In this document: positions 1 to 31,358 of the stretch, in pieces | How positions within the stretch are numbered: position 1 is the stretch's first letter | Layout of the letters: each line of letters begins with the position of its first letter | Virus record (IMG/VR): IMGVR_UViG_3300042393_000070 | Location: 1-31,358 of that record | DNA from: a virus | Taxonomy: Duplodnaviria; Caudoviricetes | Length of the DNA stretch: 31,358 bases | Direction: 5' to 3' (one strand) | The notes under the pieces: generated by a model | What the model was told of the DNA's origin: nothing | What the model saw: only the letters and a program-made list of their open reading frames with translations | Database searches by the model: none | Position numbers and translations under genes: made by a program

Positions 1-4
1 ACAC

Positions 5-191
5 TTTGTTATAAATTACGTTGTTCTTGTTGAAATTATATTTCCTGCTCCATCTCTAACTACTGCAGTAGAACCTCCAACTAAAGTTCCTATTCCTTGT
101 TCTGATAATTCTCCATTGCAACATTTTTGCGAGTATTTACCATCTTTGCATAAGCAACCTCTATTACCACCTGTTGGTGAACTTGTTTTTC
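5..191. repeat. Left copy of 187-bp terminal direct repeat (circular overlap)
   Basis: Matches 31172-31358 except at 49 (t vs a) and 64 (t vs c); offset 31,167. Confidence 0.95.
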
Positions 192-195
192 CCAT
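16..195 (-). CDS. Small Cys-rich protein (59 aa) of the head module
   Basis: MGKTSSPTGGNRGCLCKDGKYSQKCCNG; ATG at 195 lies just after the protease stop at 200, so it is preferred over the 219 start; both repeat SNPs are synonymous in this frame. Confidence 0.75.
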   Translation of the reverse strand: MGKTSSPTGGNRGCLCKDGKYSQKCCNGELSEQGIGTLVGGSTAVVRDGAGNIISTRTT

Positions 196-199
196 AATT

Positions 200-790
200 T
201 TATTTATTAATTTCAGCATTAGTTATTATTGATTTTATTTTATCTATTAATTCTTGTTCTTTTGCAAGTTCTAAACTCATTTCTAATTTATCAGAAAAAT
301 ATCCTTCGATACTGAAACCTTTAACCTTTCCTGTTTTTACAAAGTCATTCCATATAGCATCATTATTAACTTTCATTGATACCATCCAAGTACCTACAGG
401 AGCATTTAAACCATACTTTTTAGACTTATCCATTTCAGTATCTTCAACTATCCAAGATTCAACTACACTTAAATCTTTTAGTTTCTTTTCGTGTTCTAAT
501 GTTGCATTGTTTTGATTACTATTCATTAAGAATAATTCACTTGCTTTACGTACTGTATCATTTGAAAAGAATATATAATATTCATCATCTCCATTTTTAC
601 GGTAAATGTTTTTATTTGGTATTAATGCAGCACCCATTAAAATCTTCTTTTCATCATCAACTTTAGCAAGTTCTAAATGTTCACTTAAAGCAATAAAGTT
701 AGATTCTATTGCAGGAAATTCTACGATTGATACTGCTTCTATTCCGTTTAACTTTTCAGTTTCGTCTATTATTAATTCAACTATTCTCAT
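200..790 (-). CDS. XkdF-like putative prohead serine protease
   Basis: Motifs ILMGAALIPNK, ATLEHE, VESWIVED, GTWMVSMKV and KGFSIEG typical of XkdF (Peptidase_S78_2); lies upstream of scaffold and capsid on the circle. Confidence 0.85.
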   Translation of the reverse strand: MRIVELIIDETEKLNGIEAVSIVEFPAIESNFIALSEHLELAKVDDEKKILMGAALIPNKNIYRKNGDDEYYIFFSNDTVRKASELFLMNSNQNNATLEHEKKLKDLSVVESWIVEDTEMDKSKKYGLNAPVGTWMVSMKVNNDAIWNDFVKTGKVKGFSIEGYFSDKLEMSLELAKEQELIDKIKSIITNAEINK

Positions 791-802
791 ATTATTTTTT
801 TA

Positions 803-830
803 ATTATAATTAATTTATATTTATTTTGTT
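803..830 (-). promoter_or_regulatory. Candidate late promoter (AACAA-N13-TAATT)
   Basis: Same bipartite spacing at 7565-7592, 9600-9627, 28520-28547 and 31150-31177. Confidence 0.5.
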
Positions 831-2437
831 TATCCTATTGAAGCACTTGAAATTATATTGCGTTCCAAGCCTTGAGCAGTGGTTACGTCATTAGCAAGTA
901 CATAAGTTTTTATAGGTTGTTGTTGTTGGTTACCTATTGTTTGTGCTAATTGATTTGTTGCACTTGCACCTACTACATTAAATGCAGGAGCAGCAGGAGC
1001 AGCACCACCTCCACCTTCTCCACCACCACCACCTCCAGCACTTGGAGCAGCACCACCACCTAAAGCACCTAATCCTTTTGCAGTTGCAGCTATAACAGAA
1101 CCTATACTAATTGCCATTTTTGCATATAAAATAGCTGATGTACTTAATCCAAATATACCTTTTGTGGCAACTTCTTTAGATGAACCAACGTTTGTATTAT
1201 TTATAATTTCAGCAATAGATAAAGCACTATTAGCAATTAAAGCAGCTTTTTGTAATTTTTTATTTTTTTCTCCTAATCCAGCTATAATACTAACTAAACC
1301 TTGTGCAGATTGTATAGCAATTGAATTAATATTTCTTCTTGCATCTTCAGCAGCTTTTTTATCAGCAGTTATTTTATCTTCTTTTGCTTTAGCGTCTGCT
1401 ATTTCTTTATCACTTGCAGTCTTTTTTATATTAGATACATTATCTAAATGTTGTTGAGTTAATAATTCAGTATTTAAATTATTAGCTTGGTATTTAACTA
1501 ACCATTCCTGATATTCTCTTTCTTCTTTTTGTAAAGGTGTTTCTTGCCCTTCTCTTAAAGACCTTTCTTTATCCATTACTTCTTGTGCAGAAGCCATTTC
1601 TTTAGCAATCCTATCTTCTTCTATTCTTTTTAATGCGTCAGCTTCTTCTTTCTTTTTTGCTATTGCATCTTGTTTAGCTTTTTCTTGTTGTTCTTTCCTT
1701 TTGGCATCTGCTGCCTTTCTTGCTTCTGCTCTTTTTTCAGATTCTTCTTTTTCAGTTTTAGACATTTCTTTTGTTCCATCATTAAACCTTTTTACAGATT
1801 TATCATAATTAGAACTAAAATCATTAACAGAACTTTTTGCATCTTTCCAAGCACCACTAAAATCACCAGAAATAAGTTTTTTAATTGCACTACCTAACAT
1901 TCCTAATGATTGGAATACTGCAGTTACAGAACTATAAACAACTCCGAAGGCTTTTGATACAGTAGGTAAAGCACTAATAGCTAAATCAACTAAAGTATTA
2001 AATAATGGCTCTACTGCTCTAAATACACCGTTAAATAATTTACCCAATCCATCTAACAACGGTTGAATTTTCTTCATTGCATTTTCATTGTCTTGAAATG
2101 CAGCAACTAATCCTCCGATTAAAGAAACAAATAAACCTATTCCTGTTGCTTTTAAAGCACCACCAAAAGATTGAGTAGCTACTTTTGCTTTATTCAAAGC
2201 ACCTCCAACCATACCTAATGGTCCACCTGCTGATTCTAAACTATCAATCCAATCAGATGAAGCATTTTTAGAGGATTTAATTTTATCTTCTAAATCGTCT
2301 ATTTGATTATATAACTTTTTAAAATCTTCAGAACCTGCTGCAGTATCTTTTAACTGTCTTTTTAATGCTTTTAAATCAGCAATAGATTCACCAACATTTG
2401 ATTTTATTTCTAACTCTATTGTTTTCTTTTCAGCCAT
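830..2437 (-). CDS. Tape-measure-like protein (535 aa)
   Basis: Ala/Gly/Lys-rich helical composition, hydrophobic segments, long charged coiled coil, Gly-rich C-terminus; follows tail genes. Confidence 0.7.
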   Translation of the reverse strand: MAEKKTIELEIKSNVGESIADLKALKRQLKDTAAGSEDFKKLYNQIDDLEDKIKSSKNASSDWIDSLESAGGPLGMVGGALNKAKVATQSFGGALKATGIGLFVSLIGGLVAAFQDNENAMKKIQPLLDGLGKLFNGVFRAVEPLFNTLVDLAISALPTVSKAFGVVYSSVTAVFQSLGMLGSAIKKLISGDFSGAWKDAKSSVNDFSSNYDKSVKRFNDGTKEMSKTEKEESEKRAEARKAADAKRKEQQEKAKQDAIAKKKEEADALKRIEEDRIAKEMASAQEVMDKERSLREGQETPLQKEEREYQEWLVKYQANNLNTELLTQQHLDNVSNIKKTASDKEIADAKAKEDKITADKKAAEDARRNINSIAIQSAQGLVSIIAGLGEKNKKLQKAALIANSALSIAEIINNTNVGSSKEVATKGIFGLSTSAILYAKMAISIGSVIAATAKGLGALGGGAAPSAGGGGGGEGGGGAAPAAPAFNVVGASATNQLAQTIGNQQQQPIKTYVLANDVTTAQGLERNIISSASIG

Positions 2438-2574
2438 TTTATTTCTCTTTTGATTTGGTTAAATCCTTGTTTTAATGTTGTTGGTCTTTGGTATTTTCCT
2501 TTAGCTATTTCAATCAATTTACTTTGCCCGTAAAATTCATCTAATGCTAATAAATCTAAAATGTGCTTTATCAT
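2416..2574 (-). CDS. Small hypothetical protein (52 aa) upstream of tape measure, not in ORF track
   Basis: MIKHILDLLALDEFYGQSKLIEIAKGKYQRPTTLKQGFNQIKREIKWLKRKQ; fills the gap between flanking genes. Confidence 0.7.
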   Translation of the reverse strand: MIKHILDLLALDEFYGQSKLIEIAKGKYQRPTTLKQGFNQIKREIKWLKRKQ

Positions 2575-2576
2575 AA

Positions 2577-4538
2577 TTATCTAAAATCTGTTAATAATTC
2601 AAATTGAACTTCTCCTGTTGTTAAATCTGTTGTAAACGTATTAATTAAATATCTCTTATCTCTTATAATAAGTCTATCATTCAATTTAATCGTAGTTAAT
2701 AATGATGTTGGTAATATTCCACTAACTTTAATTAATCGTGCTTTAGAATCAAATATATTAGCTAAATAATTTTTGTAATATTGGTCATATAAACCTTTGT
2801 CAATTAATTCATTTGTTAATGTGGATTGTTGTTGATTAAAGTTTAATCCATAAGTATTTGTACCATCAAAATATTCTTGCCCAAATGCCTTATATGAAAT
2901 TAATGTATGTGTAGCAGAACCTGTTAATGCGGTTGAAAATTTAAAATCAACTCCAGAAATAAATGATGTTAATGAAGTTGGTTTATAATCATATAATATA
3001 ATTGGTTTAGGAATATACTTTTGTAAATCTGTTTTTAATGTATATCCTACTTGTAATTTATCCTGTAAGTTATTAAAATTTAAATCTTCAAATGGTAATT
3101 TAATATTGTATTCATCCCCATCATTTTGAGTATTGTAAAATAATGAACCGTACTCAATACCATTTTCTGACATAAAACCAACATTAACTAAAGACTCACT
3201 TTTTTCATATTCAAAGTTTATTTTCTTATATGTTTTTACTCTATTTAAATTTACGTTATCAGATTTAATATATTTTGTAATATCTCTTGTAGTTCCTGCA
3301 GCATAATAATCTTCTAATTGTTCTATTGTGTAATTAATTCCGTCAGTTGAATAACAAGTAAGATTAAACATTTTTAATAATGCACTAAAGAAATCTTCTA
3401 TTTTTATATCTGGAAAATATGTTTTTATTGAAATATTTGTTGATATTGTTTGAGCAGACATTGTAGCAGATTTTGTGTAAGTCCCAAAAGTAGCACCCAT
3501 ATCTATTTTAAATACAAATTGAAATGCTTCAGCGGTTTCTATATAAAATGAATGTTTATTTTGGTCTGCATCTGTTCTTACTACAAATGAACTTGTTCCT
3601 CCATTACTATCTATGTAAGTATCCCAAACTTCTCCGTTTAAATATCTTTTAACAACATAAGGAACTGTAGTAAATCCAGCTTGTGGCGTAATTGTTATTT
3701 GTGTTCCTCCGCCATTTGCTCTTATAAAATAATTATCAGTTAAATTTACAGTTACTCCTGCTAAATCTTCTAAATTTCCTTTATCTGTAAAATCAATCTG
3801 TTGGAATAAATTTGTTTTAAATTCATCAGCATTTTTTAAATATAAATAAGCATTTGTAAATCTTGTATCAGATAAAAATGAACCATTAAAATTCAAGTTT
3901 AAAATATTATTATCATTTGAAATCATATTTAAAACTGATGATAATTTTATAGCAGGAAACAATTCATTATATCTTATAGGTGTATCTGTATCGTTTATAT
4001 CGTCTAAACCACTACCACCATAAACCCAATATCTATTAGAACTAATTAATGGGAACATTACATTAGAACTTGTAGCAGTTGTTATTCTTGATAATACATT
4101 TGCAGCACTATAAGCAAAATCATAAGTAGTATCTGTTAAATCTTTTAAATATAAACCGTTAAATTTATCTTTTAAACTACCTAATGCTCCAATAAAAGTT
4201 ATACTATAATCTTGTGGTTGCCCATCTTTAACATTTGCACTTTCTAATTGTATCTTACCACTTCTAAATGGAATGGTATCTATTTCAATATAAGCATCGG
4301 CTTTTGTTAATGTACTAAATCCATTGTCGTTTGAATTTTCGTACCAATGTCTGAATATTTTATTATTTTGTTTTGATGCCGGTACAGTAAATGTTTGGCT
4401 AAAATCCGTAAACGTCTTGGATATATCATTCACATTTTGTATGGAACTATTAACAGATATTTTTTCATCGTTAAATAATTCTACTCTATTGTATTCTAAT
4501 GTAACTGAATCTTTAATATATATTCCTAATACTATCAT
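2577..4538 (-). CDS. Tail tip/hub-like structural protein (653 aa)
   Basis: FSQTFTVPASKQNNKIF motif, C-terminal LNDRLIIRDKRYLIN; next to tape measure. Confidence 0.6.
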   Translation of the reverse strand: MIVLGIYIKDSVTLEYNRVELFNDEKISVNSSIQNVNDISKTFTDFSQTFTVPASKQNNKIFRHWYENSNDNGFSTLTKADAYIEIDTIPFRSGKIQLESANVKDGQPQDYSITFIGALGSLKDKFNGLYLKDLTDTTYDFAYSAANVLSRITTATSSNVMFPLISSNRYWVYGGSGLDDINDTDTPIRYNELFPAIKLSSVLNMISNDNNILNLNFNGSFLSDTRFTNAYLYLKNADEFKTNLFQQIDFTDKGNLEDLAGVTVNLTDNYFIRANGGGTQITITPQAGFTTVPYVVKRYLNGEVWDTYIDSNGGTSSFVVRTDADQNKHSFYIETAEAFQFVFKIDMGATFGTYTKSATMSAQTISTNISIKTYFPDIKIEDFFSALLKMFNLTCYSTDGINYTIEQLEDYYAAGTTRDITKYIKSDNVNLNRVKTYKKINFEYEKSESLVNVGFMSENGIEYGSLFYNTQNDGDEYNIKLPFEDLNFNNLQDKLQVGYTLKTDLQKYIPKPIILYDYKPTSLTSFISGVDFKFSTALTGSATHTLISYKAFGQEYFDGTNTYGLNFNQQQSTLTNELIDKGLYDQYYKNYLANIFDSKARLIKVSGILPTSLLTTIKLNDRLIIRDKRYLINTFTTDLTTGEVQFELLTDFR

Positions 4539-5641
4539 ACAACATCATTTATAAGGTTATAAGCGTATTCAAATTCTATTTCGTAGTTTATTAGTTTGTC
4601 TTTCAAACTTGTCTTTAAATCGCTTCCTTGTGTTTTTACTGTTACAGGTTTAAAATCTAATAAAACAGTTTCTGATAATAATAAATCAGTTATTAATTCT
4701 GAATAGTTTTCATCTACAAATCCTGTATTTAGTTTTATAGTTTGAGTTCCGTTTATATTAAATGATTTAACTTGCCCTTTAGATGTGTTATAGTTTATTG
4801 CTGAAGGCATTAATTTATAATCTGTTCCTTTTACTGCAATAGAATTAGTTTGTTGCTTAAAGAATGTTAAAAATTCCCAACCTCCATATCGATTAATAAA
4901 AGTACATTCAATAGGTGTATATTTGCATTCTTCGTTTGAATAAACAAAAACGGCATCTGAACCAACTAATACTGAACTTGCATCGTAAAAATTAACTGTT
5001 AAAGCACATCCATCTTGAAAATTTACATTTGTTGGATGCAATGTTAATGGTATTTTAAAATTATATATTCCATTTAATCCACTAACAGTTTGACTTATAA
5101 GATAAGTATTAGCTAAATTAGTATATATAATATCTATATAATAACCAGTAGTAAATTCCCCTAACCAATTAATATAATTTTTTAAAGAAGAACTTGATTT
5201 TATTATGTTTTTAGATATAAAAGAATTTGATAAAAATCCAGCAGTTACATAATTAAAAATAGCATTTACTCCTTGTGTATAAGTTGTAAAACCATTTACA
5301 CCTACGTAATCTGTTGAGTCTAATTCTGTGTATGTGCTTCCTACTAACTTAAATCTTTTAACTCTAAAATTTACCCATTCATTATTATCTTCATAAGATG
5401 GAGAAGAAGCTATTTTAGTTGGTTTTATATTATCTATAAATTCCTTTACATAATTTGAAACATTATAATATGTACTTATTTGTGTTGCACTTGGTATTGC
5501 TTTTGATAAAGAATAAAATCCTGTTCCTGATGTAGGAACTGAACTACCTTTTTGCCAAATAGATAATTCTATTTTACTGCCAATTTGCCCAGTTTCATTT
5601 ACTTCAATTATAAATGGACTTCTTACTTTTACTACTTTCAT
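4535..5641 (-). CDS. Putative tail structural protein (368 aa)
   Basis: C-terminal FINRYGGWEFLTF and LNTGFVDE motifs; ATGA overlap within the tail cluster. Confidence 0.55.
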   Translation of the reverse strand: MKVVKVRSPFIIEVNETGQIGSKIELSIWQKGSSVPTSGTGFYSLSKAIPSATQISTYYNVSNYVKEFIDNIKPTKIASSPSYEDNNEWVNFRVKRFKLVGSTYTELDSTDYVGVNGFTTYTQGVNAIFNYVTAGFLSNSFISKNIIKSSSSLKNYINWLGEFTTGYYIDIIYTNLANTYLISQTVSGLNGIYNFKIPLTLHPTNVNFQDGCALTVNFYDASSVLVGSDAVFVYSNEECKYTPIECTFINRYGGWEFLTFFKQQTNSIAVKGTDYKLMPSAINYNTSKGQVKSFNINGTQTIKLNTGFVDENYSELITDLLLSETVLLDFKPVTVKTQGSDLKTSLKDKLINYEIEFEYAYNLINDVV

Positions 5642-5808
5642 AATGTATGGTATATTGTGTCAATCAATTCTTCATCAACGTAAACTTCTTCTTTGCAAAT
5701 ATCAAATAAATACACACTTGAATCAATTACTGTATCGCTTTCTATTGTAAAGGTTGGATATTCTTCTTCTTCTTTATATATTTTTATTTTGTGTTTAAAT
5801 ATTTTCAT
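5638..5808 (-). CDS. Small acidic protein (56 aa), not in ORF track
   Basis: MKIFKHKIKIYKEEEEYPTFTIESD...DTIYHTL; ATGA overlaps with both neighbours. Confidence 0.7.
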   Translation of the reverse strand: MKIFKHKIKIYKEEEEYPTFTIESDTVIDSSVYLFDICKEEVYVDEELIDTIYHTL

Positions 5809-6356
5809 TTTATATCTTTTAAATTATAATCTACCATTGTTTCAACATCTTGACCAAATGCTTTTAATAAATCTACATCTATATATTTTTTATATCCTGC
5901 TTCAAATGGTTTAGTGAAAAATAAAGAAGGTTTAATTCCTCTTGCCCAAATGTTTTTTGCTAAAATAATTCCTATTGTTTTATAACTACCTTCTGCAAAC
6001 TTTCCTTTTTTGTCTCTTAATCTAAAGTTCTTTTGCTTTGCCCATAATTCTAAAAACTTTGATGGTGGTCTTTTTATTTTAAAACTGTAAGGACTATTTG
6101 GTGCTTGTTGTCCTTTTATCTTTGCGTTTTTAGATACTTGTGATGGGTCTGCACCTTTAACTCCTTTATCAACAAACAATCCATAATCAGCCATAGAAAA
6201 ACCAACAATAGTAAATCCGTTTTCAGTTACAATTTCACCTTTAATACTATTATATAAACCTTTAGTATTATTGTGTTTTGATTTACTTAAATTACTTCTT
6301 GACTGTTGAATAACATAATCACGAAATCTTTTTATAACTGCTTCCGTTTCTAACAT
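5805..6356 (-). CDS. Putative neck/tail completion protein (HK97 gp10-like)
   Basis: Basic 183 aa with GLYNSIKG, YGLFVDKGVKG and GIKPSLFFTKPF. Confidence 0.55.
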   Translation of the reverse strand: MLETEAVIKRFRDYVIQQSRSNLSKSKHNNTKGLYNSIKGEIVTENGFTIVGFSMADYGLFVDKGVKGADPSQVSKNAKIKGQQAPNSPYSFKIKRPPSKFLELWAKQKNFRLRDKKGKFAEGSYKTIGIILAKNIWARGIKPSLFFTKPFEAGYKKYIDVDLLKAFGQDVETMVDYNLKDIK

Positions 6357-6805
6357 TTGCTCATTTGATTTTGTATTACCATATCAAAAGTAACTGTAAC
6401 TCCTGCCATTTTGTTTTCAAATCTTTCTGTAAAAAATTCACAAGATGGTGTACCTGCTAATTCATAATCATCACCAAATTTACCCATTCTTAAAACCTCC
6501 AAGAATCTATTAACTACCATTAGTTGCGTATTTAAAACATCTTGCTCATTGTCATTACCTAAAAATATATCAGTTGTTAATGATTTACTTTCATCAACTA
6601 TATCCATACATAATATAGATACATTATAACTCCAAGTTGAACCTAAATAAGTAGCTGAATTAATTATAATATGACTCAAAGGAAAGATTGTAAGCTTGTT
6701 TAAATCAACTTTAAATATATCTCCAATAGTAACTGTGTTTACAAATAAATCTTCCTTTAATTGGTTCTTAATTGCTTGTGTTATTTCGTAATAATGTGAT
6801 GTCAT
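6350..6805 (-). CDS. Putative tail terminator/completion protein
   Basis: 151-aa acidic protein with FPLSHI and FTERFENKMAG; adjacent to gp10-like gene. Confidence 0.5.
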   Translation of the reverse strand: MTSHYYEITQAIKNQLKEDLFVNTVTIGDIFKVDLNKLTIFPLSHIIINSATYLGSTWSYNVSILCMDIVDESKSLTTDIFLGNDNEQDVLNTQLMVVNRFLEVLRMGKFGDDYELAGTPSCEFFTERFENKMAGVTVTFDMVIQNQMSKC

Positions 6806-7059
6806 CTATTCTGTCTTTTAATTAAATCAGCTTCTATTTTATTCTTTTCTTTTTCGAATGTTAGATATGTTAAACATTGGTTAATTGGTAATCTTGTAAC
6901 TTGGTCAAATCTGTTAAGGTCTCCTTGAGCAATAGCATAGATTGAACTATACCATCCCCATTTTTGTCCGAAGTTTGCTGTTGCAGAATATTCTGAACCT
7001 CCTTGTCCTTCTCCAAATAAGCTATCGTAGCTTTCAATAATTCGTTGCCTAAACTGTAA
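6802..7059 (-). CDS. -1 frameshift extension of the chaperone (fusion about 249 aa)
   Basis: After the T9 run (7058-7066) the -1 frame reads LQFRQRIIESYDSLF...WGWYSSIYAIAQGD...KRQNR; its stop overlaps the next ATG at 6805. Confidence 0.7.
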   Translation of the reverse strand, partial: LQFRQRIIESYDSLFGEGQGGSEYSATANFGQKWGWYSSIYAIAQGDLNRFDQVTRLPINQCLTYLTFEKEKNKIEADLIKRQNR

Positions 7060-7550
7060 AAAAAAACCGTTGCACCTAAACAAACATCAAGTGGAGCAAA
7101 CTTCATAACCTCTGCATAAGTTATACTTCCATTGTAATCTTCAATCTCATATGTCCCATTTAAACCTTTCTTTTTAATTGGTCTATACAATACTGCCATT
7201 GCTTTATGTATCTCATCCCAATCAGTAATATACGTATCTAAATCAGTATATTCTCCAAATGTCATTTCATCTAAATTAGGAATAAAACCAAATTCAGTAC
7301 CACCCATTTTAAAAGTAGGTATAAAAGAATGATTCTGGTTAAACATATTTCCAATAGATGTAGTTATATCATTTACATCTTTATATTTAATCTGTGCAAC
7401 TTCTTTTAAATCTATTCCACAAAATATCTGTACCATTTTTTGATGCAGAAATTCTGTATCTTCATTGTCTTTAGCTATCTTTAAAAAAGCCTGATATTGT
7501 GAAAGTTTTATTTCACTTAATTTAGTTGGTATTGTTATTTCTAACTTCAT
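6870..7550 (-). CDS. Putative tail assembly chaperone, 0-frame product (226 aa)
   Basis: MTFGEYTDLD and MAVLYRP motifs; contains a T9 slippery run at GTT TTT TTT TAC. Confidence 0.6.
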   Translation of the reverse strand: MKLEITIPTKLSEIKLSQYQAFLKIAKDNEDTEFLHQKMVQIFCGIDLKEVAQIKYKDVNDITTSIGNMFNQNHSFIPTFKMGGTEFGFIPNLDEMTFGEYTDLDTYITDWDEIHKAMAVLYRPIKKKGLNGTYEIEDYNGSITYAEVMKFAPLDVCLGATVFFYSLGNELLKATIAYLEKDKEVQNILQQQTSDKNGDGIVQSMLLLKETLTDLTKLQDYQLTNV

Positions 7551-7598
7551 TTGTTTATTTTTTTATAATAATAAAATAAAGTCATAATTGTATTAAAC

Positions 7599-7625
7599 AA
7601 AAAAAAGCAACCATTTCTGATTGCT
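7599..7625 (-). terminator. Intrinsic terminator
   Basis: AGCAATCA-GAAA-TGGTTGCT followed by a T run. Confidence 0.8.
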
Positions 7626-7650
7626 CCTTTCAACTATTAACTAACCTTAA

Positions 7651-7809
7651 TTAAACTTCCTTTATATCTATTGCAAAGAATCTTTGTTTAAACATATCTC
7701 TGAATAATGTAATTACCGTCTGTTCGTTTTCTGCTATTATATTAGCATACTCATAATCTTTCTCATTGTCGGCATATCTGTACCATCCTTTAACTTCGTA
7801 TTGTTTCAT
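7651..7809 (-). CDS. Small hypothetical protein (52 aa) with its own promoter and terminator
   Basis: MKQYEVKGWYRYADNEKDYEYANIIAENE...; not in ORF track. Confidence 0.7.
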   Translation of the reverse strand: MKQYEVKGWYRYADNEKDYEYANIIAENEQTVITLFRDMFKQRFFAIDIKEV

Positions 7810-7839
7810 AGTGTTTGTTTTAAGATTAAATATATTTTA

Positions 7840-7889
7840 CAAATATAATACTTTTTGTTATTTATATTTTACTTTAACTTTTATTTAAC
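7840..7889 (-). promoter_or_regulatory. Bacteroidota-type promoter with TTAAC-N6-TTAAC box
   Basis: TATATTTG at 7847-7840; TTAAC at 7874 and 7885. Confidence 0.65.
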
Positions 7890-7932
7890 ATTACCTTTGA
7901 TGTAAAGATAAACCCTAATTTTAAGTGTTATC

Positions 7933-8082
7933 CTACTGCAAAAGGTAAGCACTTGCAGTCTTATACATTTCCTGCATCTTTCTAATCTCACCTATATTTC
8001 TTGGCAAATTAATAACCACTTGTATATCTTTAACGTGATGTATATAACATTGTATTACTGCAATTATTTCACCGTAGCTCAT
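7933..8082 (-). CDS. Small hypothetical protein (49 aa)
   Basis: MSYGEIIAVIQCYIHHVKDIQVVINLPRN...; preceded by TATATTTGCG. Confidence 0.6.
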   Translation of the reverse strand: MSYGEIIAVIQCYIHHVKDIQVVINLPRNIGEIRKMQEMYKTASAYLLQ

Positions 8083-8113
8083 TTGACAAGTATTTTGTTT
8101 CGTTTACTTGTCG

Positions 8114-8121
8114 CAAATATA
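8114..8121 (-). promoter_or_regulatory. Bacteroidota -7 promoter element
   Basis: TATATTTG 32 nt upstream of the ATG at 8082. Confidence 0.55.
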
Positions 8122-8140
8122 GGATAAATGTGCGACAATA

Positions 8141-9307
8141 TTAGTATATAAAGTAAGTTCCTTTGTTTGGATTCTCTAAATGTGATGTTGCTGCATAACG
8201 CATTGCATCTATTGCGTGATTATAAGCATCTATTGGTTTATTCATTTTTACTCCTGTTTTATCTACCATCCAGATATAGTTTCTTAATTCGTTTATTAGA
8301 TTCTTACTTCTTGATGTGATATATATTTTGTTTTGATTGATTAAATTTAAGCCAAATAAGATACTATCTTTTCCTTTTGATACTGGTAATACATTATGTC
8401 CATAACTATTCAATTCAGCTATTGATTTAGGTTCAGCACTATCAGCATAAACAATATCATTTACTTCATTTGCTTTTAATAGATTAGATATTTCACTATT
8501 CAATAATCCTTTCTTGTATATTACCTCATCAAATATATAAGCATCGTTGTATTTATACATAGCAACTAAACTTGTAGGGTCATTACTGTAACCAAAATCC
8601 ATTCCGTAACACAATATTCTTGCTTCTGTTGGTAAATCTATTTCATTCCAATCTGTAATACATACACCTTCTAAACTACCTGTTTGTCCAAGTCCATATA
8701 CTTGCCACCAATTAGCCCAATATGTAGATGTTAATGCTTTTACTTTTGCTGATTCTATTTCTTTTATAATAGTATCACTTAATGCTTCATTGTCTAAATA
8801 AGTTAATGTAATAAAGTCTATATTATCTTGAGTTAGTATTTCTTTATCAACCCAAAATGCAGAAGCAGGATTGTAATCTAGCCATATATCACCTGATGTT
8901 CTAATTGCCATTTGGTAATAGCTTTCAAAGTCTATATTGTTACATTCATTAACGTATAATATGTTACGCCTTGCACCTCTTAACTTGTCAGGTTGGTCTA
9001 CACTAAAGAATTCAATATAACTACCATTAGCAAATGTGTATTTTAAAGTAGATTTATTAAACTGGTCATCATTATACCTACCTAAAGCCATTATAATCTT
9101 TAAGAAATCTTTTAAAGCACCTCTACGCAAATGTGGTATAGATTCAGATACAACACTTATTTCAAGCATTGGTTCTTTTATTGCTTTATCAATTAATAAA
9201 GGAAGTATTCCAAAAGTTTTACCTGCTGAAGTACCTCCTCTAATAACTTTAATACGTTGCTTTAAACGTGATAACTTCTTTATTGCAGTAGTTAATACAA
9301 ACTCCAT
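8141..9307 (-). CDS. terL: Terminase large subunit (PBSX/XtmB-like)
   Basis: Walker A GGTSAGKT, LRGARRNILYVNE, DYNP, nuclease motifs GMDFGYSNDP, ADSAEP and NHAIDAMRY. Confidence 0.95.
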   Translation of the reverse strand: MEFVLTTAIKKLSRLKQRIKVIRGGTSAGKTFGILPLLIDKAIKEPMLEISVVSESIPHLRRGALKDFLKIIMALGRYNDDQFNKSTLKYTFANGSYIEFFSVDQPDKLRGARRNILYVNECNNIDFESYYQMAIRTSGDIWLDYNPASAFWVDKEILTQDNIDFITLTYLDNEALSDTIIKEIESAKVKALTSTYWANWWQVYGLGQTGSLEGVCITDWNEIDLPTEARILCYGMDFGYSNDPTSLVAMYKYNDAYIFDEVIYKKGLLNSEISNLLKANEVNDIVYADSAEPKSIAELNSYGHNVLPVSKGKDSILFGLNLINQNKIYITSRSKNLINELRNYIWMVDKTGVKMNKPIDAYNHAIDAMRYAATSHLENPNKGTYFIY

Positions 9308-9318
9308 ATAATAATGTC

Positions 9319-9582
9319 TTAAATGTCATCAAAATTGATGTTAAAGATAGGTTGCTCATTTGTTACTGTAATGTCTTTTGTTTCTCTTGGTTTACCTGCA
9401 TAGTAATTATAGAATAATTGTGTGAATTTAAAGTCACCATTCTCTAATCCTTTTTCTAATGCCATAAATGCTATTGGTTCTAATGCTCCAAGTTTCTCAA
9501 GTAACTTTACTTCTTCTGCTTTTGATTTACGTCCTGCACTTTTATTACCACCGTTGTATTTTCTTTTATCTTCCATAATCAA
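9319..9582 (-). CDS. Putative terminase small subunit
   Basis: Directly upstream of terL; NGG..AGRKSK N-terminus and GKPRET. Confidence 0.65.
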   Translation of the reverse strand: MIMEDKRKYNGGNKSAGRKSKAEEVKLLEKLGALEPIAFMALEKGLENGDFKFTQLFYNYYAGKPRETKDITVTNEQPIFNINFDDI

Positions 9583-9619
9583 ATAATATCATTATTGAAT
9601 TAAAAATAAATAAAATCTA

Positions 9620-9853
9620 TTATTGTTTATCTTTAAATCCTTTTTTCAATCTCATTAAATTATTTGCTCTTTCTTTTATCTGTTTAAATTGCTCATCAAT
9701 TTTATTATGATATTCTTTTGAAATAGAATTATGCCAAAATTCGCATATATCATTGCAGTATAAACCATCAGTAAATCCAGTATTTATAATCTTACTACAC
9801 CAATGACATAATGTAGCACCTTTACCATTATTAAATTTATGTATTGGTTTCAT
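9620..9853 (-). CDS. Small Cys/His protein (77 aa)
   Basis: KFNNGKGATLCHWC ... YCNDIC; probable Zn binding. Confidence 0.65.
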   Translation of the reverse strand: MKPIHKFNNGKGATLCHWCSKIINTGFTDGLYCNDICEFWHNSISKEYHNKIDEQFKQIKERANNLMRLKKGFKDKQ

Positions 9854-9942
9854 TCTGTTCCTTTTTTAATTAAATAATACCATAGCCAAATCAACTTTGA
9901 CCTTATAAATTCATAAGCTAATAACACTAATATATATTTCAT
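9850..9942 (-). CDS. Small hydrophobic peptide (30 aa)
   Basis: MKYILVLLAYEFIRSKLIWLWYYLIKKGTE; ATGA overlap with next gene. Confidence 0.5.
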   Translation of the reverse strand: MKYILVLLAYEFIRSKLIWLWYYLIKKGTE

Positions 9943-9954
9943 TCTTGTCATTCT

Positions 9955-10038
9955 TTAATATTTACTTATCGAGGACATTTTGTCCTTGATTTTGTCCTTG
10001 ATGAATTCATAATCTAATAATATTAATATATATTTCAT
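9955..10038 (-). CDS. Small peptide (27 aa), partial duplicate of 9850-9942
   Basis: MKYILILLDYEFIKDKIKDKMSSISKY; ATGA overlap with upstream gene. Confidence 0.35.
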   Translation of the reverse strand: MKYILILLDYEFIKDKIKDKMSSISKY

Positions 10039-10193
10039 AATTCTTTTGGTAGATTCATTTTGTTGTACTGTTTAAATAATTTTAATAGTTTTTCTACTTT
10101 TGTTATTTCCATATCTTCAAATAACCAGTGAGCAAATTCAATAGCATATTCATCAGCTATTTGTTGTAACTTTTCTTTAGTTGTCATCTTCAT
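10035..10193 (-). CDS. Small protein, ADEYAIxFAxWL family copy 1
   Basis: Paralogous to 12598-12780; start likely 10193 or 10187 rather than 10220. Confidence 0.6.
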   Translation of the reverse strand: MKMTTKEKLQQIADEYAIEFAHWLFEDMEITKVEKLLKLFKQYNKMNLPKEL

Positions 10194-10347
10194 CAGTTTT
10201 ATATTCCCAGAAGTATTCACATTCTAATCCTTCATTTGGTGGTTTAACAAAATATGATTGTCTAAACTTACTTGGTTCTGCTTTATATCTATAACATATA
10301 GAAGATAATTCACAGTTGTTTCCTGAACACATTGTTATATCTGGCAT
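10177..10347 (-). CDS. Small 4-Cys protein (56 aa), not in ORF track
   Basis: MPDITMCSGNNCELSSICYRYKA...QSYF...CEYFW, a pattern I recognise from small phage proteins. Confidence 0.75.
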   Translation of the reverse strand: MPDITMCSGNNCELSSICYRYKAEPSKFRQSYFVKPPNEGLECEYFWEYKTDEDDN

Positions 10348-10348
10348 C

Positions 10349-10897
10349 TTAATTGTTTTTATTATGTTCTATTACTTTCATATTCATATCGTAGATAGCT
10401 TCTAAACGGATTATCATTACATTGTGATGTTCTGTATCTTTTGTTTGATTAAGAAGATTGTTTAAGTTGTTTATTATTTTGTATTCGTATGCTGCTTTTT
10501 CAAGTTTATTTATTCTTAAATTACTTTCTTGTAATTGTATTTCTAATTCAGATACTTTTAAGTTTTTCTTTTTAAGTTCTAATCTTAATTCTTCATTATC
10601 TTCTGTATTTAATATATTTTCTTCATCAATTTCATTTACTATTATGTTTCTTAAACTTCTTAAATCTCTATTAAACTTTTCATACATTTCATAGTTATTT
10701 AAAGAATGAATTACAGTAGCGTGATTCTTATTTACTGATTCAGCTATCTCTTGTAATGTCATTTTAGGTTTAAAATGCTTTATCAAATAGAAATATAATG
10801 CTCTTGCTTCTATTATATTATGCTTTCTACTATTTTTAGAAACATCTATATCAGTTTCTTTTAATATTATTTCTTTTAATCTTTCTGTTATTTCCAT
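10349..10897 (-). CDS. DnaA domain IV-like HTH protein with coiled coil
   Basis: SRKHNIIEARALYFYL...TLQEIAESVNKNHATVIHSL parallels the DnaA C-terminal signature. Confidence 0.75.
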   Translation of the reverse strand: MEITERLKEIILKETDIDVSKNSRKHNIIEARALYFYLIKHFKPKMTLQEIAESVNKNHATVIHSLNNYEMYEKFNRDLRSLRNIIVNEIDEENILNTEDNEELRLELKKKNLKVSELEIQLQESNLRINKLEKAAYEYKIINNLNNLLNQTKDTEHHNVMIIRLEAIYDMNMKVIEHNKNN

Positions 10898-11632
10898 TTA
10901 AAATAATTTTTGTTGATTGGTATGGTTTATTATTCTTTGTATTGCTTTGTCGTAATACTCTTTGTCTAATTCACAAGCTGTTAAATCATATTTATAATCG
11001 TGACAAGCTATTGCTATTGAACCTGAACCTAAATGTGTATCAAGTATTTTTGGTTCGTTTCCTTTGCATTTTTTACAAGTTTGAACATCACAATCTATTG
11101 TATTACTTGCAACTTCTCCACTTCCACCACATTCACTACATTTAGCATATTTATCTAATAACCATTTGTAAAGTGCTACTGGTTTTTGTGTTGGGTGTAT
11201 AGATTTTTCTTTTTTATTTCTACCTAAAACACCATCACTTAATCCGCCCCAAGCATATCTAAACTGTTTTGTATTTTTATCAAATGAAGTCCAAGCAAGT
11301 TCTCCATCTGCAAAATTTTCTACTTGAACCATTTTATCCCAAAATATATAACATCTTGTAGGTGGTAAATTAAAATAATTACCGCCCCAAATTATTTGAT
11401 TTTTAGAAACCCTAAAAAGTTCTTGAAAATACAATTCACTTGGGTAATTATCATTCCATAATCCAGATATAAATCTATTTTTTATTTTATTTTTAGTTTC
11501 TTTTATATTTTTAAAAACATCCAATCCATAAGGAGGGTCTACAATAGCTAAATCAAAATAGTTATCAGGATAACGTGCCATCAATAACATATTATCTTCG
11601 TTTGTTATTGTTATTTTATCTGTTACTTTCAT
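10898..11632 (-). CDS. DNA N6-adenine/N4-cytosine methyltransferase (beta class), orphan
   Basis: DPPY, HPTQKP, ILDTHLGSGS and ACELD motifs. Confidence 0.92.
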   Translation of the reverse strand: MKVTDKITITNEDNMLLMARYPDNYFDLAIVDPPYGLDVFKNIKETKNKIKNRFISGLWNDNYPSELYFQELFRVSKNQIIWGGNYFNLPPTRCYIFWDKMVQVENFADGELAWTSFDKNTKQFRYAWGGLSDGVLGRNKKEKSIHPTQKPVALYKWLLDKYAKCSECGGSGEVASNTIDCDVQTCKKCKGNEPKILDTHLGSGSIAIACHDYKYDLTACELDKEYYDKAIQRIINHTNQQKLF

Positions 11633-12405
11633 AGTACACCTCTTAATACATATTGATTTAAATCTACATCGCTATCTTCTCCAAAGAAGTATTTATAATT
11701 ATCTATTCCTTGTTCAAGTTTACGTTTACCTTTTTCGTAAAATTCATCTGAACATTCAAATATACCTATATCTAAACTTCCTTTATCAATACAAACAAAA
11801 ACAAATTCATCTACATTAAACATTTCCCTGTAAAGATATGCTTGTAAATCATAACTGTATTTATCTGCTGAATATCTAAATTCATTTAATCCTGTTGTAG
11901 TTTTTAAATCTACTATTTGATTTGGTTTTAATATATCTGCTTTAGCTCTAAATGGTATTCCATCTATCATTGCTATTTCTGGAATCTCAAATTGTGCTTT
12001 AGACATATAGTGTACTGCTTCATCGTTTCTTAAAATTGCATCAGCTAATCTTTCTGCTGCTTTAATCTCATTTGTAGTGTAAACTTCTAATCCTTCTGCT
12101 TTTGCTTCTTTGTATGCTTTTCCTGCTTTTGTTGCTACATCTACTATTGTTAATTCATCTATTTTATGTGGCTCTAAAATCATTGTATGGAATAGTTTAC
12201 CATCACGTAAAGGTTGTGTTTCACTTTGTCCGTACTTTGTAACGTACTTATAAGTTTTAGGACTTGATAGTACCATTTTAAGACTTGAAGAAGATAAAGC
12301 TTGTTTACCTAAATAACCATAGTAAAATGTATCATCATACATATTGTCTATTAGTTCTTGCTTATCCCAAATCTTGTTATCGAATGTTTTAATTTTTGTT
12401 TCCAT
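11629..12405 (-). CDS. PD-(D/E)XK exonuclease (RecE/DUF3799-like)
   Basis: LSSSSLK, FHTMILEP, RAKADIL..IVDLKTT, YDLQAYLY. Confidence 0.85.
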   Translation of the reverse strand: METKIKTFDNKIWDKQELIDNMYDDTFYYGYLGKQALSSSSLKMVLSSPKTYKYVTKYGQSETQPLRDGKLFHTMILEPHKIDELTIVDVATKAGKAYKEAKAEGLEVYTTNEIKAAERLADAILRNDEAVHYMSKAQFEIPEIAMIDGIPFRAKADILKPNQIVDLKTTTGLNEFRYSADKYSYDLQAYLYREMFNVDEFVFVCIDKGSLDIGIFECSDEFYEKGKRKLEQGIDNYKYFFGEDSDVDLNQYVLRGVL

Positions 12406-12592
12406 TATTTATTATTAGTTTTAATATGTAATCGTATGTTGCTAATTCTCTTTCTGTACTATCAATCATTATTTGTAAATGCTCATCAGATGTTAAACTT
12501 TGTCCTGACATTAGTTCACCAATGTATTTAAACAATTCTCTATCTAATCCTTGTATTTTAGATTGTATTGTAAAGTATGCAGCTTCATTCAT
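12389..12592 (-). CDS. Hypothetical protein (67 aa)
   Basis: Tightly packed minus-strand ORF. Confidence 0.6.
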   Translation of the reverse strand: MNEAAYFTIQSKIQGLDRELFKYIGELMSGQSLTSDEHLQIMIDSTERELATYDYILKLIINNGNKN

Positions 12593-12597
12593 ATTTT

Positions 12598-12780
12598 TTA
12601 TATTTCTTGTTTATAAATTTCTAATAGTTCTTTTACTGATTTTACACCATCATAATTTTTAAGTAACCACTCTGCAAAATCAATAGCATATTCGTCAGCT
12701 ATTTGTTCACATTCTTTAGCAAATTTAATCGCTTGTACTTTTGAACCTATCTCAAATTTTGTTGTGAATTTCTCTATCAT
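12598..12780 (-). CDS. Small protein, ADEYAIxFAxWL family copy 2
   Basis: CEQIADEYAIDFAEWLL...KELLEIYK. Confidence 0.65.
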   Translation of the reverse strand: MIEKFTTKFEIGSKVQAIKFAKECEQIADEYAIDFAEWLLKNYDGVKSVKELLEIYKQEI

Positions 12781-13043
12781 AATTTCTCTATGTTTTGTTT
12801 AACTTCCATCCAATATTGCAATTGATGAACTATAAATCTAACTTCGTCATTTATTACTATTTTACTTTCTAAATCAGACATTGATTGGTATTCTCCAAGC
12901 ATTTCTTCAACTGCTATTAAAGAATGTTTTTTAGCCTTTCTTTTTACTTCTGTAAATCCAGTTAATTTTAATTGTATATGTAATCTACCTTCAGTTCCTA
13001 CATATTTATCATATAACTCTTGTGCTTTTTCTTTTGGTGTCAT
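12777..13043 (-). CDS. Hypothetical protein (MTPKEKAxEL family)
   Basis: MTPKEKAQEL...LIAVEE...YWMEVKQNIEKL; ATGA overlaps on both sides. Confidence 0.7.
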   Translation of the reverse strand: MTPKEKAQELYDKYVGTEGRLHIQLKLTGFTEVKRKAKKHSLIAVEEMLGEYQSMSDLESKIVINDEVRFIVHQLQYWMEVKQNIEKL

Positions 13044-13246
13044 AATTTTATATTATCTAAATTATTCATTGTTTCATCATAATTTAATACATCTCTAATC
13101 TGTTGTGCATAAGCATCTGATTCATTCCAATCTTTTACTAATGCATTAGCAATTAATTCTAATTGTTTACGTACATAAACGTTTTCAGTTGTTTCTAAAA
13201 TAGAAATGCAAGTTTCTAACTTAAATAAAATTTGTAGTTTGTCCAT
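13040..13246 (-). CDS. Hypothetical protein, first gene of an early operon
   Basis: AAACAAACAAAATG leader; promoter just upstream. Confidence 0.7.
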   Translation of the reverse strand: MDKLQILFKLETCISILETTENVYVRKQLELIANALVKDWNESDAYAQQIRDVLNYDETMNNLDNIKL

Positions 13247-13273
13247 TTTGTTTGTTTTTTAAATTGTTATACG

Positions 13274-13323
13274 CAAATGTAAACATTATTTGTTTATAAA
13301 AAACATTTTAACATAAAATTAAC
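13274..13323 (-). promoter_or_regulatory. Bacteroidota-type promoter with TTAAC-N6-TTAAC box
   Basis: TACATTTG at 13281-13274; TTAAC at 13308 and 13319. Confidence 0.7.
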
Positions 13324-13325
13324 AC

Positions 13326-13352
13326 AAAAAAAAACAATCATTTCTGATTGCT
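13326..13352 (-). terminator. Intrinsic terminator
   Basis: GCAATCA-GAAA-TGATTGT plus T run; near copy of 7599-7625. Confidence 0.8.
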
Positions 13353-13475
13353 TAATTTAATATTTATTATTTTACGGTATATTTCGTTTACTCTTTCCGA
13401 GTTTAATCCCCTGTTATAATTGAATTTCATTATACGTTGGATTCTTTGTAATGCTGATTGTTTACTCTTTGTCAT
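13338..13475 (-). CDS. Small basic protein (45 aa), not in ORF track
   Basis: MTKSKQSALQRIQRIMKFNYNRGLNSERVNEIYRKII... Confidence 0.55.
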   Translation of the reverse strand: MTKSKQSALQRIQRIMKFNYNRGLNSERVNEIYRKIINIKLSNQK

Positions 13476-13650
13476 ATTGTTTTAATTTTTCTAAATATAA
13501 TATCATATCCATTGCTTCTTGTTGAGCGTGATTTAGCCATTCTAAACGTGTTAAATCTGTTCTGTCTAATGTTATACCATATTTAACTTTACCTACTTCA
13601 GAGCGTTGTTTAAATTGCTCTATAACTGATTCTACTATACTATCTTTCAT
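13462..13650 (-). CDS. Small helical phage protein, possibly NTP-pyrophosphatase-like
   Basis: RSEVGKVKYGITLDRTDL..WLNHAQQEAMD..LYL; function uncertain. Confidence 0.65.
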   Translation of the reverse strand: MKDSIVESVIEQFKQRSEVGKVKYGITLDRTDLTRLEWLNHAQQEAMDMILYLEKLKQYDKE

Positions 13651-13910
13651 TTACTAAATCTTTTAGAATGTTGTGTGTATAATTCCATAACCTTTTTAGA
13701 TGCTTCATATTCTGTAAATTCTATTTTTGTTTTATCTATTTCAAAAGTATATATCTTTAAGTTGTCTGATATTTGAAACTTAATAACGTGATACATTTTT
13801 GTGTTCTGTATTGGTTGTATAACATAAGCTAAATCATTATTCCAGCACAATCTCATTGCTTGTATTTCATCTTCTTTTGGAGAATACTTTTCTGATTGCT
13901 TTTTAGCCAT
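13647..13910 (-). CDS. Hypothetical protein
   Basis: Start probably MAKKQ at 13910, overlapping the upstream stop. Confidence 0.6.
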   Translation of the reverse strand: MAKKQSEKYSPKEDEIQAMRLCWNNDLAYVIQPIQNTKMYHVIKFQISDNLKIYTFEIDKTKIEFTEYEASKKVMELYTQHSKRFSK

Positions 13911-14070
13911 TTGTAACATCTTTTTTAAATATTGATTTTAATATTACAGGTGACCAATTTTGTGTTAAACATAAATTATAAAGCATTTGCCCTAATTCAT
14001 CAATATCAATGTCATCATTTTCTGTTTCTATTGTTGATGTTTTTCCGTAAGATGTGTAAGTTAATTTCAT
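13903..14070 (-). CDS. Small hypothetical protein (55 aa), not in ORF track
   Basis: MKLTYTSYGKTSTIETENDDIDIDELGQMLYNLC...; TAATG overlap at 14070. Confidence 0.65.
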   Translation of the reverse strand: MKLTYTSYGKTSTIETENDDIDIDELGQMLYNLCLTQNWSPVILKSIFKKDVTNG

Positions 14071-14426
14071 TAGTCAAGTTTTAAAAATTCTGTTTCTGCA
14101 TATTCAGTAAACCATTCACTGTTTTCTTTGTATTTGTCTATTACTGCATTTATAAAAACTAATTCATCTAAAGAACTTGTTTGCAGTTTAGAAACTATTT
14201 CTTCTATACTTCTTAATATATTAGTTGTTGTTTCAGGGTCTGTATTGTATATTATTTTAAATTCGTTTCTTACTATTTCTTCTAAGTCTTTATTTAAACT
14301 ATTTATCTTGTGTTTAATTTGTTGCTTGTACTGTTGTGTAAAGAATAAATTCTCATTTGATTCTAACAGTAACTGACTTAATATTACTGATTTTAAATAT
14401 TCTTGTTGTATTGCGTTTACTTCCAT
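14070..14426 (-). CDS. Hypothetical helical protein (118 aa)
   Basis: Packed ORF within operon. Confidence 0.65.
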   Translation of the reverse strand: MEVNAIQQEYLKSVILSQLLLESNENLFFTQQYKQQIKHKINSLNKDLEEIVRNEFKIIYNTDPETTTNILRSIEEIVSKLQTSSLDELVFINAVIDKYKENSEWFTEYAETEFLKLD

Positions 14427-14812
14427 TGTTTTGCTTTTGTTAGTTCTAAATATGCTACTTCTTTTTCTATTCTTTGTGTGTTGTAAAATTGTGTTGTTGC
14501 TGGGTTCTTATTATTAGTTTCCCATTCTGGAATAATTAGATTTAAGTTAAAACTGTATATTCCTTTTGGAGTTGAGTTAAAATACATTGGTGTATCTAAA
14601 TGCTTTTCACATTCTTGCTTCATTGCATCATACTTTTTCTTTTCAAGTAGTAAAGTATTGTAATGTGTTTTTCTGCATTTAAGTTCTAATCTATGTCCTT
14701 TGATGGGACTGTAACAATCCCACCTTGACATTTGATTTTTAGCTTTAACTAAATCAGGATATACATTTTCTTTTAACCAATTAAATAAATCAACTTCTGT
14801 CCAGCTATTCAT
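14417..14812 (-). CDS. Small PD-(D/E)XK endonuclease (resolvase-like)
   Basis: E...WDCYS...LELKCR catalytic pattern. Confidence 0.6.
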   Translation of the reverse strand: MNSWTEVDLFNWLKENVYPDLVKAKNQMSRWDCYSPIKGHRLELKCRKTHYNTLLLEKKKYDAMKQECEKHLDTPMYFNSTPKGIYSFNLNLIIPEWETNNKNPATTQFYNTQRIEKEVAYLELTKAKQWK

Positions 14813-15188
14813 TTATTTTATATTCGTTGTACACACGTCTTAATTCATCGAGTTTACCTTTCCAACAACTTGCACAAGAACTTATCTGTAAACGATAGTT
14901 AAATACGTTAAAATAAATATCTGACACTTCTTGTTGTTCTATTGCAGTTAATGTAGTTTGTTGAGCAGACAAATATTTTGTTAGTTTTGTATAATCTGAT
15001 TCATTTAAACAATTAATATTTCTGTTATAAGGAAATAAATTATTTAACTTTTCTTTTCTTTCATCGCAATTACAATCTAATCCGGTTACATCGGTAAATA
15101 TCTTAACTGCTTTTTTAATTCCGGTAGCTGTTGTAATTTTTTCAATAGTATCTCCAAGACCTATTGATTCTTTTTTCTTTTTTGCCAT
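14805..15188 (-). CDS. Cys-containing phage protein (GLGDT family)
   Basis: GLGDTIEKITTATGIKKAV, DCNCDERKEKLN, CASC. Confidence 0.7.
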   Translation of the reverse strand: MAKKKKESIGLGDTIEKITTATGIKKAVKIFTDVTGLDCNCDERKEKLNNLFPYNRNINCLNESDYTKLTKYLSAQQTTLTAIEQQEVSDIYFNVFNYRLQISSCASCWKGKLDELRRVYNEYKINE

Positions 15189-15189
15189 T

Positions 15190-15594
15190 TTAAATTTTTA
15201 TTAAGTTATATTTATTATTATTATTTTTTATGTATGTTCTAACTGAAGAATAATCATATTGTAATGCATCACAAGCTGCTTTAATTGTATCATAAAATAT
15301 TCCTGTATTTAAATCTAATACTTCTTTAGCATAAGGATTTTTGCTTCCAGTTTGATTTCTAACTCCTTTTTCACATTTATATATTTTTTGAAATTCTAAT
15401 TCTTTTTTAAAAGCATCATTTAAATCTTTAGTAACATATAAAATATTTACAGCATCATTATCAATACAAAATCCACTTTTACTATTATGCTTCCATAATC
15501 TTTTTTGTAAATTAGTTGTAACTCCTATATAATTATCTAATAATAAATGATAAATTATAAAATCTTTTCCTTTAATTTTTTGTAATTTGCACAT
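15190..15594 (-). CDS. GIY-YIG-like homing endonuclease with NUMOD1-like tail
   Basis: IIY....NYIGVTTNLQKRLWKH; C-terminal TGIFYDTIKAACDAL. Confidence 0.7.
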   Translation of the reverse strand: MCKLQKIKGKDFIIYHLLLDNYIGVTTNLQKRLWKHNSKSGFCIDNDAVNILYVTKDLNDAFKKELEFQKIYKCEKGVRNQTGSKNPYAKEVLDLNTGIFYDTIKAACDALQYDYSSVRTYIKNNNNKYNLIKI

Positions 15595-15596
15595 AA

Positions 15597-16139
15597 TTAA
15601 TAAATTTGATTATAATCGTTGTTGGAATAATCGTCATATTCTTTTTGAAATTTTTGTTTTAAAATAATCTTATAATTTTTAATACTATGGAATATTGAAA
15701 TTAAACTAATTGTAGTTCCTGTAGCAATATCTCGCATAGATAAATCATTATCACGATATAATTTAAATAAAAGCATATCATAATGATTCCAGCTTTTTAT
15801 CTCATCATCAATTAACATACATATATCATTATATGCCTTATGTTCTTCTATGTTTGAATCATCAAATAATTCCCAGCATCCATCAATAGGTACTTTTGTT
15901 ATCTTTTTCTTTTTGTTATAATATTGGTAAAATAAAGAACGTAAAGTAAAGTATACATAACCTTTTCTTACATTGCCATTTTCGTCTATTATCTTTTCAG
16001 AAGAAGCATATTTCCATAAAGCAATATACGTTTCTTGGACTAAATCCTGTGCATAATCGTATTCACCAAATTTATTAATTATTTCAACCCATTCTTTATG
16101 GTGTTTTGCTACTTTTTCCAGCCAGTTGAAGTTGTCCAT
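15597..16139 (-). CDS. Phage-encoded sigma-70/ECF-like sigma factor
   Basis: Region 2 AQDLVQETYIALW; region 4 HTH LSMRDIATGTTISLISIFHSIK. Confidence 0.8.
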   Translation of the reverse strand: MDNFNWLEKVAKHHKEWVEIINKFGEYDYAQDLVQETYIALWKYASSEKIIDENGNVRKGYVYFTLRSLFYQYYNKKKKITKVPIDGCWELFDDSNIEEHKAYNDICMLIDDEIKSWNHYDMLLFKLYRDNDLSMRDIATGTTISLISIFHSIKNYKIILKQKFQKEYDDYSNNDYNQIY

Positions 16140-16327
16140 ATAAACGAAAATGATATTATTAATATTAGAACCTGTATAGTGTGTTCTGTTTCATCATCAA
16201 ATTCATCATCGTTGTACAATGCTCCAAGCATTACACCTTTAATCGGATTTATAATTATTTCACAATCGTAAAATTGTGCTATTATAAATGCAGTACATAA
16301 AATAAAACCTAAAGTTAATGTTATCAT
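16109..16327 (-). CDS. Small hydrophobic protein (72 aa)
   Basis: Hydrophobic N- and C-terminal segments. Confidence 0.55.
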   Translation of the reverse strand: MITLTLGFILCTAFIIAQFYDCEIIINPIKGVMLGALYNDDEFDDETEHTIQVLILIISFSFIWTTSTGWKK

Positions 16328-16328
16328 A

Positions 16329-16625
16329 TTAAAATAATTTTGCGTTTACTTTTGCTGTTTTCTTTTCAGATATTACTTCTTTTAATTGGATTGAAAAATC
16401 AATATGCGTTAATTCAGAATCAACTTCTAATAGTTCTTCAATGCAATCAGCTATAGGTGTTAAATTATATCTTGCTTCCATATCTGTTAATTCTTGTAAA
16501 TATACAAGCTTTTCTTTTAAATCTTTAAAAAAACTTATTAACATTTTATTATCTGAATGGTAAAGTAACATTCTTTCGTTTGAAACTTGTAATTCTTCTA
16601 AATGGTTTTTAATTGTTGTTTTCAA
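16329..16625 (-). CDS. Hypothetical protein (98 aa)
   Basis: TTG start overlapping the helicase stop. Confidence 0.55.
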   Translation of the reverse strand: MKTTIKNHLEELQVSNERMLLYHSDNKMLISFFKDLKEKLVYLQELTDMEARYNLTPIADCIEELLEVDSELTHIDFSIQLKEVISEKKTAKVNAKLF

Positions 16626-17470
16626 AATATATCTTTTAATGGGTCATAAAATGCTCCTTCAACTTGTGGCAATCCAAAATTATTTACTTTAAAACTAAAG
16701 TTTTCAAATGGTGCATTTCTTGAGCGTTTACAACTTACGGTTACTAATCCTTTATTTACTGTGTTTAATTCTAATTGTATTTGTGTTTCTGTTTTCTTTT
16801 CTAAAAATGAACCTAAATGCCCTGTTGGTTTATCAGTTCCAAAGTTAGAATGTATTACTGTTACTATGTGGCAATTTAACTCCTTTGACCATTTCATTAA
16901 CTTCTGGACAACTGCATTACTTTCCTCAATATTATTTACATCACTACATAAATCAGCTATTCCGTCAATTATAACTAATCCTATATCTGTTGCTTCAAGT
17001 TTATCATAAAGATAATATTCTATAAATTCAACTCTATCTTTAAATGATAATTGCCTTAATGCTAAAGTATGGTATTTATCTGTTTTTATACCAGTCATAT
17101 CAATAGGGCGTTTAAACACATTTGCAGCGTGGAAATTGCCTTGTTCAGTGTCAAAATGTATTAGGTGCTTATTATCTCTATTTGCCTTTAAATCACCTCC
17201 AAATTGTTCTAATTCATCTGCTAAATAAATTGCCGATAATAATGACACAAAGAATGTTTTTTTACTTTTAGGAGGAGCTTGTACAAAGCTAAAATTACCA
17301 TAAGTTCCAATAGGTGTAGGATATTCTATTTTACCATCTTTAGTTTCATAACTTTTAACACCAAATGAAATTGCAGGTTTTGGATGTACTATCTTTTCTA
17401 ATGGATTAATAAAGCATTCAGCTTCAAAAACTTCCATTAATAATCTTTTCTCGTCTTTATTTAATTCCAT
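16622..17470 (-). CDS. AAA_25/RepA-like SF4 helicase-type ATPase
   Basis: Variant Walker A APPKSKKT, HFDTEQG, Walker B LVIIDGIAD, VIHSN, GHLGS. Confidence 0.8.
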   Translation of the reverse strand: MELNKDEKRLLMEVFEAECFINPLEKIVHPKPAISFGVKSYETKDGKIEYPTPIGTYGNFSFVQAPPKSKKTFFVSLLSAIYLADELEQFGGDLKANRDNKHLIHFDTEQGNFHAANVFKRPIDMTGIKTDKYHTLALRQLSFKDRVEFIEYYLYDKLEATDIGLVIIDGIADLCSDVNNIEESNAVVQKLMKWSKELNCHIVTVIHSNFGTDKPTGHLGSFLEKKTETQIQLELNTVNKGLVTVSCKRSRNAPFENFSFKVNNFGLPQVEGAFYDPLKDIF

Positions 17471-17487
17471 TTGTTTGTTTGTTTGTT

Positions 17488-17515
17488 AAAAAAAGGGAAC
17501 TTTTACATTCCCTTT
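17488..17515 (-). terminator. Intrinsic terminator after ssb
   Basis: AAAGGGAA-TGTAAAAG-TTCCCTTT plus T run; a second hairpin (TTTAGG/CCTAAA) lies at about 17525-17546. Confidence 0.7.
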
Positions 17516-17557
17516 GAGTATAATTTTAGGTAGACTAATCCCTAAATTAATAATTAA

Positions 17558-17854
17558 TTAGAAAGGTAAATTGTCATCTAAAACTGATGCAGTCGCTTCT
17601 GCTTTTTTATCAGCAACTGAAATAGTTCCATTTGTCCAAATCACATTTCCATTACCTAAATACGTTTTAGGTTTTTTAGCTTCTCTTTCTTCTTTTGTTT
17701 GACTATCAGTTAAAGAAACATTTTGTCCCCATTGGTTAGATTCATCATTTACTCCAACTGTAAAGTTGTAATAAACTGCACCATCTTTTCCAGATACAAA
17801 TTTTTCTTTTGGTAATTTGTCAACTCTTAAACTTACATTAATTAATGCACTCAT
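17558..17854 (-). CDS. Putative single-stranded DNA-binding protein
   Basis: 98 aa, beta-rich, YLGNG motif, acidic DDNLPF C-terminal tip; follows ERF. Confidence 0.7.
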   Translation of the reverse strand: MSALINVSLRVDKLPKEKFVSGKDGAVYYNFTVGVNDESNQWGQNVSLTDSQTKEEREAKKPKTYLGNGNVIWTNGTISVADKKAEATASVLDDNLPF

Positions 17855-17911
17855 AATTTACTTATTTAATTTGTTTACCTTTTTTTACTGTTGTCAACTA
17901 TTCAGCTTTAT

Positions 17912-18553
17912 TTACTTGACTTTTAATAATTCATTTTTAACTATTGCAGTCATTTTATAATTTTTTTCAATAGATGTAATTTTACCTCCATCTTTTATAT
18001 ATTGAATAGCTTTATTAAATTCAGGTGTATTTTTATTCAACCATTTTTTATCGTCTAATCCTGCACTAATTTCTTTTGGCGTTAATGTTTCTGCTTTATC
18101 GTGTTTATTTGATGCATCTGAATCTTGTGTATCGTCAATCAGTAATAAATTACCTAATGCATATTTTTTACCATAAGATGAAGCAGAACCAAATTGCTGT
18201 GGAACTTGCATTCCTTTCTGATTTAAATCTACTCCTACTATTGCAGTTGCTGATATTTCATTTATTCCATTATTATCTAAAATTGTTGCTTTAGATTCAA
18301 TTATTGGAACTGCTGTTGGTGCATTATATTTTCCATTTTTATCTTGTAATTCAATATAAGGAGTATTTTTAAAATCAATTAATACTTCTGATATTATAAA
18401 AGATACACCATACTTTTCATTAAATGGTTTTAATGCTTCTAATATATCTTCAGCACTTCTAAAGTTATATTTACCAAATGAATTGAATTTTGATTTTGAT
18501 GCTTTAAATTCTTTTTGAATTAAAGACAATTTTTGATTTAATGTTAATTCCAT
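17912..18553 (-). CDS. erf: ERF family ssDNA annealing protein
   Basis: FNSFGKYNFRSAEDILEALKP and GSASSYGKKYALGNLLLIDD..DSD. Confidence 0.9.
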   Translation of the reverse strand: MELTLNQKLSLIQKEFKASKSKFNSFGKYNFRSAEDILEALKPFNEKYGVSFIISEVLIDFKNTPYIELQDKNGKYNAPTAVPIIESKATILDNNGINEISATAIVGVDLNQKGMQVPQQFGSASSYGKKYALGNLLLIDDTQDSDASNKHDKAETLTPKEISAGLDDKKWLNKNTPEFNKAIQYIKDGGKITSIEKNYKMTAIVKNELLKVK

Positions 18554-18554
18554 T

Positions 18555-18734
18555 TTATTTTGTTTGAAGGTTATAAAGTTCTTGTTTAATTATTGTCTTG
18601 TATTCTCTTGGACAATTCTCATCAGCTAATTCAAAACAGTAAGTTTCTAATGTTTGAAGATGGTTTTCTAATTTGCAAATTCTATCTTGCATTGCTTCTA
18701 ATCTAAATCTGTTGTAATCTAATAAATCTTTCAT
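18555..18734 (-). CDS. Small coiled-coil protein (59 aa), not in ORF track
   Basis: MKDLLDYNRFRLEAMQDRICKLENHLQTLETYCFELADENCPREYK...; 1-nt gaps to both neighbours. Confidence 0.7.
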   Translation of the reverse strand: MKDLLDYNRFRLEAMQDRICKLENHLQTLETYCFELADENCPREYKTIIKQELYNLQTK

Positions 18735-18735
18735 T

Positions 18736-18822
18736 TTATAAATTTGTTAAAGTTAATACTAAAGTAAAAAATAATCCCCATAAAATAAATGCTAATCCGA
18801 TGTCTTTTAAATTTTGTTTCAT
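18736..18822 (-). CDS. Single-TM peptide (28 aa), first gene of an early operon
   Basis: MKQNLKDIGLAFILWGLFFTLVLTLTNL; ACACAAACAAAATG leader. Confidence 0.6.
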   Translation of the reverse strand: MKQNLKDIGLAFILWGLFFTLVLTLTNL

Positions 18823-18854
18823 TTTGTTTGTGTTTTAAGTTGTTATTTCTTTGG

Positions 18855-18900
18855 CAAATATATAACTGTTTTTCATATAAAAGTGTTAATGAAAAGTTAA
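18855..18900 (-). promoter_or_regulatory. Bacteroidota-type promoter with inverted TTAAC-N6-TTAAC box
   Basis: TATATTTG at 18862-18855; GTTAA at 18885 and 18896. Confidence 0.7.
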
Positions 18901-18912
18901 AGTTTTTAAAAT

Positions 18913-18945
18913 AAAAAAGGGACACTATTTAAAGCATCCCATTTT
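18913..18945 (-). terminator. Intrinsic terminator
   Basis: GGGATGC-TTTAAATA-GTGTCCC plus T6. Confidence 0.8.
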
Positions 18946-18993
18946 CTAACAAACAAAAACAAAAAAAGACTTAAAAGCAGTTCTTAAGGTATG

Positions 18994-19383
18994 CTATCCA
19001 AGTTCAATCAACTTATTATTATAATATTCAATTATTTCAACCAAATCAACGTCTGTAAATTTAACCATTTTTTGGGATTTTATATAAAGTTCTTCTGGAA
19101 AGTTTTCACCATATTGTAAACAAAGATATTTAGTATATAAGTAAATTTCACCTGCCCTAAATACATTGCAACCTGCACATTGAACGTTGCAGTTTTGCTC
19201 ATCCCATCTTGTTGAATAATGCCTTCTACTTGCCCAATGACCATTTTGAAGTTTTGACCAATGACTTTTTTTACCACAAGTAACACAAGTAGCAATTTCA
19301 TCAATAGCATCTTTACGTCTTATATATTGACTAAATACTGTATCAAGTTTAGTTACTAATGATTTGCGTGTTGGTTTTTTCAT
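18994..19383 (-). CDS. ninG: NinG/Rap-family recombination endonuclease
   Basis: LDTVFSQYIR, CVTCG, NGHWASR, TRWDEQNCNVQCAGCN. Confidence 0.88.
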   Translation of the reverse strand: MKKPTRKSLVTKLDTVFSQYIRRKDAIDEIATCVTCGKKSHWSKLQNGHWASRRHYSTRWDEQNCNVQCAGCNVFRAGEIYLYTKYLCLQYGENFPEELYIKSQKMVKFTDVDLVEIIEYYNNKLIELG

Positions 19384-19885
19384 ATTTAGTACAAATATAT
19401 TTTATTTGAATATTATTTAAATTAAACCATTCACCTCTTAATCTATTTTCTTTATAAGAGTCGTGTAATATTTTTTCAATATCTTCATTAAAAACTTTAA
19501 TAATTGCAATATTAGGATTTTCAGATTGAAGTGTTTTTTCTCTTATTTTAGGATTTCTACTTTTACCTATTTTATAAAATCCTGTATTATAATCTTTAAT
19601 TATATAAGTTTTATAAGTTGTAGTTGTTTTAATTTCGTTTATTATTCTATTTATTTGTATGTCAAATTTCTTGTCATTTAAATAAACTTTATTTTTTAAT
19701 TTAGAATATAATATTTTAAATATTTCTTTTTTATAAAAATCATTTTTTGTATTAATGTATTTTTCTAAATAAGAATTTCCATCTAAAAAGAAAGGAAAAG
19801 AATATTCTTTATTTTTATATAAATAACCAACACTACATATATCTATATCAGTTTGATTTAATAGCTTTACATTTACCATTTCCAT
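19349..19885 (-). CDS. GIY-YIG protein, T5orf172/MUG113-like
   Basis: TYII...YKIGKSRNPKIREKTLQ...EKILH...RLRGEWF. Confidence 0.85.
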   Translation of the reverse strand: MEMVNVKLLNQTDIDICSVGYLYKNKEYSFPFFLDGNSYLEKYINTKNDFYKKEIFKILYSKLKNKVYLNDKKFDIQINRIINEIKTTTTYKTYIIKDYNTGFYKIGKSRNPKIREKTLQSENPNIAIIKVFNEDIEKILHDSYKENRLRGEWFNLNNIQIKYICTKYEKTNTQIISN

Positions 19886-19905
19886 ATTTACTTTGTTTTA
19901 TAATA

Positions 19906-19913
19906 CAAATATA
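19906..19913 (-). promoter_or_regulatory. Bacteroidota -7 promoter element
   Basis: TATATTTG 21 nt upstream of the ATG at 19885. Confidence 0.55.
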
Positions 19914-20001
19914 AATAAATGTTATTAACAATCTTGTTTAAAAGTTTTTAAATCAAAGTTGATTTTTTTTATATACCTTCGTGGAGTCGAAATTAATATA
20001 T

Positions 20002-20148
20002 ATGAAAGTAAAGTTTAAAATAAAAAACGAAAAAGATAGATTAAGAGAATTTATAAAAGAATTTAAAAGTGTAGAACATTTAAACAATTATAGAAATACT
20101 TTAATTAAAACTAATTGCTTTATTTTTAAAGAAACCTATCTACCTTGA
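20002..20148 (+). CDS. Small basic protein (48 aa), only plausible plus-strand gene
   Basis: MKVKFKIKNEKDRLREFIKEFKSVEHLNNYRNTL...; occupies otherwise empty DNA; TACCTTCG upstream at 19974-19981. Confidence 0.5.
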   Translation: MKVKFKIKNEKDRLREFIKEFKSVEHLNNYRNTLIKTNCFIFKETYLP

Positions 20149-20270
20149 CCTTTGTACTTCTTTTGATAATTTTTAGAAGATTTTAATTTAGAAGATTTTG
20201 TTTTGGAATGTACTCCAGGTCTTGAAATATTAGTTTCTATACGGGTAGAAACCACCGTCTGTTTTGCCAT
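20136..20270 (-). CDS. Small highly basic peptide (44 aa) ending KKYKGQGR
   Basis: MAKQ...RPGVHSKTKSSKLKSSKNYQKKYKGQGR; not in ORF track. Confidence 0.75.
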   Translation of the reverse strand: MAKQTVVSTRIETNISRPGVHSKTKSSKLKSSKNYQKKYKGQGR

Positions 20271-20737
20271 ACTAAATAAATTATAATTATAATTAATGTT
20301 GGAATAAAATATAAAAAATAATTAGCTTTTTTTTCTATTTCCTTTTTCTTTTCTTTTACCTCAACTTTTGTAGTTTGTTGTTTATCTTCAATTTTAGACA
20401 CTTTTATATCTTCTTTGTGTAAACTATTATCTTTTGTATTTATGTGCCTTAAAACAACGTTTTTGTACGTTATACCGTTTACTACAATATCTTTACAAGT
20501 ATCTAATGGAGTTATTATAAATTCATTTGTTACAATATCATTTTTAGTTTCAATTTTAATGTCTTCTTTCGTCTCTATTTTAGTGTAAATTTGGGACAAA
20601 GAATCTTTCTTAACTTCTTCTATTATTACTTTTCTTGTTGAACAAGATGATAATATAGTAATTGAAATAGTTGCTAATAAAACTGATAACCAAAAAGTAA
20701 TAACCCCTTTATTTCGTGAAATAATTGTCTGCTTCAA
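20237..20737 (-). CDS. Putative unimolecular spanin
   Basis: Signal peptide with lipobox LSSC plus C-terminal TM helix YFLYFIPTLIIIIIYLVW; follows endolysin. Confidence 0.75.
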   Translation of the reverse strand: MKQTIISRNKGVITFWLSVLLATISITILSSCSTRKVIIEEVKKDSLSQIYTKIETKEDIKIETKNDIVTNEFIITPLDTCKDIVVNGITYKNVVLRHINTKDNSLHKEDIKVSKIEDKQQTTKVEVKEKKKEIEKKANYFLYFIPTLIIIIIYLVWQNRRWFLPV

Positions 20738-21158
20738 TTTGTCGTCTTTTAGTTAAACCTGCTAATTTTTTAGTGCCTACTTTATCCCATTTTAAAAACT
20801 CTGTACGTATAGCTGGGTCATTATGATTTGAATTTACTTTCTTTAATAATGTGCTTCTCATAAAATTTGCCACTCCAACATTGTAAGCAAAAGATACTAA
20901 AGAATTGAAAGAATTTTGAGTTAATGGTTGTGTAACACATTTAGAAACTCTTTTAGCAAAATTATCTGCAATGTCTTTAAACATATCAAATGCTTCTGCT
21001 TTAGTTATTGACTTATCAATCATAGTAACTTTTTTACCATCTTTGTAAAATGTATTACCATATCCAATAGTAGCTAATTTAGCAGGGCATAAATATGGTT
21101 TAGCACTAAAGCCTTCAAACTCACAAATCAACATATAGCCTTTATTGTCCAGTTTCAT
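20709..21158 (-). CDS. Endolysin, GH24 lysozyme
   Basis: EFEG...YLCPA..ATIGYG, SFAYNVG, STLLKK, GLTKRRQIE. Confidence 0.93.
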   Translation of the reverse strand: MKLDNKGYMLICEFEGFSAKPYLCPAKLATIGYGNTFYKDGKKVTMIDKSITKAEAFDMFKDIADNFAKRVSKCVTQPLTQNSFNSLVSFAYNVGVANFMRSTLLKKVNSNHNDPAIRTEFLKWDKVGTKKLAGLTKRRQIEADNYFTK

Positions 21159-21448
21159 TTTGATAAAAGTTTTATAATTGTACCTACTAATCCAGCAGTT
21201 AATAATCCTGCAACAAATTTCAACTGTCCGATATAAACGGACTTTTTAGCCATATCTAATTCAATAAACTCTAACTTTTCTTTTAGTGATTCTATGTCGT
21301 GTTTAATGGAATCAATATCAGAAATAACACCTTTATTACCATTTACTTTTGAACCAATGAGTGCAGAAGAAATATATTGTAAATCTTCTTTTATAAGTCG
21401 AAGGTGTTGTTCCATTCGGTCTAATCTTTCTTTGTCTTGAAATTCCAT
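21155..21448 (-). CDS. Coiled-coil protein with C-terminal TM helix (lysis/holin-associated)
   Basis: Heptad pattern then FVAGLLTAGLVGTII; directly upstream of endolysin. Confidence 0.55.
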   Translation of the reverse strand: MEFQDKERLDRMEQHLRLIKEDLQYISSALIGSKVNGNKGVISDIDSIKHDIESLKEKLEFIELDMAKKSVYIGQLKFVAGLLTAGLVGTIIKLLSK

Positions 21449-21449
21449 T

Positions 21450-21632
21450 CTAATTCTTTAATTTTGCAACTATATCCGTAAATCCTTGAATGCTTACATA
21501 AGCAGTTGCTATTATTACCCAATCTTGAGAAGTTAAATCTCCAGCGAATAATCCACAACAAGCTATTACAAACACCATTAATTTGCGTGATATAAATTTG
21601 CTTAAAATTCTATCTAAATTTTCTTTACTCAT
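21450..21632 (-). CDS. Putative holin (2 TM, 60 aa)
   Basis: SRKLMVFVIACCGLF and WVIIATAYVSIQG. Confidence 0.6.
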   Translation of the reverse strand: MSKENLDRILSKFISRKLMVFVIACCGLFAGDLTSQDWVIIATAYVSIQGFTDIVAKLKN

Positions 21633-21805
21633 AATTCAACAGGTTCTCCTAATACTTCTTCTAATCTATCAGCTTCTAAATACCAAAATCCATCGCCTTC
21701 TTGAATGTCTGTCCATCTTAATGTTTCACCACAAGGCAATCCAAAATAAGTATTTACTATTTCTAAAGATGCTTGTGCTTCTTCTAATGTGTTGTATTTA
21801 TACAT
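21629..21805 (-). CDS. Small acidic protein after receptor-binding gene (possible fibre chaperone)
   Basis: Start probably MYKYNTLEEAQ at 21805, just after the upstream stop. Confidence 0.55.
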   Translation of the reverse strand: MYKYNTLEEAQASLEIVNTYFGLPCGETLRWTDIQEGDGFWYLEADRLEEVLGEPVEL

Positions 21806-21807
21806 AA

Positions 21808-22791
21808 TTAATATATTGTCCAATAACTGTTAATATTTGTTTCTTTTTCTAATCTGTTTAAGTTTGATTGCCATCCAATGATTTCTTGGATATATCCATC
21901 AAAATAGTTTGTACCTCCTGTACCTACTTGTATATTTGTACTTGCACCACTTGCTATTGCAACTGTTCCTTGTGATGCCCCATTTGTAAATCCTTGTACT
22001 AATGTTGTGCTTCCAGGTAATGGAGACATTAATTCATATAGTTTTCTATTTGTGCTAAATCCAGAGTCTAATAATATTGCTGAGGCAGTTCCTCCATAAC
22101 CAGCTGATACACTTCCACTAATAAGCGCTGGTAAATAAAATCTATTAACTGTTGCTAATGCATATCCAATTTGAGTACCTGTACTGCTAAAAAATGCTCC
22201 AACCCAATAACTTGACATATTATTTATATTTGCAGTAGTGTCTGCTATTTGTAATCTTGTTGATGATGTTTTAATAAATCTAACTGCTACTTTTCCGCCT
22301 GACCTTTCTAAATCAGCAGTTATTGAACTTACTAATCTTGGTTGATTTCCTGCGGTTGCTTGAGTTGGGTTTTTATTATTACCGCTTTGGTCATACCACG
22401 TTACTACAAATATATTTTGATTAGCAGTTACTCCAGCATCCGGAGTTCCATATCCAGCTATTGCAGCAAACTGACCTAAAGTAGTTGCAGTTGTAACAGT
22501 TCCTGAAGCATAAGTTATAGGACTGTTTAAAGTAATTGTTCCATTTGAATTAAATCCTACATTGACTTCAGTAGAAGTTCCTGATGTTCTTCTAACTCTT
22601 AAACAAAATCCTGTATAAGCAGTTCTTACTTTTCTTAATGAATAAGCGTGATGAACAGAAGTAGGATATAAATCTAAAACAGGAGGTGTATTTACATAAA
22701 AATAATCATACCCAATATATCCACTATGAATATTAGTTGAACCTATTTTTAAACTTGTATCTGCATTTACTAATCCAATTTCTATTGCCAT
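21808..22791 (-). CDS. Putative receptor-binding protein with arabinofuranosidase-B-like/ConA-type beta-sandwich
   Basis: AYSLRK..AYTG.CLRVRR, VVTWYDQSGN, QATAGNQP, FDGYIQEII. Confidence 0.65.
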   Translation of the reverse strand: MAIEIGLVNADTSLKIGSTNIHSGYIGYDYFYVNTPPVLDLYPTSVHHAYSLRKVRTAYTGFCLRVRRTSGTSTEVNVGFNSNGTITLNSPITYASGTVTTATTLGQFAAIAGYGTPDAGVTANQNIFVVTWYDQSGNNKNPTQATAGNQPRLVSSITADLERSGGKVAVRFIKTSSTRLQIADTTANINNMSSYWVGAFFSSTGTQIGYALATVNRFYLPALISGSVSAGYGGTASAILLDSGFSTNRKLYELMSPLPGSTTLVQGFTNGASQGTVAIASGASTNIQVGTGGTNYFDGYIQEIIGWQSNLNRLEKETNINSYWTIY

Positions 22792-22794
22792 AAT

Positions 22795-25038
22795 TTATGC
22801 AGTTATAAAATATAAAGTTGTAGTACTAACAGTTCCAGCAGTTACAAAAGCATTATATTGAGCAGTAGTTACAGTAGCTATATTTGCAGTTCCAAATGTA
22901 TCTTGTGAACTTACAGCTACACCTGATGCACCCGCCACAACCGCACAAGCAGCTTCAACGTATGCAGTAGTAGCTAATCTTGTTGAATTATTTAAAGGTG
23001 TTTGAGTAGTTGCAGTTGGATTGCCTGTAAAAGCAGGAGATGCTAATGGAGCTTTTGCTGCTAAATCAGTTGTTAAATTTGTAACTTGTGCTTGTGTAAT
23101 AGTTGGAATATCTGTTGCTATTAATGAAGTTCCAGCAGTTACTAATCCTTTACTATCATAAGTTATTTTAGTATTTGTCGCTCCTGTTATAGCAGCGTTT
23201 TTAACAACTAAATTACTTAAGTCTTGGTCACCTGTATTTGTTCCACTTGTGTTTTCTAATACTGTAAATTTAGCAGGTTTTAATAACCCAGCATTTGTTG
23301 CGTCAGCTAACGGTAATGTAGCATCAGTTCCTGTATCACTAACTACAATTCCATTTGTAGGTGAAGGAGTATAGGTTAAATTAGTTGCTCCTCCATATTG
23401 TGGAATATTTAAAGTTGCACCTGTTAAAGTAGCTGCTCCACTTGTACCTGTTGTGGTTAATGATATTGTAGCTTGTTTAGAATTTAATTGTGTTTGTATT
23501 GCACTTGTAACTCCCTTTACATAAGTTAATTCATTAAGACTTGGATAAGTAGTTGTTGTAAGACCGCTAACTATACCACTTGAACCAACACTTAATATTA
23601 ATTGACTACCTGTAGCAGGAATTATAATATTAGAGCTAAATGTTTTTGTGCCTGCAATAGTTTCAGAACCTGTTAAATGTACTACACTTGCATCATTGGC
23701 TTTTAAGTCTAATTGACTTTTAACCACTACATCTGTACTTGCTGTTCCTGCTGTGGCTGTTATTTTACCATCGTTTTGTACTGCTGATTTTAATACTCCT
23801 CCTTTTTTAAAATTAGCAATATTACCACTAATTGAGTCTGTTTCAAAACTTCCAGCCACTCCTTCTTCTGAATATCCATTAACACCTATTCCTGCTCCAG
23901 AATATCCATTAACACCTATTCCTGTTGTAGAAAAAGCATCTATTCCTTTTCCACTATCAGAAATTCCAACTACTCCTATTCCTGTACCCGATTGTCCAGT
24001 AATGGCATTTGAAGCTCCAACACCAGATACATTTATAGGATTTGTAGTAGATGCATTTATAGTAGTTACTTCTTGCAACCCCATTGATTTATTTTTCCAA
24101 AGTTGGGTAGATGTTTCGTAAATTAAACTTTGATTATTTAATAAATTGGTTGTTTGTACATTATGTAATTCATCTAATTCATAACCATTATCTACCTTAA
24201 CAAAAATAGTTCCTTGTGTTATATGTGCAGAGATTACATATCCAATAATTATTAAATGATTAGGTGCTACTGGCTTTACTTTTGTAATACTACCTGCTAT
24301 TGTTGGACTTAAATAAAGAATATCACCATCTAACCAAGTTTCACCTTGCAGACTTCCAGTTGTATTGATATTTCTAACTAATCCACTTGTTGTTATAAAT
24401 CCCTCTTGATTATTTGCTATTGTTTCAGTTACTAATCCAATAGTTTCAGCACTTAAAACATCATTTGTAGCTTGTGCTAAATCTACTTTTGGTCTTTGAC
24501 CTTGTGCTCCTGTTATCCTTACCGCCTGATAATTGTCTTGTAATAGACTTACACTCGTGGCTGTTTTATTAACCACCCGTATGACAGTTTCTTGCCCAAC
24601 TTGTAAAGTAACATTTCCACCTTTTAATATTAAATCTAATGTTCCGTCTGCATCATTATAATAAACAGAACCAGCAGTAGTAGGTATATTAGTAGGTGTA
24701 TTATCAAATTCTAAATTTCCTAATTGAATACCAAACTCTCCTAAATTTACATCAGATGTTGCCCCTGTATATGGAACTGAATTTGCTATTTTTGTCTTTT
24801 CAGCAGGAGTTAATAAACCTGCATTTGTACCATCAGCTAATGGTATAGTTGCACCACTACCTGTACTACTTGTAACTGTTCCATTTGTAGGAGTTGCTAT
24901 ATATGCTAAATCAGTAGCACCACCACCTCCACCACCTGTAACTTGATTGATATTTACAGTAGTTAAATTAGGATTTACAGTTATTGCAACAGTTTCGGTT
25001 GTTTCGTAAACATTAATATCTATTATATCGTTTGCCAT
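22795..25038 (-). CDS. Tail fibre protein (747 aa)
   Basis: Thr/Gly-rich; fibre modules VVHLTGSETIAGTKTF, KITYDSKGLVTAG and APLASPAFTGNPTA...LATTAYV. Confidence 0.8.
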   Translation of the reverse strand: MANDIIDINVYETTETVAITVNPNLTTVNINQVTGGGGGGATDLAYIATPTNGTVTSSTGSGATIPLADGTNAGLLTPAEKTKIANSVPYTGATSDVNLGEFGIQLGNLEFDNTPTNIPTTAGSVYYNDADGTLDLILKGGNVTLQVGQETVIRVVNKTATSVSLLQDNYQAVRITGAQGQRPKVDLAQATNDVLSAETIGLVTETIANNQEGFITTSGLVRNINTTGSLQGETWLDGDILYLSPTIAGSITKVKPVAPNHLIIIGYVISAHITQGTIFVKVDNGYELDELHNVQTTNLLNNQSLIYETSTQLWKNKSMGLQEVTTINASTTNPINVSGVGASNAITGQSGTGIGVVGISDSGKGIDAFSTTGIGVNGYSGAGIGVNGYSEEGVAGSFETDSISGNIANFKKGGVLKSAVQNDGKITATAGTASTDVVVKSQLDLKANDASVVHLTGSETIAGTKTFSSNIIIPATGSQLILSVGSSGIVSGLTTTTYPSLNELTYVKGVTSAIQTQLNSKQATISLTTTGTSGAATLTGATLNIPQYGGATNLTYTPSPTNGIVVSDTGTDATLPLADATNAGLLKPAKFTVLENTSGTNTGDQDLSNLVVKNAAITGATNTKITYDSKGLVTAGTSLIATDIPTITQAQVTNLTTDLAAKAPLASPAFTGNPTATTQTPLNNSTRLATTAYVEAACAVVAGASGVAVSSQDTFGTANIATVTTAQYNAFVTAGTVSTTTLYFITA
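23272..23388 (-). repeat. 39-aa internal fibre repeat, copy 2 (copy 1 at 24802-24918)
   Basis: ATNLTYTPSPTNG...PLADATNAGLLKPA vs ATDLAYIATPTNG...PLADGTNAGLLTPA. Confidence 0.85.
23870..23924. repeat. 25-bp exact repeat with 30-bp period (GIGVNGYS twice)
   Basis: gaatatccattaacacctattcctg at 23870 and 23900. Confidence 0.9.
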
Positions 25039-25373
25039 TATCGAGTTACATCATTAGTTATTGAAAAGTTTCCACTTATGTATGTTTTAACAGTACCATC
25101 TGCTTTTATTAATTCAATATCATAAATGTAATTATAAGCATCTAAATTTATTATTTGCCTATTAATTTTAAATAAACCTGTAGCAGCATTTGTAATTGTT
25201 ATTCCAGCACTTGCAACAGATGTTAATGAAAGAAATATTACACCTCCATATTCTTTTCTTAATTGCATTCTTAATGTACAACCTGTTAAGTTTAAAGCAA
25301 CTGAATTAACAAGCATTTGAAAGTTTACTAATTCAAATGTATCTCCCTTTATGTGTGTAAAATCTAAAGCCAT
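25038..25373 (-). CDS. Small beta-sandwich tail/baseplate protein (BppU N-terminal-like)
   Basis: KGDTF, NLTGCTLRMQLR, YIYDIEL, TYISGNF..DVTR. Confidence 0.6.
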   Translation of the reverse strand: MALDFTHIKGDTFELVNFQMLVNSVALNLTGCTLRMQLRKEYGGVIFLSLTSVASAGITITNAATGLFKINRQIINLDAYNYIYDIELIKADGTVKTYISGNFSITNDVTR

Positions 25374-25459
25374 TATTTGTCTTTATTTAGTTTGTTTAAA
25401 AATACCTCTAACTTTTTTACGTTAGTTTCTTTTGGCTTGTATGTTTCTTTTTTATTCAT
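25373..25459 (-). CDS. Small basic peptide (28 aa), not in ORF track
   Basis: MNKKETYKPKETNVKKLEVFLNKLNKDK; ATGA and TAATG overlaps. Confidence 0.55.
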   Translation of the reverse strand: MNKKETYKPKETNVKKLEVFLNKLNKDK

Positions 25460-25857
25460 TTTTTTTGATAATTTAACAAACCATTTTTTACTGCGTGTAA
25501 ATGATTTTCATAATTTGTAACCCATTCCAAATTTTCAAGTCTATTATCTGTTTTTATACAATTAATATGATTAACTTGTTTTTTGTTTTCTATATTTTCT
25601 ATAAAAGATTTTGCAACTAACTGATGTACTAAATGATTTTTTTTAATACCATCAATATTTAATGTACATCTACAATATCCTTTTGGAGTTATCCAAAAAG
25701 AAATTAATTTTCCTTTGTAAGTATAAAAATCTTTTTTGGTAGGAATAAAAGGATTTGTCATTTCTATTTTCCTTGTAATACTTTTTACCCTACCTAAATT
25801 ACTTACTTCATAATAGCCATTGTATCCACTTATTGGCTTCCAAATTTCTGTTTGCAT
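25456..25857 (-). CDS. NUMOD4-HNH homing endonuclease
   Basis: EIWKPI.GY..YEVSNLGRVKS; VHQLVA...VNHIN..KTDNRLENLEWVT..EN..H. Confidence 0.92.
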   Translation of the reverse strand: MQTEIWKPISGYNGYYEVSNLGRVKSITRKIEMTNPFIPTKKDFYTYKGKLISFWITPKGYCRCTLNIDGIKKNHLVHQLVAKSFIENIENKKQVNHINCIKTDNRLENLEWVTNYENHLHAVKNGLLNYQKK

Positions 25858-25874
25858 ACGCTTTTTTATTTATG

Positions 25875-26405
25875 TTAAATTATTAATGTTAATAGAATTG
25901 CTAAATTTAAAACCCATCCTGTAAAGTTTGCATTGTGGTCTGGAAATACATCAGCATTTGAATTAGCAGTATATTCAGGAAATAAATTTTGATTAAAACT
26001 CATATAATCTATAAACCTATTTGTATAAGATTGTGCAGTATCTCTTGCTTTTTCAATTAAAAAATCTATTTCAGACTTTTCAACCGTTGTACTGTTTTCA
26101 GAATTATGCTTAAAGACTCCTTTTTCAGTTATTTTAATGGATGAATAAGGTAAAAACTCTACCATTGTCCACCATACTGCCATCATTTTAATATAATCGC
26201 TTAAAAGCGTTGTATATGGACTTGCTAAATTACCTGCTACAATACCATTATTAATTTTATCGTATAGTTTAGTTCCTAAGTAATTTTGTATGTGTAACTG
26301 TTGTGCTTGAAAAATAAATTGAGTATATGAATCAGCGTCAACATTACCATTTAAATTGGTATATTTAATTAAATCATTTGTTGTTATAAAGAGTGCTTTT
26401 GCCAT
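25875..26405 (-). CDS. Putative head-tail adaptor
   Basis: Directly after portal; AQQLHIQNYLGTKLY, helical 176 aa. Confidence 0.55.
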   Translation of the reverse strand: MAKALFITTNDLIKYTNLNGNVDADSYTQFIFQAQQLHIQNYLGTKLYDKINNGIVAGNLASPYTTLLSDYIKMMAVWWTMVEFLPYSSIKITEKGVFKHNSENSTTVEKSEIDFLIEKARDTAQSYTNRFIDYMSFNQNLFPEYTANSNADVFPDHNANFTGWVLNLAILLTLII

Positions 26406-26407
26406 TT

Positions 26408-28186
26408 TTAAACGTCTTTAGGTAAATTATTATTATTTGGATGAAAACCTTTTAAAGGCATATCATTTGGCATCATTGCTACTTCTTTTGCGTTTCTAAT
26501 TCTATAACCATATTTTTCAGCAGTTGCAACAGATATTGTTTTTGAATTAGGATTATTAACATCAATTTTAACGCCTTCCATATTTACAAAAGTCTTTCTT
26601 AAAAATTTATGGTGACAACGTGGTCCACCTTTATATAAGAAGATATTATAAGGAGTATTATTGTGTTCAAATCCATCATTAACTAATTTAGAATTTACAT
26701 TTTCTAAATCTTCTTTTCTGTAAACTCTACCGTTATTTGATGCAGTCATCATTTTTTGACAAAATTCTCTTTCTGGACTTTGATTACCTGTATAAGAATA
26801 TCTTGTAATAAATTTAAAACTATCTATTGTTTCATCTTGTGAGGATTTAGCATTTGGTCTTGAACTGACACTTGTTGCAAATTTTACAAGTTTTGATAAT
26901 ATACTTTTTTTATTTAGATTGTTAATTTCAGAATCTAATTCTTCTTCTGTTTCATAATCAACTTCTGTTTCATCAATACAAACCCAATTATCAGATAGTA
27001 TTTCTCCTTTAGAAGAAAGAAAATCATCTAATTCTACATTATTATCAGCAGACATTTTAACTCCTGTTTCTTCTTCTTGAGTTTCTGCATTCATTCCTGA
27101 TGTATCTACAAATTCTAAAGGCTGTATTGTTTTAAAATATAACTTTAATGATATATTGTTGATAGCTAAAATAACGTCCAAGGCTTCAATTATTTCTAAT
27201 TGATATGGTTTTATTACTATATTGTCAAATAATAGCGTGGCAGTCTTTATTTCATCCGCATTGTTACCTAATCCACCATCTCCAGTTCTAATTCCTAATA
27301 ACATTGGAGAAGTAACTCTATGTCCTACAATTAGTTTTTCAAAACATTCTTTACTTAAATATTCATAATGTGCAGGAGCATCATTTAAAGGTAAATCTTC
27401 AACAGTTGTTTTAGATTCAGCATTAGCATTAAAAGCTACAATAACTTTTTCTCCTCTTGCACCTGTTAGTTTTCCAAGTACATCACGTTTCATTTTATCC
27501 CTCATTTCTTCAGAAGGAATACCATTATTGAAATTGATTACTTTTGTACCACTAAAACCGTTTTGACAATCATTTATTTGATAATCTGCAATGTTTTCTT
27601 CTAATAAAGCATAAGGTAAAGAACCAGAATAGTCAATAGGACTGTAATAATCAAATCCACTTACATAAGGTTTAATAACATATATTTCAACTTCGTTACC
27701 ATTACCAAATCCAAATGCAGGAATACGTTTAGCTTCTTCAGATGGTTTCTTTTTTGTCCAATCAGGAAAATAATACCAAGCTTCAATTTGTCCTTTATCA
27801 TTGCATTTTTCTGCTCTTAATGTTTGCATTGGAAAGTGTAAAACTTGTTTAACTTGTTTCTTTTCCATTACAATTTGCATTGCAGCCATTCCTAATAACT
27901 TTCTTTCTAAAGCTACTTTCTTTACATCAGAATCTTTAATAAGTGATTTGAATTGAGCATACTCATTTGGTTTACGATTAGAATCTAAAGCATCTAATCC
28001 TTTGCCATAAATCATATTTGTAACACCTGTTATAATAGCACCATTTGTAGCACTATAAAGATACCTATCAATTAAATATTGAAAGTAATTATTATCACTT
28101 CCGTATTCTATATAATTGCTCTTTTTGTTTTCTTGAATTTGAGGACTTGTATAAGCACTTAAATTAACTATTGATATATTACTCAT
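26408..28186 (-). CDS. Portal protein with C-terminal MuF-like/minor head domain
   Basis: N-terminal about 375 aa portal-like (YGSDNNY, GHRVTSPMLLGI, IKPYQ); C-terminal REFC...YKGGPRCHHKF. Confidence 0.75.
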   Translation of the reverse strand: MSNISIVNLSAYTSPQIQENKKSNYIEYGSDNNYFQYLIDRYLYSATNGAIITGVTNMIYGKGLDALDSNRKPNEYAQFKSLIKDSDVKKVALERKLLGMAAMQIVMEKKQVKQVLHFPMQTLRAEKCNDKGQIEAWYYFPDWTKKKPSEEAKRIPAFGFGNGNEVEIYVIKPYVSGFDYYSPIDYSGSLPYALLEENIADYQINDCQNGFSGTKVINFNNGIPSEEMRDKMKRDVLGKLTGARGEKVIVAFNANAESKTTVEDLPLNDAPAHYEYLSKECFEKLIVGHRVTSPMLLGIRTGDGGLGNNADEIKTATLLFDNIVIKPYQLEIIEALDVILAINNISLKLYFKTIQPLEFVDTSGMNAETQEEETGVKMSADNNVELDDFLSSKGEILSDNWVCIDETEVDYETEEELDSEINNLNKKSILSKLVKFATSVSSRPNAKSSQDETIDSFKFITRYSYTGNQSPEREFCQKMMTASNNGRVYRKEDLENVNSKLVNDGFEHNNTPYNIFLYKGGPRCHHKFLRKTFVNMEGVKIDVNNPNSKTISVATAEKYGYRIRNAKEVAMMPNDMPLKGFHPNNNNLPKDV

Positions 28187-28508
28187 AAATTACAAATTCG
28201 TTGTTTGTAGTGTTTGCTACGTATTGATTTTGATTAACTGTATATGTAGATGTTTCTTGATTTGTACAAAAAACTTTATCCTTATAAACTATTTCATTAT
28301 TATTCTTAATTGAAAGATTATAAAATGTATTTTCTTTTAAATTAAAAACTGATGTTGTTGTTAAATAATAATCTGATAAAAAGAAATCAGCAGCAATAGT
28401 TGTTTCACTTCCTGTACTTTCATTTCTTAAAACAATAGTAGTAGCTTTTAATTCTCTTGGAATAAAGCTAAAAGTTTGTGCAGTATTTTGTTCTTTTAAA
28501 ATTATCAT
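28179..28508 (-). CDS. Putative small structural protein (109 aa)
   Basis: Beta-rich; between tail tube and portal; late-promoter motif upstream. Confidence 0.6.
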   Translation of the reverse strand: MIILKEQNTAQTFSFIPRELKATTIVLRNESTGSETTIAADFFLSDYYLTTTSVFNLKENTFYNLSIKNNNEIVYKDKVFCTNQETSTYTVNQNQYVANTTNNEFVIYE

Positions 28509-28554
28509 AATATTTTTTTATAATAATAATTTAAACATAAAATTGTTTTAAAAC

Positions 28555-28587
28555 AAAAAAGGCATACTAATTAAAGTACACCTTTTT
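28555..28587 (-). terminator. Intrinsic terminator after tail tube gene
   Basis: AAAAGGTGTAC-TTTAATTA-GTATGCCTTTT plus T run. Confidence 0.8.
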
Positions 28588-28609
28588 AAAAAAACAAACA
28601 AACAAAATG

Positions 28610-29152
28610 TTATGCTACAGTACCTTCAACAATAGAAGCTAATATTCCTGTAGTTAATGGTCCAGTAACGAAATTAGCAGGTAATTTTTCCATACCTTGA
28701 AATTCCATTTTATAAGATGAAGCATCGCCCATTGCAGCACCTGTAGAAATAGTAGCAGTTACTAAATCCATTCCTTTTGTTAAACCTGCCATAAAATAAT
28801 TGTCATTATTATCCTGTATAATGATTTGAGGTCTTCCGTAACTTAAAAGTTTAAGTTGTTTATGGTCTGCAATAGTTAATTTTTTAATATCTAAAGTTAA
28901 TTTTTGGTCTACAAATGTAGTACCGTTATCTCTTGAACTTGTTACAGTTTGCTCAAAAGTTGAAGTTCCTTTTAATTCATATTTGTAACCAATAGGAGTA
29001 CCACCTAAAGCAGTGATTACATCCTCTTGTCCTGCAGTTGCAGAATATGTTACTGTAGTAGCATCACCCCAATTAATGAAGTAAACTGCTTTTAAACCGC
29101 CAAGACTGTCTTTACATTGAACAGCCCTTCCTAATGATATATCGCAAGGCAT
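28610..29152 (-). CDS. Putative major tail (tube) protein
   Basis: MPCDISLGR..CKDSLGGLKAVYF, SRDNGTTF, GRPQIII; follows capsid and has its own terminator. Confidence 0.65.
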   Translation of the reverse strand: MPCDISLGRAVQCKDSLGGLKAVYFINWGDATTVTYSATAGQEDVITALGGTPIGYKYELKGTSTFEQTVTSSRDNGTTFVDQKLTLDIKKLTIADHKQLKLLSYGRPQIIIQDNNDNYFMAGLTKGMDLVTATISTGAAMGDASSYKMEFQGMEKLPANFVTGPLTTGILASIVEGTVA

Positions 29153-29172
29153 AATTTTATATTTTTAAAGTT

Positions 29173-29204
29173 AAAAAAAAGGGAAGGCATTTTACCTCCC
29201 CTTT
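29173..29204 (-). terminator. Intrinsic terminator after major capsid gene
   Basis: AAAGGGGAGG-TAAAATG-CCTTCCCTTT plus T run. Confidence 0.85.
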
Positions 29205-29225
29205 ATTAATATACGTTACTAATTA

Positions 29226-30191
29226 TTAGTTAGCAGCGTTTGTAATACCATAAGTAGTAATATCAGCAACATTTCCGTATTGAACTGCAGCAGTAAAACG
29301 CATTACAACTCTAACGTTTTGTGAACCATCAACAGGAGACATATCAATCACTTGTACTTCGTTTTGGTCATTCAATAAACCTGTACCAAAATAAAGGTTA
29401 GATTTTTGAGCAGCGATAGCAACAGTTGGAGCTAATCCATTTGCAACAAATATTTTGATACCATCAAAAGAAAGTGAACCGTTGTTATACCATTGTGTTC
29501 CCATTGCGTTTGTACCATTAGCACCTAATCCAGAAGCTCCGAATCCACCTAAAGCTCTAACGTATGCTCTTGCAGTTGCTTGAGATATATAAAGATACAA
29601 ATCTTCTTTTCCGTAAAGTGCAGCAGGAATAGCATCTACTAATTTACCAAGTTCAGCAACAACAGTAGAAGCAGCAGTAATGTTAGTAGAAGTAGCAGCA
29701 ACTTCTTGAGTAGAAGGTAAACCAGCATCAGCAGTTAATAAAGCAGTAAAACCATCAAATTCTCCAGCGTTAGCAGTTACACCTTTCCAAATGTTGTTTT
29801 CAATTTTTTCAGCAACTTTAGCAGCTACGTGAGAAATCAAATAATCAGCAAATGTTGGAGGCAAAGAATCAAAAGCAGAATAACCTTGTTGGATAGCCAT
29901 CCAAGTTTGATGAAAGTCTTTTTTACAAAGTTGTAAGTTTACTTGAAATTCTTCAGGAGTGATAATTTTTTCAGCAATAGTTACAGTAGAAGTAGCACTA
30001 AAATCACAAGTTGCATTGGCAACAATAGCATCAGTGTTGATTCTGTTGATTACTTGCTTAAATTTGATATTAGGCAATACTTCAATACCACCATTTGCAA
30101 TAGTAGAACCAGAAAGTAAAGCAGCAGAAATATATTTTCCTGCAAATTCTCCAGCATAAGTAGGAGAAGTAATTGTTGTTGTAGTAGCCAT
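29226..30191 (-). CDS. Major capsid protein (321 aa)
   Basis: YAGEFAGKYISAALLSG, QVNLQLCKKDF, NLYFGTGLL; high-expression codon bias; after scaffold and before a terminator. Confidence 0.85.
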   Translation of the reverse strand: MATTTTITSPTYAGEFAGKYISAALLSGSTIANGGIEVLPNIKFKQVINRINTDAIVANATCDFSATSTVTIAEKIITPEEFQVNLQLCKKDFHQTWMAIQQGYSAFDSLPPTFADYLISHVAAKVAEKIENNIWKGVTANAGEFDGFTALLTADAGLPSTQEVAATSTNITAASTVVAELGKLVDAIPAALYGKEDLYLYISQATARAYVRALGGFGASGLGANGTNAMGTQWYNNGSLSFDGIKIFVANGLAPTVAIAAQKSNLYFGTGLLNDQNEVQVIDMSPVDGSQNVRVVMRFTAAVQYGNVADITTYGITNAAN

Positions 30192-30198
30192 AATTTAT

Positions 30199-30747
30199 TT
30201 AATTAAAAAGTTTTGCCATAACTATATCTTGTGTAGTCATTTGGCGATTAGTTGATATTTTATTTAATTTTAATTCAGATTTAACTTCAGGTGAATGTGT
30301 TAATGGTTCAACAACAACATCAGAACTTAATTCTTCTTTAACAACTTCTTTTGCTAATTTTAATTCAGCAATTTCAGTACGTAGTTTTTCAATTTCAGAA
30401 AAGAACATTTCTTTAGAAACTGATTCAACAATTCTTTTAGGAGTAGCAGGTGTTGCAGCTTGTGCTTCAACCTCAACTTCTACTTCAGCTTCAGGAGCTT
30501 CTTCTTCTACAATGGCTTCTTTAATTTCAGCAATAACACCTTCAACTGCTACAACTAAAATCATTCCGTCTTCAAGTTCGTATTCTCCAACAGGCATAGG
30601 AATTTTTTCCTCACCGTTTACAATAAAAACATTGTTATCCATTTCAAAAGCATCAGCTTCTATAACAGTAACTCCATCTTTAAGTTTCATTTGAGCGAGT
30701 TTTACATCCATACCCAAAAGAGTTTTGATTTCATTAATTACATTCAT
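30199..30747 (-). CDS. Capsid scaffolding protein
   Basis: Acidic, coiled coil, PVGEYELEDG; directly upstream of capsid gene. Confidence 0.7.
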   Translation of the reverse strand: MNVINEIKTLLGMDVKLAQMKLKDGVTVIEADAFEMDNNVFIVNGEEKIPMPVGEYELEDGMILVVAVEGVIAEIKEAIVEEEAPEAEVEVEVEAQAATPATPKRIVESVSKEMFFSEIEKLRTEIAELKLAKEVVKEELSSDVVVEPLTHSPEVKSELKLNKISTNRQMTTQDIVMAKLFN

Positions 30748-30765
30748 ATTTACTTATTTAAAGTT

Positions 30766-31134
30766 TTATTTTACCCACATTTTTAGTTGTGATACTTCTT
30801 GTTCAACATCTTTAAACGCTTGTGACCAAGCACCTAAATTAGGAATAGGTACATCTAATTCTTCACCCATTTTATCTATTTTAGTATAAATTGGTAAACC
30901 TTCATTATATAAAGAAACTAATTTTTTCATAGACTCATCAGCTTTTACTTTTTGTTCGTCAGTTTGTTTTTTTAATGAACTTAAAGTATTTATAGATTTA
31001 TCTGCATTAATCATTTCAGCTGATATTTTTTTCAAAACAGAAACTAAATCTTGTGTTAATCCAAGTTCAACCTTTTCACTTTTTAATTCTGTTTTTCCAA
31101 ACAAAGCATTGTTTACTAATTTTTCAGTTGTCAT
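30766..31134 (-). CDS. Coiled-coil protein with KTEL/KVEL leader (possible internal head protein)
   Basis: LFGKTELKSEKVELG followed by helical heptads; within head operon. Confidence 0.65.
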   Translation of the reverse strand: MTTEKLVNNALFGKTELKSEKVELGLTQDLVSVLKKISAEMINADKSINTLSSLKKQTDEQKVKADESMKKLVSLYNEGLPIYTKIDKMGEELDVPIPNLGAWSQAFKDVEQEVSQLKMWVK

Positions 31135-31171
31135 ATTATTATTTTTTAAGTATAAATTAATATTATAAAAT

Positions 31172-31358
31172 TTTGTTATAAATTACGTTGTTCTTGTTGA
31201 AATTATATTTCCTGCACCATCTCTAACTACCGCAGTAGAACCTCCAACTAAAGTTCCTATTCCTTGTTCTGATAATTCTCCATTGCAACATTTTTGCGAG
31301 TATTTACCATCTTTGCATAAGCAACCTCTATTACCACCTGTTGGTGAACTTGTTTTTC
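31172..31358. repeat. Right copy of terminal direct repeat
   Basis: Matches 5-191 with 2 mismatches. Confidence 0.95.

Follow-up and report, generated by a model that had tools for sequence, protein, structure and literature searches.

The 3' untranslated region (UTR) of the phage mRNA that ends with the tail-tube gene carries a short U/G tract, which probably (we put this at about 0.6) serves as an antisense 'anti-leader' seed, so that the 3' tail of the mRNA would pair in trans with selected non-structural mRNAs and damp them. The tract beats shuffled sequences in its complementarity to start regions, is conserved among relatives and matches cognate leaders over foreign ones, and it is therefore likely to be a regulatory antisense element. 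The first-pass annotation of this DNA had already read the tract as antisense to early genes. This reading holds up in that the tract is conserved, predicted to be open, and covarying, but the best target across the family is a 98-aa gene that the annotation had not named.

Genomic context and the parent transcript

The window, that is, the whole 31.4-kb virus record analysed here, has a GC content of 28% and carries essentially all of its genes, the main ones included, on the - strand. It encodes a portal, a terminase, Erf, an exonuclease, NinG/Rap, an endolysin and a sigma-like protein, and the phage belongs to a widespread, aquatic Bacteroidota-type family. Start regions in the window are A-rich and lack a Shine-Dalgarno (SD) sequence. 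They resemble those of F. johnsoniae, in which, according to the available part of the report, initiation is promoted by A-3, A-6, A-12 and A-13 (PMC6847099). The features discussed below are collected in Table 1.

Table 1 Features of the window relevant to the tail-tube 3'-UTR tract
Feature	Position	Strand	Evidence or remark
Candidate anti-leader seed, 22 nt, CAU + (UUUG)n + U7	28588..28609	-	Sequence; 3'-UTR of capsid-tube mRNA
Intrinsic terminator hairpin (13 pairs) + U tract, end of head-tube transcript	28552..28587	-	Fold and terminator scan; stem 28587-28556
Tail-tube protein gene (180 aa), last of head-tube operon	28610..29152	-	ORF; fold of relative's model; 34% identical to P12024S_03
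Likely major capsid protein gene (321 aa)	29226..30191	-	Weak virion-protein PHROG match and gene position
Capsid-gene internal terminator	stem 29204-29178	-	Spacer A-rich (A 0.54, U 0.32); used as negative control
Predicted target: leader (AAAC)n of 282-aa AAA_25 ATPase gene (16622-17470)	17470..17487	-	Best predicted duplex, -16.7 kcal/mol
Predicted target: leader + AUG, 68-aa gene 13040-13246	13244..13260	-	14-nt complement, net -13.0 kcal/mol
TAnnTTTG motif upstream of 13246	13274-13281	-	Motif scan
Predicted target: leader + AUG, 28-aa gene 18736-18822	18820..18841	-	12-nt complement, net -12.1 kcal/mol
TAnnTTTG motif upstream of 18822	18855-18862	-	Motif scan
98-aa gene after Erf	17558..17880	-	Leader is best family-wide covarying partner; protein at 17558-17854
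Second candidate anti-leader tract, ninG/rap stop to terminator (18940-18919)	18941..18993	-	Tracks AAA-ATPase leader
Late-type bipartite promoter motif AACAA-N13-TTATT for next gene	28520..28549	-	Directly behind tube terminator
Similar late-type motifs	31150-31179, 7565-7594, 803-832, 9600-9629	-	Window scan
Sigma-70-region-2-like gene	15597-16139	–	Domain match

Comparison of the tube protein, whose gene stops at 28610-28612, with 50,697 annotated phage records gave four relatives, every one of them from Nonlabens phage P12024S/L (about 34% identity). Further relatives were found as prophage-like copies in two named Flavobacterium genomes, and the family is large by protein searches. The fold was assessed on a relative at the 52% level (L151), whose model aligned with the SPP1 tube at a VIA-align Z of 8.9 (rmsd 3.6 over 128 residues) and matched nine chains at Z of at least 8, nearly all of them tube-type; a Foldseek search gave tube-type matches, none at E ≤ 0.001. 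Judged by the relative's model, the product has the tail-tube fold. P12024-like phages carry another diverged tube-like domain a few kb downstream of the tube gene.

Past the tube stop the transcript reads CAUUUUGUUUGUUUGUUUUUUU, followed by AAAAA, the 13-pair hairpin and U6. The tract is predicted to be unpaired, with an opening cost of 1.25 kcal/mol at 37 °C; according to the predicted fold and the terminator scan, the seed is thus accessible and shares the terminator of its parent mRNA, as 3'-UTR-derived sRNAs do. A scan of the window for TAnnTTTG, which we take to be the Bacteroidota -7 promoter element, revealed no evident promoter of the tract's own, the nearest copy being 310 nt upstream of the seed, inside the tube CDS (28919).

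RNA data were available from thirteen runs as assembled contigs only, which cannot show RNA ends or a processed sRNA and whose missing coverage of the UTR carries no weight; in one sample (X1) several hundred relatives occur together, and DNA may be present. The capsid gene is co-transcribed with the tube gene in relatives, as a single 1.7-kb contig spans both in each of two studies (depth 9.0 and 6.7). These contigs stop at 28643 and 28627, before the UTR, no loose end is listed there, and further downstream the libraries hold only short contig pieces; taken together, this is a weak hint that one head-tube transcript ends at the tube terminator.

The late-type promoter motif stands in front of three operons (head, connector and tail); its profile was derived using 56 upstream regions with 41 distinct sites. 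The motif and the gene content make it likely that the capsid-tube mRNA is late. Another high-scoring copy, at 19902-19931 (+), points back into the lysis region.

Complementarity to start regions

All three stretches that the first-pass annotation had named as partners of the tube UTR (13244-13257, 18820-18831 and 17470-17484) were confirmed as its exact complements of 12-15 nt. The match at 17470 covers the leader, as claimed, but beyond the leader it takes in just the A of the AUG. The gene there does have an AAA_25 domain (E = 1.7e-7), the name 'helicase' given to it being an interpretation. The genes at 18822 and 13246 had been described as the first genes of early operons, and the TAnnTTTG motifs just upstream agree with this; these positions are consistent with the two being the first genes of host-sigma operons. 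A U-rich stretch without a terminator (13285-13337, -) follows the stop at 13338, upstream of the TAnnTTTG motif of 13246, and could sequester the 13246 leader in read-through transcripts.

Three of the four coding-strand matches of at least 11 nt sit at start codons, the fourth being inside a CDS at 30973. The complementarity of the start regions exceeded that of shuffled controls (P = 0.002-0.007): three starts with a match of at least 12 nt correspond to P = 0.002 in 1000 dinucleotide shuffles, and 3 of 53 starts with at least 11 nt compare with 0.22 in mononucleotide shuffles (P = 0.007). In the 1000 dinucleotide shuffles neither the longest single match (P = 0.077) nor the best energy (P = 0.11) was significant alone. 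The best three predicted duplexes among the 53 starts, net of target opening, were those at 17470, 13246 and 18822, in this order (Table 1). Of the top-three predicted targets, 21/111 were structural or lysis genes for the tube spacer, against a gene share of 34%, and 40/81 for the capsid spacer, used as a control. The suggestion that host mRNAs are targets as well found no support: a Flavobacterium genome other than that of the known host, sampled over 400 kb, had matches at 2 of its 316 starts, compared with 0.99 in shuffles (P = 0.24).

Covariation of the tract with leaders

Covariation was analysed in 49 genomes or long loci, in which each spacer was compared with cognate and foreign homologous leaders, and the double-centred matrix was evaluated by permutation; held-out pairs came from three further ninG-centred scans. 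All permutation p-values given below are inflated by relatedness and mosaicism. Among the 40 families listed, the longest cognate matches were those of 13246, 18822, the ATPase (17470) and the 98-aa gene. The first run gave z = 5.1 for the 98-aa gene, 4.0 for the ATPase, 2.9 for 18822 and 1.3 for 13246, and the control capsid spacer peaked at z = 2.5.

The signal between the tube spacer and the 98-aa leader was the most robust, with z = 5.5 (n = 35) overall, z = 2.6 (p = 0.006, n = 12) in the held-out set, 3.2-3.7 over 13-16 spacer clusters and 3.2 inside the window-type clade. None of 60 composition-kept shuffles reached it (mean 0.97, max 3.5). The ATPase leader gave z = 3.7 (n = 32), 1.5-2.3 over spacer clusters and a non-significant 0.8 (n = 7) in the held-out set, at least one of the 60 shuffles exceeding it (max 4.4), and 18822 gave z = 2.9 (n = 14), which was not significant after collapse to 2-3 spacer clusters. 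The expectation that the tract covaries with early leaders is therefore borne out for the 98-aa gene and for non-structural genes, but not for 13246, one of the named targets (z = 0.6). The best match among the four early leaders was 12.1 nt for cognate and 10.6 nt for foreign pairs (p = 0.0005). The leader of the tail operon at 7550 was rejected as a target: its z of 3.0 in the discovery set was gone in the held-out data (0.3), and in one clade the match is the AACAA half-site of the promoter. The leaders of the parent mRNA itself gave z = 0.4 (tube) and about -3.2 to -3.3 (capsid), the latter being matched less than foreign ones.

The mean cognate gain is about 1.3 nt (8.2 vs 6.9 nt); in 23 of the 35 cognate pairs the match is shorter than 10 nt. 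Reach into the start codon was no commoner in cognate (6/12) than in foreign pairs (57/128). Clear cases are genomes G012/G013, in which 15 nt of the 98-aa leader are matched, ending at the A of the AUG, two lineages in which spacer and leader have a non-repetitive word in common (13 nt in G017, 11 nt in G020), and locus L430, with a 15-nt match to the 28-aa gene. Different lineages appear to have different targets, as the window fits 17470, 13246 and 18822, and most sisters the 98-aa gene. Statistically, this pattern is that of a conserved seed with compensatory change in its predicted targets, although not in all clades. An unusual matched context was seen in L248 (G046), where the tube spacer contains CAUGG and several starts read CCAUG.

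The window's own tract matches the 98-aa leader by 7 nt only. The 98-aa protein has an acidic DLPF-type C-terminus and a small beta-rich model of good confidence (pLDDT 78), for which no structural match was found (best Z 2.5). It is the gene context and the acidic tail that suggest an SSB-like protein, and the model may possibly represent a new ssDNA-binding fold.

A second tract behind ninG

A similar tract separates the ninG/rap stop from the terminator of that gene. It tracks the AAA-ATPase leader with z = 7.4 (n = 45) and held-out z = 6.0 (n = 28), through several variant words, and this covariation is stronger than that of the tube tract with any target. The ninG spacer does not track the 98-aa leader (z = -0.3), and the capsid spacer tracks neither the ATPase nor the 98-aa leader. 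Within genomes, the tube and ninG tracts are slightly alike (z = 1.9). The spacer at a third operon end, which precedes the promoter of the tail operon, has a conserved UUGGUU/UUAGUU-type tract (window 7625-7650, -; also L280, L285, L306 and L314).

Conservation of the tract and what else could account for it

Three scans of viral sequences and one of genomes supplied the tube loci, and terminators, spacers and starts were called by custom scripts, with a few miscalls (e.g. L214, L276). All counts cover loci with a detected terminator and a spacer of 8-62 nt. UUGUUU is present in 122 of the 230 tube loci for which a terminator was called and in 73/73 close relatives (at least 75% identity, window included, redundant set), so the prediction that relatives keep the motif stands for this core. 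It fails for about half of the distant relatives, which have no tract, and for the stop-adjacent CAU, a lineage-specific element found in just 11/73 close relatives. In some clades the tube spacers are A-rich or the terminator is absent. The tube 3'-UTRs of L120, L122, L135 and L149 have short AAACAYAGTAG-type direct repeats instead of the U tract.

The cultured Nonlabens phage P12024S, whose tube protein is 34% identical, has the tract in the form CAU-UUUGUUUUGUUU; there CAUUUUGUUUUGUUU begins two bases past the tube stop, and the tract has a 13-nt match with the leader of the phage's own ATPase gene. Tandem duplicates of the tube gene occur in loci L071, L073, L074 and L076-L079. In these seven loci the tract follows the last copy only, before the terminator, and the first copy leads into an ordinary A-rich leader, which indicates that the tract belongs to the end of the transcript.

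After dereplication at 80%, U-rich spacers made up 26/59 of tube, 1/41 of capsid and 9/49 of host spacers; ninG spacers were U-rich in 14/15. TTTCAT (anti-AUGAAA), a pattern picked after inspection of the data, occurred in 10/59 tube spacers against 1.0 expected and in 0/41 capsid and 0/49 host spacers of the same dereplicated set. The spacers with TTTCAT are scattered over the tube tree, and other TTT-C-x-x hexamers were found at most twice. Enrichment of plain CAU in tube spacers was weak (18/58 vs 12.4, p = 0.04), CAU formed by a last-codon CA and the stop was not enriched (16/40 vs a background of 0.40), and a generic anti-start profile separated tube (z = 1.27) from capsid (0.77) weakly. 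TTTCAT was also seen in 10 of 78 'other' phage spacers (1.1 expected). A NAD-binding-domain host gene of Flavobacterium sp. (L359:13835-14359, -) ends in a GUUU-rich spacer resembling the phage tract.

The way in which U-rich spacers mark operon-end terminators, those of ninG and tube and to a lesser degree of the host, would also be expected if the tract were a binding or processing site for a protein (an RbpB-like RRM chaperone, bS1 or an RNase) that guards, cuts or stabilises the 3' end of the abundant mRNA, its likeness to leaders following from U-richness. U/A complementarity arises easily at 28% GC, and RbpB is described, in the available part of the FopS report, as binding single-stranded FopS regions (PMC11697453). 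Such a site does not predict cognate-over-foreign matching, distinct partners of the tube and ninG tracts or the CAU enrichment, and we regard it as unlikely; it is compatible with pairing, and the two can coexist.

Somewhat less probable is a neutral origin, through low-complexity drift or through inverted copying of terminator-leader cassettes by Erf/exonuclease recombination. The tract is of very low complexity, on the + strand it reads terminator-leader-ATG, a mirror of the 17470 junction, about half of the distant relatives do without it, and composition-kept shuffles by themselves bring the best pair to a z of about 1 on average. Drift or copying would hardly keep the tract at the same position down to 34% protein identity while leaving the capsid terminator of the same phages without it (1/41 U-rich), nor would it produce covariation that survives held-out and cluster-level tests.

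The leader motif and its inverted copy could also be DNA sites for a phage protein, serving as early-gene operators and as activator or roadblock sites ahead of downstream promoters, and would then coevolve by way of that protein. A candidate protein is present in the window (a DnaA-C HTH gene, 10349-10897), the tube and ninG tracts are slightly alike within genomes and both have a promoter-like motif downstream, and a G-U wobble/strand test was neutral, as it did not separate an RNA from a DNA cause (difference z = 0.9, best pair). However, with one protein all sites should covary together, whereas the pairing is partner-specific; in L002, L072, L090, L113 and P12024S the tract persists with other DNA following the terminator, and it has the pairing-competent orientation on the transcript. 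We consider DNA sites improbable. We rejected as highly improbable that the tract is where a + strand antisense transcript or mini-ORF into the tube gene begins, be it as start site or as late promoter. An 11-codon + strand ORF with a strong leader does start at 28607, but that ATG is present in only 11/73 close relatives and + strand late-promoter scores were -5 to -8 in 14/15 genomes and 4.3 in one, compared with at least 11.7 for the training sites.

Proposed mechanism

In the antisense reading, the pairing RNA would be the 3' tail of the capsid-tube mRNA, which is likely late, either still attached or as a fragment of about 55 nt cut from it. Acting in trans on selected non-structural mRNAs with A/C-rich start regions, it would pair with positions -15 to +3, covering the adenines at -13 to -3 and so blocking ribosome loading. 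Replication and recombination proteins (the SSB-like protein, the AAA ATPase and the products of the first early-operon genes) would thereby be wound down as packaging starts. The scheme presumes that the capsid-tube mRNA is highly abundant.

More tentatively, and in our opinion with the odds somewhat against it, the tracts could form a protein-free, multi-channel antisense timer, in which each operon-end 3'-UTR has its own seed and partner, the seeds having converged on, or been captured from, a host design of the FopS type that makes use of SD-less initiation (see below). The tube tract would then act on the SSB-like protein and the first early genes and the ninG tract on the AAA ATPase, and the most abundant structural mRNA would double as a trans repressor of replication genes while virion synthesis increases.

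If the antisense reading is correct, a simple anti-leader tail on an mRNA is enough to switch off SD-less initiation in Bacteroidota, and a rule for predicting targets from genomes would follow. It can be tested in culture, as P12024S (host Nonlabens/Persicivirga) carries the tract. [quoted passage not shown] Our literature search, whose scope left aside most subscription papers and preprint supplements, turned up no paper that describes elements of this kind for phages of Bacteroidota.

Comparison with known RNA regulators

The comparisons in this section refer to the available parts of the papers cited. The tract likely works in the manner of FopS/GcvB-type regulation, as a phage-borne 3'-UTR antisense variant of it; this analogy draws on the following likenesses. 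In FopS and GibS of B. thetaiotaomicron an intrinsic terminator comes after a U-rich seed that is single-stranded, within about 55-70 nt (PMC11697453, PMC7366714), and the predicted fold and the terminator scan give the same arrangement for the phage tract. Both act, or in the case of the phage are predicted to act, by pairing around the start codons of SD-less Bacteroidota mRNAs, FopS repressing by pairing at start codons (PMC11697453). FopS-14 is derived from a 3' end, as an RNA from the phage tract would be, and all other FopS members have their own sigma-ABfr promoter (PMC11697453). The tract described here differs in that it is encoded by a phage, where a virion operon ends, that its predicted targets are the phage's own leaders and that its seeds are lineage-specific. 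The UUUCAU (anti-AUGAAA) of relatives resembles the seed of the FopS sRNAs of Bacteroides; the window variant, unlike FopS, has no UUUUU 5' of CAU. Rfam 15, in a copy that may not include a FopS model, gave no meaningful family on the window or on 7 related loci. Given the lack of an Rfam match and only a short shared word, we do not claim membership of the tract in FopS/GibS.

The R1 seed of GcvB is likewise multi-target, pairing with ACA-containing enhancer leaders, where the phage has AAAC repeats and a G/U-rich seed (PMC3879156). GcvB differs in that it is a host sRNA of enterobacteria, stands alone and acts on mRNAs with an SD (PMC3879156), and the likeness is one of functional analogy, with no homology implied. 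In icaR of Staphylococcus aureus a 3'-UTR motif is also complementary to a translation-start region, but icaR pairs with its own SD, whereas the phage tract tracks the leaders of other genes (PMC3868564). Cis pairing of the icaR type was rejected for the phage, the tube and capsid leaders not being in the top ten duplexes and their covariation amounting to z = 0.4 and about -3.3. Temporal control by RNA pairing over the start region is known for the T4 genes e, soc, 49 and I-TevI, where local cis hairpins silence late genes early (PMC3014915). In contrast, the proposed partners in the phage are 1.5-15 kb apart, and a predicted late RNA would act on non-structural genes.

FopS-10 begins GTGTTTTTCATAG (PMC11697453). 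The word UUUUUCAUA at its 5' end is common to the tube UTRs of L113 and L183 and to several other phage UTRs. Other gene families of related phages also end in FopS-like UUUUUCAUA tracts before terminators (L086:19986, L305, L309, L299, L214:16933 and L274:15661).
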